The notes beneath the pieces are model-generated. The model was not told the DNA's origin. It saw only the letters and a program-made list of their open reading frames with translations, and made no database searches. 64,000 nt of DNA from a virus (Duplodnaviria > Caudoviricetes), in IMG/VR virus record IMGVR_UViG_3300043499_000058, positions 31 to 64,030 of that record; one strand, 5' to 3'. Below are positions 1 to 64,000 of the stretch, piece after piece (positions within the stretch are counted from its first letter, which is position 1; each line of letters begins with the position of its first letter). A program made the position numbers and the translations under genes.

Positions 1-191
1 CTGGCGTCGGCGTTCAAAAGCGGACGCGTCCGGCGCTTCGCCTTCACGATGCACATGGGCGAGCGGGTGACGCCTCGACGCGAGGAGCAGGCGACGGCGG
101 CGGGGCGCTCGACCCGGACGGCGGGCGCGACTTCGAGCCTCGTCACGCGGTTCGTCAGGAGCGAACGGAGCAGGTTCAGCGGGTTCCTCAT
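1..191 (-). CDS. hypothetical protein, runs off the window edge (MRNPLNLLRS...)
   Basis: ATG at 191 preceded by AAGGAGG and a consensus promoter; frame open to position 1. Confidence 0.65.
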   Translation of the reverse strand, partial: MRNPLNLLRSLLTNRVTRLEVAPAVRVERPAAVACSSRRGVTRSPMCIVKAKRRTRPLLNADA

Positions 192-225
192 GGCAGTACC
201 TCCTTGCCGTAGAATGACAAAGGGG

Positions 226-254
226 ACGGTATCAGCTACCGCCCCCATTGTCAA
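226..254 (-). promoter_or_regulatory. sigma70-type promoter TTGACA-N17-TACCGT (extended -10)
   Basis: perfect -35, 17-nt spacer, TGn-TAnnnT, upstream of SD and ATG; same layout as 1600-1628. Confidence 0.8.
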
Positions 255-274
255 GTACCAATTTGTCACCCGGT

Positions 275-436
275 TCAGTCGTCGCGTTTCTTCACGTCCT
301 TCGGTTTCACATCCTCCTGAAAACCGAAACGATTGCGAACCGTGACCTTCCCCTTCACGTACCGAATGACAGTCGCCGGATGTCCGTCAACCGTCACCTT
401 GTCATCTCGTTTGAACTTCGGGCCTGTCAGGGGCAT
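275..436 (-). CDS. small beta-rich hypothetical protein (53 aa, MPLTGPKFKRDDKVTVDG...)
   Basis: hand translation; start overlaps upstream stop (TAATG) with GGAGG SD. Confidence 0.65.
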   Translation of the reverse strand: MPLTGPKFKRDDKVTVDGHPATVIRYVKGKVTVRNRFGFQEDVKPKDVKKRDD

Positions 437-705
437 TAGCGCCTCCTTTTTTTCAGTAGCTCGCGCGTTTCGTTCACGGCGGCGTACTCCTGCACCGGAT
501 AGGACGGATCGCCGTGAACGTGGAGATTGTCAGTCATGAGAATTCGGGCATCGATCTCGGCGTTGAGCGTCGGCGGGGTTGTCAGTCGTCGCCCGATCCT
601 CATAGCTCGCACCGAGATTCCGATGATGATGAGGATGAACGTAGCCACGATGACAATGAGTCCGAGCCACGCCGCTAGCGTTTCGCTGAGTGTGGGATCG
701 ACCAT
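436..705 (-). CDS. membrane protein
   Basis: one hydrophobic helix (LAAWLGLIVIVATFILIIIGI); GGGAGG SD. Confidence 0.7.
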   Translation of the reverse strand: MVDPTLSETLAAWLGLIVIVATFILIIIGISVRAMRIGRRLTTPPTLNAEIDARILMTDNLHVHGDPSYPVQEYAAVNETRELLKKRRR

Positions 706-723
706 AAGCCTCCCGAGACGGCA

Positions 724-749
724 AAGCCCCCGGCGATTGCCAGGGGCTT
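724..749 (-). terminator. intrinsic terminator-like hairpin
   Basis: AAGCCCCTGGC-AATC-GCCGGGGGCTT then T, directly after the histone-like gene. Confidence 0.65.
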
Positions 750-769
750 CACCCGCTCTCAGTTGTCAG

Positions 770-1552
770 CTACTTGCCGCGCTTGCGGCTGGCGGCGGAC
801 TTCTTGCCGGACTTCTTGGCGGGCTTCTTGGCGCTCGACTTCTTTGCCGGTGCCTTCTTGCCTGCCGACTTCGCCGGGGCGTTCTTGCGGCCTGTGGTGG
901 CCTTGGAGGTACCGCCCGAGCGGGTCGCGCCGTTGTGCTGGCCGGTGTCCTTCACGAAATCGAACTTGACGCGGGAGATGTGCCACCGCAGGAGGGTCTG
1001 AGCGTCGGCCTTGGTGCGCTTGCGGCCGTCCTCCGTCTTGGCATACATCGACTGCGCCTTGTCAGCCAGGAGCGCGTAGACCTTCTCCACGTTCCCCTTC
1101 TTGGAGCGGAGCGCCTTCATGATGACCTGGCGATTTCCACCCGACTGACCGATCCGGCTCTCGGCCGTCCAGTCGATTGATGTGTTGTCGATGGCGACAC
1201 GGCCGACGCCTGCGGGCGCGGCCTTTGTCACCTTGCGACCCTGAGCGGCCGGTCGCTTCGCCGTGCCCGACTTCGCGGACTTGGCAGGTGCCGACTTCGG
1301 GGCCGTCTTGCGCGACGTACCTGCGCTCGACTTCTTGCCTGCGGACTTCTTGCCCGCCGTCTTTGTCACCTTCGAGGTCGCGGCCGACTTGCGGCCGGAC
1401 GTTGCGCCGTTCTTGCTTCCGGCCGTCTTGCCGGAACCCGGCTTCTCGGCCTTCTTGATCGCGGTGCGAAGATCATCCTGAGACATCGCCTTGTAACCCT
1501 CGATGCCGAGGCTCTTGGCCTTCGCGCGAAGCTGAATGCTCTCGTTCGCCAT
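770..1552 (-). CDS. histone H1-like Lys/Ala-rich DNA-binding protein
   Basis: KKSA/KKPAKK repeats around a globular core; Rho-N-like N-terminus (QLRAKAKSLGIEGYKAMSQDDL); own promoter and terminator. Confidence 0.75.
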   Translation of the reverse strand: MANESIQLRAKAKSLGIEGYKAMSQDDLRTAIKKAEKPGSGKTAGSKNGATSGRKSAATSKVTKTAGKKSAGKKSSAGTSRKTAPKSAPAKSAKSGTAKRPAAQGRKVTKAAPAGVGRVAIDNTSIDWTAESRIGQSGGNRQVIMKALRSKKGNVEKVYALLADKAQSMYAKTEDGRKRTKADAQTLLRWHISRVKFDFVKDTGQHNGATRSGGTSKATTGRKNAPAKSAGKKAPAKKSSAKKPAKKSGKKSAASRKRGK

Positions 1553-1599
1553 ATCGATCACCGTCCTTTCGTTTGATTCGGGCCTGAATGACAAGAGGG

Positions 1600-1628
1600 A
1601 CAGTAGCAGCCTCCCGTCACGTTGTCAA
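1600..1628 (-). promoter_or_regulatory. sigma70-type promoter TTGACA-N17-TACTGT (extended -10)
   Basis: perfect -35, 17-nt spacer, TGC-TACTGT. Confidence 0.8.
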
Positions 1629-1637
1629 GAAATTCTT

Positions 1638-2024
1638 TCACTTGCCTGAAATCGGCTTGGAATAGCCCTTTGTGACAACTTCGATAGCTGCCCTCCTGCG
1701 CTCACCCATGAGTGGCGCGAGCTTGTCAAGCAGCGGGAGAATGCCGACCCCACTGATTTTGATGTGGTAGGTGGTCGAATGCTTACGGTTGCGTGGAGTG
1801 ACAATGCTTGCCCTCGACGCGTCCAATAATGCAACCACCTTGTCGGCTATGTCCGCGTCCGTAGTTGTCACCTGAATCATCGGATACATACGTCCCGTCC
1901 GACCACGTTGCAATCGAAAGCAACCCTCACCTTCGAGGTACCCCGCGAGCCAATGCAAATCACGCACCGACAAACGGTGCGCATATGTCCGGCTCGGCCT
2001 TCCTGATCCGGGTCTAGCTGGCAC
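1638..2024 (-). mobile_element. free-standing single-motif LAGLIDADG homing endonuclease
   Basis: WLAGYLEGEGCF motif followed by the typical beta-strand pattern. Confidence 0.85.
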
Positions 2025-2436
2025 TACGCTTTTTCACCCCTCTCTTGGCAGTTGGCCGATCCCTGAACCGGGCCGAGAGAGTCGCCGCACCGCTGTCCAC
2101 GTCGATGTCAGTCACCCAAAGCTTCACCGGCTCGATGGCCCCGCTGTCCAGCTTGGGCGCGAGCAGCGAGGCCAGACCTACGCGTTGCCCCTCCTCCTCG
2201 TCTAGCCGGTTCGAGATGTAGCCAAAGTGAGCGCCGCGAAGTTTTGTCAGTTTCATGGTGCCCGCGATCACGACTTTGATCGCGTCCGAGTCGAACCGAT
2301 TGTCAGGCTCGCGCTCAAGCGTCACCGGGAACGGAACCCACCCCGGCATCATTGCGATCACGTCACGCTTCCAGCGGAAATTCAGTCCGACGACTGATAG
2401 CTCGACCGACCACGTGCGTCCGGGCTTCTTGGCCAT
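2014..2436 (-). CDS. HIRAN domain protein
   Basis: VVGLNFR...LEREPDNRFDSDAIKV...GYI...LAPKLD. Confidence 0.85.
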   Translation of the reverse strand: MAKKPGRTWSVELSVVGLNFRWKRDVIAMMPGWVPFPVTLEREPDNRFDSDAIKVVIAGTMKLTKLRGAHFGYISNRLDEEEGQRVGLASLLAPKLDSGAIEPVKLWVTDIDVDSGAATLSARFRDRPTAKRGVKKRSAS

Positions 2437-2438
2437 TG

Positions 2439-2771
2439 TCAGACCACTACCTGCGTCTCGTCACCGGGATCACAATTTGTCAGGTATGGCAGCATCTTCC
2501 GCGCGTTCTCCGCTTCCCACCTACCAGCATGACCATCCCAGGTAGCAAGCTCGCCGCATCGACACAGCCCTTCTGTTTCGTCCAGCGCGGCTTCGGTGAT
2601 GTCAGCGGACAGGCCAATTGTCCCATCCGCCCATGAGACAGGATTTCCCGCGTTTGTCACGTAGATCCCGATACCGTCTGAGTCTAGTTCTTCTATCACT
2701 CGAACGATAACGCCGTCAGCATGATCGGGGTTTGCGCTGCAAACGAAACGCCCTGCAATGTCTGTGTCCAT
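2439..2771 (-). CDS. hypothetical protein
   Basis: ORF with GGAGG SD, packed in the operon. Confidence 0.65.
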   Translation of the reverse strand: MDTDIAGRFVCSANPDHADGVIVRVIEELDSDGIGIYVTNAGNPVSWADGTIGLSADITEAALDETEGLCRCGELATWDGHAGRWEAENARKMLPYLTNCDPGDETQVVV

Positions 2772-2831
2772 GTGAACCTCCCTTGCTCGGAAACTGACCT
2801 AGGGTCAATTTAGCAGCTTTGTCAGTTTGTG

Positions 2832-3002
2832 TCAAACCGGCTTGCGCTTGGGCTTCGGCGGGCCGGGAACGTAGGGCTTGTCCGAGGGGCGCGCGTTCTC
2901 GACGCACTCCTCGATCTCCTCCTCAGTCATACCGATCTCGAATGCGTTTTCAAGCGCCGAAAGCAACTTGCTATATGCCTCGGCCCATTTGTCATCTTCC
3001 AT
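2832..3002 (-). CDS. small hypothetical protein (MEDDKW...)
   Basis: ATG after GGAGGG, coupled to the upstream stop. Confidence 0.6.
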   Translation of the reverse strand: MEDDKWAEAYSKLLSALENAFEIGMTEEEIEECVENARPSDKPYVPGPPKPKRKPV

Positions 3003-3003
3003 G

Positions 3004-3135
3004 TCATCCCTCCTGTTCCTCATCAAGACACTCGAAGCAAGACGGCATCTCTGAGTCGCCATTGCGCTCATTGTCAGCTATCTCCTCCTCGGACAATTCG
3101 TCACCGCAGTAGCAGCACACTTCCATCTCATCCAT
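3004..3135 (-). CDS. small Zn-finger-like protein (43 aa, CCYC...CFEC)
   Basis: hand translation; two CxxC pairs; fills the gap exactly. Confidence 0.6.
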   Translation of the reverse strand: MDEMEVCCYCGDELSEEEIADNERNGDSEMPSCFECLDEEQEG

Positions 3136-3138
3136 TTG

Positions 3139-3465
3139 TCAGTCCTCCTCGTTGGATGGCCACAACGTTACGCGTGAAAAATGCTGCTGGTTCATCGTGA
3201 AGCTATGCAAGCTAATCTTGGCATCGTGAACCTCGGCCACCTGGCGGATGATCTCGAACCGAACATGATCGATGTCCTCACTGTCAATGACCACTCGCTG
3301 AAAAAAGTGGCCATCGCCTGAAATCTGCGTGGACTCGATCCACAACGCCGACTCCCCGGCGTCGTGCAAATCCCTGACAAGCGCCGTCGCGTTATTTTGA
3401 CGGATGCGGCGCTCCTCCTCCATCGTGGCCTGCTTCTCCTCCGGTGTCCTACGATCCATTGGCAT
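3139..3465 (-). CDS. hypothetical protein
   Basis: ORF coupled to upstream stop via TGA-CA-ATG. Confidence 0.65.
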   Translation of the reverse strand: MPMDRRTPEEKQATMEEERRIRQNNATALVRDLHDAGESALWIESTQISGDGHFFQRVVIDSEDIDHVRFEIIRQVAEVHDAKISLHSFTMNQQHFSRVTLWPSNEED

Positions 3466-3467
3466 TG

Positions 3468-3767
3468 TCACCCCCCTGACTTCCGGGGTCTACCCGGACG
3501 TAGCGTTTTCAAAATCCCAACGATCTCCCTGACATGGGCGGGCGAATAAAGTCTGATTGACAATTCGCCTAGCTCATGGCGCGCAGCCTCGGGGATTGTG
3601 CCCCGGCGTTCGAGCTTGCGCAACCAGGACTCGTCCTTACCAGTCAAGACTGACAATTCTCCGAGCGTAAGGTAGTGCATGAACTTGGCGGGCTTCATGT
3701 GCCCAACCTTGATCTCGCTCGGCGGCGTGACAACCCCGCGTCCACCCCTAGCCGTCTTTCGCGCCAT
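3468..3767 (-). CDS. MerR-like HTH DNA-binding protein
   Basis: LTLGELSVLTGKDESWLRKLERRGTIP...RLYS. Confidence 0.8.
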   Translation of the reverse strand: MARKTARGGRGVVTPPSEIKVGHMKPAKFMHYLTLGELSVLTGKDESWLRKLERRGTIPEAARHELGELSIRLYSPAHVREIVGILKTLRPGRPRKSGG

Positions 3768-4066
3768 GACGTAGCTCCCTCGCTCTCCGGTTGTGTTCAG
3801 CCATGTAGCGAACGCAGTCGAGTCTCCGCTTCTGAATTCGAGCCTGCTTCTTTGTCAGGCGTTGATGCGTTTTCCAGAGCCGACCGGCGAACCACGAATG
3901 GAATCGAGCGCGGATCACTTCTTGCCCGCTCTATGACTTGACAATTCAGACAGGGCCAAAAGCGCAAACCAAACACCCGGCCCAATCAAGTACCCATCGC
4001 CTTCGTCAACGCCAACCCCAAACAGGATTGATGAAAGCGCGCCCCAAAGATAGAAGCTCGGCGTTT

Positions 4067-4627
4067 TCACTTTGACCCCTTTCGCTTCTTGGGCTTGGGC
4101 GCTTCTGCCACCGTCTCGCGTGACAATTGCTGACGTAGCGCCTGCTCCTCGGCGCGAGCGGCGTCGGCGTCCTGGCCCTCCTTGTATGGATACCGCTGGA
4201 TGTACGCGGCCTTCGGCTTGGACTCCAACGCGTCCTCGATCAGTTTGTCCTTGATCACGCCCTTTTTCACCAAGTCATCGATCTTGTTGGGATCGACCAC
4301 CTGCTTTGTCACCTTGAGCCAGAGCGACTTCGGAAGCAACTTCTTGAGCCGGTCAGGATTCCACGTGGTTGTATGACCCCTGATCACGGTGATCTTGTAG
4401 GTGTCCCTGAAAACGTGCTTGACATCATTCGCTGACATGAACTTGGTGATCGCGGCGTTCAAACCCCCGACCTCCTCTTTCATTGTCATGTAGTCGTACT
4501 GCTCCTCCATGTCGCGCTCGATGTCCTCGATGTCCGACTCACGTTGCTCGACCATCTCGACGGCCGCTTGCAAGTCTTTGCCGGATTCGATGAGCCACGT
4601 CCCGTCTTTTAGCTGCTTGACTGACAT
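4067..4627 (-). CDS. Mu Gam/Gp157-like coiled-coil protein
   Basis: N-terminal coiled coil; ...LKVTKQVVDPNKIDDLVKKG pattern. Confidence 0.5.
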   Translation of the reverse strand: MSVKQLKDGTWLIESGKDLQAAVEMVEQRESDIEDIERDMEEQYDYMTMKEEVGGLNAAITKFMSANDVKHVFRDTYKITVIRGHTTTWNPDRLKKLLPKSLWLKVTKQVVDPNKIDDLVKKGVIKDKLIEDALESKPKAAYIQRYPYKEGQDADAARAEEQALRQQLSRETVAEAPKPKKRKGSK

Positions 4628-5966
4628 AGTGTACCTCCTCGTTTTTCAGTTTCATGACTTTGATCCCGAGCTTCTTGTACGTCTCCTTGCGCTCCATCCA
4701 ATGTTTCCGCAGGATCGACACGGTGTCGTCCACCATGTCAATGATCGCCGCATCGGTTTTGTCATCGTGCGGTCGCAGGGCGCGGCCGATCTGCTGGATG
4801 ATCCGGCCATCGTGCTTGCCGATCCAGGCCAGGATCACGCGTGACAAAATCGGAACGTCCAGCGCCTCGTCCGCTAGCTGTGTGGCCAGGAGACACCGAA
4901 TCTCACCGGCGCGAAACTGCTCCATGATCTGCTTGCGCCTCGGGCGCGGCACCTTGCCTGTCAAGATGACAACACCACCCATGATGTCCTCGTCCAACAG
5001 CGCCATCTGATCGTAGATATTTGTCAGGTGCTTTACGCGTCGGGAGAGAACGAGGGTACTGTGACCCTTTGTCACCTGCCGTACCGCCGTCTCCGCGATC
5101 AGTCGGTTGCGCGCCGGGTCGCGTTCCATCGCAGCCTGCAACCGCATCCAATCGTAGTGACCCCGGTATGGGAACTTGAATCCAGTTTTCAGGGGTACCA
5201 CCCTGACAGGGATTGGCGAGGAAAATTTCTGGCGATAGATGACCGGCCCGAGCAGGTGCGCCATAAACGGTTGCATTCCATCAGCGCGGCTTTCAGTCGC
5301 CGTGAACCCGAGCCGGTATCGAGCAGGGCATGCATTCAGGATTAGCTCCCACGTCTCAGCCGGTGCGTGGTGCGCCTCGTCCACAACCACCCCGCCGAAT
5401 TTGTCAGCGAAGTCACGGCGGAATGTGCCCAAGTTCTGACCCACGGTCTGCACCATCGCAATTGTCACGTCCTTGACCTCCCACCGTGGCCCCTGGATCA
5501 TTCCGATCTCGGCGTTCGGAATCGCCTTCTGCGCGTACTCGACCCACTGATTGAAAATGTCCTCCGTGTGGACAAACACGATCCACGGAGTTTTCACCTT
5601 GGCGATGACTGCGAGCGCCACCTGAGTCTTGCCGAACCCTGGCTGTGCGATCACAAGCCCCTGCTCCTCGTCTAGCGCCGCCTGTGCCGCCTCCTGCTGC
5701 CCTGTACGGCCCTCAGCGCCGAGAATCGGTAGAAAGTTCAGCTTGCGCGCTCGACGTGGCAGAACGCGCTGATCGACGTAGCGCACGTGGTCAGGCAGGA
5801 GGTTCCACGCTCCCCGAGGAATCCGAACCCTTGCGCCTGACAACCGTTTGTACGTCTTGACTTCCTGTTGCTTGGCATCGAAGAAGGTCAGCTTGGAGAA
5901 CAAGCGCACCCACTCACGCTCTGACAATTCAGAAGCTTGCAGGATGATGGTGGACTTGACAATCAT
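4539..5966 (-). CDS. SF2 DEAH-box helicase
   Basis: PGFGKT, VVDEAHH, TAT, QQIGRALR motifs. Confidence 0.93.
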   Translation of the reverse strand: MIVKSTIILQASELSEREWVRLFSKLTFFDAKQQEVKTYKRLSGARVRIPRGAWNLLPDHVRYVDQRVLPRRARKLNFLPILGAEGRTGQQEAAQAALDEEQGLVIAQPGFGKTQVALAVIAKVKTPWIVFVHTEDIFNQWVEYAQKAIPNAEIGMIQGPRWEVKDVTIAMVQTVGQNLGTFRRDFADKFGGVVVDEAHHAPAETWELILNACPARYRLGFTATESRADGMQPFMAHLLGPVIYRQKFSSPIPVRVVPLKTGFKFPYRGHYDWMRLQAAMERDPARNRLIAETAVRQVTKGHSTLVLSRRVKHLTNIYDQMALLDEDIMGGVVILTGKVPRPRRKQIMEQFRAGEIRCLLATQLADEALDVPILSRVILAWIGKHDGRIIQQIGRALRPHDDKTDAAIIDMVDDTVSILRKHWMERKETYKKLGIKVMKLKNEEVHYVSQAAKRRDVAHRIRQRLASGRRDGRAT

Positions 5967-6299
5967 GGGAGATAGCTCTGAGGGTTATCACAATGGCGAT
6001 GTTCGATCTCGCTCTTGACAAATCGATACTTGTCATGGCGAAGAATCGGCTTTTTGCATTTACGACAAATGCGACGATCTTTGTCATCCTTCTTGTATGG
6101 GCGCAAGCAGGTCGGGCAAATACGCTCGTCAGTCATGCGGGCCTCGCAATCTGCTTCGATCCGGCTACGGCGGTATGTCCCGACTCGTCGCGCCAGTCCT
6201 TGAGCGCCGCCGCCTTCGAGCCTGCCCGCCTGACAGCAATCAACGCTTCCGAGCCATTCGGCCGGACGGAGATGATGTGGTAGACAGCGGCGCTCTTTT

Positions 6300-6509
6300 T
6301 CATGTGAGCTTCTTACGTGGCTTGTTGGGCACCATCTGACGCAACGCGTACAGCGCATCGGTGTCGATCCGCTCGCCTACCACGACCACGTTGCGGACGC
6401 GGTTCTCCAACAGCCTCAGCCGATTATGTGTCTTTTTCAGGGAACGCCGATAGCTCGCCGCCTCACCTGTGCGACGAGCTAAAAGGGTTTCCATGTCTGC
6501 CTTTTTCAT
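6300..6509 (-). CDS. hypothetical protein
   Basis: ATGA-coupled ORF. Confidence 0.55.
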   Translation of the reverse strand: MKKADMETLLARRTGEAASYRRSLKKTHNRLRLLENRVRNVVVVGERIDTDALYALRQMVPNKPRKKLT

Positions 6510-6772
6510 GCGGGCCTCATGATCTTCACCAAAGCGTTGCGACCCCCGGTGAAAATCTTGTGCCGGGAACCGCGCTTGACAAGCAAACAGACGTGGTGGT
6601 CAGGGTCGATCCAGTTGGGCGCGGCACCCTCATGGTCGCCGTCTCTGTCCTTCCACTTGACAACCTCGTTGGCTTCGAGCGGGCGCACGACGACCCACCA
6701 CCGGCCGACACCGCCGTCCTCGATCTGATCCTTGGCACGTAGGGCGTGAAGCCTGACTGTCCGCTTACGCAT
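6506..6772 (-). CDS. hypothetical protein
   Basis: ORF coupled via TGA-CA-ATG. Confidence 0.6.
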   Translation of the reverse strand: MRKRTVRLHALRAKDQIEDGGVGRWWVVVRPLEANEVVKWKDRDGDHEGAAPNWIDPDHHVCLLVKRGSRHKIFTGGRNALVKIMRPA

Positions 6773-6774
6773 TG

Positions 6775-6960
6775 TCATCGTGCCGTCGCCTTTTCGAGAT
6801 CAGAGTAGCGGAAGCTTGCCTCACCGTTTGTCACCTTGACGTAGGTGGCGATCAACCGACCCCGCAACGATGGCCACGGCCACGTGATCTCGTCGCCGTA
6901 GACAGTCACAGACGGACGGAGATCGAGCGACTTGATCAGTGGAATTGTCAGATCATGCAT
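6775..6960 (-). CDS. hypothetical protein
   Basis: coupled ORF. Confidence 0.55.
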   Translation of the reverse strand: MHDLTIPLIKSLDLRPSVTVYGDEITWPWPSLRGRLIATYVKVTNGEASFRYSDLEKATAR

Positions 6961-7645
6961 CTTGAAGCTCCCGGCGATTCATGATGTAGCTGACAACGCG
7001 TTTGACCTGGGCATCGTTCAGTGGATCGAGGATGTTCTTGATCGCGGCGATGGCATCGATCTCGGGGTCGCCCGTTGACAATCCTGGGACGACAGGGTGG
7101 AAACCTTCGAGCCAGGTACCGCCCCCCGATGGCTGCCCCTTCATGAGCGCGTGGTCGATGACAACGACCTCAGCCTCTTGCACAGCGGCAGGTAGTGACG
7201 CTATTGCGCGCTGCTCGCGGAAGCGACCGGCCTCCTTGCGCTCCTCCTGCCCAAGCGAGTCCTCGTCGTCGGCCGCGATCTCCACAGCCTGTAGCTCACG
7301 CAGGTAAGCCCGGAACGTCGGCAACCATGCCTCGATCAAATCCCACGCCGCCATGCGACCGAAGCTGCGCCGGTCAACGCATGTGCGGTACAGGTAATTT
7401 GTCACCGCACTTGCGTCTTTCCACTTCATGCCTTTGTCAGTCCACAGTTCGTTGGCATCGACGTACTCCCACAGATGCTTGCCAGCCAAACCATGTGGTG
7501 ACAAATGATTCTTGCCGCCGTGACCTTTGACGTGGACACCGGCAGGCGGATGAAGCTCGATGTGCCGGATGAGACGCTGCACCTGCTTGATCAGCGGAAG
7601 GGCGCGGCGTCCGAGTGCCGTGTTTTCAGTCCGTGTTGCTCCCAT
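6953..7645 (-). CDS. hypothetical protein (MGATRTEN...), first gene after a promoter
   Basis: AAGGAGG SD before ATG 7645. Confidence 0.75.
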   Translation of the reverse strand: MGATRTENTALGRRALPLIKQVQRLIRHIELHPPAGVHVKGHGGKNHLSPHGLAGKHLWEYVDANELWTDKGMKWKDASAVTNYLYRTCVDRRSFGRMAAWDLIEAWLPTFRAYLRELQAVEIAADDEDSLGQEERKEAGRFREQRAIASLPAAVQEAEVVVIDHALMKGQPSGGGTWLEGFHPVVPGLSTGDPEIDAIAAIKNILDPLNDAQVKRVVSYIMNRRELQDA

Positions 7646-7683
7646 AGTGGTACCTCCTTCGTTCGGTGATTCGGGCATGTGCG

Positions 7684-7712
7684 AGTTTACCAGCCCTGGG
7701 TCAATTACGCAA
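7684..7712 (-). promoter_or_regulatory. promoter TTGCGT-N17-TAAACT
   Basis: 17-nt spacer containing CCCAGGGCTG, shared with 11270-11298. Confidence 0.7.
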
Positions 7713-8100
7713 GTTCCTCCTCCCGAGTGGTTTCTCGGCGCGTCTGCCACCCTTTGCGAGCAGTATGCGAGCCGAGGTTTCCCTGTTGCCATTGATCATT
7801 GCAATGGCGAGTCCGATGTTCACCTACCTGCTTGACAATCAGGTTCACCCTTTGGTTGTCCAGTTTGTTTTCATTGTCATGATCTACCTGCTTGCGATCT
7901 CCCGGTTTCAGACCAGCAACTTGCCGATGCATGTAGACCTTCCGATATTTGTCAGGACTGACCTTCTGATTCCGCACCGCGTAGCCCGTTGAGGAATCAA
8001 GAAACCATCGATGAACTGACAATTCTGGATACAGCGAGTCATCAACCATCGCGTACCCTGTCACTGTTCCGCCTCGTCCATTCAGCGCGATCCTACGCAA
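7705..8100 (-). mobile_element. HNH homing endonuclease
   Basis: YMHRQVAG...QVDHDNENKLDNQRVNL. Confidence 0.88.
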
Positions 8101-8776
8101 CCTCGTCCTCCCTTGTCTGAAAAGTCCAGTTCATGATCCCGAGCGCGTCGTAGCAGTCGTCCGGCTGTCTCGGCTTGGCTTTGGTTTTGTCATGCAATGG
8201 GATCAGACCGCGAGTCTTGTGGTCATAGAGATCAGGACGCTCCTCGACGGCATAGCTGAACATCGCCCACTTCTTGACATCCCATTTGGTGAAGTCCTTG
8301 TTGAGTTTTTTGTCAAGGTCGCGGGCTACCAACACTCGCCACGACTGCGCGTTGACATCGTAGACGCGCGTGTACCCGTACCTGACAAGCCCTCCCCGAA
8401 AGGCGCCACAAACTTCGGCCTGCTGACGTAGCCAGCCCGACTCTGCTCGCCTGACAATGCCGGCGGGCCATGACTCCTCGACACCGATCCAGATGTTGTC
8501 AGCCGGGATGGACATAGGGCCACACGCAGCGATGAGGCTATGGATGAAGTCCGCTGCCCTGACAGCCTGCGCGAGCCGGTCAAGGAAGTGGACATCGCGC
8601 TCCCACCTGACTGAAAACAAACCAGGGCCGCGCATGGTGTCGATCAGCGAGTCGTAGACCATCATCGCACCGGACATGGACGTGACCGAGACATCAATCC
8701 CGGCCACCGCCCATGAGTTTTCAGCGGCGCGACGAACCTTCGCCACCTTCGCTTTGTGCGCCGACTTTCTGGCCAC
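8093..8776 (-). CDS. RuvC-like Holliday junction resolvase / RNase H-fold nuclease
   Basis: VAGIDVS...IGVEE...SWR...K..VK...DDCYDALGI. Confidence 0.75.
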   Translation of the reverse strand: MARKSAHKAKVAKVRRAAENSWAVAGIDVSVTSMSGAMMVYDSLIDTMRGPGLFSVRWERDVHFLDRLAQAVRAADFIHSLIAACGPMSIPADNIWIGVEESWPAGIVRRAESGWLRQQAEVCGAFRGGLVRYGYTRVYDVNAQSWRVLVARDLDKKLNKDFTKWDVKKWAMFSYAVEERPDLYDHKTRGLIPLHDKTKAKPRQPDDCYDALGIMNWTFQTREDEVA

Positions 8777-9060
8777 TAGAACGAGCCTCCGTTTCCATCG
8801 AGCAAGTGGATCTCCCACGCCTTGAAAAAAGCATTGAGGGTGTTGACAAGCTGCTGACTGATCCACTTCGTCTTGGTTCGGAACGGAAGGTAGACACCCC
8901 TGGCAGTTCGCCGCCACTGTTTGTCACCCACTTGCGCGTAGTAGATGCTGGCGATCTCCACCTGCCAGCCGCGCTCGCTCCATGCGACCCGCGCTTTCAC
9001 CCGAGTACCTTCCCAAGCTCGACGCTTGACAACAGGGCCACGTTCGCTGAAGCCACTCAT
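8776..9060 (-). CDS. hypothetical protein
   Basis: coupled ORF. Confidence 0.6.
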   Translation of the reverse strand: MSGFSERGPVVKRRAWEGTRVKARVAWSERGWQVEIASIYYAQVGDKQWRRTARGVYLPFRTKTKWISQQLVNTLNAFFKAWEIHLLDGNGGSF

Positions 9061-9212
9061 GACGCCTCCTCGATACGTGTGACTTCAAGATCCTCGTACT
9101 CGACGTACCGCCACTCGATGAGCGCGGCCTCTTTAGCCTCCTCCTCGTTGTCAGCCTCGACCTCGAAGGACGAGCGAATCGTCCCTTCGATTGTTCCCTT
9201 GAAGGTTGTCAT
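9057..9212 (-). CDS. small acidic protein (MTTFKGTIEG...FEVEADNEEEAKEAA)
   Basis: hand translation; ATGA-coupled at both ends. Confidence 0.65.
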   Translation of the reverse strand: MTTFKGTIEGTIRSSFEVEADNEEEAKEAALIEWRYVEYEDLEVTRIEEAS

Positions 9213-9763
9213 GCCGCCAACTGCTCGGTGCATGGGTCGCAGTATAGAGCGTCCATCTCAACCTCCATCACCTGCACCCGTTCGGCACGGATCAACTCGA
9301 TCAGTTTGTCAGCCACGGCTCGAAGCGCATGGCCACGTGTCGGGCCGGTCATGTCACCGTAGCCTGGCAGAGCCTCAGCGTTGCTCATGAGCGCGTCGTA
9401 GATCACCTGCCGGATGTCCTCGACCGGCACATGGATCGTCCGCTTGGCCGTTCCCTGCCAGCCGTCGAACGCCTGGAACACCTGCCGTCCGAGACGGCCA
9501 ACCTCGTTGCTGACCTCGTTGAAGTGAACCATGTCCTTCGGGTTTTCACCCAGGGACAGCCAGTAGGCCCACGCCGACTCATGCCGGATCAGAACGTTGA
9601 CGTAGGACTCGAACGCGCGGGCCTCCATCGACGCCGGGTCGATGTCCATGCCGAACTCACGCATCCGGTCGATGAACTTGCGGGTCAGCCTTGTCAGCTT
9701 GATCTCAGGGATCTCAAAGGCGGGCTTGCTGACAACAACCTTCTGTGCTTTCTTGCGGGCCAT
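9209..9763 (-). CDS. hypothetical protein
   Basis: ORF with TAATG coupling. Confidence 0.7.
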   Translation of the reverse strand: MARKKAQKVVVSKPAFEIPEIKLTRLTRKFIDRMREFGMDIDPASMEARAFESYVNVLIRHESAWAYWLSLGENPKDMVHFNEVSNEVGRLGRQVFQAFDGWQGTAKRTIHVPVEDIRQVIYDALMSNAEALPGYGDMTGPTRGHALRAVADKLIELIRAERVQVMEVEMDALYCDPCTEQLAA

Positions 9764-10113
9764 TACAGTTCCACCCCACAGAGGACACAAAGGCTAGGCG
9801 GGATGACATAGGTGCCGACGCGGATGTCGAACACCGCCAAGTCCTTCAGGATTTCAGTCGCCATGTAGCGGAGGTTCGAGTCTACCGCTTCCTTGGGGAT
9901 CGGCGCGTGCTGGCCGGTGGACGCGACGTAGATTTCACCCGTCACGCCCCGGCGAAGCTCGGCCACCATGCTCTTGATCAACCCCTTGGTTTTGTCATCC
10001 TGAACCTCGATGGCGGCGTCGGCAAGCTCGCCCCGTACCTCGGCCTCGACCACGGCCATCTCGACGGCCTGAACCGTCTTGGCTGAAAACGCTGGCTTCG
10101 CTGACTTACGCAT
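9763..10113 (-). CDS. hypothetical protein
   Basis: ORF with GGAGG SD. Confidence 0.65.
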   Translation of the reverse strand: MRKSAKPAFSAKTVQAVEMAVVEAEVRGELADAAIEVQDDKTKGLIKSMVAELRRGVTGEIYVASTGQHAPIPKEAVDSNLRYMATEILKDLAVFDIRVGTYVIPPSLCVLCGVEL

Positions 10114-10357
10114 GGACGGCCTCCCGATGAAAAACCTCCACATGGAGATCGATGTCGTTGCGGTCGAAGTCAGGTTCCCGCCCATCACGGATGCGGGTCA
10201 GAAGCTCGTCAGACGGGGTACCCACATATGTCAGGCGGGCACCCGGCCCAACCAAGTTGTGAATCTCACGCACGATGGACGCGAGCGCGGCGGTCTTGCC
10301 TTGCATACTCCGCTTGCTCGATGCGTCCACCACGATTACTAGACGTTCACTTGTCAT
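10106..10357 (-). CDS. hypothetical protein
   Basis: ORF with AAGGAGG SD. Confidence 0.6.
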   Translation of the reverse strand: MTSERLVIVVDASSKRSMQGKTAALASIVREIHNLVGPGARLTYVGTPSDELLTRIRDGREPDFDRNDIDLHVEVFHREAVHA

Positions 10358-10582
10358 AGGTAGTCCTCCTTGTGTTTGTCATGCTCGCCCCAATTGCAGT
10401 CCTGGCAGGCGCGCATGAGATGGGCCGGTGTCGGTGAGTGGAAGTTGAGTCCGTGTTCCTCGATTATGGACATGATGGCATTTGTCAGCGTGGGCACGAA
10501 CACCTTGGGTACCAGCGCCAGGCCGGACTCGTTGCCGACGCGACCGATGACGCGACCGATCCGCGAGTATGCGAGGAAGCCA

Positions 10583-11008
10583 TCAGACCACTTCACCGCG
10601 TAGCTCCCGCAGCTTGCGCCGACTGACATTCGCTGCGCCGTCATCGGCGTACCGTGGAAGCTCGCCGTCCTCGACGGCCTCGATTGCCTCCTCGATCAGC
10701 GATTCCCACACAGACTCGTCCGGGGTGAAAAGCTGGAACCACTGAAGGGGCGAGATGCAGTCAGGCCGAAGCTCGTCGAAGCGAGCGTTAGCTGACAATC
10801 CCTTGGGAGTCATCATCTTGGGTGTAAACGCGGCGGTGAGCTTCGGCCGACCCTTCTTGACCTTGGCCTTCTGCGACACGTAGGTTGTCACCCGACCTGC
10901 GCGCCGACCGCTCGGCTTCTTGCCAGCGGTGGCTTGCCGCGACTTCTCAGCGGTCTGCTCCTTGCGCTCCTTGGCCGTCAGCTTCTTGTCAGGCACCGTG
11001 ACCACCAC
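10583..11008 (-). CDS. hypothetical protein with basic N-terminal half
   Basis: ORF; exact start uncertain. Confidence 0.6.
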   Translation of the reverse strand: MVVTVPDKKLTAKERKEQTAEKSRQATAGKKPSGRRAGRVTTYVSQKAKVKKGRPKLTAAFTPKMMTPKGLSANARFDELRPDCISPLQWFQLFTPDESVWESLIEEAIEAVEDGELPRYADDGAANVSRRKLRELRGEVV

Positions 11009-11237
11009 TCGTCGGCTGGAAGTCCTTGCCCGACTTGGCCTTAGACTTCTTCTTCTTTGTCACGTGACCAGCGCCAGACTCGATGGCGGCGATCATGCGT
11101 TCCCGCTCGCGGGTGGAATCACCGGGACGACTGCGGATATTTGTCATGCGCTCTTGCGGCGTGAGCGTGGCAGTCGCCTCTTGGCGAGCTTCGGCCTCAG
11201 CGCGGCGGTCGGAGCGCGAACGCTTCGAGTGCTTCAT
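10989..11237 (-). CDS. small basic protein
   Basis: AGGAGG SD directly after a promoter. Confidence 0.7.
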   Translation of the reverse strand: MKHSKRSRSDRRAEAEARQEATATLTPQERMTNIRSRPGDSTRERERMIAAIESGAGHVTKKKKSKAKSGKDFQPTSGGHGA

Positions 11238-11269
11238 AGGCTACCTCCTGTTTGTGGACGTGTCCGCCC

Positions 11270-11298
11270 ACCTTATCAGCCCTGGGCTAGTTACGCAA
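11270..11298 (-). promoter_or_regulatory. promoter TTGCGT-N17-TAAGGT
   Basis: near copy of 7684-7712. Confidence 0.7.
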
Positions 11299-11499
11299 GT
11301 CCGCATCCACAGGGCCGAGATCAGGGACGCCTAGGAGATCGAGAACTGCGCGCCAGTGGCGGCACGTCTTACGCCCCGAGTACCCGTCGCAGGTGCAGCC
11401 GCCTTCAGGCCAGTCCGTAGTGACAAAGCCGAGATCGACCGTGTGCCATTCATCCGGCGCGCTTCCGCTTTGAACGAGGAAGTGTGCGCGCCCCACCAT
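11287..11499 (-). CDS. SWIM zinc-finger protein
   Basis: GCTCDGYSGRKTCRH (CxC-x-CxH). Confidence 0.75.
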   Translation of the reverse strand: MVGRAHFLVQSGSAPDEWHTVDLGFVTTDWPEGGCTCDGYSGRKTCRHWRAVLDLLGVPDLGPVDADLRN

Positions 11500-12406
11500 T
11501 GCGATTGTCTCCACTAGGTGGTTGACTGACAAGGCGCTCGCTGACAGGTCGCTCTTTCGACTTCTGGATCGTAAGGATTTCAGGACGACAGAACCAGGCG
11601 AAGGGACACTCTTGGAACTGGACGGTGCGCGTGCTTGTGCAATCCGGGGCCGGGATTTCCTCATTTGTCACGTACCTCCGTAGTTCGTGCATTCGGCGCT
11701 TCACCTTCGCGCGGTGCTGCTTGACAATCAGCGCATCCTCATGGAGCGCCAAGGGCGATCCACTCTGCGTAGGCCCGCCCTTGCTTTCACCGATGAGCAG
11801 ACACGTCTCGATTTTCACTCCGAGAACTTCGCCCATGAAAGACTCGAAAGCGCAAACCTTGTTGACAATCTCTGCGTAGCCAACGATCTGCACCTTGTAC
11901 CCGAGCTTAGTTCCCCACTTCTCATGATCCTGAAAAGCCTTGACGTTCATGCCCTTGAAGTCCACCACATACAGCACGCCGTCGATCTCCACGATGGCAT
12001 CGATGGTGCCCGCGAAATCTCCGCTCGGGTGAAAAACTCTGATCTCGCAACCATGCAGGATCAGTAGACCGGCGCGGTGTGCCTTCCAGAGAGCAAACTG
12101 CCACTTGTAGTGCCTGAAATCTCCGTCAAGGAAGTAGCCATTGGTTCGCGGCGACTTCGCGCGGCGCTTCTCCTGACCCGTCTTGGCAAAGTATGCTTGC
12201 CGGACACAGGATGACAACATGGACGGACTGAAAACACCCTTCTCGCGCTTACGACCGCGAGCGATCATGAGGTTCATCATGAACTCACGATCAGCCTCGT
12301 CCTCTACGTCAAGTTGCTCCTCTAGCGTCTCCTCCAAAATCGGGACGAGGATACCCCGCGCTCGGCGGCGCTCAAGGATTCGCTTTTCAGTTGCCGTCCT
12401 AGCCAC
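11450..12406 (-). CDS. Cas4-like PD-(D/E)xK exonuclease
   Basis: SPSMLSSC.RQ, GTIDA, VVDFK, Q...Y, C-terminal C..CPF...C. Confidence 0.85.
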   Translation of the reverse strand: MARTATEKRILERRRARGILVPILEETLEEQLDVEDEADREFMMNLMIARGRKREKGVFSPSMLSSCVRQAYFAKTGQEKRRAKSPRTNGYFLDGDFRHYKWQFALWKAHRAGLLILHGCEIRVFHPSGDFAGTIDAIVEIDGVLYVVDFKGMNVKAFQDHEKWGTKLGYKVQIVGYAEIVNKVCAFESFMGEVLGVKIETCLLIGESKGGPTQSGSPLALHEDALIVKQHRAKVKRRMHELRRYVTNEEIPAPDCTSTRTVQFQECPFAWFCRPEILTIQKSKERPVSERLVSQPPSGDNRNGGARTLPRSKRKRAG

Positions 12407-12531
12407 GTTTGTCCAGACAAAAACCAGGGCCGTGTCTATACCCACCGCCAAAGGCACCGACAGCCGGGATCACCTGAGCGTCATCGACATCGTGGGGACT
12501 CTGACACCTAGGGCAAGTCAAAATCTGCGCG

Positions 12532-12924
12532 TCATTTGTCACGTCGAAGCCTCTCGATCTCGGCGCGCATGAGGCCCATTTGCTTGACAATCTCCTCATG
12601 ATCTTGTAGTCGCATGACAAAGAGATGTGTCGGCCGACCACCCTCGAAGTCGATCTGCATGGCAGGTAGTTGGCCCGGTGGTGTACCGAATGCGTCCTTT
12701 GTCAGCTTCTCGAACTCGACTTTGGAGAGCGTGTAGCTCGCGCTCTTAGTTGTCCGAGCCTCGACCAAGAACCCGTTGAGGGTGACATCCCGCTTACTCC
12801 ACCACAGCCGACCCGAGTTGACCTGGCGGCGTCCACCCGAACGGCGGGCCAGCCCGGACTCCTGCCGGTCGCTGCGCTGGTTCTCTCGGGCCTCCTCCCA
12901 CGGAGTCGGCGGAACTTCAGCCAT
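12532..12924 (-). CDS. Hjc-like Holliday junction resolvase
   Basis: RRQVNSG....K.DV....LVEARTT...SYTL. Confidence 0.7.
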   Translation of the reverse strand: MAEVPPTPWEEARENQRSDRQESGLARRSGGRRQVNSGRLWWSKRDVTLNGFLVEARTTKSASYTLSKVEFEKLTKDAFGTPPGQLPAMQIDFEGGRPTHLFVMRLQDHEEIVKQMGLMRAEIERLRRDK

Positions 12925-13279
12925 TGTCATCTGGCCTCCGCGTAGCAATTTCAGTTTCAACCTCGGCAAGCTTGTTGCGATGGTATTGAGCAAGCCAACG
13001 AAGATCGTCAAGAGACGACTTTTGAATCGTGCAAGAGGGATGCTGAAGGAACTCAGGCATTGTCAGCATACTTCGGTGGTTGTCCCTAAGCGCCTGAGCC
13101 GGTGTGATCGCCTTACCCACGTGACGCCTTCTCTCGATCAACCATGTGCCGCCAGTCCTGACAAAGTTCTTGCAGCGACTCGACCCCTGGCTGCATGAAC
13201 GTCGGGATGTCAGAGCGTTCAGCCACAATCGCAGCGCCCGCAATGAATGGGTACCACTTCTTGTCGAACTCCTCCAACG

Positions 13280-13498
13280 TCATGTTGTCACCCTGCGCTT
13301 GATCTTCTTGCGCTTCTGCCACTTGATCGCCGTGGCCCCGCTGATCAGCTTCGGCGCGCAACACTCGCCCACGTCAGCGTGGGCCGTGTAGTCAGCGTGC
13401 GTCTTGCGTGTGTTTTCACCGACCGGCGCAAGAAAAAGCTTGGCAACTACTCGCTCGCATGGTTTCTGACAAACATCGCAGGTACTACTCGTCGCCAT
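13280..13498 (-). CDS. small Cys-rich protein
   Basis: CDVC...ECC; start overlaps the displaced recA tail. Confidence 0.6.
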   Translation of the reverse strand: MATSSTCDVCQKPCERVVAKLFLAPVGENTRKTHADYTAHADVGECCAPKLISGATAIKWQKRKKIKRRVTT

Positions 13499-13556
13499 CG
13501 TCCTCGCCCTCCTCGTCGGCTTCCGGCGCGGAGATCGCCTTCGAGTTTTCAGTGAT
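13485..13556 (-). pseudogene. displaced original 3' end of recA
   Basis: translates ITENSKAISAPEADEEGEDDGDE*, aligning with the current RecA tail IQQNSLSISNPESEDDNESD*. Confidence 0.75.
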
Positions 13557-13948
13557 CAAGCCCATGCTGCCTTTCGTGCCAGGGCTTTCTCATTGAAAGG
13601 TTCAACCAACAGGTTGTCAGCGATTTGTTTTTCGATCTCGACAAATCGCTTGCACTTTGTCTGCGAAACAAAATACGGTCGAATTAGCGCGAACGCGGCG
13701 CGAGCTTGGTTGCCACTGACAACCCACTCCCACCTGTCCCGATGACGAATGTTCTTCGACTTCTTCATCGAAATCGAGCCGCCAAACATTTCACGCAATC
13801 GCTGAACAGGCTCAGGCTCACATTGGTTCAACGACAACCGAAGATGCAACGACTGAAATCCATCGCCTCGCACTCGCCCATAGAGAATGCTGACGCACCC
13901 CTCGCCTTCAAAAAAGCCCGCAGCCCAAGCAGCGTCAGTCGCTTTCAT
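13556..13948 (-). mobile_element. free-standing LAGLIDADG homing endonuclease
   Basis: AWAAGFFEGEGCV...FGGSI...WEWVVSG. Confidence 0.9.
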
Positions 13949-15020
13949 TGTCATCCTCACTTTCAGGATTCGATATTGACAAAGAATTCTGTTGGATCGC
14001 CCACACAAGCTCCTCGCGCATCTCGTCGTTGTCACGGAGATGCTTGCGGAACACAGACTCGGTGCCCTTCCACTCCTGGCCGTCCGAGTCCTCGTACGTG
14101 AACGTGTTACCTGACCTGACAATGAGCTTGTCCTCTAGGCCAAGGTGGATGATCTCGTACTCGGCGTCGATCAAGCTGCGCTCGTAGTCGTAGAGGAACA
14201 TCGACTCAAGCTCGGGCCTGGCCGTCTTTTGTTTTTCAGCCCGCACCGCGACCCAATGGCCAACCGGCACATCGACCGTCTGCACCTTGGCTCGCTTGAC
14301 TCGCTTACGTCCCTTTTTCATGCGGTCGAGCTTCTTGAATTCGATCCGCACCGACGCGTAATGCTTGAGCGCCCGACCCCCCGGCGTCGTCGTGCCACCA
14401 TAACCCGACACTTTGTCAATCAGTTGGTTCGTCCAGAGGATCAGGGTGTGGTCATTCTGCGCTGTGATACGTCGCAGCGCGCGAGACATCATCCGTGCCC
14501 GACCAGCGGTACGGTCGTCTCCCTCCTCCACATCCTTTTTCAGTTCCTCTTGTGGAAGCAGAGAGGCCACCGAGTCCACCATGACAACATCGGCGGGGTG
14601 GATGTCCTCCTCGGCATCTGCGATGACAAGAAGCTGCATGATCTTGATGAACTCCTCAGCCGTCTTGGGCCGATGGATCAGAAGCTCACCCAGGTTGCCC
14701 CCTAGATGCTCGAAGTACCGTTCATCGAACGATCCCTCAGAGTCCAAGAGCGCCACCGTTTCTCCACGCTGCTGCGCCCCCACCATTGTCATGCAGGCCA
14801 CGGTAGTCTTGCCGCCGTGGTAGTCACCGAACAGTTCGACGTGTCGGCCCCGAGGGAAACCACCCGCTGTGATCCGGTCGATGACAAGCGAACCGCTCGG
14901 TACGCGCTCGACCTTCCAACGCGGATGGGAAGCCAGTGACAAAACCTGGCTTCCCATCTGTCCGTTGACTCGATCCATGAGCGCCACCGTCCGAGAGCTA
15001 TTACGGCGAGCTTTTTTCAT
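13935..15020 (-). CDS. recA: RecA recombinase
   Basis: GGFPRGRHVELFG..GGKTT, VDSVASL, TPGGRALKHYASVRI. Confidence 0.95.
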   Translation of the reverse strand: MKKARRNSSRTVALMDRVNGQMGSQVLSLASHPRWKVERVPSGSLVIDRITAGGFPRGRHVELFGDYHGGKTTVACMTMVGAQQRGETVALLDSEGSFDERYFEHLGGNLGELLIHRPKTAEEFIKIMQLLVIADAEEDIHPADVVMVDSVASLLPQEELKKDVEEGDDRTAGRARMMSRALRRITAQNDHTLILWTNQLIDKVSGYGGTTTPGGRALKHYASVRIEFKKLDRMKKGRKRVKRAKVQTVDVPVGHWVAVRAEKQKTARPELESMFLYDYERSLIDAEYEIIHLGLEDKLIVRSGNTFTYEDSDGQEWKGTESVFRKHLRDNDEMREELVWAIQQNSLSISNPESEDDNESD

Positions 15021-15313
15021 GCTGACCTATTGACCCTCCTAGCGAGCTTCGCCCGCTTGTTGGACGCGCGCCGTTCGACCTTGACGTGCGCCATCGGACG
15101 CTTGGTAATTCCCCGTTTGTCAGGGATCGATCTGAGGGGCATCCGGCTTCGTGCCATCTGCCTCGCTGCCTGCGCTTTCAGGATGCGGAGAGCGTTCGCC
15201 GCGTTCCGATCCTCGTCCTGCTTCTGACGCCGTTTGAGCGCATCGAAGGTGAACCTCTGTGTGAGGTTGCGTAGGCCACTGAGCGGCCCCCTGCGGCCCT
15301 GCTCGCCCTTCAC
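15017..15313 (-). CDS. small Arg-rich protein
   Basis: coupled ORF. Confidence 0.55.
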   Translation of the reverse strand: MKGEQGRRGPLSGLRNLTQRFTFDALKRRQKQDEDRNAANALRILKAQAARQMARSRMPLRSIPDKRGITKRPMAHVKVERRASNKRAKLARRVNRSA

Positions 15314-15762
15314 AGAGGATCTACCTCATCCTCGTCAGGGACAAGCTCAGGATCGACGGCAGCGCGCTCCGCGACACCCTCCGCGTCCGGCCCATCCACG
15401 ACTCGCTCACCTGGCGCTGCTGCCTCGACCGGCAGACCGGCATCCTTGCGCTCCTCCACACTCGACTGCGGCATGACAAGCCCCTCGGCGTAGGTCGCGT
15501 CATCGATCCCGTACTGCGTCGGGTTGAGGTTGATCTGTACCGCCTGCGGATTGTCACTCGGCCCCGCATAGATGACGGTCGAACTCGCGCTCAACGTGAC
15601 CTTGGCAATTGCCATGCCGACGATCACGTTTTCAGGCATCTCGTAGTCAGGATCGAGGTTGACGATCCGCGCTCCGCTTTCGAGGACGATTGCCCACCCG
15701 TCGCCCTCTGGCTCGACGGCGGTGATCTCCTGACCGTGGTAGAACGTGAGGTTAGGTTCCAT
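15310..15762 (-). CDS. acidic hypothetical protein
   Basis: AAGGAGG SD before ATG 15762. Confidence 0.7.
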   Translation of the reverse strand: MEPNLTFYHGQEITAVEPEGDGWAIVLESGARIVNLDPDYEMPENVIVGMAIAKVTLSASSTVIYAGPSDNPQAVQINLNPTQYGIDDATYAEGLVMPQSSVEERKDAGLPVEAAAPGERVVDGPDAEGVAERAAVDPELVPDEDEVDPL

Positions 15763-15775
15763 TCGCGTGCCTCCT

Positions 15776-16051
15776 TCAGTATTTGTCATTATCCCGCATG
15801 TGGAAGTCGCATGTTGTCACTTGGATCAGGCCGGGAACACCCTTCACCTTTGCGACTGAGTAACGATACTCCATTCGAGCCGGGATGCGACAGTGACAAT
15901 CAAGCGTCCTATCGTTCCGTGTGTGGCGCATCTCTGCCCGGTAGAACTCGTACGTTCCCTGCGACCGCTCCCACCGCAGGAATGCCTCCTCGGGTGTTTC
16001 TTTGTCATCTTCGATTACCTCGGGCATAAGGTCAGCGAAGATGCTTGACAA
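15776..16051 (-). CDS. hypothetical protein
   Basis: ORF following dnaE; start uncertain. Confidence 0.55.
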   Translation of the reverse strand: MSSIFADLMPEVIEDDKETPEEAFLRWERSQGTYEFYRAEMRHTRNDRTLDCHCRIPARMEYRYSVAKVKGVPGLIQVTTCDFHMRDNDKY

Positions 16052-19000
16052 TTACTTACGACTCCGTGCTGCGCGCTTCCGCTTGTGCAGGACGGTGAAC
16101 GCGTTGACCAACCGCTCGTCGTCCACGCCCCACACCTGCGGCTCGCCCTCATAGCTGCCGGTGACATCAAAGAACCTGAACCCGAGCGGGCCATCGGTGT
16201 CAAACGGCTTACGGATAGCACCCTCCATGCAGATTACGCTACCTCGATGTTTGTCAGAGATGAACTTGAGGTAATTGGCCTCCTCGATCTTGTCCTCGTT
16301 CGCCATGATGTGAAAGGCGATCCCGTTTTCATCCACGGCCAAGAGGAGGAACGTTTTGACCCTGGCCCACGGACTCGCCTTCAGCTTCAGTAGCGGGTCG
16401 TTCTTTGTCAGTTTCTCTAGCTCAGGAATCCAAAACATCTTGGAGACACAGGCACGCTGATCGGTGAGTGCCGCCCCGCTATCGTACCCGAGATGCCGCC
16501 ACGTGCCGGTGTCGTTCTGGCGCTTGCGGGTGTGCTTGACCTGACAACCGTCCATCGCCTTCGGCTTGTGGAGCAGGAACCCAAGCAGCTTCAGAAGCTC
16601 CGTATCGTCCTCTGTGCCTTTGATTCCGAAAGCTGAAAATGCACCAACGCTGGCGAGATTGTTGATCGTGGTGCTTTTGACAGCCGTGCTTGACGTTCGC
16701 TCTTTGAGATCGTCAACCGATGAAAAAGGCTGACCAGCAATGATCGCGTTGAGAGCGACCGGCCCGACACCATCGATGGCGGACAGACCGACGCGGATCT
16801 GCTTTGCTTTTTCACCCTTGGAGAAGCCGCCGGTAGAAAGATTGATGGACGGTGTGAGGATCTTGTAGCCGTGCGCTCGCGCATCTGCGATGTACCGTCC
16901 CTTCTCGGGGTAGGTGTCCAACAGCGACACGTAGTAGTTGTGTTCCTTGTGCTTTTTCAGCCACGCCGCTTGCACCGAGAACTTGCCGTAGCTCGTCGCG
17001 TGGCCACGGTTGAAACCGTAGCCCTGGAACGACTCCATGTATTCGTCCCACATGGCCTCAGCCATAGCGGTTGTCATGCCCTCTACATTCTTGCGGGCGC
17101 TCTTGACAAACTTGGGCTTGATCTTGGCGAACGCTTCTGCGGCTCCGCGCCCGACGCCCTTGGCCAGCTTGATCGCGTCCAGAAGCTCCTGCGCCTCGTT
17201 GTGGTCGAAACCGATGGCATACCCAAGATCAAGAATTTGCTCCTGAAAAATCGGCATCCCATAACTGTCACCCAGGACGGCCTCTGCGACGGGATGCGCG
17301 TAGCGCGCTTGTTCCTCGCCCTTGCGCCGCTTGTTGTAGACCTTGTGGTACCCCGGCCTTGTCAGGCTCGGGCGATAGATCGCCACCGTTGCGATGACAC
17401 CATGCACGTCAGTCGGCTCGACCTCGATGCAGCCCTGCCGGTTCGTTTTTCCCTGAAGGGTGAAAATTCCCTCGGTGTCACCAGCCCGGATCATCTCGAA
17501 CGTCTCGGGGTCGTCCAGGGGGATCGACTCAAGATCAAGCGGGTTCATCCCCGACATGGCGAGCGTCTTGGAAACCACCGTCAGCATTTTCAGCCGGAGG
17601 AAGTCACCCTTGTTGAACCCGAACTCAAGCGCCTGCTTGTAGTCGTATTGACTGACAAGCTGGCCGCTCGATGCGATCAGGTATCGGGGCACCCACTCTG
17701 ACAACGGGCGCTCCTTGGTACCGAACACCCATCCGCACGCGTGCTGGCCCACTGACTTGATGTTGTCGAAGATGCCCGACGCAAGCTCGTAGATGTCAGG
17801 GTACTCGTCCTTGAGTGCCGTCCAGACATCCTCCTCCTCATCAACGAGGCCCGAGTCGATCATCTGCGGCAAGAGGCCCGCGATCTCGTCTACCGTCTCT
17901 TTGTCAAGCCCGAGAGATTCCGCGACCATGCGGAACGTGCTGCGGTTGGCCAGCGTTCCGTAGTTGCAGAGCAGCGCGATCTGTCCCTCGCCCTCGCGCT
18001 CCGCAACGTAGTCCTTGACGTACTGCATGAAATCTTCGTAACGGTCGTACTGGATGTCGATGTCGATGTCAGGAAGTTTCTTGCGCTCGGGGTTCACGAA
18101 CCGCTCGAATGTCAGCTTGTATTCGAGCGAGTCGATGTTGTGGATTCGCAAGCAGTAGCAGAGCAGCGAGTTTGCCGCCGAACCTCGGGTATTTGTCAGG
18201 ATGCCTTCGCGCCGAGCTTGCGCGATGAAGTCAGACATCATGAGCAGGTAATCGAGGAAGTCACCCATCGCTCGAAGCTCATGCTCGATCCGCTCGCGCG
18301 CTACGTCGCCATGTTTCCTGACAAGTTGCTTCAGACGGGGCTTGATTCTGCGACGTACTTCACTAATGAGATCGGTGTAGCCAGAGTCGGGGATTGAATA
18401 GCTGAAATTGTCAAGCGGATCGAGTCGAATGTCCGACTCGGCAACAATGTCCAGCACGTTGTCACATGCCCCATTTGCGAACTCCGTCCTTTCCTCTAGC
18501 ACTTCCATCGATTGCATGAAATTCCGCCAGTAAATGTAGCCCGACACCGCGTCCATCTTTTCACCCTGGGCTTCCTCCTTGGCCCACCGATTCATCTTCG
18601 TCGCAAGCATTGCGATGTGGGCCTTGCGTTGCTCCATGCTCTGATAGTGCGAATCGTTTGTCAGGACGGTAGGAGTACCCGTCGCCTCAGCCGCCTGCGC
18701 CAGAACCGCCCCCACCAACTGCTGACGTGTGACCATCTCCTCATAGCGGTCGAACCCCTTTCCAATGAACTTGTCATGGTAATGGTTTTGTAGCTCGACA
18801 TAGAAGTTCGGCCAAACCGTTTTCATGGACTCGACATAAGCGACCGCAGCCGTCAACGCCGAACCATTCAACGCAGCAATTGTCTGACAAAGCTCGCCGC
18901 CCAAGCAACCACTCAGCACGACGTTGTGGTGCAGGCCGTACGGTGCGTGGTCGATCATCGCCTCGATGGAGATGCGGGGCTTGTCATAGAAGTTCTCGCG

Positions 19001-19354
19001 TTGCATGGAGAGAGTCTGCCACGTGACGAGATTGTGGTACCCCTCTTTTGTCAACGCAAGAACGGTCAGGTGTCGAGCCGTATCGTACCTGAACTCTTTT
19101 TCACGCACGCCGAAGATTTCATCGGGCACCACGTAGAACTCGCACCCGAGGATCGGCTTGATCTTGGCCGCTCGCGCAGCCTGGTAGAAGGACGGGGCGC
19201 TACCCATCCAACCATGTTCGGTCAGACAGGCAGCGCCCCACCCTAGCTCGACAGCACGCGCGACGACGCTCTTTGGACTCCCGAACCCGTCCAGAACCGA
19301 GAACGTGGAGTGACAATGAAGGTCAGGGGCGTTTCGGCGGGCTGTCTTTCGCAT
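16052..19354 (-). CDS. dnaE: DNA polymerase III alpha subunit (family C)
   Basis: PHP HCHS..S.LDG, RGSAANSL, PDIDID, YGFNRGHA; no intein. Confidence 0.97.
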   Translation of the reverse strand: MRKTARRNAPDLHCHSTFSVLDGFGSPKSVVARAVELGWGAACLTEHGWMGSAPSFYQAARAAKIKPILGCEFYVVPDEIFGVREKEFRYDTARHLTVLALTKEGYHNLVTWQTLSMQRENFYDKPRISIEAMIDHAPYGLHHNVVLSGCLGGELCQTIAALNGSALTAAVAYVESMKTVWPNFYVELQNHYHDKFIGKGFDRYEEMVTRQQLVGAVLAQAAEATGTPTVLTNDSHYQSMEQRKAHIAMLATKMNRWAKEEAQGEKMDAVSGYIYWRNFMQSMEVLEERTEFANGACDNVLDIVAESDIRLDPLDNFSYSIPDSGYTDLISEVRRRIKPRLKQLVRKHGDVARERIEHELRAMGDFLDYLLMMSDFIAQARREGILTNTRGSAANSLLCYCLRIHNIDSLEYKLTFERFVNPERKKLPDIDIDIQYDRYEDFMQYVKDYVAEREGEGQIALLCNYGTLANRSTFRMVAESLGLDKETVDEIAGLLPQMIDSGLVDEEEDVWTALKDEYPDIYELASGIFDNIKSVGQHACGWVFGTKERPLSEWVPRYLIASSGQLVSQYDYKQALEFGFNKGDFLRLKMLTVVSKTLAMSGMNPLDLESIPLDDPETFEMIRAGDTEGIFTLQGKTNRQGCIEVEPTDVHGVIATVAIYRPSLTRPGYHKVYNKRRKGEEQARYAHPVAEAVLGDSYGMPIFQEQILDLGYAIGFDHNEAQELLDAIKLAKGVGRGAAEAFAKIKPKFVKSARKNVEGMTTAMAEAMWDEYMESFQGYGFNRGHATSYGKFSVQAAWLKKHKEHNYYVSLLDTYPEKGRYIADARAHGYKILTPSINLSTGGFSKGEKAKQIRVGLSAIDGVGPVALNAIIAGQPFSSVDDLKERTSSTAVKSTTINNLASVGAFSAFGIKGTEDDTELLKLLGFLLHKPKAMDGCQVKHTRKRQNDTGTWRHLGYDSGAALTDQRACVSKMFWIPELEKLTKNDPLLKLKASPWARVKTFLLLAVDENGIAFHIMANEDKIEEANYLKFISDKHRGSVICMEGAIRKPFDTDGPLGFRFFDVTGSYEGEPQVWGVDDERLVNAFTVLHKRKRAARSRK

Positions 19355-19355
19355 G

Positions 19356-19595
19356 TCAGTCAGGCACCTTCACCTTGTCGGCATTGTCAGTCTGCCACTG
19401 AGCGAACTGTTCAGCGACGACTTCGATGCCTTCCAAGAACGGCGTGCCAGCGCCAAGCTCCTCGACCCGGTTTCGGTATCGAGCGAGCATTCCGAGCGCC
19501 GACTTGTCTTGGCCGCGAATGACAAAGATCGGCTCATCGGCTGGAATGCCGAGAGCTTTCTTTGCCGCCCTGTAGTTGCCGTCATGAACACCCAT
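19356..19595 (-). CDS. hypothetical protein
   Basis: DEPIFVIRGQD motif of a kind common in phage small proteins. Confidence 0.7.
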   Translation of the reverse strand: MGVHDGNYRAAKKALGIPADEPIFVIRGQDKSALGMLARYRNRVEELGAGTPFLEGIEVVAEQFAQWQTDNADKVKVPD

Positions 19596-20003
19596 CTACT
19601 TGCCCTTCTTGCCCGCACCGGCCGCGACAGCGACCGGCTCCTCGTCCTCCGCAGGCTCCTCGGCTTCCGCCTCGGCGTCGTCTGTGCCTGCCTCGGCCTC
19701 GGTCGGCTCGGGCTTCTTGTTGAGCGTGATCGTGACCGACACGTAACGCGGTGCTGCGTCGTTTTCAGTCACATGCTCGTGTCCTGACAACGTGATGTTC
19801 AGCGTGTGATCGTCCGGTAGCGACTGTCCCGTAGCTGACAAGAACTCCTGCGCCAGATACGGAACCTCAGACACCACGCGCTTGACACCATCCTTCAGCA
19901 CATCCTCCGCCGTGGGGTAGTTCTCGGCGAACTTGGCGAGCAGGTTGTCATACACATCGTCGTAGTCCGCAGACTCGACAACCGTTCCGAAGCTGTAACT
20001 CAT
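19596..20003 (-). CDS. acidic hypothetical protein
   Basis: AGGAGG SD. Confidence 0.7.
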   Translation of the reverse strand: MSYSFGTVVESADYDDVYDNLLAKFAENYPTAEDVLKDGVKRVVSEVPYLAQEFLSATGQSLPDDHTLNITLSGHEHVTENDAAPRYVSVTITLNKKPEPTEAEAGTDDAEAEAEEPAEDEEPVAVAAGAGKKGK

Positions 20004-20011
20004 GCGTCCTC

Positions 20012-20617
20012 CTATCCCGACGCACCCTCACGGAGCTTGGTGGGCCGACAATCGCCCTCGCACCGTGGGGTCGCCTTTTTCACCGGGAGACACTTCTTGG
20101 ATTCCCGGTACTTGATCTTGACAATGATCTTCGGCTTCGACTTGACGACCTTGATCTTTGTCACTGTCTTGGTCTTGCCTGGCGTCGTGATCGTGGTAGT
20201 GACGGCAGGCAAAGTCACGACTGGAAGCGTCACAGCGGGAAGCGTGACAACTGCGCCGGGGTTGTTGATCGTGACCGTGTTCGTGTTCGTCACCGTCTGC
20301 GCTGGCAGGGTAACGGTGGTGCCAGGCGTTGTCACCGTGGTAGTCGTACCGGGTAGCGTGACCGTCACCGTCTCGGTGATGTCACCCGGCTCGCCGGGAC
20401 ATCCGCCCTGCGGTGCCGGGATGATGTCCTCCCGATCCTGATGGTGCCGGTGCGCCTCGACTGCATTGTTGCTGATCGTGATTTCCACATAGGGGTTCGA
20501 CGCCGATCCGGTTGCGTGACAAATCATTGTCTTGCTCCCTGTGGCGAGTACCGTTGACGCTCCCAGGCCAGCGGCCAAGAGAGCGACGGTTGCTACTGAA
20601 CTGACGACCTTTTTCAT
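20012..20617 (-). CDS. secreted protein with His/Cys domain and Thr/Val/Pro-rich stalk
   Basis: signal peptide; ICHATGSASNPY...H..H..D; TVTLP repeats. Confidence 0.8.
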   Translation of the reverse strand: MKKVVSSVATVALLAAGLGASTVLATGSKTMICHATGSASNPYVEITISNNAVEAHRHHQDREDIIPAPQGGCPGEPGDITETVTVTLPGTTTTVTTPGTTVTLPAQTVTNTNTVTINNPGAVVTLPAVTLPVVTLPAVTTTITTPGKTKTVTKIKVVKSKPKIIVKIKYRESKKCLPVKKATPRCEGDCRPTKLREGASG

Positions 20618-20625
20618 GTGACCCC

Positions 20626-21090
20626 CTACTTCGACTTCTTGGCCGACGACTTCTTGCCGCCGCTCGACTTCTTGGCCTGGGCCGCTTCCTCAGCCTCGCG
20701 CTTTGCGGCCCGCTCTGCGGCCTTGCGCTGACGCTCCTTGGCCTCTGCGATCAGCCGCTTGCCCGCCTTGTCAGTCGGCTCGGGCGCTGCCTCCTTCACG
20801 CGCTTGACAACACCCGCCTTGACTCTGACCTTGGCAGGCGTGGGGTCAAGCCACTTCTCCTCGCCGGTCGCGCGATCCGTGCCCTTGCGCTTCGGCTTGG
20901 CCGGGATTCCTACCGGCGTGAGGTTGACGAGGCCGAACAGCGACACCTTGTCACCCTCGGCAATCGTCTCCTCGATGACGCTTGACAACGAGTCGATGAA
21001 GTCCTTGGCGTTCTTCTTGGGAATGCGAAGGTCGTCCTCCATGACTTCGAGCGTCTTGTTGAGCAACTGAGCCTGTGTGAGTGTGGGCAT
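20626..21090 (-). CDS. HU/IHF-like DNA-binding protein with Lys-rich tail
   Basis: GDKVSLFGL..L....PAKPKRKG....TGE. Confidence 0.88.
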   Translation of the reverse strand: MPTLTQAQLLNKTLEVMEDDLRIPKKNAKDFIDSLSSVIEETIAEGDKVSLFGLVNLTPVGIPAKPKRKGTDRATGEEKWLDPTPAKVRVKAGVVKRVKEAAPEPTDKAGKRLIAEAKERQRKAAERAAKREAEEAAQAKKSSGGKKSSAKKSK

Positions 21091-21130
21091 ATTTGTCACC
21101 CGCCCTTTCTGCTAGAGGTTTAATACGTGA

Positions 21131-21164
21131 TCTGCGGGAAGGTCATGACGACGCTTCCCGCAGA
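21131..21164. promoter_or_regulatory. 11-bp inverted repeat in the leader of the HU gene
   Basis: TCTGCGGGAAG-N12-CTTCCCGCAGA. Confidence 0.55.
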
Positions 21165-21193
21165 ACGCGCACCTAGGTAGTTCGTTTGTCAGG

Positions 21194-22453
21194 CTACTTG
21201 CCCGACTTCTTGCCGCCCTTCTTGCCACCGGACTTCTTGCCGCCCTTGCCCTTTTTCTCCTCGACCGGCTCGGGAAAGACGGACGCGAGCATGTCGCCGT
21301 CGTCGTCCTTGGCAGCGGTGATCTTCACCTGCTGGCCTTCCTTGTAGTCGTCCATGTCCAGTTCCTTCCAGTCACGGCCGTTGTCATCTTCGCCGTCATC
21401 GAGGAAGAACAGGTCGAACTCCGTCCCGTCCTCCGTCTCGACTGTCAGGGTGTCCTCCTCCGAGTTGACGCTGGTGATTGTCACCAACTCCTCGTCGTAG
21501 GAATCTTCGGCGTAACCGGCCTCCGGCTCGGCCTCAGCCTCACCGACCTCGGACACCACGAAATCGCCATCGTCGTCCTTCTCGAAGCTGACAACGATCT
21601 CGTCGCCCTTCTTGTTTTCGGTGAGATCGACTTCATCGGTGCCATAGATGTCGAACTCCGTGCCCTCGTCACCGACCATGACCGTGAGGATGTTGTCCTT
21701 CTTCTTGGCCTTGACAACCGTGACAGTCAGTTCGTCGGCGTCGTCGGCTTCCTCGGGGTCGAACTCGTCCGCGTCGGGTTCCGGCTCCTCATCGGCAGGC
21801 TTGCCCTTCTTGGACTTCGAGGACTTGCCGCCCTTCGGCTCCTCGTCGTCGTCGTCCTTCTTTTTGTCATCGTCCTCCTCCATCGCATCCGAGGCGTCCA
21901 TCTCCTGCATGACGCGGCGCATCTGCTTGGTCGCCATCTTTTCGAGCATGTCGTCATCGACATCCTTGAGAGCGGCCTTCAGTTCCGCCTTTGTCAGCTT
22001 CTCGTTCTTGTTGCGGATCGAATACTTCCCGTTCCCTTCGAGCCGCTTGATCTTGAACTTCTGCCCGAGGACGTTTTCATCCTCGTACTTCATGTCCACG
22101 AACTCTTGCAGGACGTAGTAGTTGATCGTGAACACCTTGACTTCGCCATCGATCAACCACAGCGTCTTGGCGCGGGTGGAGGCATTGTCACCCTCCTCGC
22201 ACAGCGGGCAGTCGTCGCCGCCAGCGCACGGGCAGTAGCCCGTAGCGGGGGTGTAATGCTCGAAGTATTCGTACCACCCCGGATTGTCACCGACTTCGGG
22301 ATCGGGGATGAACAGCGCATACCCCTCGAAGAAGTCGTTGGTCTTTTTCAGGGTGATGAATCCACCACGCCCTGCATTGCGATCCTCAGCCGAGGTTACG
22401 CGGCGCGGTGTGAGAGTCTTGCTGCCTTTAGCCAATTGGCACCTTCCTTTCAT
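21194..22453 (-). CDS. ssDNA-binding (gp32-like) protein with acidic repeated C-terminal domains
   Basis: H...C..DDCPLC Zn site, acidic tail, position after primase; start uncertain. Confidence 0.6.
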   Translation of the reverse strand: MKGRCQLAKGSKTLTPRRVTSAEDRNAGRGGFITLKKTNDFFEGYALFIPDPEVGDNPGWYEYFEHYTPATGYCPCAGGDDCPLCEEGDNASTRAKTLWLIDGEVKVFTINYYVLQEFVDMKYEDENVLGQKFKIKRLEGNGKYSIRNKNEKLTKAELKAALKDVDDDMLEKMATKQMRRVMQEMDASDAMEEDDDKKKDDDDEEPKGGKSSKSKKGKPADEEPEPDADEFDPEEADDADELTVTVVKAKKKDNILTVMVGDEGTEFDIYGTDEVDLTENKKGDEIVVSFEKDDDGDFVVSEVGEAEAEPEAGYAEDSYDEELVTITSVNSEEDTLTVETEDGTEFDLFFLDDGEDDNGRDWKELDMDDYKEGQQVKITAAKDDDGDMLASVFPEPVEEKKGKGGKKSGGKKGGKKSGK

Positions 22454-23483
22454 TACGACGTTCGGGCTTTGTCACTTTCAGATCGATACCACGTTCGCGG
22501 AGTCTCCGCTTGAACGCTGACAACGAGATTGCGTTTTCGATGATGCGCCAACTCTCCTTTCCTGTCAATTCTGCCGGGTCGCCTTTCCCCTTCGGGTACA
22601 GGCACACGAAGTTCGGAATGCTTGTCAGTTTCTCCGAGGCCATGATGATGTTTTTCACCCCGGCCCCGTCTCTATCGAACATGTGGTAGATGCGCTTCGG
22701 GCGAAAGCTGCGAATGATCTGAGCCTGTCTGTCTGACAAACCTGTTCCGAGAATTCCACCTGCCGGTACCCCGTACTCCTGCTGGCAGATCGTGTCCAGC
22801 GATCCCTCCACAAGAACGAGGCCGAGAGAGGATACCTGCTTCCTGTCCAACTTGCAAGCGCCGAACAGAACGGCCGTCTTGGTGGCTCCCTCGGGCCAGT
22901 AGAGGTATTTCGGCCAGTCCTTCTCACGCACAGCGCGCTTGATCAGGAACCGGGTGATCCCTCGTTCATCGTCGGCGGGGATGACAATGCGCCGGTCGTC
23001 AGCGTCCCACCCAAGCCCCCACGCAGAGATCGCGCCTCCTCCAATGCCGCGCGTCTCAAGGTACTCAAGCGCGACGGCAGGCAGGTACCGATCAAAGCTG
23101 CCGAGATCCTCGGGTTTGTCAGGAGCATCGACCGGCCGAGCAAGCCTAACCTTCCCGTCAGTTCCACGCCGCTTTCGTTTCGACGCAGGGCCAAGCTCAA
23201 CCCTTGTGTGTCGAACGATAAGTTTGCGAGCTTCTTTTTCACTGATCCCCTTGATCTTGGCGATGGCCTTCTCGTACGTGCCTGAAATCCCACAGGACGC
23301 GAAGCAATGAACGAGAGGCTTATCGAGGTTTACCTGAAAATGCCGCTTGTTCGATCCATGCTCCGGGTTCGGACAAACTACCAGGGGCGCGAACCCACCT
23401 GACAAGTCAGCGTTGGGCGGGAAGTCTACGAACTCCTCCCACAACGCCGCGCCATCGAGTTTGCGCCCCCGGTAGTTGATCAC
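22428..23483 (-). CDS. DNA primase (Zn-binding plus TOPRIM)
   Basis: CP..H...HCF.C, LVEGSLD, FDRDGAG, KGDP. Confidence 0.9.
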   Translation of the reverse strand: MINYRGRKLDGAALWEEFVDFPPNADLSGGFAPLVVCPNPEHGSNKRHFQVNLDKPLVHCFASCGISGTYEKAIAKIKGISEKEARKLIVRHTRVELGPASKRKRRGTDGKVRLARPVDAPDKPEDLGSFDRYLPAVALEYLETRGIGGGAISAWGLGWDADDRRIVIPADDERGITRFLIKRAVREKDWPKYLYWPEGATKTAVLFGACKLDRKQVSSLGLVLVEGSLDTICQQEYGVPAGGILGTGLSDRQAQIIRSFRPKRIYHMFDRDGAGVKNIIMASEKLTSIPNFVCLYPKGKGDPAELTGKESWRIIENAISLSAFKRRLRERGIDLKVTKPERRNERKVPIG

Positions 23484-23857
23484 GGAACGACAACGATCGG
23501 ATCGGTTTTCAGGTGGATCGTCTGACCCGTCTTGAACGTCGGGAACGACTGCTCCCGCGCTAGCTCGCGTTGGTAGGCCATGAGTGCCCGCCCTGCCTCG
23601 GGGTCAGGTTCAGGACGATCATGTAGCACCGGCGTATGCGAGCCTGCAAGTTCGTCCCATACCTCTGACAAAGGTGACGTGCCGTGAAAGTCAAACTGCG
23701 CCGCTGATAGCAGACGCTCTCCCACGTCCTCGGGATCACGATTGTCAGGCCGGCGACCGTCATCGATGGGTACCCACGTCACCGGGGCGTCGGGGTCGAT
23801 CCCGAGCTTCGGAAGATCACGATACTTGTCATGCCCTAGCCAGCGTCCGCCCTCCAT
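23480..23857 (-). CDS. hypothetical protein
   Basis: packed ORF. Confidence 0.6.
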   Translation of the reverse strand: MEGGRWLGHDKYRDLPKLGIDPDAPVTWVPIDDGRRPDNRDPEDVGERLLSAAQFDFHGTSPLSEVWDELAGSHTPVLHDRPEPDPEAGRALMAYQRELAREQSFPTFKTGQTIHLKTDPIVVVP

Positions 23858-23859
23858 CG

Positions 23860-24033
23860 CTAGCCCTTCACTTCGTCTGTGACCACGCTGACAATTTCCT
23901 CGGGCGTCATCCGCAGAAGCACAAAGCGCACAGCCGTCCGCAGGTGAGTTTCGGCCTCGGACTGCGTGTGTGCGATCACTTCCTCCCTCGCCGGAAGCAC
24001 AGGTGGTTCATCGATGTCGGTTGCCTGTGCCAT
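23860..24033 (-). CDS. small hypothetical protein (MAQATDID...)
   Basis: hand translation; TGA-CA-ATG coupling. Confidence 0.55.
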   Translation of the reverse strand: MAQATDIDEPPVLPAREEVIAHTQSEAETHLRTAVRFVLLRMTPEEIVSVVTDEVKG

Positions 24034-24035
24034 TG

Positions 24036-24242
24036 TCAGATGATCCTCCGGTATTTCAGCTTACCGTCCTCGTCCAGATGACGAGGCTGCTCGGCAACCT
24101 CCACCTGAGTCTGTAGCTCGCCTGGCTCGCGCCGGGAAAGCTGCTCGACCCCACCCTGCTCGCCAGGCTTGCCTGACAAGATTTTGACACCACGATCAAC
24201 GACACCCTTGCGGGCGTCTGGCTTCGTCCCTTGCTCGCTCAT
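24036..24242 (-). CDS. hypothetical protein
   Basis: ATGA-coupled to dnaB. Confidence 0.55.
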   Translation of the reverse strand: MSEQGTKPDARKGVVDRGVKILSGKPGEQGGVEQLSRREPGELQTQVEVAEQPRHLDEDGKLKYRRII

Positions 24243-25615
24243 TTTGTCACTCCCTTCTTTCGCTTGACCCCTACTGGCTTTGGCGCGACTGCGCCCTCGA
24301 TGATCTTTGTCATCTCCTCGTCCTCTACCTCGTCGTCCTTCCCATTCATGTAGCTCCCACTCGGCTCGTTCGTCTCTCGCATGACCCCGGTGTTCGGAAA
24401 GAAGTCTAGCTCGAACCGAAACGACTGTCCAAAGCGCGACTTACTGCACTTGACAATGAGCTTGCGTTCCTCGCTCATGTGTCGCAGGCCGATCACATGG
24501 TCGGCTCCCTGCACCGGCACGTCCGAATTGAACGAGGTATCCATCCCCGGCGCGTCGTCCTTGCCGGTCATTTGCCGGTGCGCCTGATTTGTCACGATGA
24601 TGGGGATGTTGTACGTCTCGGCCATAGAAGCGATGTGCTGGCTCATGTCCGAAATCTCCTCCGTGCGCGAGTACCGCTTCTGGCTCGCATTCAAGAAGTA
24701 GATCGGATCGATGATGACAACATCAGGATTCAGTCCATCGATCTTCGCCTCGATGTACCCTGTAGTCATCCGAGTCAGATTGTTCGTCTTTGTCAAGAGG
24801 ATAAACTCGCCACACTCACCCTCGACGTACTCCATGAACCGCTTGTACGTTTTCATCGGGTAGCCGATCCCCGACATCAACGCCCGGTTGCGGAAGCTGT
24901 GTTCGAGGCCCACGGCCTCCTTCACTTCCGGCATGGCTGACAAGATCGTGTGGAACCGGCAGGTGTGTTCGTGCCGATTCATCTCAGGACTGAACATGAC
25001 AACCCGGTACTTGCGGATGACCGAGTTGGCCCCGAGGCCCGTCGTGAAGTAGGACTTAGACTGACCCGGCCTGGCCAGAATGACAATCATCCGACCGTTA
25101 ACGAGGCCGTCCCAATGGTGATCGATCCACTTGTACCCGGTCGGGATGCCTGGCGGCTCGCCTGCGTCACGCAGACGGCGAAGGCGCTTCTGCTCCTCGT
25201 AGTGATCGCGCCACCCACTGACAAGTAGGTGATCAGATGCCTGCGAATGTTGCCGGGTGATCTGTCCGAGGATGTCACGTGCAGCCTGGGCCTTCTGCAC
25301 AGCGTTCTCGACTTCCAACTCCTCACCGAGCGTATCCATGAGCGCGGTGATCTCGGTAAAGGCTCGTTCGTTTTTCAGGTCAGGGAGAAGGTCTTGCAGG
25401 CGCTCGTCCACCACCAACATCTCGAAGTCGGGGAACTTCCGCATGAAAGTCCGCCGCGAAATCGGAAGCCGAGCGGAGGCACGCTGCTCGATCCAACCGA
25501 ACTCCTCCTCGTAGCTGACAAAATCCTGGGCAGAGACTCCGTGTTGGTACGTTTTGCGGAGTCCGCCAACACCCTCAGTGACAATCGCAGCAATTACGTG
25601 GGCTTCGACGCTCAT
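24239..25615 (-). CDS. dnaB: DnaB-like replicative helicase
   Basis: GIPTGY, LARPGQSKS, FSPEM, IIDP, Q.AD, KSRFG. Confidence 0.92.
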   Translation of the reverse strand: MSVEAHVIAAIVTEGVGGLRKTYQHGVSAQDFVSYEEEFGWIEQRASARLPISRRTFMRKFPDFEMLVVDERLQDLLPDLKNERAFTEITALMDTLGEELEVENAVQKAQAARDILGQITRQHSQASDHLLVSGWRDHYEEQKRLRRLRDAGEPPGIPTGYKWIDHHWDGLVNGRMIVILARPGQSKSYFTTGLGANSVIRKYRVVMFSPEMNRHEHTCRFHTILSAMPEVKEAVGLEHSFRNRALMSGIGYPMKTYKRFMEYVEGECGEFILLTKTNNLTRMTTGYIEAKIDGLNPDVVIIDPIYFLNASQKRYSRTEEISDMSQHIASMAETYNIPIIVTNQAHRQMTGKDDAPGMDTSFNSDVPVQGADHVIGLRHMSEERKLIVKCSKSRFGQSFRFELDFFPNTGVMRETNEPSGSYMNGKDDEVEDEEMTKIIEGAVAPKPVGVKRKKGVTK

Positions 25616-25711
25616 AGGCTGCTCCCCTCTCTCACACTCTCACCCCTGGTATTCCCCGACCCCCTAAAGGGGGAGGGAGAATCCCCATGGTTCAAGAGCA
25701 GAAACAAACGC

Positions 25712-26029
25712 CTAAGAAGTGACAAGTTGCCTCCTTGCTTTCCGAGAAGCTCGCAGAGCGATAAGTGACAACCTGTTGTGATCAAGACGAGAGATCAGAT
25801 CGAAATTGCTGTGATGATTGTTTGATCGATCTCGGTCGCTGTGATGGACACATTGATCGCTTGTCAGTGGACCAAACTTCCACTCCCCAATCAAACGATG
25901 CGCAGGCTTGTAGCCCGCAACTCGCTTGCCATCCTTGACAAAACAAATCGCTACGCGAAGGTAGCCATCGTTGTCGATGTAACCGAGAGGATGCTTGAGA
26001 TCGAATCCGATTCGCCTGCGTTTTTTCAT
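25712..26029 (-). mobile_element. HNH homing endonuclease
   Basis: DGYLRV...AHRLI...VHHSDRDRSNN..SN....R..H. Confidence 0.85.
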
Positions 26030-26394
26030 CGAATCCAAACTCCTGCGATGAAAGCCTTGTTGATCCAGACCTTCTTGCCTCGATCTTTCACAGCATCAAG
26101 TCCGCCGCCCATTAGCTCGAACTCGACTGCATACGTGTCTACATGACAAACCATCGCTGCGATGGTGTCATCGGCCGAGAGTAGACCATCGCTCGGTGTT
26201 GCGAAGTCTGCGGCGAGAACAAGATCGACCAACGTTTTGTCACGCTTGGCTTTGATCAGCGCCATGTCGTATCCGTACTCGCGCTTGGGCGCGCGGCCAT
26301 GCCGCTTGCGTTCAACCATTACTGCTTCCAAGTGAACCTCCTTGTCGGGCCTGACAATCAGAGAGTGCGACCAAGAGAAGCGGGGAGAGGCCAT
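26026..26394 (-). CDS. hypothetical protein, first gene of the replication operon
   Basis: GGGAGGGG SD downstream of a promoter. Confidence 0.65.
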   Translation of the reverse strand: MASPRFSWSHSLIVRPDKEVHLEAVMVERKRHGRAPKREYGYDMALIKAKRDKTLVDLVLAADFATPSDGLLSADDTIAAMVCHVDTYAVEFELMGGGLDAVKDRGKKVWINKAFIAGVWIR

Positions 26395-26430
26395 AGCCCC
26401 TCCCCTGCACCTGATCGTCACCCAACCGGG

Positions 26431-26460
26431 ACAGTAGCATCGAACCTCATTGGGCGTCAA
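26431..26460 (-). promoter_or_regulatory. promoter TTGACG-N18-TACTGT
   Basis: shares TGCTACTGTCCC with the 1600 promoter. Confidence 0.7.
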
Positions 26461-26465
26461 GGGAC

Positions 26466-26553
26466 TGCTGTACGGGCCTGTGAGGGCCAGGGAGCGCCGG
26501 ATCGACCTTTCGGGTACCCCGCCGCTTTCCCGACCCTCACAGGCCGTACAGCA
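26466..26553. repeat. 20-bp inverted repeat / long hairpin
   Basis: TGCTGTACGGGCCTGTGAGGG (26466-26486) vs CCCTCACAGGCCGTACAGCA (26534-26553), one bulge. Confidence 0.85.
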
Positions 26554-26633
26554 AGGCGTCAGAGGGGCTTCCCCGAGGGCGGGCACGGCTCCACCCCCCT
26601 GACCTTTGGGCGGGCCTCAGCCCGCGAGCTTTG

Positions 26634-26888
26634 TCAGGACGTTGTGACCTTGGCCACGCCGTCCGCAGGAACCTCAACCTTGGCCTTTGCGCCGACCATC
26701 GGCTCCATCGGCGTCAGGAAACCGATCACCAAATACGCAGCCGCGCTGCCAAGCCCCCACACGAACGGGGCAAGCTCGAACGCCTCGACGCCTGACTGAA
26801 AAACTTTGCAGACGTAGACAGCTACCGCGACGGCCATCGCACGGACATACATGCGAGCCTGCGGATTGTTGCGATACCAAGTGGTCAT
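26634..26888 (-). CDS. holin-like membrane protein
   Basis: two hydrophobic segments at the end of the lysis cluster. Confidence 0.55.
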   Translation of the reverse strand: MTTWYRNNPQARMYVRAMAVAVAVYVCKVFQSGVEAFELAPFVWGLGSAAAYLVIGFLTPMEPMVGAKAKVEVPADGVAKVTTS

Positions 26889-26900
26889 TGTCAGTTCCTC

Positions 26901-27119
26901 CTAGCAGCCGTGGATGTATTGGTAGCTGTTCGTTGCGGCGCGGTACCAAATGCAGTCGTAGTGACCGGCATAGGTGCCTGGGTAATCGGGTGGGTGGTAG
27001 TACGGCCCCCAATACAGGTAGTCGCCACCGCCGCACGCGCATCCGTCTGCTACTGCCGCCGACGCTGAGATTGTCAGCATGGTCAGCACTAGCCCTACGA
27101 GAATGATCAGTCGCTTCAT
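26901..27119 (-). CDS. secreted Cys/Tyr-rich peptide
   Basis: signal peptide ending AVA; 48-aa mature part with 4 Cys. Confidence 0.7.
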   Translation of the reverse strand: MKRLIILVGLVLTMLTISASAAVADGCACGGGDYLYWGPYYHPPDYPGTYAGHYDCIWYRAATNSYQYIHGC

Positions 27120-27128
27120 TTCCTCTCC

Positions 27129-27689
27129 TTAGTAGAAGTTCTGCGTTTTCAGGTGGTAGTACGCATCAGATGGTTCTCCGTAGCGTCCGTCGATGTATGA
27201 CAATCCCCAAGCGATCTGTCTCCGCGCGTCGTATCCAGCGTTCGCGCAGTTGTCCATGCGCTGTGGGATTCCGCACGCATCGCTATCTGGATTGTCAGCA
27301 TGTTCGCTCCATCCGCTTTCGTGGTTCCAGAGCAGGTACAGAGAACACCATTCATCTCCGGTGTGCCACCCGTACGCTCGGGCCATCATGTTTCCTAGCG
27401 CGACGTTCGGGTTGTCACTCCAACAGCGAGGATCGACCTTGGGTTGCATCGCCCTGACTGTTTCGTTCCGTTCGATTGTCAGCCATGCAACCGCCTTGCA
27501 TGACCATCGCTTGTGATCGCCACCCCCATGCCCACATACGAACCTGGCATGTTTGAGGTTTTCAGTCTGCGAAGCAAGGCGGGCTTTCAGTGATGCGCCT
27601 TTGGGCTTCGTGACTAGATGTGCCTGGGCTGTGCTTGTCCCGCCGAACATGAAAACCACCATGACGGCAGTTAGGGCCAGCTTACGCAA
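27129..27689 (-). CDS. secreted lytic transglycosylase (SLT-like)
   Basis: signal peptide; LWNHESGW...A.GIPQ...QIAWGLSYI..RYG. Confidence 0.88.
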   Translation of the reverse strand: MRKLALTAVMVVFMFGGTSTAQAHLVTKPKGASLKARLASQTENLKHARFVCGHGGGDHKRWSCKAVAWLTIERNETVRAMQPKVDPRCWSDNPNVALGNMMARAYGWHTGDEWCSLYLLWNHESGWSEHADNPDSDACGIPQRMDNCANAGYDARRQIAWGLSYIDGRYGEPSDAYYHLKTQNFY

Positions 27690-27753
27690 CGTGCATCCTC
27701 CTTACTAGATGACAAAATCCCGACTACTTGGTCGGTCTACTCAGTTTTCAGGT

Positions 27754-28023
27754 TCAGATTCTTGACCCCCTTTCCCGCAGTTTCTCGCAATATGCAAGCG
27801 CGTTGCGCAACACTTCATTGTCAGTTTGTAGGTTGGCGATCAATCGGTTCAAGCCGTCGATGACTTGACCAATGGTGCCACTTTCGACTGTAGCGATCCC
27901 TGCCTGCTCTGCAATCGCGTCTACCTTCTGCGCCCGCTTGTACGCAAGGTATCCGAGCAAGAGGCTTGGGAACGCAGCGACGAGCGCCAACACCAATGCG
28001 CTGTTGAGAATGCCATGCCCCAT
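27754..28023 (-). CDS. membrane-anchored coiled-coil protein (lysis module)
   Basis: N-terminal TM helix plus coiled coil. Confidence 0.65.
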   Translation of the reverse strand: MGHGILNSALVLALVAAFPSLLLGYLAYKRAQKVDAIAEQAGIATVESGTIGQVIDGLNRLIANLQTDNEVLRNALAYCEKLRERGSRI

Positions 28024-28506
28024 TCAGTCTCTCCTCGCAGTCCACGGATTGATGAACGGTTCCAACAAAAGCGGCAATTCAAGTAGAGCCATGCCGACAT
28101 AGAGAATCGGAAGCTGCAAGCTTCCTTTCCCGGTCAGGAACGGTTCCGTCGCGCCGAGCGCGATGAAAAGCATGAACCCAACCTCGGCTGCCATTGTCAG
28201 TCGTACAAGTCGCAGGTTGCGATAGACGTTCAAGAAAACAAACTTTGCGCAGGCGAGGAACATGAAAACCACGCCCCACACATAGTTTGGTGTTTGCCAG
28301 AGCAAGAACGTTGGGGAAAGGAACAGGAAGTTGAGGCCCAACAGTGTGCAGACACCGCCATAGGTCATGACAAGCAGCCACAGGTTTGGGTGGGTTTTCC
28401 GAATGTCAATCACGGCACCATTCACCACCGGCCCTTGACCAGCGACGCGGTGAAACCTTGAAGTCCTGTTTGTCAGCACAGGCATTGGGCCATTTCCGGT
28501 TGTCAT
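28024..28506 (-). CDS. multi-pass membrane protein (holin candidate)
   Basis: about four TM segments, directly after the endolysin. Confidence 0.65.
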   Translation of the reverse strand: MTTGNGPMPVLTNRTSRFHRVAGQGPVVNGAVIDIRKTHPNLWLLVMTYGGVCTLLGLNFLFLSPTFLLWQTPNYVWGVVFMFLACAKFVFLNVYRNLRLVRLTMAAEVGFMLFIALGATEPFLTGKGSLQLPILYVGMALLELPLLLEPFINPWTARRD

Positions 28507-29156
28507 AGTGCTCTCCTTCGATCAAGCTCCTCTACTGCCGTCCAGAACCAATCGGGCTTCGGCTTGGGGCCGGGGAGGTTCTGCCAGATCGGTTCACCTT
28601 CCGTCCACTCGTCATCGGTCGGAAGCGGCAACTTGAAAAAGCGGAGCAGCGCGCGGTACTCGGCCGCTGCCAGGTTGTCGATGTTGGCAAACATCCAAGC
28701 ACGCTCGCCCACGTTTGTCAGGAAGCCATGCTCGACCAGCACTTCTGGCCCGAGCGTATCGACACGGCTGTAGCCGTAATAGCCCCTGAGTCCTCCGGTG
28801 TAGTTGTCAGTGTGATGTGGAGGATGGCCCGGCAACTTCATGAACTCCTCCGTGATCAGGGTAGCCAACGTCTTGTTGACCGCCCCCTTAGGGAAGCCCA
28901 TTGAAAACCCGGACGCTGCGGCACTAGCCGATCCGTCTCCATGCAGGAAGATGGCCGCGTCCACCTTGATCCCGTTCTGGATGTCACCCGGTTGGTAGAT
29001 GCCGTCGAAACGTCCATCGTCGTCCAGCATTTTCACCAGCCGGTCTGCGACTCGCTTGGTGAACTCGATCTCCCTGACTGTGCCGGTGCCACCCTCGAAC
29101 CCCGGCTCACGCGGCGGATTGTGTCCCGCCTGTACGAGAACTCTATGCTTGGCCAT
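28503..29156 (-). CDS. endolysin, N-acetylmuramoyl-L-alanine amidase (Amidase_3)
   Basis: VQAGH...E...IFLHGD...VLVEHGFLTN. Confidence 0.9.
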   Translation of the reverse strand: MAKHRVLVQAGHNPPREPGFEGGTGTVREIEFTKRVADRLVKMLDDDGRFDGIYQPGDIQNGIKVDAAIFLHGDGSASAAASGFSMGFPKGAVNKTLATLITEEFMKLPGHPPHHTDNYTGGLRGYYGYSRVDTLGPEVLVEHGFLTNVGERAWMFANIDNLAAAEYRALLRFFKLPLPTDDEWTEGEPIWQNLPGPKPKPDWFWTAVEELDRRRAL

Positions 29157-29162
29157 GCTTTG

Positions 29163-29330
29163 TCACCGCCCTTCGAGCTTTGCTTTGGCCGCTTCTAGTT
29201 CGGCCCTGGTTGTTGCGAGTGATTCCTTTGTCACCTGAAGCTCCTGCTCGGCTCCGTCAGCCCGGTCAGACTCCATGTGGTACTTGATCACGTACTCCGC
29301 GAGGAGCAGCATGACAACGTTGATGTTCAT
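29163..29330 (-). CDS. small coiled-coil protein (MNINVVMLLL...)
   Basis: hand translation; ATGA-coupled. Confidence 0.6.
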   Translation of the reverse strand: MNINVVMLLLAEYVIKYHMESDRADGAEQELQVTKESLATTRAELEAAKAKLEGR

Positions 29331-29749
29331 GACGCCCGCCCTTCTTTGTCAGACAACGGTTGTGGCAACCGCGCGATCACGGCAATCCTGCGACCGCCAG
29401 GCTGCATCACCGGCGTCGGGTTGTGGTGGAAGCAGGTTAGCGTGTTCCAGAGCGCCACGTCGCCCTCCTGTAGCTCGATCTCCACCCCGTCAATGATCGT
29501 CGGCGCGACCATCTCACCGTCGCGGTACACCGCCAACATGGTTGTCAGGCCAGGTGGCCCGTCCACGTGTGGCATTGTCGTCTCATTTACCTGCACACTA
29601 GTTGTCAGCGCCGAACCTAGACCGATGAGATCAGTCCACGGTTCGAGCGGGTGCAACGACTCATCCCATCGGTACCCAGGCTCCAAGCTTCGAGCCAGAT
29701 CCCCCAGGTGCGCAGCCAACCCGCGTCTGATGACAACAGGTTCTCTCAA
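29327..29749 (-). CDS. 2OG-Fe(II) dioxygenase-like protein
   Basis: PHVD...GDVALWN....HHNPTP......RIAVI (HxD...H...R). Confidence 0.65.
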   Translation of the reverse strand: MREPVVIRRGLAAHLGDLARSLEPGYRWDESLHPLEPWTDLIGLGSALTTSVQVNETTMPHVDGPPGLTTMLAVYRDGEMVAPTIIDGVEIELQEGDVALWNTLTCFHHNPTPVMQPGGRRIAVIARLPQPLSDKEGRAS

Positions 29750-30714
29750 AGCTTACCGATTTTCAGGGCGACGATTGACGGCTGGATGTTGTTGTGCGCG
29801 CCTGCGGTGACATTCTGAACCGCGCTGACGTTGGCGACCGAAGGGCCGCTAGTCGCAACATCGTCACCGAGATGCACCAACCCCGACGGGTTATCGAACG
29901 TCGCATCCCCCGTCGCAGGTACGTGCGTGTGACCCTGCATCGAGTGGTCATGTGCCATTTCTGCGCCTGACAACGTATGCGTCTTTGCGCCCCGAGTTTC
30001 GAGGATGGCATCCCAATCGACATCGCCGGTGTCCTGACCGACAATCACGCGGCCCTTGGTATTCGGCGTGGCGATTCCGCCAAGATGCGTTGACAAATCG
30101 GCGTAGATGCCTGTCGAGGCAGGGAGGTTCGAGCCGTCGTATTTCACCCACCCGGTAGGTGCGGCTGCTGCGAACCATGACAACGTTGCACCGGCCGGGA
30201 GCGACTTGCGAAGCCAGTTCGTTCCGTCACTGACATATTCGACTGCCTGATCGGTAGCCCAAAACGTCGAGCCTGGAACGACTGAGTTAGCGGCCGGTCG
30301 GTTGGCAAGCGTATTGATCAGAGAGTCGATTCCGAACGGCTGCCAAACACGTGCCACGTCAGAGCCGGTGTTCCACTCCCACTTGTTCTTTGTCGTGTTG
30401 AGCAACGCGAGGCCATACGGGGCACGTCCAGCGGCCAGGGCGTCTCTCTGCGTGGTGGTGAAAGCGCCGGGGATGAAACCTTCCAGACCACGGATGATCT
30501 TTGTCACTCGGAAGTCGCCTGAAAGCTGCGCTTCGAGCGAACCGATCCGTGAGAGCGTCAGCCCGGACTCACCGATCCGTACCGATCCCAGGTCGATTGT
30601 CTGTGTGAAGTCAACCAGGGCCGCTGCCGCTGCCTGAATTGCGTTCAGGTCGCCAGCGTAGAGCTTCCCGTTAGGGGCAACTCCCGTTGCGTCAAAGGTC
30701 TTTACTGCGATCAT
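29746..30714 (-). CDS. tail fibre with tail-collar domain
   Basis: APTGWVKYDG...PNTKGRVIVG...HTLS..EM.H.H...HNNIQPS. Confidence 0.85.
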   Translation of the reverse strand: MIAVKTFDATGVAPNGKLYAGDLNAIQAAAAALVDFTQTIDLGSVRIGESGLTLSRIGSLEAQLSGDFRVTKIIRGLEGFIPGAFTTTQRDALAAGRAPYGLALLNTTKNKWEWNTGSDVARVWQPFGIDSLINTLANRPAANSVVPGSTFWATDQAVEYVSDGTNWLRKSLPAGATLSWFAAAAPTGWVKYDGSNLPASTGIYADLSTHLGGIATPNTKGRVIVGQDTGDVDWDAILETRGAKTHTLSGAEMAHDHSMQGHTHVPATGDATFDNPSGLVHLGDDVATSGPSVANVSAVQNVTAGAHNNIQPSIVALKIGKL

Positions 30715-30726
30715 TTGTCACCCCTC

Positions 30727-31986
30727 TCAGGATTGAATGTTCTTGCCTGCGTTGTAGTTTTCAAGCACTTGGGCCGGGGTCAAGACTTCGTTGTAGAGCG
30801 CCACTTCATCGATGGGGCCGTTGAAAAACTCCCCGCCCGCCTGGTTCGCGCCGACGCGTGCAACGGTAGCGGTGTCTGTCAACACCTGCGGAGTGACAGC
30901 ACCCGTTCTGTCCACAGCGTTGATCCAGATTTTTGCGTTCACACCGTCATAGGTGACAACAAGGTGGTACACGGTGGCTGCGGTGAGCGCAATCGTGGAC
31001 ACGGCGATGTTGGCAACTGCTCGGCTCTGCAAGTAGACGCCGCCGCTGTCTGTGTAGAGAGACAACGTTCCGGTGCCCTTGTCATACAGACGACCGACCG
31101 CACCGCCCGAGTCCCCACGAACCCACATCTCAAGTGAAAACTGGTTGCCGACATTCAACTGCGCAGCGTGCGGGATTGTCATGTATTGAGTTGCACCGTC
31201 TAGGTCATACGCCGCTGTGTCGTCGTTGCCAGTAGCAACGAGGAGGCCCGGTGACGCAACTGCGGGTGGCGCACCGACCAGCGTGCCGTTGTTGCCATAG
31301 CCCGAGGCGTCATTCGCGTTTCCGTCCAAGCGGCTGTACCACACAGGTTGCTTGTTTCGTACCGTCCTGAAATAGCTCAGAGCATTCGCCTTGGAGTTGT
31401 CAATCGTGACTGCGATCCCGGCAGGTGTGACCCGTTGAAGCTCTTTCAGGAGTGACGGAATGTCAGGGGTAATCGAGCTTTTGATCCAGACCGCGTAGGC
31501 ATAGGCGCGAACGTCCTCGTAGACACGATACGCCCCGACCAGGCTAGACACCCCTGACAACATAGACAATCCGCCAGCCGAAAGCGACAAACCAGAGGGG
31601 GTGAATGACAACGCGTCACCAAACGTCGGCATGATAAACCCTTCGACAATCGATCTCACCCGAGATCGAGTGAATGGCCCGTACTGAAGCCGAGGCTTAA
31701 TGATCGCTCGACGTTGAGCGTCAGTCTTGCCAACCGGCGCAATCGGTACCCGAACGATGTCCTCCCACAAGCTCAGGTACTCGCTCGCCGTACTGACAAA
31801 CATCTCCTCCCCGAGATGATCAATCTCATCGATACACGACTGAACGATGTCCATGAGGACTTTTCGCGTCTGACCAAAGTTCGAGTCCTGGTTTTCAGGC
31901 CAGAGGCCAGGCGGCGAGAGTTCGATGAACGCGAGTTCCGCGTCCGTGTAGGTGCCCTCGGGGAGAAGTGTCGGCTGACCGATCAT
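30727..31986 (-). CDS. baseplate wedge (gpI/YmfQ-like) fused to a LamG domain
   Basis: LSLWE......RRAII; C-terminal FNGPIDEVALYNEVLT. Confidence 0.8.
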   Translation of the reverse strand: MIGQPTLLPEGTYTDAELAFIELSPPGLWPENQDSNFGQTRKVLMDIVQSCIDEIDHLGEEMFVSTASEYLSLWEDIVRVPIAPVGKTDAQRRAIIKPRLQYGPFTRSRVRSIVEGFIMPTFGDALSFTPSGLSLSAGGLSMLSGVSSLVGAYRVYEDVRAYAYAVWIKSSITPDIPSLLKELQRVTPAGIAVTIDNSKANALSYFRTVRNKQPVWYSRLDGNANDASGYGNNGTLVGAPPAVASPGLLVATGNDDTAAYDLDGATQYMTIPHAAQLNVGNQFSLEMWVRGDSGGAVGRLYDKGTGTLSLYTDSGGVYLQSRAVANIAVSTIALTAATVYHLVVTYDGVNAKIWINAVDRTGAVTPQVLTDTATVARVGANQAGGEFFNGPIDEVALYNEVLTPAQVLENYNAGKNIQS

Positions 31987-33401
31987 GTGACGGTGATCGT
32001 TCCCGGCACGCGCTTCTGCGTGGCCGTCGCTGTCTGATCAGTTGCCGGTGTGCTGACAACCACAGTAGCCACCCCTGGCAGACCGAAGATCGCATCGATG
32101 AGTCCTGCGATGTAGACGGTGCCGCCGACTGGAACGGCATTGATGTAGTCCGTGATCGCCTCCTGCACCGACGCGGTGACATCCGCGAGCAGATACCCAC
32201 CTGCCAGCGTGATCGCCACAGTGACATTCGTAGAAACCTGAGTGAACGTGGCCACGTGAATCGTGATGTTGGCAATGTCGCGCATTGTCAGGTCTGCGAG
32301 AACTGCCGCGATGACCCCGGCACTCGGGATCGATCCATTCGGCCCTGCGATCCTGACTGTGACATGCCCCGGTGTGGCGACGCCCACGTTGTCATTGTTG
32401 AACGCCGTGGCTGAGTCAACACCCTCGATGGCCTCGGCCCACGATTCGAGATCGGCCATCGAGCCGGTGCGCGGGTTGCGGATGAAATCGAGCAAGCGGG
32501 CACGGAATGTTTCCATGTCCTCCTCGTCCGTAGCCCCGGCGAACGTGGTGGTGTTTGTCACGTCCGTTACGCCGTCCGGCACCTGCACAAGCTCGCGGAT
32601 CGCGCCGATGACCGCGTTGTATGCCACCCCCGAGTCCTCGGACTCGCCTGCGACTGAAATCCGCTCGGCCGTTGACTCTACCACCGGCGCACCTACCAGC
32701 GCCGTATCGTTGTCAGTCCCGGTAGTGGTCACGTTGTTGGCGAACGTCGCGTTGAGCGCGTCCACGTTCTGCCACGCCCCACCGTTCAGACGCCGGTAGA
32801 GCTTCCTGGCAGTCGTGCCAGGGCCACCGGCAGCGACCACGGTGATTGTCGCCTGCTTGTTGATCGCCAACACCAGGGCATTCGACGCCGGGCCAATTTC
32901 AGTCTCCCCTGCTGCTGTGACAAACGAGTAAGCCCACTCGTACGTTCCCGCTGGCAGGGCACCTGCGCCACCGTCCGTTGCGACGGGCGCTGCGGGATCG
33001 CCAGGATTCGGGATCACCGAGTCGGCCGTTGTCAGGTAATAGAGAACATCACCCTCGCCTACGTCCACACCGACCATCGCGCCGGTCAAGATCGACGTGC
33101 CGCCAGCGCCAGTGAACATGAGCGTGCCAATCGCCTTGGTTCCCTGCTTTACTGACAAGCCGTACTGTTCGCCGTGACGACGAAGCTCGACAAGGTTCGC
33201 GGAAGTGACAAAGATGTTGTCCCGCTGAATTTGGTTGGCCAGGTACACGCCCTCCAATACCTCTGCCATGACTTCAGCGAAGATGCGAACGTTGCCGTCC
33301 TCCTCCACGTGGATGTCAGAGATGCGAGACTGGTATCGCTGAATGATGTCAGCGACGATCTGATCGCGGTTCCTGTAGATCACGTCAGCCTCTATCGGCA
33401 T
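31983..33401 (-). CDS. baseplate J-like protein
   Basis: G.AYN...GATDEED...RAR...GS..D...WA..IEGV. Confidence 0.9.
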   Translation of the reverse strand: MPIEADVIYRNRDQIVADIIQRYQSRISDIHVEEDGNVRIFAEVMAEVLEGVYLANQIQRDNIFVTSANLVELRRHGEQYGLSVKQGTKAIGTLMFTGAGGTSILTGAMVGVDVGEGDVLYYLTTADSVIPNPGDPAAPVATDGGAGALPAGTYEWAYSFVTAAGETEIGPASNALVLAINKQATITVVAAGGPGTTARKLYRRLNGGAWQNVDALNATFANNVTTTGTDNDTALVGAPVVESTAERISVAGESEDSGVAYNAVIGAIRELVQVPDGVTDVTNTTTFAGATDEEDMETFRARLLDFIRNPRTGSMADLESWAEAIEGVDSATAFNNDNVGVATPGHVTVRIAGPNGSIPSAGVIAAVLADLTMRDIANITIHVATFTQVSTNVTVAITLAGGYLLADVTASVQEAITDYINAVPVGGTVYIAGLIDAIFGLPGVATVVVSTPATDQTATATQKRVPGTITVT

Positions 33402-33796
33402 GACAATTCCTCTCCGAAGTAGTAGTCATGCGTCTCGATCAGAAGCGCGGCCCGTTCTCGCTTGACAATCAGCCAAGGAAACAGTTGATCAAGTACGTTA
33501 CGCGCATTGGCACCGTAGCATTGCCAACGCCAAGATTCCTTCTGCTCAGGTCGATTCGGCCGAAGCAGAACGACGCTGCCACATCCAGTGACAACTTGAA
33601 TGCGACGAATGATCTCCTCGTTTGTCATGGCAACTGCCATCGTGATCGCGCATCGCTGGTTTCGACGCTTGGTATCGAAGCACGTACCCTCGCCATCGAA
33701 TAGGCCCGCAAGCCAAGCGACCTCTATTTCAGACATCTCTCGGGCAGGAACACCCCGCGTCTTGCCGCCATTTCTAGTCCATACTTCGATTGGCAT
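33392..33796 (-). mobile_element. free-standing LAGLIDADG homing endonuclease
   Basis: AWLAGLFDGEGT...PWLIVKRERA. Confidence 0.9.
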
Positions 33797-33809
33797 TTGT
33801 CACCCCCTC

Positions 33810-34217
33810 CTAGATTGGAAGCTCGAACGTCAGGGACTCGCCCATTCGATCCTCGACGGGCACGCCTGCATCGCTCGACCTGATTGTGTAATCGATTCGC
33901 ATTTTCACTCCACCTATGCCTTCTTCTTCAACCACTACGTCTGTCAGTTCGATGTCGTCTGACATCGGGGCAAGCGCCTCGTCCACCATGAGCCGTAGCT
34001 CGCGCAGCACGCGGCCGCGAGGGAGACGTACAGCCTCCTCCAAGCGACTGCCGAGCGCGCCGTCTGATGGATCGAGCGCCCATGCCCGTCTGACAATTCT
34101 GAGACGAGTCCGAATTCGTTGTGCGATGACCTGTTCACCCTCGACACCCTGAAAGTCACGATTGCCACTGAAAAGCCAATCGCCGGTGACAGGATCGATT
34201 GCAAGATCGTATGCCAT
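33810..34217 (-). CDS. baseplate gp25/gpW-like protein
   Basis: IAQRIRTRL...W.LD...GSRL; gene position. Confidence 0.75.
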   Translation of the reverse strand: MAYDLAIDPVTGDWLFSGNRDFQGVEGEQVIAQRIRTRLRIVRRAWALDPSDGALGSRLEEAVRLPRGRVLRELRLMVDEALAPMSDDIELTDVVVEEEGIGGVKMRIDYTIRSSDAGVPVEDRMGESLTFELPI

Positions 34218-34226
34218 ACCGCCCTC

Positions 34227-34568
34227 CTAACCCACGTAGCTTCCAGCGCGTGACAAAACTGGCCCCAAGCACTTCGGCAAACGGCGACTACCCATCTGCC
34301 GCAGGACGACGACTAGCTCGCCCACCTTCGGGACTTCCGGTTCTATGAGCGCCGTCTTTTTGTCAACCCCTGTTGGTGTGGTGTCGTAGTAGGTGACAAT
34401 GTGTCGCAGGCCGACAATCGGGATCGCCTGGTCGCCATACTCCTTGAGCCAGACAAGTTTCTTTGTCACGTCTCGCTTGACCACTTTGCCGTAGGTGACT
34501 TCGTGCGGCGGAATGCCGCGCCGAATCTCCTCGAAGATCGCATCGTAGTCTCTGTCATTCAGCCCCAC
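34227..34568 (-). CDS. baseplate spike-like OB-fold protein
   Basis: PKVGELVVVL; located after the hub gene. Confidence 0.6.
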   Translation of the reverse strand: MGLNDRDYDAIFEEIRRGIPPHEVTYGKVVKRDVTKKLVWLKEYGDQAIPIVGLRHIVTYYDTTPTGVDKKTALIEPEVPKVGELVVVLRQMGSRRLPKCLGPVLSRAGSYVG

Positions 34569-34569
34569 G

Positions 34570-36801
34570 CTATCCCCCAAAGTCCGTGACAAATGGGATG
34601 TACCAATCGAACAGCCGTCTCGCGCCATAAAAGCTGTCGCGGTAGTACGGCGAGTTGAGCGGACTGATTTTCACCACGTCGCCTGTGTGCGGCGCGTGGA
34701 TGAAATGTCCGTCGTTCAGGTAGATGCCGACATGGTGGATGTCGCCTCCGCTGGCGAACAGTACCAAATCCCCTGAGATCAGGTTATCCTTGTTGACTTT
34801 TTTCAGCGAAGTGTTCGAGGCAATGCTGTACGTGGTCGGCCTGGACGAGTTGGCAAAGAGTCGGCGCGCGTCTCCACCGGCAGAGTTGGCACCGCCAATG
34901 ATGAGGCCCGAGCAGTCGAAGCTCGCAGGGCCGGAAGCTCCCCACTCATACGGCTTGCCGATCTGACGGATCAGGTAATTGACAAATTTGCGAGCATCGT
35001 CCGGTGCGTTGTTGGGCATCTTGACCGGAAAGCGTGCGCCAGTCGCGTCTGTGACAACAACATCGGTTTTGTCACCTTCAGGTACCGAGTTGCCAGACGC
35101 CTCGATGTCCTCTGTCAGCCCCCGATAGCGGGTGTTCCAGATTGCCTTGACCGAATCGCGGTACCTGACAGCCGCAGTACCCGCGCCATTGTACGCCTGC
35201 ACGCCGATCCAGATTTGATCCGGCTTCTGTGGATCAAGTCCTGACAACTTTCCGGCGAACGCTCGGGCGGCTGCGCGGATGTTTGCCTGCGGAATCCACC
35301 GGCCACCCTCGAACTCGTCACTCTTGCCGCCATAATCGTCAGCCCACTCCTTGTAGCCTCGCGTTGTCAGTTGAAATGGGCCAACTCCACGCTCACGGTC
35401 GAACGGGTTGCCAACGGTACCCGGCTGGTTTGCGAACTCGCGCCTCCATTGCTCGACCGCTGACATGCCCTGAGCAGCGCCAGGAGCGCCAGGAGCGCCC
35501 GTTCCGCTGCCAGACGTAGGTTTGGGGTACCATTCCGTGTCGCCGCTCTCAGGGACGTTTCTGAAGCTCGTCTCTTTGTCACAGATCGCAAGCAGAATCC
35601 CGAGGAAAAGATCGTAGGGCCAACCGTCGTGAAATTCCTGCGCGGCCGACGCGAACGAGTTGGCCCACCGGATGCCAGTCTGTCGCAGACCGGCTCCCAC
35701 ATCGCCCGGAAGGATGTCATCGGCAGGATCAGCTTCGAGAATCGGATCACTCGGGACGCGGCGCGAGATCGCGTAGTTCTTTTCACGCAGCCTGACTTCC
35801 TGAATGTACCCCTGCGGCCCGCCGATCAACCGAACGCCGACGATGAAAAAGATCCCATGCAGTCCCATGTCCGGCACGTTCAACTCGGCCATGTAGTTCT
35901 GCCTGACAAGTCGGCCGGTCGCCTCGAAGGGAATCGTCACTGACAATTCAAGCGCACCCACCTTGCCCTCGAAGATTTCCTCCCACGCCTCGACCAACGC
36001 TTCGCTGCGGTTCTTGGCGTCGGTTGAAGTGACAATCTTGATCGGGCGCTTTTTCCATGAACGCACGGAGGGGTCGGTGGCCTGAGCGACGAAACCGAGA
36101 TCGCCGCGCTCACCGAACACCCACACTTCCCCTGATCTGCGCTGCGTGTCCTTGGTGATTGTCACCTTCTCCACCGGAATCCATCCCTGCCGGGTCGCCG
36201 TCTTGGTCGGGATTCCAAAGAAGTAGGTCGGACTGACAGCGTAGTTCAGTTTGTCAGCGATCAGTGTGCCGTCCGGCTCCTGCCAAATCCACATCTTGCG
36301 ATTACGGTAGATGCGGTACCACGACTCCCAATACGACTCTGAGCCGTCGCGGTAGAACTTCTCTACACCTGTCACCCGAGCGAGCTTCATGCGCGTGAAC
36401 CCGAGCGCGCTGGCCTCGCCCTTGACAAACACGTCCGGCCGCAGCTTGCGGAACTCGCCAGGGGGTGCTTGTGAATCGGTCGCAACGGAGGAGATGTCAC
36501 GCCCCGCAATCGAGATCACGTGATCTTCGGACGAGTAGCTGACAACATCTGCGATCCCCGTTGAGAGATGCGTGACGTTCTTAGCTCGGGGAGAATCCGT
36601 GAAGATCGTAGCTCGAACCTCATTGTCACGATCCACCAGGAATTTCAGTTCAGGTGTCGGTGAACCGAGATCGATGCTGAACGAGTCCGAGTCTGAATCC
36701 ATCGCCGTGTCGATGGCAAACGCCTCGATGCTGGTCGATGGAAACTCCCGGTAGCCACGCCGACCGATTTCAGCCGTGATCAGGGCACGCACACTGATCA
36801 T
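34570..36801 (-). CDS. baseplate hub with lysozyme-like and NlpC/P60 domains
   Basis: hub N-terminus; KETSF..GPFQ..AYNG; GKPYEWG...FDCSG...HVGIY. Confidence 0.88.
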   Translation of the reverse strand: MISVRALITAEIGRRGYREFPSTSIEAFAIDTAMDSDSDSFSIDLGSPTPELKFLVDRDNEVRATIFTDSPRAKNVTHLSTGIADVVSYSSEDHVISIAGRDISSVATDSQAPPGEFRKLRPDVFVKGEASALGFTRMKLARVTGVEKFYRDGSESYWESWYRIYRNRKMWIWQEPDGTLIADKLNYAVSPTYFFGIPTKTATRQGWIPVEKVTITKDTQRRSGEVWVFGERGDLGFVAQATDPSVRSWKKRPIKIVTSTDAKNRSEALVEAWEEIFEGKVGALELSVTIPFEATGRLVRQNYMAELNVPDMGLHGIFFIVGVRLIGGPQGYIQEVRLREKNYAISRRVPSDPILEADPADDILPGDVGAGLRQTGIRWANSFASAAQEFHDGWPYDLFLGILLAICDKETSFRNVPESGDTEWYPKPTSGSGTGAPGAPGAAQGMSAVEQWRREFANQPGTVGNPFDRERGVGPFQLTTRGYKEWADDYGGKSDEFEGGRWIPQANIRAAARAFAGKLSGLDPQKPDQIWIGVQAYNGAGTAAVRYRDSVKAIWNTRYRGLTEDIEASGNSVPEGDKTDVVVTDATGARFPVKMPNNAPDDARKFVNYLIRQIGKPYEWGASGPASFDCSGLIIGGANSAGGDARRLFANSSRPTTYSIASNTSLKKVNKDNLISGDLVLFASGGDIHHVGIYLNDGHFIHAPHTGDVVKISPLNSPYYRDSFYGARRLFDWYIPFVTDFGG

Positions 36802-36992
36802 CGTGTGGCCTCGATGTGATCCTCGATCATTGAGATGGCTTTGTCAGTCACGTATTCGGCTGCAAAGAAACCGTCCGCGATCCTGTCGAATGCGGCAACG
36901 CGAAGCGGGAGCTTTTGGTTCGGGTACTTGCGCTCCCAAGCTCGAAAGGTCTGCGCGATTTTCACGTAGACGTTGTTTACCTTGCGCGCCAT
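36798..36992 (-). CDS. small hypothetical protein
   Basis: coupled ORF. Confidence 0.55.
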   Translation of the reverse strand: MARKVNNVYVKIAQTFRAWERKYPNQKLPLRVAAFDRIADGFFAAEYVTDKAISMIEDHIEATR

Positions 36993-36998
36993 TGTCAT

Positions 36999-37772
36999 CT
37001 AGTAGTAGACCACCGTGCCCACCGGCAGCCGGTAGTCAGGTGCTTTGTGCGACGGAATGTCTCGGGAGTCGAACCACTTTGCGTTCGCCCTGATCGCGTA
37101 AAGCTCTGTCCACCGTGCCCCGTTCCTGAAAACCGCGTACGCGATCTTCCGCAGCGTGTTCGACTGCGAGTTTGCTTTGAACTGTCGCGTACCCCTGCCC
37201 TTGCCGGTTGTGCCTCGCCCCTGATCCGGTTGCGTCGGCCCGGTGTTCGGTGCCTTCTTGCCGGTGCCTACCTTGACGACTGAAAACTGGTACTCGATGT
37301 CCATTGTCCGTTCGTCCTGAGCGTGGTTGAAAGTCTCACGCTCGGCAACGACGTACTGAAGGTTGGGGAGGATGCCAGGAAGGTGCAGGATCTTCCCGCG
37401 CTCGGGCGTGTCGGCGTAGAAGATCGCGCGCAACGCGTTCATGTTCTCCACGCTTGTCCAGCCGGGGAACGTTCCTGACAACGTGATCGTCGTCTCGGAC
37501 TTGTGCGTCACATCTACGTCAAGCTCGATTTCACCCAGGTACTTGTGACGCCCAAGCTCGGCCTGATCCTGAAGCTCGAACCCCTGCACCCCGAGCGGCC
37601 AGATGAAAGCCCGACCGCCAGGGATGGCAATGTACGGACGCGCAAAGTCGTCCTCGGGATCGAGCATGTACGCGGCTGTGTCAGTCGGTGACAAGTCCGT
37701 GTTGATTCCATGCCGCAGCGCCGGGGAGTCCGGTGGCCGATCCTCATTGTGTGGATACGGGATGTGAGCGAT
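36999..37772 (-). CDS. tail-tube initiator with C-terminal LysM-like domain (start ATC 37772 or TTG 37694)
   Basis: NTLRKIA.......RW..LY..N...L.VG; frame open up to 37772. Confidence 0.75.
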   Translation of the reverse strand: MAHIPYPHNEDRPPDSPALRHGINTDLSPTDTAAYMLDPEDDFARPYIAIPGGRAFIWPLGVQGFELQDQAELGRHKYLGEIELDVDVTHKSETTITLSGTFPGWTSVENMNALRAIFYADTPERGKILHLPGILPNLQYVVAERETFNHAQDERTMDIEYQFSVVKVGTGKKAPNTGPTQPDQGRGTTGKGRGTRQFKANSQSNTLRKIAYAVFRNGARWTELYAIRANAKWFDSRDIPSHKAPDYRLPVGTVVYY

Positions 37773-37774
37773 GG

Positions 37775-38185
37775 CTACTCACCTACTTTCATTTCAGCAA
37801 GCAACGCCCAATCGTAATTGTCAGTGGCAAACTGATCTTTGGGCTGAATTCGTCCTCGCACTCGTCGTTCCTGAAAAGCAATTGCGATGACTGCCTGATC
37901 GTGTTTTTCAACCAAATACGGAAGCAGTTGCCGCAGAACCTCAGCGGCGTCTTGTGTACAAACCGTCCACCACCATACATCCTGACTAGCTGGCCTCCTG
38001 ACGGTGCCACCGAACATCGACTGCAACTTGTCAAGTGCAATACGACGTTTTTGACTGACAACCAACTTGAGCACAAATCGAACACCGCTAGAGGTTGTCT
38101 TACACTTCGCCTTTGACAAAGAAACACATCCTTCGCCATCGATAAACCCCGCAGCCCAAGCAAGATCAGTTGGAATGTGAGTCAT
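37775..38185 (-). mobile_element. free-standing LAGLIDADG homing endonuclease
   Basis: AWAAGFIDGEGCV...PYLVEKHDQA. Confidence 0.92.
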
Positions 38186-38187
38186 TG

Positions 38188-40383
38188 TCACCTACCCCCT
38201 TGCGGCCCACGCCGCTGCGCTTTCTTTTGGCCTCGGAATCGCGGAGCGCCCTGCACGTTGTCAAGCTTGACCGGCAAGTAGGGTTCCTTGTTTGCGATGC
38301 GAAGCAGTTTGTCAAGATCCGCAGTCGGGACAAGGTGGACGGTGACGCCTGCCTCGCCCTGGATGTGAACACCGCCACCCCGACTCGGCCGTGCTGACAA
38401 TCCACGATCCAACCGCTTGAGCCGAGCTTCAGCCGTCGCCGCTGAGATGTACCGATGCGAAAACGCTGACAATACCTCTTGCTGATCGTCGGTCGGGCCT
38501 TCGTGGAATGACAATCCAGTAGCCCGAGTCGAACGACCGAGCTTTGCAAGGAACGGGAAGCCCTTTGGCACCCGGCGTGCATCGCCTGAAGCGATTGCTC
38601 GCCTTGTGAATTCGTCCTGAAGCTGCTGCGCCGCGATGGGGGTTCCCAAAAGCGCCGCCGTTGCCCCTGTCGCTTTCAGTCCAGTCGCCAGGTTCTTTCT
38701 GCTCCACAGCGGCACCACCGGAGGCTTAGTCGTGCCGCCGCCAGTACCCGTCCCTGTCGGTGCGCCAGGCATGAACCATGAGAGCGGATCGATGACAACC
38801 CAATACGGGTTCGAGCGCGAGCCTGAACGTGTTTGTCCTTCGCCTGTAGCTGAAAACGCCCCGAGTCCAGAACCGACGACTGACGCCGCCGCAAGCTGCG
38901 GTGCCCGCGTTGCGAGGCCAGGGAAACGGCCCATGATGTTTTTCAGGCCAGGGATGCGCGCTGCGCCCTTCCCGAGCATTCCGACGATCCCCGCGCCGAA
39001 GATCAGCCTAGAGGCCAACGCTGCCCCGCCTACGGCCCCCACAGCCCCCGTAACGGCCGACGGGTTCTGATCGGTAATCCAATCACCAATCCGGTTGATC
39101 TGCATGGCGATGGGCCGCAGCGCCGGGTCAGCACCGCGAGCAACTGTCAGGCCCACGTTGCGCTGAATCTGCCCAAGCTGCTGATACGCCCTTTGTCTGT
39201 TTCGCTGCTCGGCCATCTGCTTGCCAAGCTCCGCGTCTTTGGCTTTGTTGATCCCGTCAACGAATTTTTCAAGCGCCGGGATTCCACCCTGCGCCATGAG
39301 GTTGAGGAACTGCCTGAAAGATTCCTGACGGCCAAAGAGCTTCGAGGCCAATGTCAGGTTGATACCTGACGCACCCGAGCCAGCGATAGCCGCGTCGTCG
39401 TCCAAGCCCTCGACACCGAGCGCCATCGGGTTCGAGAAGCGAGCGCCATTCGGGGCTACCGCCTGCATCATCTTCTGAAGCACCTGAAAACCGCCAAGCG
39501 CGCGCAGTTGCGACGGGTCAGTTGGCAGACCGGCCTGCCGAAACGCTTTCATCTGATCGTCGGTCTGCGGCCGGATGATCTCGGACGCGAGCAACTGCGT
39601 CACGCCTCGACCGATGACAGCCGGTGAACCACCGGAGCGAGCCGCGAGTCCGTACACGGCCCAAATCTGCTCGGGGGTCATGCGCGATGCGGTCTGCGCG
39701 GCACCGAGTCGGCCAATGTCACGCGCGATGTCCTCACCGCGAACAGTAGGCGTCTCTTGCAGAACGCGAGCGATGATGTCACGCATACGTGCGCCCTGAG
39801 CGCCAATGTCACGCGGCGTACCGGGAGGGGTGGCACCGATGATCATTCCGGCGACACCACCGCCGAGCGCCTGCGGGTCTGCACCTTCCGCGAACATCGA
39901 GATTTCAGCCATCGTCTTTGCGTATTTGTCAAGCATGTTGAGTCCACGCTGACCACGTACGTCGTCACCGAACGATGAGTAGAAGCGGATCATGTGCTGC
40001 TGGATGTCATCGACGGCGATCCCGAATCGGTTGCTCAGGTCGATGGCGATGTCGCCAACCTGATTCAAGCCGCGCCCGAGACTTGTCAGTTTGCCGTTGG
40101 AATCGATCTCTCCCGCAAGCGCATCAATTTCACCCAGGCGGTCAAGGAACTGGCCGAGGCCACTGACAGCGGACGCTGTTGCGTACACCGTGGCCCCGGC
40201 CAGCGCGTATCTGATCGTCGTACCGACCGCGCGCATCTGCTGACCCCACAGCCCGAGGTTGCGCGTGTGCGAACGAACCTGCCGGTCGAAACCGACAAGC
40301 CCGCCGATGTTCCGCTCGATGTCAGCCCGAAGCTGCGCACCGTGCGAAGTCCAGATGAGATTAAGTCTGTAGTCAGACGACAC
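38188..40383 (-). CDS. tape measure protein
   Basis: 731 aa, Ala/Gly-rich helical, after the tail chaperones. Confidence 0.85.
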   Translation of the reverse strand: MSSDYRLNLIWTSHGAQLRADIERNIGGLVGFDRQVRSHTRNLGLWGQQMRAVGTTIRYALAGATVYATASAVSGLGQFLDRLGEIDALAGEIDSNGKLTSLGRGLNQVGDIAIDLSNRFGIAVDDIQQHMIRFYSSFGDDVRGQRGLNMLDKYAKTMAEISMFAEGADPQALGGGVAGMIIGATPPGTPRDIGAQGARMRDIIARVLQETPTVRGEDIARDIGRLGAAQTASRMTPEQIWAVYGLAARSGGSPAVIGRGVTQLLASEIIRPQTDDQMKAFRQAGLPTDPSQLRALGGFQVLQKMMQAVAPNGARFSNPMALGVEGLDDDAAIAGSGASGINLTLASKLFGRQESFRQFLNLMAQGGIPALEKFVDGINKAKDAELGKQMAEQRNRQRAYQQLGQIQRNVGLTVARGADPALRPIAMQINRIGDWITDQNPSAVTGAVGAVGGAALASRLIFGAGIVGMLGKGAARIPGLKNIMGRFPGLATRAPQLAAASVVGSGLGAFSATGEGQTRSGSRSNPYWVVIDPLSWFMPGAPTGTGTGGGTTKPPVVPLWSRKNLATGLKATGATAALLGTPIAAQQLQDEFTRRAIASGDARRVPKGFPFLAKLGRSTRATGLSFHEGPTDDQQEVLSAFSHRYISAATAEARLKRLDRGLSARPSRGGGVHIQGEAGVTVHLVPTADLDKLLRIANKEPYLPVKLDNVQGAPRFRGQKKAQRRGPQGGR

Positions 40384-40744
40384 TGAAAACCCTCGCTTCG
40401 ATAGCTTCGATTACCTCAAGCGCGCCTGCTCGTTTCAGGATCAGATGTGGAGTAATTCGTTTGAGGATTTTCAGGATGTCCTCACGTCGATTGACTGCAA
40501 GCACACGCATTTCCCGAGTGCCATATGCCTTCCGGCTTTGCTTGGCGATACGGCTCTGACAAACGATTCCGTTGACGTTCAGGAAGGTTTCCAACGCGTG
40601 AATTACGTCAGACGTTTTGTCAACCTGGCCCCAGGTGATCTGGAAATGGATTCGTTCCTTTTTGTCAACCCACCACAGGATCGAGCCATCACCGTCAGTG
40701 AAGCCCGCCACGTAAGCCCATGTCATCGGTTTTGCGCTACTCAC
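40373..40744 (-). mobile_element. free-standing LAGLIDADG homing endonuclease
   Basis: WAYVAGFTDGDGSI...PHLILKR. Confidence 0.92.
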
Positions 40745-41187
40745 TCAGGCTCCTTGTTGTCAGCCGCCGCGTAGCGTGCATCTTGCTCCGCGATGTTTGC
40801 TTCGGGATCGGCAAAGATGGCCTCGATCTCTCTGCGCCGGTCTGACTTCTCCTCCTCTGACAACGTTGCGAGATGGGAGACATCTTCGCCGGGGCGGTAG
40901 ACCTCATCCTTGAACCGATCTGCAAGCTCCTTCATCTCCTGGGGGTTGAACGGTTTGTGACAAACCTCGCAAGTGACAAGTCGTCCGTACGCTTCTGCTT
41001 CTAGCTCGTCTACACACCAAGGGTGGACGGCGGCTCGTCGCTCGTCCCAATCAATTTCAGTGTGGAGATAAGTGAGGGTGAGTTGTCCAGGGGTAGACCC
41101 GCCGGAAGGGTCATAAAGACTCCCTTTAGATGCCACCACGGTTTTCCAGAGAGAGCGTTCCAGTCGATTGTCACCAACGCTTTTTTT
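40741..41187 (-). CDS. tail assembly chaperone -1 frameshift extension (gpGT-like)
   Basis: -1 frame open from slippery A AAA AAA (41187-41181) to 40741. Confidence 0.75.
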   Translation of the reverse strand, partial: KKSVGDNRLERSLWKTVVASKGSLYDPSGGSTPGQLTLTYLHTEIDWDERRAAVHPWCVDELEAEAYGRLVTCEVCHKPFNPQEMKELADRFKDEVYRPGEDVSHLATLSEEEKSDRRREIEAIFADPEANIAEQDARYAAADNKEPE

Positions 41188-41606
41188 AGCTCGTCCAGCC
41201 TCTCGTCGTCCAACCCGTCGATGGCAGGCGAACTGAAATCGACCATGCGCTGATAGCACTCGCTCAGGTAGTTGATCTCGGTCGGCTCCAAGCCAACCTC
41301 GGGATCGAGCATCTGTTCGAGCGAATCGAACACGCGCCGTTCGTGATTGTCAGGATCGCGCAGGCAGTAGAGCAACGTGCAGACCTGCATGGTGCGATCC
41401 CGAAGATCGACGCCGTAAACGTTTTCAGGCGCAGGAATGTCTGCGGCCTGTTCGAGTGTCCACTGATACTCCTTCTCGATCAGCGGCACCATTGCGAAGC
41501 CGATGCTCGGTCTGTCAGGGAGAGTCACGTAGTCGGGCGCTTGCTGACCCATCCTGATCTTGGCGATCCGCCGACTCTCTTTCATCCTGTCAAGGATTTC
41601 ACTCAC
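41010..41606 (-). CDS. tail assembly chaperone (gpG-like)
   Basis: between tube and tape measure; slippery site. Confidence 0.8.
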   Translation of the reverse strand: MSEILDRMKESRRIAKIRMGQQAPDYVTLPDRPSIGFAMVPLIEKEYQWTLEQAADIPAPENVYGVDLRDRTMQVCTLLYCLRDPDNHERRVFDSLEQMLDPEVGLEPTEINYLSECYQRMVDFSSPAIDGLDDERLDELKKALVTIDWNALSGKPWWHLKGVFMTLPAGLPLDNSPSLISTLKLIGTSDEPPSTLGV

Positions 41607-41940
41607 GACTCATTCCGCCCTTCTTGATTGTCTGGATGTCAGCCGCCATCTCGGGTGTAGTCGTCGTGTCCCACCCGACCGGCAGCGCGTACAAGATCCG
41701 GTTGCAACAGTGTGTCTCAGCCCGGATGACAAACTCGCTGAGTTTGCCAGAGCCACCTGAACCAAGCTCCGTCACTTCGGGGTCGAGCTTCCCGCAGAAC
41801 GGACAAACAGGTGGCCCTGGCTCTGCCATGACAATCTGCTCCTCTTTCGCAAGAGTGAGCATCTGCTCAGTGGCCTCAGCGTTTCGTTCGACCGCCGCGA
41901 TGAGGCGATCCATTCGGTTGTCAGTCCCGCCCTTCTTCAT
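41599..41940 (-). CDS. Zn-ribbon protein
   Basis: CPFC...HCC. Confidence 0.6.
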   Translation of the reverse strand: MKKGGTDNRMDRLIAAVERNAEATEQMLTLAKEEQIVMAEPGPPVCPFCGKLDPEVTELGSGGSGKLSEFVIRAETHCCNRILYALPVGWDTTTTPEMAADIQTIKKGGMSRE

Positions 41941-41942
41941 CG

Positions 41943-42335
41943 CTAGTCCCTCACGTAGCCGGGAACGGAGATGTTGCAGTTGAGCGTCACCTGCTCCTGG
42001 CCGCTCTGGATGCGAATGAGCGTCCAGTTGCATCCCCGGTACACGTTGCGGTCGTCTCCGCGTCTTGTCATCGACTCGAAGTCCCGCAGCGTCTTGAGAC
42101 GACGCTCGTTGTTCATGCCCCTCGCCACGCCTCTTTTCAGGAGGATGGCCGAGAACGTAATCTCGTCCTCGTCTGCTCCGCGTACTGTGCGGAGGACAGG
42201 GCCATCGACGCCGAACGCTCCCTGAAAACGTACCTCCTGCCGGAACTCCTCCGTCATGTCTTGCGTTGCGGCGAAGTCCTCACCGGCAATGAAGATGCCG
42301 AGATCAGGTGCGTTGAGTGCTTCGAGCCAGGCCAC
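41943..42335 (-). CDS. tail tube protein
   Basis: 130 aa beta-rich protein downstream of the sheath. Confidence 0.75.
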   Translation of the reverse strand: MAWLEALNAPDLGIFIAGEDFAATQDMTEEFRQEVRFQGAFGVDGPVLRTVRGADEDEITFSAILLKRGVARGMNNERRLKTLRDFESMTRRGDDRNVYRGCNWTLIRIQSGQEQVTLNCNISVPGYVRD

Positions 42336-42336
42336 C

Positions 42337-42765
42337 CTAGCTCACCCCCTCGAACGAACGGGTAACGCGACCGTCCGTAATGGTTCCTTCCATGATTTCT
42401 GCCATCCTTTCTTCGATGTCCTCGACGGCCTTGATCGCCTCGTCGTTCTTGACAATCAGATACGGCAACATCGCATAGAGCATCTTGTAGACGTTTGCCA
42501 CACCATTGACAGCCAGAGCGAACGAGCCGCTATGACCCTTTTTCAAGCGATCAGGCCGATGATGGATTTCGACAGTCGCCTTGATTCCTTCGATTTCAAG
42601 GAAAGTGACAATGGCGTCAAGAACTTCTCGACGGTTCTGATAGATTTTCAGCCTACTTTGCCGCCGAATCGTTCCACGCGTCTGCCGACCAACACGGCAA
42701 TCCACACAGCCTTCGCCATCGAAGAATCCAGCGACGTAAGCCCATGAGATCGGCAACCATGCCAT
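42337..42765 (-). mobile_element. free-standing LAGLIDADG homing endonuclease
   Basis: WAYVAGFFDGEGCV...PYLIVKNDEA. Confidence 0.92.
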
Positions 42766-42783
42766 TGTCAGTTTCCTCCTCTC

Positions 42784-43902
42784 TTAGACCGGGATGACAA
42801 GCTGTGCGTCAACGAGGATCGTCTGGATGCCCCGGATGACCTCGCCCTTGTAGCTGACCGTGACAGACTTGTTGTCAGCCGACGGGATGATCGCCACACC
42901 GTAGCCAGCCGTTCCGTCAGGCTGCGTGAGTGGCTTGACCCAATTCGACCGCTCGGCAAGCAGCGCCTCGACACCGGCCTTGAGATCGTTCCGGTTTGTC
43001 AGGGTGTTGCCGCGACGAAGGAAGTTCTGCGTTTCCGCATAGTCCCTCACGTCGATGAAAAGCTGATCCACGATCAGCCTTGTCATCACAGCGTCGAACG
43101 TTGTGTCAGTCGTCCACGTGGTGCGAAGGTGCGCGATCTCCACGCCCCCATAGCGTCCACGCCGAAGCATGGAGACACCGCCCTGAAGCAGAGTCTCCAT
43201 GTCGTTGACGGCGACACCGGCCGTGACCTTGATCCTGAACATCGGCAAGCCGGTGGAATCGCGCTCGACATCCGTGAAGGCAGCGAGCCTCATGGTGTCC
43301 AGATCGTCTGACAAATCGCTGTTCTTGGCGACCTCTGCTGCTACAGCCGCAGCCGCGTACGCGCCCGTACGGAGTGTGCCGTTCTCGTCGTAGAAGCCAG
43401 GGGCAACGAGGACAGCCCGCTTGGAAGCGATGGCGGCAGCCGCCGTGATCAGGTTGGCCGACGAAGTTGCGTTCGCCATGCCGACAAAGGCCACCTGCTT
43501 GTTCTGGATCAGTTCTGCGTTTTCAGCCGAGTCCGCAAGTGCGACGAGATCGGCCTGGGTGATGGAGTCTGTCAGCCGGATACGCAAGTCCGGGTTGGCC
43601 TCTTGAATTGCCCACGCCGCCTGACGCTGCGGGAGAGTCGGCCCTGCGGCTGAGGCCGAGGCAACTGCCGTGACCTGGGGAACCCCGCGACCGAGAACGA
43701 ACCTGACAAGCAGGGCCAACGGTGACGCTGGCCCAAACAACGTGTCAGCCTCCGAAGGACGCGTGATGACAGCCGGGACGAGAATCGCCTGTGTGCCGCC
43801 CGCGTCCTTCTGCCCTTCGATCCCGATGGGGAGATAGAGCGCCTGTGAAAATCGCGGCCCGAGGCTAGTCGCGTCTTTGACTTCGGGGTACAACTGACTC
43901 AT
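42784..43902 (-). CDS. tail sheath protein
   Basis: LLQGGVS...RTT...TRLIVD; C-terminal I..I.V sheath pattern. Confidence 0.85.
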   Translation of the reverse strand: MSQLYPEVKDATSLGPRFSQALYLPIGIEGQKDAGGTQAILVPAVITRPSEADTLFGPASPLALLVRFVLGRGVPQVTAVASASAAGPTLPQRQAAWAIQEANPDLRIRLTDSITQADLVALADSAENAELIQNKQVAFVGMANATSSANLITAAAAIASKRAVLVAPGFYDENGTLRTGAYAAAAVAAEVAKNSDLSDDLDTMRLAAFTDVERDSTGLPMFRIKVTAGVAVNDMETLLQGGVSMLRRGRYGGVEIAHLRTTWTTDTTFDAVMTRLIVDQLFIDVRDYAETQNFLRRGNTLTNRNDLKAGVEALLAERSNWVKPLTQPDGTAGYGVAIIPSADNKSVTVSYKGEVIRGIQTILVDAQLVIPV

Positions 43903-43922
43903 GCTTTTTCACTCCTTCCGTG

Positions 43923-44546
43923 CTATATGGTTATTTCAAGAGTTTCATCGATTGTCAATCCCGGTTCCTGTTCCACACCGTCGATGAACTCGATGGGCGT
44001 TTTCTTTGTGCGAGAGTAGACCCGCACTCGAAGCTCCGCGTCAATGATCCTGAAAACAGGAAGATCGTTGATACGGTCTACCACGTGTTGACCACCTGAA
44101 AAAGAGAGAATTTCCACTCCGTCTGTCACCGCCATGCAGCGTTCGCGGGCCGACGGGCCGTTGAACAGGCGATCAAGGTCTTGGCGAGCTTCGAGTCTAG
44201 CAGAGGAACCGCCTGACTCCACACTTGCCCACACGCCTACGTTGATGTCTACTTCATGACAATGAGCCTCCCATTCCTCTACGGTACCTGCGATTTCATC
44301 GAACGCTTGATTCACTACGTTGTCACCAAACCCAAAGAACATCTGGCGCGGATCATCGATCTCGAAGTGGATGATCGTTGACTTGAATGGCATCTTTTTG
44401 GCGAGCGCGTCAGCGGGCGGGTACTCCATGATGACCTCGTACACCTGGGGCGTGTCGGTGACAAGATCGCCCATCTCACCAAGGATGTAGTCCCGCAGCG
44501 ACTCAGCGAGTGATGTGGCCCACTTGTCAGGATTGAAAGTTGTCAT
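43923..44546 (-). CDS. tail terminator / neck protein
   Basis: position before the sheath. Confidence 0.6.
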   Translation of the reverse strand: MTTFNPDKWATSLAESLRDYILGEMGDLVTDTPQVYEVIMEYPPADALAKKMPFKSTIIHFEIDDPRQMFFGFGDNVVNQAFDEIAGTVEEWEAHCHEVDINVGVWASVESGGSSARLEARQDLDRLFNGPSARERCMAVTDGVEILSFSGGQHVVDRINDLPVFRIIDAELRVRVYSRTKKTPIEFIDGVEQEPGLTIDETLEITI

Positions 44547-45154
44547 CGTGTCGTCCTCAGTAGACCTTGACGTGCGGCCCACCGATGCTGACTTGGAATC
44601 CGAGGCCGAGCCGATGTGGTTCGCACATGGCTTGTCATCGGCGCGGCTAGGAGTGTGCTGCCCTGCATACGTGCGGAGAAGCTGCGGAACCGACCCTTAT
44701 TGTCACGCAGACTCCCAAACGTTTCAGACATGATCCTCTCAGCGAAGCGCGTACGCTGGATGAACCGAAGGGTTGCGACCCCTGACATTCGCAAGATGGG
44801 TCGGCGCACTCCTCCACCACCCGCGACGATTCCGTGTTCGACCATCCAAGCCCCCCGCTCCTCATTGAAAACCTCCCACGCTCCGGGTGACACTCTCCGC
44901 ACGCGCCAGCCTCGTCCTGACGCTCCGGTGATCCGCCTGACAGGGATCGTGCCAGCGCGTCCACCGGGAGCTTGAGCGCCCCGATAGTACCGCATTGCGT
45001 AGCCCTGCGTCGTGTGAGCCATGAGCCTCGCCGCCAGACCCATCACGTCTGAAAACTCTTTGCTACCCGTACGCATCGAACGGATCAGCGTGTCGATTTC
45101 ATCGAACGTCTGCCGACTGATTCCGTAGCCCTGTGGGATGACATATCTAGCCAA
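44543..45154 (-). CDS. neck / tail completion protein (HK97 gp10-like)
   Basis: PVRRITG....W...AWMVEHG...RPIL. Confidence 0.65.
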   Translation of the reverse strand: MARYVIPQGYGISRQTFDEIDTLIRSMRTGSKEFSDVMGLAARLMAHTTQGYAMRYYRGAQAPGGRAGTIPVRRITGASGRGWRVRRVSPGAWEVFNEERGAWMVEHGIVAGGGGVRRPILRMSGVATLRFIQRTRFAERIMSETFGSLRDNKGRFRSFSARMQGSTLLAAPMTSHVRTTSARPRIPSQHRWAARQGLLRTTR

Positions 45155-45998
45155 CGTTGCGCTCTGTTTTCACCAAACGCAGGCCGACTTCCCAATGGTG
45201 CGGGCCACCACCACTCGGGTCAGGGATCTTATTGCCACTGACAACGATATACCTGCGTCCGTCGTAACGAACGTAGTCCTCACCGCCCATCGACCAGCTA
45301 AAGAAATCCAGATCGACACCGTTCCATGACAACGGGAAGATACCAAGGTGATCGTCCATTTCGACTTCACCGAATAGCTGTTGCGCATACTCGGCTGTCA
45401 GGCGGCGCACCGCGCCTGCCTGCACCGGCTGGATGAATGCTTTTACCGGCAGACTGACAAGCACCGTGGGGATGAGTCCCTGTTCGTTGCACATCGGCGG
45501 CGGCGCAACCGGCGCAGGCCCGACAACATTCGGCAAGTTGTTTTCATTCACCGGCGGCACAATGTCTGCCCACTGACCGATTTGCACCAGCGCGCCATCA
45601 TTGAGACTGCGATACAGGCGAATGCTTGTCACCGGGTCAGGCGGGAAGTCGGCCGCATGGAACTCCTCAAAGATAACCGACACGATCTCGTTGAGCGTGA
45701 TCAGCGGTGCTGAAAACGTAGTCAGCTTATCGAACACCGCATGGCCTGGGATCTCCCATCGGTACCCGACCACATACCTGACAGAGCCAGTGACATTGCC
45801 ACCACCGCTTGCGACGGCCGCGAAGGGCACATCCCCCGGCTCGTACGCGACCTCGACTGGCTGATGCCATTTCAGGTTGCGATATCCGAGCGATGTCAGG
45901 CAGGGACAAGGTGTCCCGGCACCTTCGCGGTGGTATTCCGCGTCAGAGCCGTTTACTGACAACAGGGCGTTGAACCTAGCGATGTTACTCATTTTCAC
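45147..45998 (-). CDS. head closure protein with insertion
   Basis: CPC motif; C-terminal D.V.YDGRRY.V...HHWEVGL. Confidence 0.6.
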   Translation of the reverse strand: MKMSNIARFNALLSVNGSDAEYHREGAGTPCPCLTSLGYRNLKWHQPVEVAYEPGDVPFAAVASGGGNVTGSVRYVVGYRWEIPGHAVFDKLTTFSAPLITLNEIVSVIFEEFHAADFPPDPVTSIRLYRSLNDGALVQIGQWADIVPPVNENNLPNVVGPAPVAPPPMCNEQGLIPTVLVSLPVKAFIQPVQAGAVRRLTAEYAQQLFGEVEMDDHLGIFPLSWNGVDLDFFSWSMGGEDYVRYDGRRYIVVSGNKIPDPSGGGPHHWEVGLRLVKTERNVG

Positions 45999-46696
45999 TC
46001 ATAGCTGATCGTGATAGCCGTCCGTGAGTGATCCCAGGAGATCGTTGAGATGCTGCCCATGCCGGTCGGGTCGATGTCAGGCAACACGAAGATGTAGGAA
46101 TTGGTGATCCCGAGAAGCCGGTTCGCTTCCTTTGTCAGATAGTCGATCAGGTCGTCCAGACTCGTCTTGGCGCTTGAATCGGACTTCTGACTGACAAGCC
46201 CCGCTGTGTAGCTCTCGCCAGCGGACGCACTCAAGAGGAAAGTCTGGATTGAGGTACGCGCCAGCGCCATAAGGGTCAACCCCTCCATGTGTCGCCAGCT
46301 AACGCTACCTGACAATGCATCGTACGGATCTTCCAGCCCGAGCAGGGTGGCAACAAGAAACTCTGTCTCCTGCACGACGATAGCCTCGTTCAGCGTTGCA
46401 TCTCGTTGAAGCACCCTTGTCATGATCTCATGGACGAGAGTGCGCGTACCACCCTGAAGCGCGGCGGACGGCTCGCCAATGATCCCGGCCGCTGTTTCCC
46501 AGGCGATTGAAAACCACTTGTCAACGGCCGTGGCCAACGAAGTCGTGTATCGAGTGATGTAGGACGGGTAGTCGCCAATCTCGGTGACAACTTCAATCTC
46601 GGCGTACGGGCCTTCCTCGGCTGCGCTTTCATAGATGTGCAGCTTGGCAATGTCAGGATCGCCCGGTGGTACAAAGTCAAGTCTAACTTTCGCCAT
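45995..46696 (-). CDS. head-tail adaptor with FN3-like N-terminus
   Basis: position and beta-rich N-terminal domain. Confidence 0.55.
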   Translation of the reverse strand: MAKVRLDFVPPGDPDIAKLHIYESAAEEGPYAEIEVVTEIGDYPSYITRYTTSLATAVDKWFSIAWETAAGIIGEPSAALQGGTRTLVHEIMTRVLQRDATLNEAIVVQETEFLVATLLGLEDPYDALSGSVSWRHMEGLTLMALARTSIQTFLLSASAGESYTAGLVSQKSDSSAKTSLDDLIDYLTKEANRLLGITNSYIFVLPDIDPTGMGSISTISWDHSRTAITISYE

Positions 46697-48404
46697 CGAA
46701 TCCCACCTTTGTCAATTTACCCTTCTCAGGGATGGTTGCGATGATCACGACTTCTTGGAGTCCGGCTGCGGTCAACTGCGCATGGATCACAGCTTCCGCG
46801 CCTATCAGTTCTGCTCCTTCAGTTCCGGCATTTGTCAGTACGGCCTCTTGGATCTGCGCAGCGGTGAGGAAGTGAAGCTCGGTGCCGTCCATCCAGAAGC
46901 CGGTTAGGTACTCGGCCAGGCCCGAGAGCAACGCGCGAGCGACAATGCTACCAGCCCGTGCATACTCCTTTTGCTTGACCGCTATGATCGAACCAACCGC
47001 AACCAAAGTACCTGTTCGGGTAGCGATGAAAACGTCAGCGCCATAGAACTTGCCCCCGGCCAGGATCACTCCAGTTTTTGTCACCGTGGCCGACTTGATT
47101 CCCGCACCGAACGCCTTTGCCGCCAGGAACCCACTCTCGCCATAGACCGTGGCCTTCGCGCCTGAAACGCGACCGTCTGCCATAATCGTACCGGGCTTGG
47201 GCGCTGCTTCCCTCTGCGATGAGCCTGACAATAGCGCCTTGGCAATCAGTGAGCCTACCTCACTCATGGTAGCCGCGTCAGCACCCGCCAAAAGCCCCCG
47301 AGCAGCAATGAAACCCGCTTCAGCATAAGCAATGGCATCCGCACCTGACAAAAAAGCACCGGAAGTAAGACTGCCCGTTTCGTTGCGAATTGTAGATTTC
47401 ATTCCCGATGAAAACGCTGACGCAAGCAAGCTGCCGGTTTCGGCACGCTGCGATGAGTCGCCACCTGACATAAAAACGCCAGCAACAATCGAGCCAGCTT
47501 TACCTGCTCCCTCCTTGATCGAAGCACCGAACGCTCGCGCCGACGCCAGGATCGAACCAAGCCGCGAAAGCGTTGCTGTGTCTGCCCCACTTATCAGACC
47601 TGACGCCTGAATGGTTCCAGCCTCAGCGAACGTCGAAGCATCGATGGCTGACAAAAACGCAAACGCAAGAATTGTGCCTGTCTTGCTTCGCTCCCATACG
47701 TCAGCACCAAATACCCGCACACCCGTTGTCAATGAGCCTGCTTCGGCGCGCTCACTGACATCCGCGCCAACCAAGATTGCGCTTGCGATCAGAGAACCCA
47801 ACTCGGGATGTTCAGCCACATCGATACCTGACAAAAGACCACCCGCAAGGATAGAACCAGCCCTGGGTGCGAATTCCTTCACCCTCGTACCTGACAAAAG
47901 CGTCTGCGCGATTAATGCGCCCGATTCCGCACGTTCGCCTACGTCAGCGCCACCCACAAGCCCTGTAGCGATAAGCGAACCAGTTTCCGGGTGTTCGGTC
48001 GCATCGACACCTGTGAGCGCAGCCAGCGCCAAGAGAGCGCCTGTTTCGGCCATCGTTGCCGCATCCGTCCCTGCAAGCAGGCCCGAAGCAATGAGTGATC
48101 CCGCTTCCGCCCTTTGGGACGAGTCGCCGCCACTCTCCAATGCCGTTGCCAACAAAGCGCCGGTTTCAGATGACTGAAAAGCGTCTGCGCCTGATACGCG
48201 AGTAATTGTCATCACTGACCCGGTGCGTTCACGTGTTGACGCGTCTGCGCCTGCGACCACTGTGCCCGCAATGATCGAGCCAGTCTTGGTGTAGGTATTG
48301 GCACCGCCACCATTGACAAAATCCCGCAGGAACCATCCATTGCCAGTAACGAGTTCACTGAACCATCCAGCGCCAGAAAGCTCAGGTGCGAAAATGCCAA
48401 TCAT
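46683..48404 (-). CDS. structural protein with about 20-aa tandem repeats
   Basis: more than 20 repeats of ETGSLxAxxxLSGxDx. Confidence 0.8.
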   Translation of the reverse strand: MIGIFAPELSGAGWFSELVTGNGWFLRDFVNGGGANTYTKTGSIIAGTVVAGADASTRERTGSVMTITRVSGADAFQSSETGALLATALESGGDSSQRAEAGSLIASGLLAGTDAATMAETGALLALAALTGVDATEHPETGSLIATGLVGGADVGERAESGALIAQTLLSGTRVKEFAPRAGSILAGGLLSGIDVAEHPELGSLIASAILVGADVSERAEAGSLTTGVRVFGADVWERSKTGTILAFAFLSAIDASTFAEAGTIQASGLISGADTATLSRLGSILASARAFGASIKEGAGKAGSIVAGVFMSGGDSSQRAETGSLLASAFSSGMKSTIRNETGSLTSGAFLSGADAIAYAEAGFIAARGLLAGADAATMSEVGSLIAKALLSGSSQREAAPKPGTIMADGRVSGAKATVYGESGFLAAKAFGAGIKSATVTKTGVILAGGKFYGADVFIATRTGTLVAVGSIIAVKQKEYARAGSIVARALLSGLAEYLTGFWMDGTELHFLTAAQIQEAVLTNAGTEGAELIGAEAVIHAQLTAAGLQEVVIIATIPEKGKLTKVGFDGES

Positions 48405-49304
48405 CTACAGATTGTCCGTGTAGGCCCGCACGTCTTCAATCGTGTGGACTGCGGAAGTGCCGCCGTTGTAGCTGAGTCCGATAAGTTGGTTGGCCGGTGT
48501 GATGTCGAAGGCGGCAGACGTGACAACGAGCGCCTTGACCGCGTTCGTCAAACCCGTGGTGGTGAGGTTCGTCGTCCAGTTGGCCTTACCGCGCAACTGA
48601 GCAGTCGCGCCGGTGACAAGCACGATCACGTCAAGTTCGATCTCTCCTCTATCGATAGCAGCCGTCCCTGCTCCCCATGTGAATGTGAGCCGAGCGGTGT
48701 CTGCCGTAGACCCGGCAGTTCCTACTCTCACGATCAAGATAGGTGTTGCGATGCCTGCGGCAGTCTTACTGATCACCAAGCGCCAGTGATAGCTCCTTCC
48801 GACCCGGAGAGCGCCAAGCCCGAGGACGGGGATGGCAGACCCGACAACGTATGTGTCGGCTGCGAATCCGGCAGCGGAGGCGGCAGCGGCAAAGTTCGTT
48901 CCGATAGGAGCGGCAGGAGAAGCCTTGTCAACGAACCAGCCAAGGTTGTCTTCGTAGCGAAGCTCGTCACCCGGCGCGAGCGCGACTGACTTCAACTGCA
49001 CGACATCGGTGTTGATCGAGTTACGGTCGATCTGCACCGTGACTTGGTTCGTGACGGCCGCGTCCCGGTTGCGGATACTGATGGACTTGATCCCGCGCAC
49101 CTTGGCCGCGTTCGTCGGTGCTGTCGCAAGAACAGTCGTGTTTGCGGTTGAAATTAGAACATGCCCGGCATCAGGGTTTTCAGGGATTGGCGGGGCGGCA
49201 TCCGATGAGTCCACGAAGGCGCAATAGGCGTCAACGGTTCCTGCCGCCGAAGTGACAACCTCTAGCTCATCCGGGGTGGTTGCGTGTCCAACAAGAATGA
49301 TCAT
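48405..49304 (-). CDS. virion accessory / fibre-like protein
   Basis: Ala/Thr/Gly-rich beta protein in the structural cluster. Confidence 0.6.
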   Translation of the reverse strand: MIILVGHATTPDELEVVTSAAGTVDAYCAFVDSSDAAPPIPENPDAGHVLISTANTTVLATAPTNAAKVRGIKSISIRNRDAAVTNQVTVQIDRNSINTDVVQLKSVALAPGDELRYEDNLGWFVDKASPAAPIGTNFAAAASAAGFAADTYVVGSAIPVLGLGALRVGRSYHWRLVISKTAAGIATPILIVRVGTAGSTADTARLTFTWGAGTAAIDRGEIELDVIVLVTGATAQLRGKANWTTNLTTTGLTNAVKALVVTSAAFDITPANQLIGLSYNGGTSAVHTIEDVRAYTDNL

Positions 49305-50065
49305 CTGCGCAGCAACTCCTTCGGAAACTTTGAGTAGTCAGGGTCGTGGGTTGGATAAACAGGGGCACCCACCCCATCGAAAGTCCAACCGTTGAGAAAT
49401 TCGCTGGTGTCGAGTGTTGGCGATCCCGTGATAGAACGGCCGGTTGCGTTCCCGATAAGATCAACGAGAGAGGTAGCGGCAACATCAAACTCGATCAACC
49501 CTACCGGCGTTCCGTGTGCGTTGTTCTGGATGTCAGATGTCCGCCAGTTAGCATCGAGTGTCGCCTTGTTGGCATCGGACATTGCCCCTTCGAACCAAGC
49601 CGTCACACCGAACCATCCGTCGAACAGGTCGCTTCCGCCATTCCAAGTACCAATCTCCCACTCGCTACACGCAACGGCGTCGGAATGCGTGTTGTCAAGG
49701 TCTTCGTGAGTCCACACACCACCACCCTGCGACCACCCGAGACGTGGAGTTACATTACCAGCACCCTTTGATAGTGCCAAGACGTAGGAATTGACAGTGT
49801 CCTGAAAAAGACTAGTTGATGCTTGAGAGCCAACAGCGTCGGTATCCGTAACCAAGGCATCAATCGGTGCAGACCCTCGGAAGCTCGATCCGTATTTAGC
49901 AGCGCCACCCGTCAGAAGATAGCTCATGCCCATCCACGTGCCTATCGACGCGCGCTTGATGACAACTACCGAAGTGAAAGCTCCATCCCCAACGTTGGCC
50001 AGCGGACTGGCTAACGAGGAGAACCGCACCCAATCCGCACCGTCGAACCGAAGGACGCCCGCCAT
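49301..50065 (-). CDS. LamG/ConA-like virion protein
   Basis: LRFDG.D...EIG......FDG. Confidence 0.6.
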   Translation of the reverse strand: MAGVLRFDGADWVRFSSLASPLANVGDGAFTSVVVIKRASIGTWMGMSYLLTGGAAKYGSSFRGSAPIDALVTDTDAVGSQASTSLFQDTVNSYVLALSKGAGNVTPRLGWSQGGGVWTHEDLDNTHSDAVACSEWEIGTWNGGSDLFDGWFGVTAWFEGAMSDANKATLDANWRTSDIQNNAHGTPVGLIEFDVAATSLVDLIGNATGRSITGSPTLDTSEFLNGWTFDGVGAPVYPTHDPDYSKFPKELLRR

Positions 50066-50386
50066 CTACCAAGACCTCACAGTACCGACAGAGCAATTAC
50101 CCGCCTCATCGTGCAGACAATCGTGGATTCGATAGAACGAACCGGGCCTGGGCGTTCTGACAAGTGCCTGCGCTTCGATCAAGTCACGAAACGCCACACA
50201 ATCCGCTCGCACACGAAAACGCATGATGATGAATTGGCCGAACGGCCCTGGCTTGGTAGCCGCCTTCTCAAATTGCTCTGCCCCGAACCGAAGCTGGCTC
50301 GTAATTCCGGCGAGCAATGCGGCAAAGATCAGATCATTTGCGGCACTCGACGCAAATGCCAATTCAGCATTCAGACAATAAATCAT
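50066..50386 (-). CDS. hypothetical protein
   Basis: packed ORF. Confidence 0.55.
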   Translation of the reverse strand: MIYCLNAELAFASSAANDLIFAALLAGITSQLRFGAEQFEKAATKPGPFGQFIIMRFRVRADCVAFRDLIEAQALVRTPRPGSFYRIHDCLHDEAGNCSVGTVRSW

Positions 50387-50418
50387 GTCAGACGCACACC
50401 ATTTTCACCCCTTATTGT

Positions 50419-50454
50419 CAAGGAGGGGCCAGCAAACAGCCTGACCCCTCCTTG
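50419..50454. terminator. intergenic hairpin
   Basis: CAAGGAGGGG...CCCCTCCTTG. Confidence 0.45.
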
Positions 50455-50478
50455 GCGGTTGTCATTGAGCATCGCCAT

Positions 50479-50967
50479 CTAGTGCAGGAGTGCCACCGTG
50501 GGCGTGACCTTGATCACGTCGCTGGTGGCCAGCACCACCGCGAGTCCGTCATCGAAGTTCGCCTGACCGATTGTCACCGTGTTCGCGTTGTTGTTGATGT
50601 GGAAGCCGTTGATCGTAGCTCCTGTTGCACCAACGGTCGGGAATGTCACCTGCGGATATGTCACCTGCCGACCAAGGTTCGTCGGCCGTTCCGCGATGGC
50701 TCCCCACGTCGCTGCCGCGAGCGTCTGCCGCGCGTAGGACGTGTACGTTGTCTCGGTGATGTTGGCGAACGTCTGCGCGTGCGTGATCACCGTTGAGGCC
50801 GTCTGCGACGTAAACAGACAAAGCTGCAACGGTGACGTGTATTTCGCCGTGGCCAACGGGAACTGCCCGAGCCAGATGTCAAGCCCTTCGTCGGGCATCA
50901 TCTGAGCCATGAACAATTTGTCAGCCTCGAAGGGCAGGTAGTCCCGGTAGTGGATGCGCTCATTCAT
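50479..50967 (-). CDS. virion structural protein
   Basis: LCLFT...E...SYARQ...VTFP pattern of phage structural proteins. Confidence 0.7.
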   Translation of the reverse strand: MNERIHYRDYLPFEADKLFMAQMMPDEGLDIWLGQFPLATAKYTSPLQLCLFTSQTASTVITHAQTFANITETTYTSYARQTLAAATWGAIAERPTNLGRQVTYPQVTFPTVGATGATINGFHINNNANTVTIGQANFDDGLAVVLATSDVIKVTPTVALLH

Positions 50968-51322
50968 CGTCGTCATCCTCCCCCGGCACGCGGATCGCCT
51001 TTGCCCCCACAAGCTCCTCCAACGCCTCCTGTGCGTCGTCGGCTGTCAGCTTGTCCTCCTCGCTCTCTACGCGCGCCTGGATCGCCTTGTGATGCCGCGC
51101 GTAAGGGTCGGTGCCTTCATGCGGTGCCGGAACGGGAGTGGTGACTTCCGTACCCGGTTCGCCGCAATTCGGGCAGACGCCCTCACCATGTTTTTCAGGC
51201 TCGGGGTTTCCAGTCATGTTCGTGATCTGCCTCTTGGTTGCGCCGCCTGAAAAACGGCCAGGGTTCTTGGGCGTCCCGAGTGAACAAGCTGTGTTCTTGC
51301 ACTCGTAGACCTTTGTTGTCAT
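50960..51322 (-). CDS. Zn-ribbon protein
   Basis: C...C...CPNCG; AAGGAG SD. Confidence 0.65.
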   Translation of the reverse strand: MTTKVYECKNTACSLGTPKNPGRFSGGATKRQITNMTGNPEPEKHGEGVCPNCGEPGTEVTTPVPAPHEGTDPYARHHKAIQARVESEEDKLTADDAQEALEELVGAKAIRVPGEDDDDE

Positions 51323-51618
51323 GCAACGACTCCTTCCGGTTCCGGCAAAGGCCCGCCCAGGGCGTGAATGGCCGGACGGGTACACGTGTCGCAATGCTTC
51401 GGCTCCACCGTGTGCCCGACAAAAAGGTTGTCACAACAAGAGCAACGGAACAGCTTGTGGATCTTGGGGTTGTAGATGATCCCAACCGCCAAGCCCAACT
51501 CCGCGATCTGCTCCTCGGTGACAACCTCGCGCTTTTTCCGGTCATGCACGCAACAGACAACGGCCGTGCCGCTGAGGACTATTCGCAGTCCTGTGTGTGC
51601 TGCTCTTGTCTGAGCCAT
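51319..51618 (-). CDS. Cys-rich protein
   Basis: CC.H, CSCC, CDTC. Confidence 0.65.
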   Translation of the reverse strand: MAQTRAAHTGLRIVLSGTAVVCCVHDRKKREVVTEEQIAELGLAVGIIYNPKIHKLFRCSCCDNLFVGHTVEPKHCDTCTRPAIHALGGPLPEPEGVVA

Positions 51619-51655
51619 TTCCGCCCTTTCGTTTGGGTGAAAACAGGGGCCGGTG

Positions 51656-51979
51656 CTAGATCAAACCGAAGTGTTCAATTCGGTGACAATTCGGACAAAG
51701 TGGTTCGCAATTTTCACGAACATACTTTCCGCCGTCCTCACCGGACACGATCCTGTGGATGTCACTTAGAGACTCGTTCCATCCACAACGGATACAGGGT
51801 TGTAGCCTCATGATCGCCTTCCAACGAACGCTTGATGACAAATCGCTGCCCTTCTTCACTTTGCGATGGTAACTGCATAGCGAACGGAACGAAACGCGAG
51901 CGCCAAAGTGCTTTCGTTGACTGACAATTCTTTCAGCTACGTTACTGCATCCTTTCGTTGAACACTGTGGTCTTTTCAT
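51656..51979 (-). mobile_element. HNH endonuclease
   Basis: CIRCGW.....IHRI....GGKY..EN...LCPNCHR.EH. Confidence 0.88.
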
Positions 51980-52007
51980 TGCACCGACCCCGCCGTTTTC
52001 AGTCCGC

Positions 52008-53075
52008 TTACGGCAGCGTGAGCTTCTGCACGCTGTTGGCCAGGTCTGCGTACATCCCGCGCCGCGCACGTCCGACCTGCTGACCCTCGACAAGACGAGA
52101 GATGTCGGCGGGGCCGATGTCGATGCGGAGATCGTGATGCAGCATCTCCTTGAACAGTTCCCTCGGCTGGATCAGGTAGCACGACTTCGCGGTGACGCCG
52201 GGGTACACGAACGAGTCCGTGCCCCTTTTCAGCGTCTCCCCGTCGTAGTAGATGATCGTGTCGATGGGGATGTTCGGGAGAGGGTTGCCCTGAACATCGT
52301 TGACGGGCGTGAGCAGCGCGTTCTCGATCTGGAAACGATCCGCCTCGGACGCGAGAAGCACCGTGCCTCGCCGCTGCGGAATCGCCTGAACGGTTGCCGT
52401 GTAGCCCGCCTGGAATGTCAGGTGCGTTTTCTCCTGAAGCGTCGTGCCAGTCGCATTTGCCGCCGTCAGGTTCCCTGCTGCGTACGTGAACCCGATGATG
52501 ACTGACAAATGCAGGTGGTTGAGAAGTGCGTTGTACGCACGTCCGAACGCCTTGTTGTGAAGCTCGATGCTCCACGTGCGGTCGAACTCCACCATGTCCT
52601 CCGTCCACTCGAAGCCAGCCGCGTACGTCTGGATCGAGCCGAGTGCCGGGGCACCCCTGCGGAGCGTTCCGAACTGAACCTCGCCACCCTCGAACTTCTC
52701 CAAGAAAACCACGTCAGCCTGCAACGTGTTTTCATCGATCTGGAAAGTTCCGCCGGGGAAGGGGCCATTGACCCGCTCGAAGATGGGGCCGTAGAGGAGC
52801 GGGATTTCAGCAAGCCCCCGCGCCACGTCGATCCGCACCTTTTCGAGCAAGTCCATCGCACCCTCGGAAGTCGTGATCATCTCGGAGATGTCCACGTTCT
52901 CCTCGAACCGGATGTTTGTCAGCCCGCCATCTTTGGCAAGAGCATCGACAATCATCTCGGACACAAGAAGCTCCTGCATGACATCGCCGGAGTTGATCGC
53001 GTCCTTCCACGCCCGCTCCTGGGACTTCTTGTCCATCACGTTCCAGTACGGGGCCGTTGCGGTTGCGTTCGCCAT
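52008..53075 (-). CDS. major capsid protein
   Basis: 355 aa; EGGEVQFG, YAAGFEWTEDM; strong SD; position. Confidence 0.85.
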   Translation of the reverse strand: MANATATAPYWNVMDKKSQERAWKDAINSGDVMQELLVSEMIVDALAKDGGLTNIRFEENVDISEMITTSEGAMDLLEKVRIDVARGLAEIPLLYGPIFERVNGPFPGGTFQIDENTLQADVVFLEKFEGGEVQFGTLRRGAPALGSIQTYAAGFEWTEDMVEFDRTWSIELHNKAFGRAYNALLNHLHLSVIIGFTYAAGNLTAANATGTTLQEKTHLTFQAGYTATVQAIPQRRGTVLLASEADRFQIENALLTPVNDVQGNPLPNIPIDTIIYYDGETLKRGTDSFVYPGVTAKSCYLIQPRELFKEMLHHDLRIDIGPADISRLVEGQQVGRARRGMYADLANSVQKLTLP

Positions 53076-53101
53076 TGTCAGTTTCCTCCCTTCTCGGTTT
53101 C

Positions 53102-53476
53102 CTAGACCTCGGGGATCTGCGAAGTCAGAACGACCTCCGCATACCCGTCGGCGTTTTTGGCGGTGACAACCTTGCAGACGCCCAATTCGAGCGCACCGCC
53201 CGCGATCAGGTCGGTGTCACCCCGCTTGAAGCCTGCACCGGCCGACCACTTGAGGTTGGTTCCGACTGCCGGGTTGAGTGCGGCAGGCAGCTTGATCTTC
53301 CATGCTCGGTTCACAGCGACTTCGAGGGCACGCCCCCGGTTGACCGCCGCTGCGGTGATGTCATTGATCAGAAAGCCGGTGAAACCGCTGACCCTGAAAA
53401 GATCACCGTGGTCGCCCACAGTGGCCGCAGGGAAAGAGATGTCGATTGCTTTCTTGTCACCAATGAGATGACCCAT
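53102..53476 (-). CDS. head decoration / capsid cement protein
   Basis: small Gly/Ala-rich beta protein immediately before the capsid gene. Confidence 0.65.
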   Translation of the reverse strand: MGHLIGDKKAIDISFPAATVGDHGDLFRVSGFTGFLINDITAAAVNRGRALEVAVNRAWKIKLPAALNPAVGTNLKWSAGAGFKRGDTDLIAGGALELGVCKVVTAKNADGYAEVVLTSQIPEV

Positions 53477-53495
53477 CTTTTTTCAGCCTCCCTTC

Positions 53496-54140
53496 CTACG
53501 ACTTGTTGTCGTCTGCGTCCGGCGCGGGTGCGTCGAACTCGGCCTGCTTCGCATCGAAGGCCGACTCCACCGTGGAGTAATCGACCTCGGCCAACGCGTA
53601 GACCCGGCGCAGATCGGCCAGTTCGTCAGCGTCGTCGGCGTCGTCCACGGCGGACTTCCAGTCCTCCGCTGACAACTCCTTCGCGGCCTTGATGTCCTTC
53701 TCGGCATCCTCGACCCGCTTGACAAGCGCGTCCTTGTTGCCGTTTTCAGCCAGACCGAGCGCGCGAGCGTGGGTCTGATAGTTCGCCTTCGTCCACGTGG
53801 CACGATCCTCGGGAAGCTCGGCGGATTCCGCCTTCGCATTCGCCCGAAGCTCCTGCTCGGGGGTCAGGGTGGACTCGGGAGCATGTGTGGCAACGTTCGC
53901 CTCCATACCCGGCCCGTCCAGCACGTTCGCGCCGTAGTCCTCGCTTATCGGCACCACGGTCTGCTCGACCGGCAAAAGCCGACCGGCTGCTGTGGTGGGG
54001 TCGGGGGATGCGTACCCCGGAGGGCTGACAACGATGGGCTTCAACTCCTGCGCCATTTCCTGATCCTCCTGACGGAACGAGGGATCGGTTTTCAGTCCCG
54101 GCTGAGACTGGAACAGACCCTCTGAGTCCATGACCGACAT
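53496..54140 (-). CDS. acidic head-associated protein with SAP-like motif
   Basis: ARALGLAENGNKDALVKRV. Confidence 0.65.
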   Translation of the reverse strand: MSVMDSEGLFQSQPGLKTDPSFRQEDQEMAQELKPIVVSPPGYASPDPTTAAGRLLPVEQTVVPISEDYGANVLDGPGMEANVATHAPESTLTPEQELRANAKAESAELPEDRATWTKANYQTHARALGLAENGNKDALVKRVEDAEKDIKAAKELSAEDWKSAVDDADDADELADLRRVYALAEVDYSTVESAFDAKQAEFDAPAPDADDNKS

Positions 54141-54160
54141 TTTCAGTTTCTCCTTTCGTC

Positions 54161-55300
54161 CTAGAGCTTTGACGATCCGACGCTGACCATGCCGGAACGA
54201 CCGACCTTACCGCCGTCCGACTTGTCACCGTTCTGACGTGACCGAGAAAGCGGTGCAGGTGCCGTCACCATCTCGGTGACAAGCACCGACGCCTCGGCAT
54301 CCTCGGCCAAGAACGTCTCGACGGCCTTCTCGATCTCGCCATCGTCCTTGCCGACCATCTCCGTCACCGGGAACAGCCGCATGACCGTGGCGCGTGTTGC
54401 CTTGACCTTCGGCTCGTCGCCCTTCAGGTGCTTTGTCAACGCTGTCAGAACGCGCTCCTTCAGTTCGCCGGTGCCGATGGCATCGACCTTGCTGACAACC
54501 TCCGTGACGGCCTCGACCACATCGGCGTCGTCACCGATGCCAAGAAGCTTGCGGAGCTTGCTGAAGATCGTCTCGGATTCCTTACCGGCGTCTGCGTCCT
54601 TTTTCATCTCGGAGATGCTGTCCTCCATCTCCTCCTCGACGCGAGCCTTCATGAGCTTGAACAGCGACGGGTTCTCCCGCTCGATGTCAGCGAGTGTCGC
54701 CTTGGCCCAATCGACTTCTGCCACTTCACCCTCCTTCATTTCAGTTGCGTAGCCTGCGACAGCCGCGTTCATGCCCTGCGAACCCGGCCGCGCCCAATCG
54801 ATGCTTGACAATCGGAACGTCTCGATGTGTCGCACACCGCCTACCACCTTGCCGGACGCTTTGCCCGCCCAAGATGTCAGTCTGGCCAGACCCGACTTGG
54901 AATGTCTCCGAGCGCGTCCACCAGGGATGTTGTAGCCCTTGACGTAGAGAACGTCCTTCCCGCTCTCCTTTTTCACGACAGCCCCGAGCCACAGTGTCTC
55001 GGGATCGGGGTAGTCGTAGCCGACTCGATCCGGGGGGATGTGCCCCCAATAGCCAGGCTTCTCGTCCTTGTTGATCTGCTCCGCGACGTTGTGCAGGATC
55101 GCGTCAGGCCAGTTGTTGCCGTTGCCTGACAAGCCCGCCTCAACGCGCAGGATCGGGAACTGAGGATGCTCGTCCTCGTACGCCTCGGTCAGTTCTGCAA
55201 CCCGAGTCTTGTTGAGCTTGACAATCCCCGAAACGTCTCCGACCATCTCGGAGACTTCGAGTTCAAGCTCTGCGTTCTCGATGACAAACTCGTCAGCCAT
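54161..55300 (-). CDS. prohead protease / scaffold
   Basis: GLSGN...GYWGH...SIDW..PG..GM; helical C-terminal half. Confidence 0.75.
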   Translation of the reverse strand: MADEFVIENAELELEVSEMVGDVSGIVKLNKTRVAELTEAYEDEHPQFPILRVEAGLSGNGNNWPDAILHNVAEQINKDEKPGYWGHIPPDRVGYDYPDPETLWLGAVVKKESGKDVLYVKGYNIPGGRARRHSKSGLARLTSWAGKASGKVVGGVRHIETFRLSSIDWARPGSQGMNAAVAGYATEMKEGEVAEVDWAKATLADIERENPSLFKLMKARVEEEMEDSISEMKKDADAGKESETIFSKLRKLLGIGDDADVVEAVTEVVSKVDAIGTGELKERVLTALTKHLKGDEPKVKATRATVMRLFPVTEMVGKDDGEIEKAVETFLAEDAEASVLVTEMVTAPAPLSRSRQNGDKSDGGKVGRSGMVSVGSSKL

Positions 55301-55302
55301 TG

Positions 55303-55941
55303 TTACCTCTTTCTCAGGGAGCGGTTGACGCCATCGTTCGGGATCTGCTCGACGCCAGTACCGTTCGCCGTCTGACGATCCTCCTTGCGTCCGAGGAGAC
55401 GCTGGATCGGAGAAACCCGCCCATCGCCCCGCTCGTTCGATTTCGTCCAGGCACCACCCGCCAGGTTTGTCAGCGCGAACGCTGCCACGACACCTGCTCC
55501 TGTGTCACCCACCTTGACGGCTGCGGTGACAAGGCCAGAGGCCGGTACATCGGCGTTGATCGCGGCAGCGATGGATGTCGCCGTCTCTGTGCCGTTGATC
55601 GCACCGGCTGTCACCGCGAGGTTCACGGTGATGTCGTTGCCCGCGACCACAATGGTTCGACCGACTGTGCCGCCGGGGTTGACAAACGCGACCCGGACAG
55701 AGTTGCCCAGGTAGTCCGCATTCTTGGCCGTGAACAGAAGATCGTTGTCTGCGCCCGCCATCGCAGTTGTCAGGGTTGCCTTGGTAGCGAAGCCGCGCAG
55801 CGACTCACGATCCCCGATGACCGTGTTCGGATCGTCCTTGCCGAGCGTCCTGATCGAGCGCCGCGACTGCGACGTGATCCGCACCGGCAAACGCCAGCGG
55901 TTGCTCCTGCGCAACGGGTTGTTGCTGAGAATCCTTGGCAC
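55303..55941 (-). CDS. structural protein with Arg-rich termini
   Basis: central FTAK..LGNSVRV...TATSIAAAIN domain. Confidence 0.65.
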   Translation of the reverse strand: MPRILSNNPLRRSNRWRLPVRITSQSRRSIRTLGKDDPNTVIGDRESLRGFATKATLTTAMAGADNDLLFTAKNADYLGNSVRVAFVNPGGTVGRTIVVAGNDITVNLAVTAGAINGTETATSIAAAINADVPASGLVTAAVKVGDTGAGVVAAFALTNLAGGAWTKSNERGDGRVSPIQRLLGRKEDRQTANGTGVEQIPNDGVNRSLRKR

Positions 55942-56084
55942 TACCTACCTCCTCTCGTTTTCACTCCGGTTCGTACACCCTTGGGGGTGCTGCCCTTCTT
56001 GCGGGCAGACAGTGTTGTCACCGTCTTGCCCACAGTCGTCGGGCCGTCCTTGTCGATCCGAAGTACGCGGGGCGGAATTGTCAT
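55941..56084 (-). CDS. small basic peptide (47 aa)
   Basis: hand translation MTIPPRVLRIDK...GVKTRGGR; coupled at both ends. Confidence 0.55.
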   Translation of the reverse strand: MTIPPRVLRIDKDGPTTVGKTVTTLSARKKGSTPKGVRTGVKTRGGR

Positions 56085-56200
56085 CGAACACCCCGAACGT
56101 GAAGCTCGATGCCTGACGGGACGATGACGCGCTTGCGCACGATGTAGTTGCGTCGTGTGCGGCGCTTCCCGAGGCGAAGCTTCTTGTTGTTGTATTTCAT
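56081..56200 (-). CDS. small basic peptide (39 aa)
   Basis: MKYNNKKLRLGKRRTRRNYIVRKR...; AAGGAGAAGG SD. Confidence 0.6.
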   Translation of the reverse strand: MKYNNKKLRLGKRRTRRNYIVRKRVIVPSGIELHVRGVR

Positions 56201-56202
56201 TG

Positions 56203-56349
56203 TCACCTTCTCCTTCTTCGACGGACTCTGTTACGGCCTACCCGCGCTGCTACCTGCTTCGGGTTCTTGATCCCCTTGCGCCGGTTGCCGTAACGACGAC
56301 GATGTACCGACTTTTTCAGCCTGATCTTCCGTGGCCTTCCCGACCTCAC
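56203..56349 (-). CDS. protamine-like peptide (48 aa)
   Basis: MRSGRPRKIRLKK...RVRRRRRR; GTGA-coupled to portal. Confidence 0.55.
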   Translation of the reverse strand: MRSGRPRKIRLKKSVHRRRYGNRRKGIKNPKQVAARVGRNRVRRRRRR

Positions 56350-57941
56350 TCGTTACGGCCCCCTCCATTGCGGCCGGACGCCGCAGGCTGCTTACGCCGC
56401 GTGCCACGGTTGCCGTTGCCGTTTGTCAGTTGCGGCTGCGGTGTGGCCTTGGCGATCTCGATGGCGTTTTCCTTATCGATTTCTGCCAGGTGTTCCTCCA
56501 AGGACAAATTGTCTGCTGCGTCCTCAGCTTCCTGGGTCGGTGCCTTCATCGTTCTGAAAACGCGGAACTGACGCAGCGCCTCGCGTGCCGTGTTCTCGCT
56601 GATCAGCTTGCGCTCCAAGAGGACTTCGAGCGTCATGACGAACTGCTGCATCGCCTGGGTCAGAGTGACAAGGCTTTCGACCCTGATCTCTGTCCACAGG
56701 ATGTCAAGACGAACCGGCTCCTCGCCGTTCATGGCCAGCATCATCTTGACAATCATCTGAAGCGGCTCCTGATACTGAGCGCGCTTCCGTTCGATCTTCT
56801 TCTCGAAGGGGATTGTCTGCGCATTCATGTTGCCTGACGACGTTCCACCCTCGACGCGCATGAAAGCCCACTCGGGCGTCTCGGACGCGACAGCGATGCA
56901 GTCGATCAGGAATTCGAGAAGTGTCTTGGAGTCGCCAAGCACACTTGTCACTTCGATGAAATCGATGTCCTCCTCGGAACCGATGAAAAGAACCTCGCGG
57001 CCCTTCCAAGGAATCGTAGCGCCTGAAATCGGTTCACCCGTTTCCTGATCGATGACGCTCGGGAAATTGTTGACCAGGAACGCCTTGACATCCTCGACCT
57101 TGAATTTCAACTTGGGCGTGGAGTGGTAAGCGTGGGCCTGCAACGCCTGACGCATGACTTCGTGGAACGCCTTGATGAAGGGGTAGACCGATTCCAGATC
57201 GGACTGTCCACCTGACAAAGCCGAGTCGAACTCGTTGTAGACAGCCAAGATAGGAACGAACCCATCCGGGTTGTCACGATTCCAGTCGGTCAGCCACCGC
57301 TGCGCGGTGCGGTCGTAGTACGTGTACGACTCGGGAGTGATGACCTCCCAAATTTCATGCTCCTTGATCTGCGGCTTCGTTCCACGCTTGACATCCGGCC
57401 TCGGCTGGATCTCGTCCACCCACTCCACCATTGTCACGATGACGGCCTGGGTGATCAGCTTCGGGTTCCGCTTGTCATACGTGACGGTGATGCGCTCTGG
57501 CTCGATCAACGTCAACGTGCAGGAGCGGCGTTCCTCCTCGGTTGTCAGCCTATCGGAAAGAGGCGGTTGCCAGATGCGAACGTATGTCAGGGAGTCGCGC
57601 AACGAGTTACGGAAAATCTCGATGAGTTGCGGCTTCCAGTGACGGTCGATGGCCTCGTTGACAAAGGCCGTCAATTCCTCGTCGTCGCCATTGACGACGG
57701 GCATTCCCATGAACTCGACCGTGCGGTCGATGATCGGCTTGCAGAACCCGGCCCCGAGATGACTGTCAGCCCCATCGTTCCGGTATAGCTGACGAGCCAT
57801 GTCGTAGTCCACCCGCGTTTTGTCAAGCGCAGGTGCCGGGCCAAAGAAAGATCCACTCAACACGCGCCAGTTGTGGCGAAGGCCACCTGACAACCATGTG
57901 AGTTGTTCGCTGATCCATCCTGTGAATCTACTCATGTCCAC
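56346..57941 (-). CDS. portal protein
   Basis: 531 aa after terminase; NPDGFVPI...G.SDLE...SETP. Confidence 0.88.
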   Translation of the reverse strand: MDMSRFTGWISEQLTWLSGGLRHNWRVLSGSFFGPAPALDKTRVDYDMARQLYRNDGADSHLGAGFCKPIIDRTVEFMGMPVVNGDDEELTAFVNEAIDRHWKPQLIEIFRNSLRDSLTYVRIWQPPLSDRLTTEEERRSCTLTLIEPERITVTYDKRNPKLITQAVIVTMVEWVDEIQPRPDVKRGTKPQIKEHEIWEVITPESYTYYDRTAQRWLTDWNRDNPDGFVPILAVYNEFDSALSGGQSDLESVYPFIKAFHEVMRQALQAHAYHSTPKLKFKVEDVKAFLVNNFPSVIDQETGEPISGATIPWKGREVLFIGSEEDIDFIEVTSVLGDSKTLLEFLIDCIAVASETPEWAFMRVEGGTSSGNMNAQTIPFEKKIERKRAQYQEPLQMIVKMMLAMNGEEPVRLDILWTEIRVESLVTLTQAMQQFVMTLEVLLERKLISENTAREALRQFRVFRTMKAPTQEAEDAADNLSLEEHLAEIDKENAIEIAKATPQPQLTNGNGNRGTRRKQPAASGRNGGGRNE

Positions 57942-58521
57942 TCGCTTCCGAGACGATGGCGTCCAGTTCGGTTGTCAGTTGTGCGATGCGCTTCTGAGTT
58001 TCGAGCGGCAACGCTTCGAGCTTGCTGAAAAAGTCGTCACTCAATTCGTGCTGATGCTGCTCGGTCTTGGTGACAACAGATTCGGACTTGTTGACCTTCG
58101 TGATCCCGACGCGATCCAGACCCTCCACGATTGCGTTGAGCCTGATCTTTGCGTCCGGTTCATGCCGAGCAATTTCGAGCAGACCTTCTGTCAGTTCGAC
58201 AGAGGCATCCTTCATGTGGTTGACAGCGCCCGCAACCTTGTCGGCAGCGACGATGGCCACCTTTGCCTGAAAATCATCGTCCTCGCCCCACGCCTTGACA
58301 AGCCCGGTCTGGATGTTCAGCGAGTCCGAGATGTAGCGCCAGGAGTAACCGACCGCCTTGAGAACGGCCGCGTAGTCCCTGGCCCACGAAAGCTCATGTG
58401 CGTTCAGTTCAGCCAGGTCGGTGATCTTTTTCACCTTCCGCTTGCTGAACAGTGTCCCACCTGACTTCCTGCGCGCGAGGCCGACCACGATTTCCTCGGC
58501 GGTTGTGTCCTTACGCGGCAC
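57928..58521 (-). CDS. terminase small subunit-like HTH protein
   Basis: HTH (GYSWRYISDSLNI...W..DDDF), RLNA...LDRVG. Confidence 0.65.
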   Translation of the reverse strand: MPRKDTTAEEIVVGLARRKSGGTLFSKRKVKKITDLAELNAHELSWARDYAAVLKAVGYSWRYISDSLNIQTGLVKAWGEDDDFQAKVAIVAADKVAGAVNHMKDASVELTEGLLEIARHEPDAKIRLNAIVEGLDRVGITKVNKSESVVTKTEQHQHELSDDFFSKLEALPLETQKRIAQLTTELDAIVSEASGHE

Positions 58522-60229
58522 TTGAAATCACACTCCCTGACCGTGCAAAAAGCTCCCCGACGGAAGCTGAAATTGAGATATGCGGCTTTTTCATCGTTGC
58601 GATCTCGCAGAACATGTCGGCGTGGTGCCAGTGATCCGGGTTCTTGTTTTTCACCCAACGCCGAATGTTACGGCCCTTGGTGTCCTCCTCCTCGGACGCC
58701 GCCATCTGACAAAGCTGGTACATGTAACCGTTGTACGGCAACCGAGGCATGATCTCCCCGATTGTCTCCACGTCAGAGGGCATGATCATCCGCCCGCCCA
58801 TGAGCCTACCTACGTGCATGTCGAACGCGTCGGTGCGGTCGATGTTCACCTTACCAACCTCGCCCGCCTTGGGCGTGTTGAAAACGCCTGTCTCGGCCTG
58901 GTCAGGTCGATCCTGCTCGAAGCCGATCCAGACCCTCTTGTGGTATTTCAGGGCCAGCTTCTTGGCCTCGCTCTTTTCAGGGTGGGCATCGATGATGCAG
59001 GTGAAAGAGCCGAGTCCCGCCAGGAAGGTGTCCAACTGATCCCACATCGGGTTGGCGGGTTTGTCAGCGAAGATTTTGGCTTGCCAGAAAATGCGACGGC
59101 CGTAACGGTCGATGTAGTCGGCCCTGACATGCAGGACGTTGCCGACATCGACGCCGACGTACACAGGGCCGGTCGGCAGTCCGCCTTGGCTGTGCCCCGA
59201 CTTCGGGATGCACTTGCGGATCAATTCAGGTGTGATCTGATCCCCGGCGCTGACAAACGGTTCACCACGGTTGTTGTTGTACCAAGCTCGCAGTTTCTTT
59301 GGCTGGACTTGCCCCAGGAAGTAGTTTTCCATGAAGCCAGCGATTGTCTGCGTGGGTGAGTTGAGTTGGTTGATCTGATAGCCGCGCTTACGTCCGCCTG
59401 GGTTGTCACTCTCCCAGGTGCCGAACGCGTTAGCAGCGGCGCGCTCTTGATCGGAAATCTCCTTGTGGCAGTAGACGCACCGAACGCTGCACTCCTCGGC
59501 CATGTCGCCAATGACAATGTTTTCGTCCACTGTGATCGTTTGTCTGCGCGAGCAATGCGGACAGGGGATGTACCAACGGTGCTGATCGCTTGCGTGCCAT
59601 GCGTCCTCTGCGTCTACGCCGTGACCCGGCGCGGTCGGGGTTGACAATTCGGTCTTGCGCTTGATGTCCGATCCGTCGAGCCGCGCCATCGCCTCGGGGA
59701 TGTTGTCCTCGATCATTTTGTCACGCTCGTCCATGACAAGACAATCGGCGGGGATCTCTCGAAGTTCAGTCCAGATGTTCGTACCTCGGATGCGAAGCGC
59801 GATGTCATCGATGGACTGCTTGTGCAGGCGGTTGTCAACGTTCTTGAAGTGGGCCTTTAGCTCCGCGTTCGAGTCGATGATCGGGTCGATCCGGCCCTGG
59901 ACAAAGGGGATAGCTCCGGTTTTCAATGGCATGAGGTAAAGCTGGTGCCACTTCCTTTTCACGATCCAGTGGAACGTCCTGACAAGGAAAATCGTTGTCA
60001 GTCCCATCTGCGCCCCCTTGGGCACGATGATCCACTCAGACTCGTCGCGGATGATGTCGCGTTGGAACTCGCGCCCGCGCATGTCGAAAGGATGTCCGTC
60101 TACTCTCAGCTTCAAGAGATCGGCCCAAGCGTCCGGGTATGCCTGTGCGTTCGCACGCGCTGACATACGGCTGCGGGGAGCAACCACAACCGGCTTGTTT
60201 ACAGGAATTTTGGCTGTTTTACGGGCCAC
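58511..60229 (-). CDS. terminase large subunit (lambda GpA family)
   Basis: KGAQMGLT, MDERD, STPT, CPHC..Q, GVDVG, PDH. Confidence 0.92.
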   Translation of the reverse strand: MARKTAKIPVNKPVVVAPRSRMSARANAQAYPDAWADLLKLRVDGHPFDMRGREFQRDIIRDESEWIIVPKGAQMGLTTIFLVRTFHWIVKRKWHQLYLMPLKTGAIPFVQGRIDPIIDSNAELKAHFKNVDNRLHKQSIDDIALRIRGTNIWTELREIPADCLVMDERDKMIEDNIPEAMARLDGSDIKRKTELSTPTAPGHGVDAEDAWHASDQHRWYIPCPHCSRRQTITVDENIVIGDMAEECSVRCVYCHKEISDQERAAANAFGTWESDNPGGRKRGYQINQLNSPTQTIAGFMENYFLGQVQPKKLRAWYNNNRGEPFVSAGDQITPELIRKCIPKSGHSQGGLPTGPVYVGVDVGNVLHVRADYIDRYGRRIFWQAKIFADKPANPMWDQLDTFLAGLGSFTCIIDAHPEKSEAKKLALKYHKRVWIGFEQDRPDQAETGVFNTPKAGEVGKVNIDRTDAFDMHVGRLMGGRMIMPSDVETIGEIMPRLPYNGYMYQLCQMAASEEEDTKGRNIRRWVKNKNPDHWHHADMFCEIATMKKPHISISASVGELFARSGSVISSAA

Positions 60230-60261
60230 TGAAAAGGGGCGGCTTTTGCACCGCTGATTTC

Positions 60262-60290
60262 AGTGTAGCCGGTGCCTGTCAGGGTGAAAA
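60262..60290 (-). promoter_or_regulatory. candidate promoter of the structural operon, TTTTCA-N17-TACACT
   Basis: good -10 and 17-nt spacer directly upstream of terminase. Confidence 0.55.
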
Positions 60291-60316
60291 GAAGGGCCGG
60301 GGTTTCCCCCGGCCCT
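60286..60316 (-). terminator. intrinsic terminator
   Basis: AGGGCCGGGG-GAAA-CCCCGGCCCT then TCTTTT. Confidence 0.85.
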
Positions 60317-60352
60317 CGGCCCGAATCGCCGCGCTCTCGGAAGCGGCAGCGA
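60286..60352 (-). ncRNA. candidate small RNA of about 67 nt
   Basis: own promoter, two hairpins, terminator, no ORF. Confidence 0.55.
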
Positions 60353-60358
60353 GAGATC

Positions 60359-60388
60359 AGCGTAGTGCGTACCTCACCGGCTTGTCAA
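60359..60388 (-). promoter_or_regulatory. promoter TTGACA-N18-TACGCT
   Basis: perfect -35 and TAnnnT. Confidence 0.65.
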
Positions 60389-60437
60389 ACCGGCTAGAAG
60401 TCCTCCCCTAGTGCTTCCTCCCCGAATCTCGGGAACC

Positions 60438-60686
60438 CTATTTTGTCATCGAACCAATAGTTTTCAGGAACGAGATCAAGCGGTACCTGAAACCCCATGT
60501 CAAACCATGCCTGACATTCTTTGAGGGTGAACCGTTGGGGATCACGAATGACAATGTAACCGTGTCCGAAGGGTAAACGAGTCGTGGCGTCACGTCGAAG
60601 TTGACAATCTTCTCGGAACCGTTTGGCAAGCTGAAAACCACTCGCGCGGATTCGAGCATCATGACGCCGTGCGTTGAGTCGGCCAT
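60438..60686 (-). CDS. hypothetical protein (alternative frame 60394-60711 also open)
   Basis: very strong SD GGGGAGGAG before ATG 60686. Confidence 0.5.
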   Translation of the reverse strand: MADSTHGVMMLESARVVFSLPNGSEKIVNFDVTPRLVYPSDTVTLSFVIPNGSPSKNVRHGLTWGFRYRLISFLKTIGSMTK

Positions 60687-60716
60687 ATCTCCTCCCCTTT
60701 ACTCCGGCCACGCCGG

Positions 60717-61160
60717 TTAGAGATTGTCACGAATTTGTCTCGACAACCTGACAAGGATGTAGGCCATCTTGTCCACCATGCCTTCCATGTGATGCCGGAA
60801 TGTCATGCTGATCAGATCGTCCACGTCCCGGTGGAGCAGACCGTCAAGTTGATCGAGGACGAATTCCGCTTCTCGGGTGACAAGATGCAGTAGCTCATGA
60901 ACGATGGCCGTCTCCATCGCCGCGTCTGCGCCGGGGTACTCCGCTGACATCATCGCCGGGTTGACGTACAATCGGGCCATCTCGTAGTCCTTGGCCCGCC
61001 AGATACGCGCGTGATCGTGCGGCCCGAACTCTCCGAAGTCGTCGGTGTTTTCAGGCCACTTGTCGTACTCCTCTGGCCAGACTACGTGCAAGTCCCAGGT
61101 TGTCAGCCCCAGGATTTGTACCCACCGTTGAACAGTGTGGTAAACGTCAACCCTGCTCAC
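60717..61160 (-). CDS. HExxH metallopeptidase-like protein
   Basis: IVHELLHL. Confidence 0.7.
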   Translation of the reverse strand: MSRVDVYHTVQRWVQILGLTTWDLHVVWPEEYDKWPENTDDFGEFGPHDHARIWRAKDYEMARLYVNPAMMSAEYPGADAAMETAIVHELLHLVTREAEFVLDQLDGLLHRDVDDLISMTFRHHMEGMVDKMAYILVRLSRQIRDNL

Positions 61161-61282
61161 TTGTCACCCTTCTTGCGTGCGCGTGCCTTTGCGACCGACT
61201 TCTCCTGCTCGCGCTCCGCAACCGCATCGACCACGACCTCGGCCTTCTCCTTCTTGGGCTTCGTCTTGTCAGCCGCACGCTC

Positions 61283-61459
61283 CTAAAGCACATCGGCATC
61301 GACCGGGATGCGCTCGCGGTTCCGCTTGGCAAAGACCTCGAAGCTGATCCGGCCAAGCCGCAAGTGCGGCATGAGATGGGTGAACCCATTGTTTTCCATC
61401 TGCGTGCGTTCGTCGTAATTGTCAGTTGGGGTACAGATCGTCTTACTGAGTGTCGCCAT
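61283..61459 (-). CDS. small hypothetical protein (MATLSK...)
   Basis: AAGGAGG SD. Confidence 0.55.
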   Translation of the reverse strand: MATLSKTICTPTDNYDERTQMENNGFTHLMPHLRLGRISFEVFAKRNRERIPVDADVL

Positions 61460-61469
61460 GTGTGCCTCC

Positions 61470-61976
61470 TTAGAGCGCCGCCGTCTCGAACGAGACGGTG
61501 CGCCGAGTCGCTTGCAGAAAGTGGTGGGCCGTGACAACCTGGCCTCCCAGGAACTTCACCATTTGCTCCTGAAAAGTGATCGGTAGTTCGAGCTTCATCG
61601 CGTGCTTGATCAGGTTGTATGTGTCCTGGCCGATATAGAAATCGACGTTGACAACGTGGACACGACTGGCAAGCTCGCACATACGGAACTGGACTGCATG
61701 GATGACCGCCTTCTCGCGCTCCCCGAGCGGCCACGACTCGCCAGGCTTGAAAACATGCTTGCCCAAGACGATGCAACCATCGAGCGCGAGCCTATACGCA
61801 GCATCCGCGAACGCTTGCTGAAAACGTGCCGATCCTGCGAGAAGAACGATCTCAGGCAGACCGCGCAACATTTTGACCTCTTGCAGCGCAGGCTCCACGA
61901 ACTCAGTTGCCACCCATCCGGGCATCTCGTTCGACTCTGCAAGTGACACCAAACATGCGAAGGTTCTATCCAACAT
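61470..61976 (-). CDS. nucleoside 2-deoxyribosyltransferase-fold protein
   Basis: IVLLAGSARF...G.IVL...VHVVNVD.YIG..T. Confidence 0.65.
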   Translation of the reverse strand: MLDRTFACLVSLAESNEMPGWVATEFVEPALQEVKMLRGLPEIVLLAGSARFQQAFADAAYRLALDGCIVLGKHVFKPGESWPLGEREKAVIHAVQFRMCELASRVHVVNVDFYIGQDTYNLIKHAMKLELPITFQEQMVKFLGGQVVTAHHFLQATRRTVSFETAAL

Positions 61977-62283
61977 TGTCACCACCCCCTTCAGGAGTCC
62001 AGATTCGGCCAGTACCGTCGGCCTTCTCCATGATCTTTTTCACTGTGTAGCCATCGAGCCGGTTGAACGTTATCGCCATCTTGCGGTTCGCGTGCTGGAT
62101 CGTGGCATCGCTCGGCTGCATCGGTGCCTGGGTGAGCGCCTGCCATTCGTAGTACGCGGCCAAGAATGCGATCACTTTGTCATCGTAGACCCCGATGAAC
62201 TCCATCTCGCCGTCCTGGGCATTGAGCTTGGTGATGTCACCCGGTTTAATGTAAGCCGGTGGGTAGGTCTTTTTTTCAGCCAT
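61966..62283 (-). CDS. hypothetical protein
   Basis: packed ORF. Confidence 0.55.
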   Translation of the reverse strand: MAEKKTYPPAYIKPGDITKLNAQDGEMEFIGVYDDKVIAFLAAYYEWQALTQAPMQPSDATIQHANRKMAITFNRLDGYTVKKIMEKADGTGRIWTPEGGGDNVG

Positions 62284-62491
62284 TCGACTCACGCTTGTAG
62301 ACGACGCGGCCATACATGACAGCGTTACCGTCCTCGTCACGCATTGGGACAATGATTTTGTCAGTCTGTACCCATGAACCATCGTCGTACGCCTGAAAAC
62401 GATCAAGGACGGCTGCGACTTCCTCGTTCAGCGCCTCCTCGACGTTCTCCTCGTTCTGATCCTCTGCCTCGAATCGAAAGCGTGTGATCAC
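62276..62491 (-). CDS. small acidic protein
   Basis: GGAGGAGG SD, GTGA coupling. Confidence 0.6.
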   Translation of the reverse strand: MITRFRFEAEDQNEENVEEALNEEVAAVLDRFQAYDDGSWVQTDKIIVPMRDEDGNAVMYGRVVYKRESNG

Positions 62492-62754
62492 AGCTTGCCC
62501 TCCTCCTTTGCGATGTTGAGCGCCCGCCTGACAAGTTCCCAGGGGTGGTAGGCCAGACGCGGGTAGTCTCTGACAATGACTTGTCGTTTGCGACCCCCAC
62601 GCCGCTTCTTGAAGATCCGGCAGCGATACGTTCCCCGATTCCCGCGAGTGGTCAACGTTCCCCACACGTCGTTGTCGAACAGTAACTCACCCAACAGTTG
62701 ATTGTCAGGCCCGTCAAAGCCACCTGGCAGAAGCTCCATCCGAACGCGGATCAC
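62488..62754 (-). CDS. hypothetical protein
   Basis: coupled ORF. Confidence 0.65.
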   Translation of the reverse strand: MIRVRMELLPGGFDGPDNQLLGELLFDNDVWGTLTTRGNRGTYRCRIFKKRRGGRKRQVIVRDYPRLAYHPWELVRRALNIAKEEGKL

Positions 62755-63062
62755 AGGTCATCTCTCCGATGTTCCAGTTCAGTTGTCAGGTTCTCGATCT
62801 CAGCCTTCAACTCGCGGCGCTCGTTGTCCCACCCCGTCTTGGCCGCGAGCCAGAACCGAAGCATGGCAACCAACATGCTCGCTCCTTCTGAATGCGTGCG
62901 CCGCCAGTCATTGTCACCGAGATACACCCAGACATCGGTGCTTGTGACCGCGATCTCGCCTCTCTTTGGTTCGCCATAGAACGGCTCGATGAGATGGTTG
63001 TCACCACCATTGAAAACGCGCCAGGCGTCTCGACCTTCGACTTTGAGTTGTGGGTTATCCAA
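62751..63062 (-). CDS. hypothetical protein with C-terminal coiled coil
   Basis: GGAGGAGG SD before TTG. Confidence 0.55.
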   Translation of the reverse strand: MDNPQLKVEGRDAWRVFNGGDNHLIEPFYGEPKRGEIAVTSTDVWVYLGDNDWRRTHSEGASMLVAMLRFWLAAKTGWDNERRELKAEIENLTTELEHRRDDL

Positions 63063-63426
63063 TGTCAGCCTCCTCCATGTAAGGGATTCCGCGCTCGCCG
63101 CAGAACCACAGGTGATCCGGTGGAATGACCGTGTAGACCTTGACTTCCTCGATTTTGTCACCCCAGGTCGGCCGCACGTGAACCTCGGCGCGCTCGGGCA
63201 GGTACACCTGCCACAAGTCCCACCGTTCGATCTCTGTCTGCGGCCCGAAGGCTCCTGACAACCCCCAAGCCATGCTCGGAGTCGGAGACAAGGAGATGTA
63301 GGGCAACGTGAGCGCCCCGTCATCGGCCCACGCTACTGTCACCTGCTGATACGGCTTCAGGCCACCCGAGCGAATCTTCTTGCGCCGTTCAGTGGGCGAC
63401 CAGTGAAAAAGCGGTTCAAGTCTCAC
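63055..63426 (-). CDS. ADP-ribosyltransferase-fold protein
   Basis: LFHWS...I...GL.P...ISLS...EE.KV...IPP. Confidence 0.65.
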   Translation of the reverse strand: MRLEPLFHWSPTERRKKIRSGGLKPYQQVTVAWADDGALTLPYISLSPTPSMAWGLSGAFGPQTEIERWDLWQVYLPERAEVHVRPTWGDKIEEVKVYTVIPPDHLWFCGERGIPYMEEADIG

Positions 63427-63635
63427 AGGCTACGCAAGTGGCGCTCGAAGTGAGAGTTGCACAGGCAGACTGGCGACCGCTTCTCGCGGATCGTTGCGAT
63501 GGCCTTGTCAGCCGTCCAATCCTTCCACATCATGAGCGCCCGCGCCGCGACCGACTTCATTCCACCTGAAAAACCGAAGTCACCCCGATACGTGTTCCCG
63601 AATCTGCCCTTTGCTTTGCCATCCAGTTCGGCCAT
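63423..63635 (-). CDS. hypothetical protein (MAELDGK...)
   Basis: GGGAGG SD. Confidence 0.55.
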   Translation of the reverse strand: MAELDGKAKGRFGNTYRGDFGFSGGMKSVAARALMMWKDWTADKAIATIREKRSPVCLCNSHFERHLRSL

Positions 63636-63742
63636 CCGGCCTCCCTTCTCGCCCTTCCGGGCTTTGTCAGACGCTACAGGGGCGGGGCACTTGAGCGAAC
63701 CCCACCCCCGAGCGCGGAGGTACCATGAACACCACTGACCCG

Positions 63743-63934
63743 TTACAACGCGACGAGCCGAGCGCGACCATTGGACTGTAGCACTTTCGCGCCGGGGAGG
63801 ATGCCGTACTCCATGAACCGCCGCCAGCGCGTATTGTGGCGCAACTGGCAGGCTCGACAGTCGAGCGAGTACGAATCGACCGGCCCGCCGCAACCAACAC
63901 ACAGGCCCGCCGCTCGCGCCGAGTAGTTAACCAT
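63743..63934 (-). CDS. small Zn-finger-like protein
   Basis: CVGCG...CRAC..H. Confidence 0.55.
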   Translation of the reverse strand: MVNYSARAAGLCVGCGGPVDSYSLDCRACQLRHNTRWRRFMEYGILPGAKVLQSNGRARLVAL

Positions 63935-64000
63935 GACGCCGACCCCGCGATCAAGCGCCCGCTCTCCTCGTTCGACACGCTGAAAAATCGCGTTCGAGTG

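Follow-up and report, generated by a model that had tools for sequence, protein, structure and literature searches.

A conserved structured RNA element upstream of the terminase gene in uncultured soil phages, with candidate pairing sites in early-gene leaders

The DNA analysed here, referred to as the window, is a stretch of 64,000 nucleotides that covers positions 31-64030 of a 64,030-base IMG/VR viral record, the completeness of which is rated at about 90%. The 64-kb window has a G+C content of 58%, all of its plausible genes lie on the minus strand, and no tRNA genes were found in it. The structural block begins with a gene for a large terminase subunit of the gpA type, downstream of which are a portal gene and then other structural genes. 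On the upstream side are small accessory genes, the nearest of which encodes a protein of 105 amino acids that has no match in Pfam or PHROG and whose C-terminus is common to L027 and L028. A gap of 164 nt separates this gene from the terminase gene, and the element described here sits in that gap (Table 1). There is no minus-strand open reading frame (ORF) of at least 30 aa between 60393 and 60230; the plus-strand ORFs in the gap are mechanical, every gene of the genome being on the minus strand.

Some details of the gene boundaries were revised with the help of C84, a contig of 70,839 bases from a metagenome-assembled genome (MAG) labelled uncultured Acidobacteria, the terminase of which is 83% identical to that of the window. 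The end of the upstream gene was corrected from 60438 to 60394, and an 82-aa ATG ORF was rejected as the upstream gene. A second GATTCGGGG (60428-60421) was rejected as part of the element, as it encodes RFGE inside the upstream gene and is not kept in C84. The small hairpin in the terminase leader is ACGGC/GCCGU in C84, which is compensatory relative to the window, and the terminase leader of L004 has GGACGGG/CCCGTCC followed by TTTTTCA-ATG.

Table 1. Positions of the candidate small-RNA unit, the adjoining genes and the candidate pairing sites in the window
Feature	Positions	Strand	Basis or remark
Large terminase subunit gene, gpA type, first of structural block	58511..60229	-	PHROG 675 E = 1.7e-80; Pfam GpA_ATPase E = 3e-27
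Small hairpin GCGGU/GCCGC in terminase leader, then CCCUUUUCA and GTG start, without Shine-Dalgarno (SD) sequence	60239..60254	-	Sequence
Candidate late (terminase) promoter, TTTTCA-17 nt-TACACT, overlapping the terminator tail	60262..60290	-	Consensus match
Intrinsic terminator, GGGCCGGGG-GAAA-CCCCGGCCC (60315-60294) and UUCUUUU (60293-60287)	60287..60315	-	9-bp G+C stem, GAAA loop
Linker UUCGGGCCGA, candidate seed, unpaired	60316..60325	-	Minimum free energy (MFE) and centroid structures
Hairpin P1 (5' stem-loop): UCGCUGC, bulged C, GCUU, loop CCGA, GAGC, GCGGCGA	60326..60352	-	Predicted fold
-10 hexamer TACGCT	60359..60364	-	18-nt spacer from TTGACA; weak, 3/6 match to TATAAT
-35 hexamer TTGACA	60383..60388	-	5 nt past stop codon of upstream gene
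105-aa gene, role unassigned, Arg-rich N-terminus	60394..60711	-	Frame fits synonymous differences versus C84
Candidate target 1: GGCCCGAAUC, leader of lysine-rich H1-like gene (ATG 1552)	1575..1584	-	-32 to -23 relative to start; rank 2/68
Candidate target 2: GCCCGAAUC, leader of 230-aa gene (ATG 7645)	7668..7676	-	Begins 31 nt before start; rank 1/68
Candidate target 3: GCCCGAA, 414-aa gene beside primase gene	22461..22467	-	32 nt before TTG start (22438); 7 bp
Candidate target 4: GGCCCGA abutting SD AAGGAGG, small basic-protein gene	26345..26351	-	Same box in C84 orthologue

The letters that a sequence-only reading of the window had quoted for a promoter, a hairpin, a linker and a terminator are all found on the minus strand at the positions in Table 1. 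The predicted transcript of 67 nt has a folding energy of -41.4 kcal/mol (z = -3.3), and AUUCGGGC is unpaired in both its MFE and centroid folds. Pairing of the P1 loop with the linker as a pseudoknot was considered and rejected, the CCGA loop being found in the window and C84 only, as was a T-arm or tRNA-like reading of GUUCGGG, for which there is no consistent stem. A simple promoter and terminator scanner flagged neither the promoter of the unit, in which the -10 matches at only 3 of 6 positions, nor its terminator. TGACAA is 12-fold over-represented in the window (425 occurrences against 34 expected), and a lone TTGACA is therefore poor promoter evidence in this genome.

Relatives of the terminase, with identities of 44-56%, were found among viral and metagenome contigs, and the layout of the window recurs upstream of their genes: first a hairpin, then UUCGGG and a short linker, and finally a terminator rich in G+C. 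Aligning the motif with MAFFT did not bring out its structure (RNAalifold returned a fold without P1, and zero pairs on alignment A3), and a covariance model was therefore seeded from two sequences and then iterated. The two-sequence model recovered the window and other members, and was rebuilt as model R2. Searches with R2 gave one full-length match at the expected place in 20 of 27, 3 of 4 and 3 of 9 sources. In total the motif was found in 26 phage contigs, representing 24 distinct sequences, in each case as a single copy directly upstream of the terminase gene. Four of the sequences recovered (L024, at 35.9 bits, L182, L013 and L004) lay outside the training set of the model. The motif is absent at three terminase loci for which upstream sequence was present (L006, L209 and L219). 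Each of the two whole genomes searched, the window and C84, contains a single strong copy; for three further relatives of the window, the IMG/VR records G155, G156 and G157, the search covered loci of about 20 kb around the terminase gene.

Both helices of the motif are conserved as pairs rather than as letters. In an alignment of 16 sequences, which was fitted to the structure of the model and so favours that structure, the two sides can pair in 96.5% of pair cells, against 74.2% in shuffled alignments, and double changes are seen in 24 of 25 pairs; the observed values were reached by none of 500 shuffles, and slid controls of the same test were 40-60% paired. In P1 both sides have changed at all ten pairs across these 16 sequences, with 93.8% of cells paired, and in helix 2, the terminator stem, this is so at 14 of 15 pairs, with 98.5% of cells paired. 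Some of the pairs are G-U, which would be A-C mismatches on the other strand, and the fold is therefore specific to the terminase-sense strand. The best-conserved letters of the family are those of the unpaired core: UUCGGG is exact in 18 of the 24 distinct members, and UCGG is invariant in alignment A1. L182 and L013 are members without UUCGGG, and a subgroup (L021, L164 and L024) has a poor U run at the terminator. The linkers of G155 and G157 are partly occluded in the predicted fold if the 5' end is placed further upstream. The unit is a conserved structured RNA element.

The terminator half of the unit is an ordinary, host-type one, and terminators of the same GAGGGCCGG...CCGGCCCUCUUUU type are common in Acidobacteriota genomes. 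A search of 151 Acidobacteriota genomes with R2 gave matches in 17, of which all eight that were inspected are ordinary terminators without UUCGGG; the first-look filter used in that search missed the known copy in C84, so the result says nothing about absence. No Rfam 15 family was matched anywhere in the window. The best local Rfam matches are below threshold, namely sX12 (24.3 bits against a gathering score of 106) and SorY (16.3 against 111), with which the unit shares the shape of a two-hairpin small RNA (sRNA) with a terminal terminator without being a member of either. A similarity search against phage records gave no match, three more terminase queries gave no additional close relatives beyond an earlier listing that includes terminases 66-90% identical to that of the window, several of them on contigs of 40-73 kb, and in a narrow search of the literature the motif was not described. 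Searching viral contigs for the pattern TTCGGG..GAGGGYCGG gave, among the matches listed, nearly all chance occurrences in G+C-rich phages and one that bears a terminator, and a pattern made from the P1 loop and core of the window and C84 gave six matches, all of them by chance.

The sequence-only reading had also proposed that the linker is antisense to the leaders of two phage genes. Both matches are exact: GAUUCGGGCC (60327-60318) is the complement of GGCCCGAAUC (1584-1575), a 10-nt match in the leader of the H1-like gene, and GAUUCGGGC is the complement of GCCCGAAUC (7676-7668), a 9-nt match in the leader of the 230-aa gene. The first two letters of the 10-mer, GA, form the closing pairs of P1, which would leave about 8 nt free. 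The same reading had cautioned that matches of this length can arise by chance, which is borne out by counts in shuffled sequence and by a duplex-energy scan that does not single out the leaders. GCCCGAATC occurs three times on both strands against 0.97 expected, a count of 3 being reached in 5 of 100 shuffles, and the 10-mer with at most one mismatch occurs 6 times against 6.13 expected, with no excess. When the whole sense strand was scanned for duplex energy, the leader at 7645 came ninth and the H1-like leader fell outside the top 15, with many coding sites above both. Near start codons, CCCGA[AG] is not enriched, with 6 occurrences in the window against 5.37 expected and 5 in C84 against 5.07, on crude gene calls. 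The letter match alone is weak; the case is carried by position and conservation.

With regard to position, the two named leaders rank first and second among the 68 start regions in the window that are preceded by an SD sequence. Counting against the target reading, three of the boxes, at -35 to -23, are upstream of the stretch that a ribosome normally covers. The description of the targets as promoter-proximal genes is too narrow, as a third site lies at an internal gene junction.

Conservation of the sites was compared in four genomes: the window, C84, G155 and G157. G155, G156 and G157 are about 68-72% related to the window (72% for G155), and G155, G157 and C84 are whole or near-whole. The linkers are GAUUCGGGCC in the window, GUUUCGGGCC in C84, GUUUCGGGUAC in G155 and GUUUCGGGCUA in G157. 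Pairing with the H1-like leader amounts to 10 bp in the window, 12 bp in C84 (one G-U) and 12 bp in G155 (three G-U), and is lost in G157. The leader of the 230-aa gene pairs over 9 bp in the window and 8 bp in C84, where the orthologue keeps GGCCCGAA and ranks second of 70; no orthologue of this gene was found in G155-G157. The orthologues of the two named leaders take ranks 1 and 2 of 70 in C84. The leader of the 414-aa gene pairs over 7 bp in the window, 9 bp in G157 and 11 bp in each of C84 and G155. Its box lies in another frame of the upstream gene in C84 than it does in the window, which indicates that the DNA letters are kept and not the protein. The G155 orthologue of the small basic-protein gene carries ACCCGAAC. 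In nine of the ten rows for three gene families, the distance from the beginning of the box to the start codon is 27-35 nt, the exception being the H1-like gene of G157.

Five orthologue pairs appear in the top-five lists of the four genomes, compared with 1.17 on average when the linkers are shuffled by the same permutation, and 5 was reached in 1 of 60 such shuffles. At the H1-like site of G155 a G-C pair has become U-A and an A-U pair has become G-C, i.e. two double, compensatory changes. The linker of the window has an A where the other three have a U, and both leaders of the window have the matching U (GAAUC versus GAGAC/GAAAC). The fraction of genome windows whose pairing equals or exceeds that of the H1-like leader is 0.021 in the window, 0.0012 in C84, 0.029 in G155 and 0.83 in G157. 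In a matrix of RNAs against leaders across the genomes, two of four columns, those of G155 and G157, have a best pair other than the cognate one. Since the four genomes are related by descent, they do not amount to four independent tests when they agree. No homologue of the H1-like gene was found in three fragments searched, and nothing consistent was seen when complements of the linker were sought in the short flanks of distant relatives, the early regions of which lie off those contigs.

Together, this lends moderate support to the proposal that the RNA regulates the two named leaders in trans. The ranks, the orthologue pairs and the compensatory changes speak for it; the energy scan of the whole strand, the loss in G157, the lack of box enrichment near starts and the cognate pairs that are not always best speak against it. 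Co-variation of seed and target, which had been suggested as a check, is seen in the double changes of G155 and in the A/U match of the window and fails for the H1-like pairing of G157.

Transcription signals recur around the motif in the family as a whole. A TTGACA matched at at least five of six positions and lying 16-18 nt from a TAnnnN box is found just before the motif in 14 of 24 members. This recurrence of the -35 holds whatever the upstream gene, which varies among members while the terminase neighbour is constant. The window, C84, G155 and G157 all retain TTGACA-N17/18-TAC(G/C/T)(C/T)T with diverged spacers, the -10 being TACCCT in C84 and G155 at the same spacing as in the window. 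Past the motif, 13 of 19 members have a TAnnnT hexamer at a distance of 14-25 nt, for which the last letters of the T run provide a TTG at the right spacing. The block CTGACAG..TACACTGA.ATC is common to the window and C84 and is kept in G155, with TACACT. We infer a promoter role for the site after the terminator from these letters, and a terminator-promoter module is a description that fits the 3' side of the unit. With a second promoter-like site after the terminator, the unit looks like an independent small-RNA unit, and it probably makes its own folded RNA of about 65 nt. Among eight runs from four studies, none was listed as an RNA run with the region. The earlier proposal of a small-RNA unit without an ORF at the boundary of the structural operon is well supported, since the unit is conserved, both of its helices covary, its promoter recurs and its terminator is of the host type.

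The main rival to a small-RNA gene is that the unit is the terminated leader of the late operon, resembling the PR'-6S RNA-tR' arrangement of lambda, with the promoter before P1 as the late promoter. The short RNA would then be a default product, and a phage factor, possibly reading P1 and UUCGGG in the manner of nut or put sites, would permit readthrough into the terminase gene. A promoter followed by a strong terminator within about 65 nt, directly before the first structural gene, is in keeping with such a leader, as is an invariant unpaired core beside a hairpin, which resembles a protein- or polymerase-binding RNA site. L004 also has a second good terminator that abuts the ATG of its terminase gene, and a weaker look-alike is present in the window and C84. 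A precedent for a short RNA of this kind is StxS (PMC7873438), and trans action of the same RNA could be compatible with a late leader, as for StxS. However, the TTG and -10-like hexamer past the terminator, present in 13 of 19 members and kept in C84 and G155, match the consensus of a possible promoter of the terminase gene itself. The 18 window proteins scanned with Pfam and PHROGs include no member of a Q-, N- or other antiterminator family, and a late leader leaves the complementary boxes and their co-variation unexplained. The late-leader model is unlikely.

It is also conceivable, and less probable again, that the unit belongs to the 3' end of the upstream operon instead of being a separate gene, in which case P1 and UUCGGG would serve as a protein-binding, processing or stabilising signal and the leader matches would be due to chance or to a shared protein-binding word. 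The motif does start 12-55 nt past the stop codon of varying upstream genes, and in L005, L007 and L011, where the -35 is poor, that stop codon falls within the -10-like box; the leader box, moreover, is not generally enriched near starts. A 3' end would not call for a correctly spaced TTGACA-type -35, which 14 of 24 members have whichever gene is upstream, and the leaders hold the complement of the linker and not the same word, which is a misfit for a shared RNA-binding protein. The orthologue-consistent top ranks and the compensatory changes argue against chance.

A DNA-level element, i.e. a packaging (cos/pac) site or an operator for a late regulator beside the terminase gene, is very improbable: the unit does lie directly upstream of a gpA-type terminase gene, where the cos region of lambda and typical cos regions are found, and its 7-9 letters are met again, in one orientation or the other, close to a few promoters, but both helices keep their pairing as the letters change, using strand-specific G-U pairs, the spacing between the core and the next promoter changes as the terminator stem becomes longer or shorter, and the contigs of relatives do not share a common end point inside the motif.

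The reading that we prefer, to which we give a little less than an even chance, is that the unit is a small-RNA gene, the UUCGGG stretch of which acts in trans on GCCCGA(A) boxes of a few early and replication genes. Under the small-RNA reading, a host polymerase of the sigma-70 type would start about 7 nt past TACGCT and make a product of about 65 nt, consisting of the 5' hairpin P1, an unpaired (A)UUCGGGCC and the intrinsic terminator. The same terminator would also close the upstream block of accessory genes, and a separate, weaker promoter over the terminator tail would drive the terminase and structural genes. The exposed stretch is predicted to pair with GCCCGA(A) boxes that precede strong ribosome-binding sites (RBSs) by between a few and about 15 nt. 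Candidate targets are the messages for the H1-like DNA-binding protein, the 230-aa protein, the 414-aa protein beside primase and the small basic protein, which would be the phage's own early or replication-module mRNAs. The effect may be lowered translation or stability of these messages; the sign is a guess that leans slightly towards repression. We infer the transcription, termination, in vivo pairing and effect of the RNA from sequence features.

The host of this phage family is probably a member of the Acidobacteriota. A wider picture, which we put forward tentatively and with more doubt than the small-RNA reading itself, is that these soil phages, probably of Acidobacteriota, carry a self-contained post-transcriptional switch. 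In that picture a 65-nt RNA from the early/late boundary, with an invariant UUCGGG seed, would co-regulate abundant DNA-binding and replication proteins through GCCCGAA boxes at a fixed distance upstream of unusually strong RBSs.

Base-pairing small RNAs of phages are known mostly from prophages of E. coli, where they act on host genes. If the small-RNA reading is true, the present unit would represent a conserved RNA family of uncultured soil phages that appears to regulate early genes of the same phage from a constant position where the early and late regions meet, adding a post-transcriptional layer to the timing of phage development. The unit would also serve as an annotation marker for a gene-less gap that is now blank in such genomes, and the family provides a covariance model and a short seed-and-box rule. 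There is also a methodological lesson, namely that a match of 9-10 nt is no evidence by itself, and that here the case was made by conserved position and co-variation across relatives.

Of the known systems with which the unit can be compared, one is StxS, together with the 6S RNA of lambda, the short transcript that runs from the late promoter PR' to the terminator tR' in lambdoid and Stx phages. StxS base-pairs with the ribosome-binding region of the phage-borne stx1B and with a host message (PMC7873438). The likeness lies in a promoter that is followed at once by an intrinsic terminator, just before the late genes. In contrast, the present unit has a second promoter-like site past the terminator, and there is no Q-type antiterminator among the 18 proteins scanned. 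The present RNA is also much shorter, it has early and replication genes of the phage itself as candidate targets, its host is probably one of the Acidobacteriota, and it has no sequence or Rfam relationship to StxS/6S.

Other comparisons are with RNA sites that act in the nascent transcript. The nut sites of lambda (boxA/boxB) and the put sites of HK022 consist of a hairpin and a conserved unpaired word in nascent RNA. The unit resembles them in having a hairpin and an unpaired word, placed shortly after a promoter and before a terminator. It differs from them in order and sequence, in having one hairpin with the terminator within 10 nt, and in that no N-like partner was found among the proteins scanned.

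The small RNAs DicF, AsxR and Pas are trans-encoded base-pairing sRNAs of prophages that act mainly against host messages or other sRNAs in lysogens. The plan of the unit is like theirs: a promoter of its own, a hairpin at the 5' end, a seed that is short, conserved and single-stranded, and an intrinsic terminator that ends in a U tail. Pairing near the RBS, as in those sRNAs, is predicted for the present family. Unlike them, the present family is fixed before the terminase gene of soil phages of 60-70 kb that are seemingly of a virulent type and oriented on a single strand, and its best candidate targets are genes of the phage.

Two overlapping open frames lie upstream of the small-RNA unit in the window (see the table for coordinates). 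The 82-aa frame has an ATG start preceded by a perfect SD. The 105-aa frame, which starts at GTG, is favoured by the synonymous differences between the window and C84, an 83%-related phage, and also by its C-terminus, which is common to two contigs of terminase relatives, L027 and L028 (PRFGE..L.DDF). In the middle part, conservation is similar in either frame.

On the other side of the unit, a small hairpin, followed by CCCUUUUCA, lies ahead of the GTG of the window's large terminase gene, and this hairpin is kept in C84 via compensatory changes. In another terminase relative, L004, a full terminator-like hairpin and TTTTTCA are found immediately 5' of the terminase ATG.

Boxes that could pair with a small-RNA linker occur elsewhere. 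In the terminase relative L002, GACCCGA(A), the complement of that contig's own linker core UUCGGGUC, occurs three times within a single non-coding stretch, with one copy inside a promoter spacer and one immediately 5' of GGAG..ATG. In the window, the leader bearing the GGCCCGA box, a candidate pairing site for the linker, comes after two hairpins, the second resembling a terminator whose T run is weak. The region holding these hairpins scores 17.4 bits (E = 0.12) with R2, the covariance model of the small-RNA motif, and could represent a further short leader or small-RNA unit.

A second promoter class, perhaps the target site of a phage regulator, is present in two copies in the window and two in C84. 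The hexamer TGACAA/TTGTCA is over-represented in the window (425 copies against 34 expected, both strands, positions 1-64000), and no shuffle came near the observed count. Its copies overlap several -35 hexamers and gene junctions.

Features in the window and in related contigs
Feature	Location	Strand	Details
Second promoter class	window 7690-7720 and 11270-11300	minus	TTGCGTAA....CCCAGGGCTG.TAA; spacer conserved
Hexamer pair, then two hairpins	window 26372-26470	minus	TTGACG-N17-TACTGT
Terminase start region	window 60227-60254	minus	GTG start without SD
Two overlapping open frames	window 60394-60711 and 60438-60686	minus	
Non-coding stretch, ~350 nt	L002 890-1250		3 kb upstream of L002 small-RNA motif
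Inserted ORF, 114-120 aa	L186 2564-2937 (C84)		directly after small-RNA terminator

In C84 the small-RNA terminator is followed by an inserted ORF whose product contains CxxC pairs and matches HNH weakly (E = 0.12). Downstream of this ORF is a second copy of the terminator 3' half and T run, and this 3'-half copy is similar to the window's version. The insert looks like a homing-endonuclease cassette that carried in or preserved a replacement terminator.
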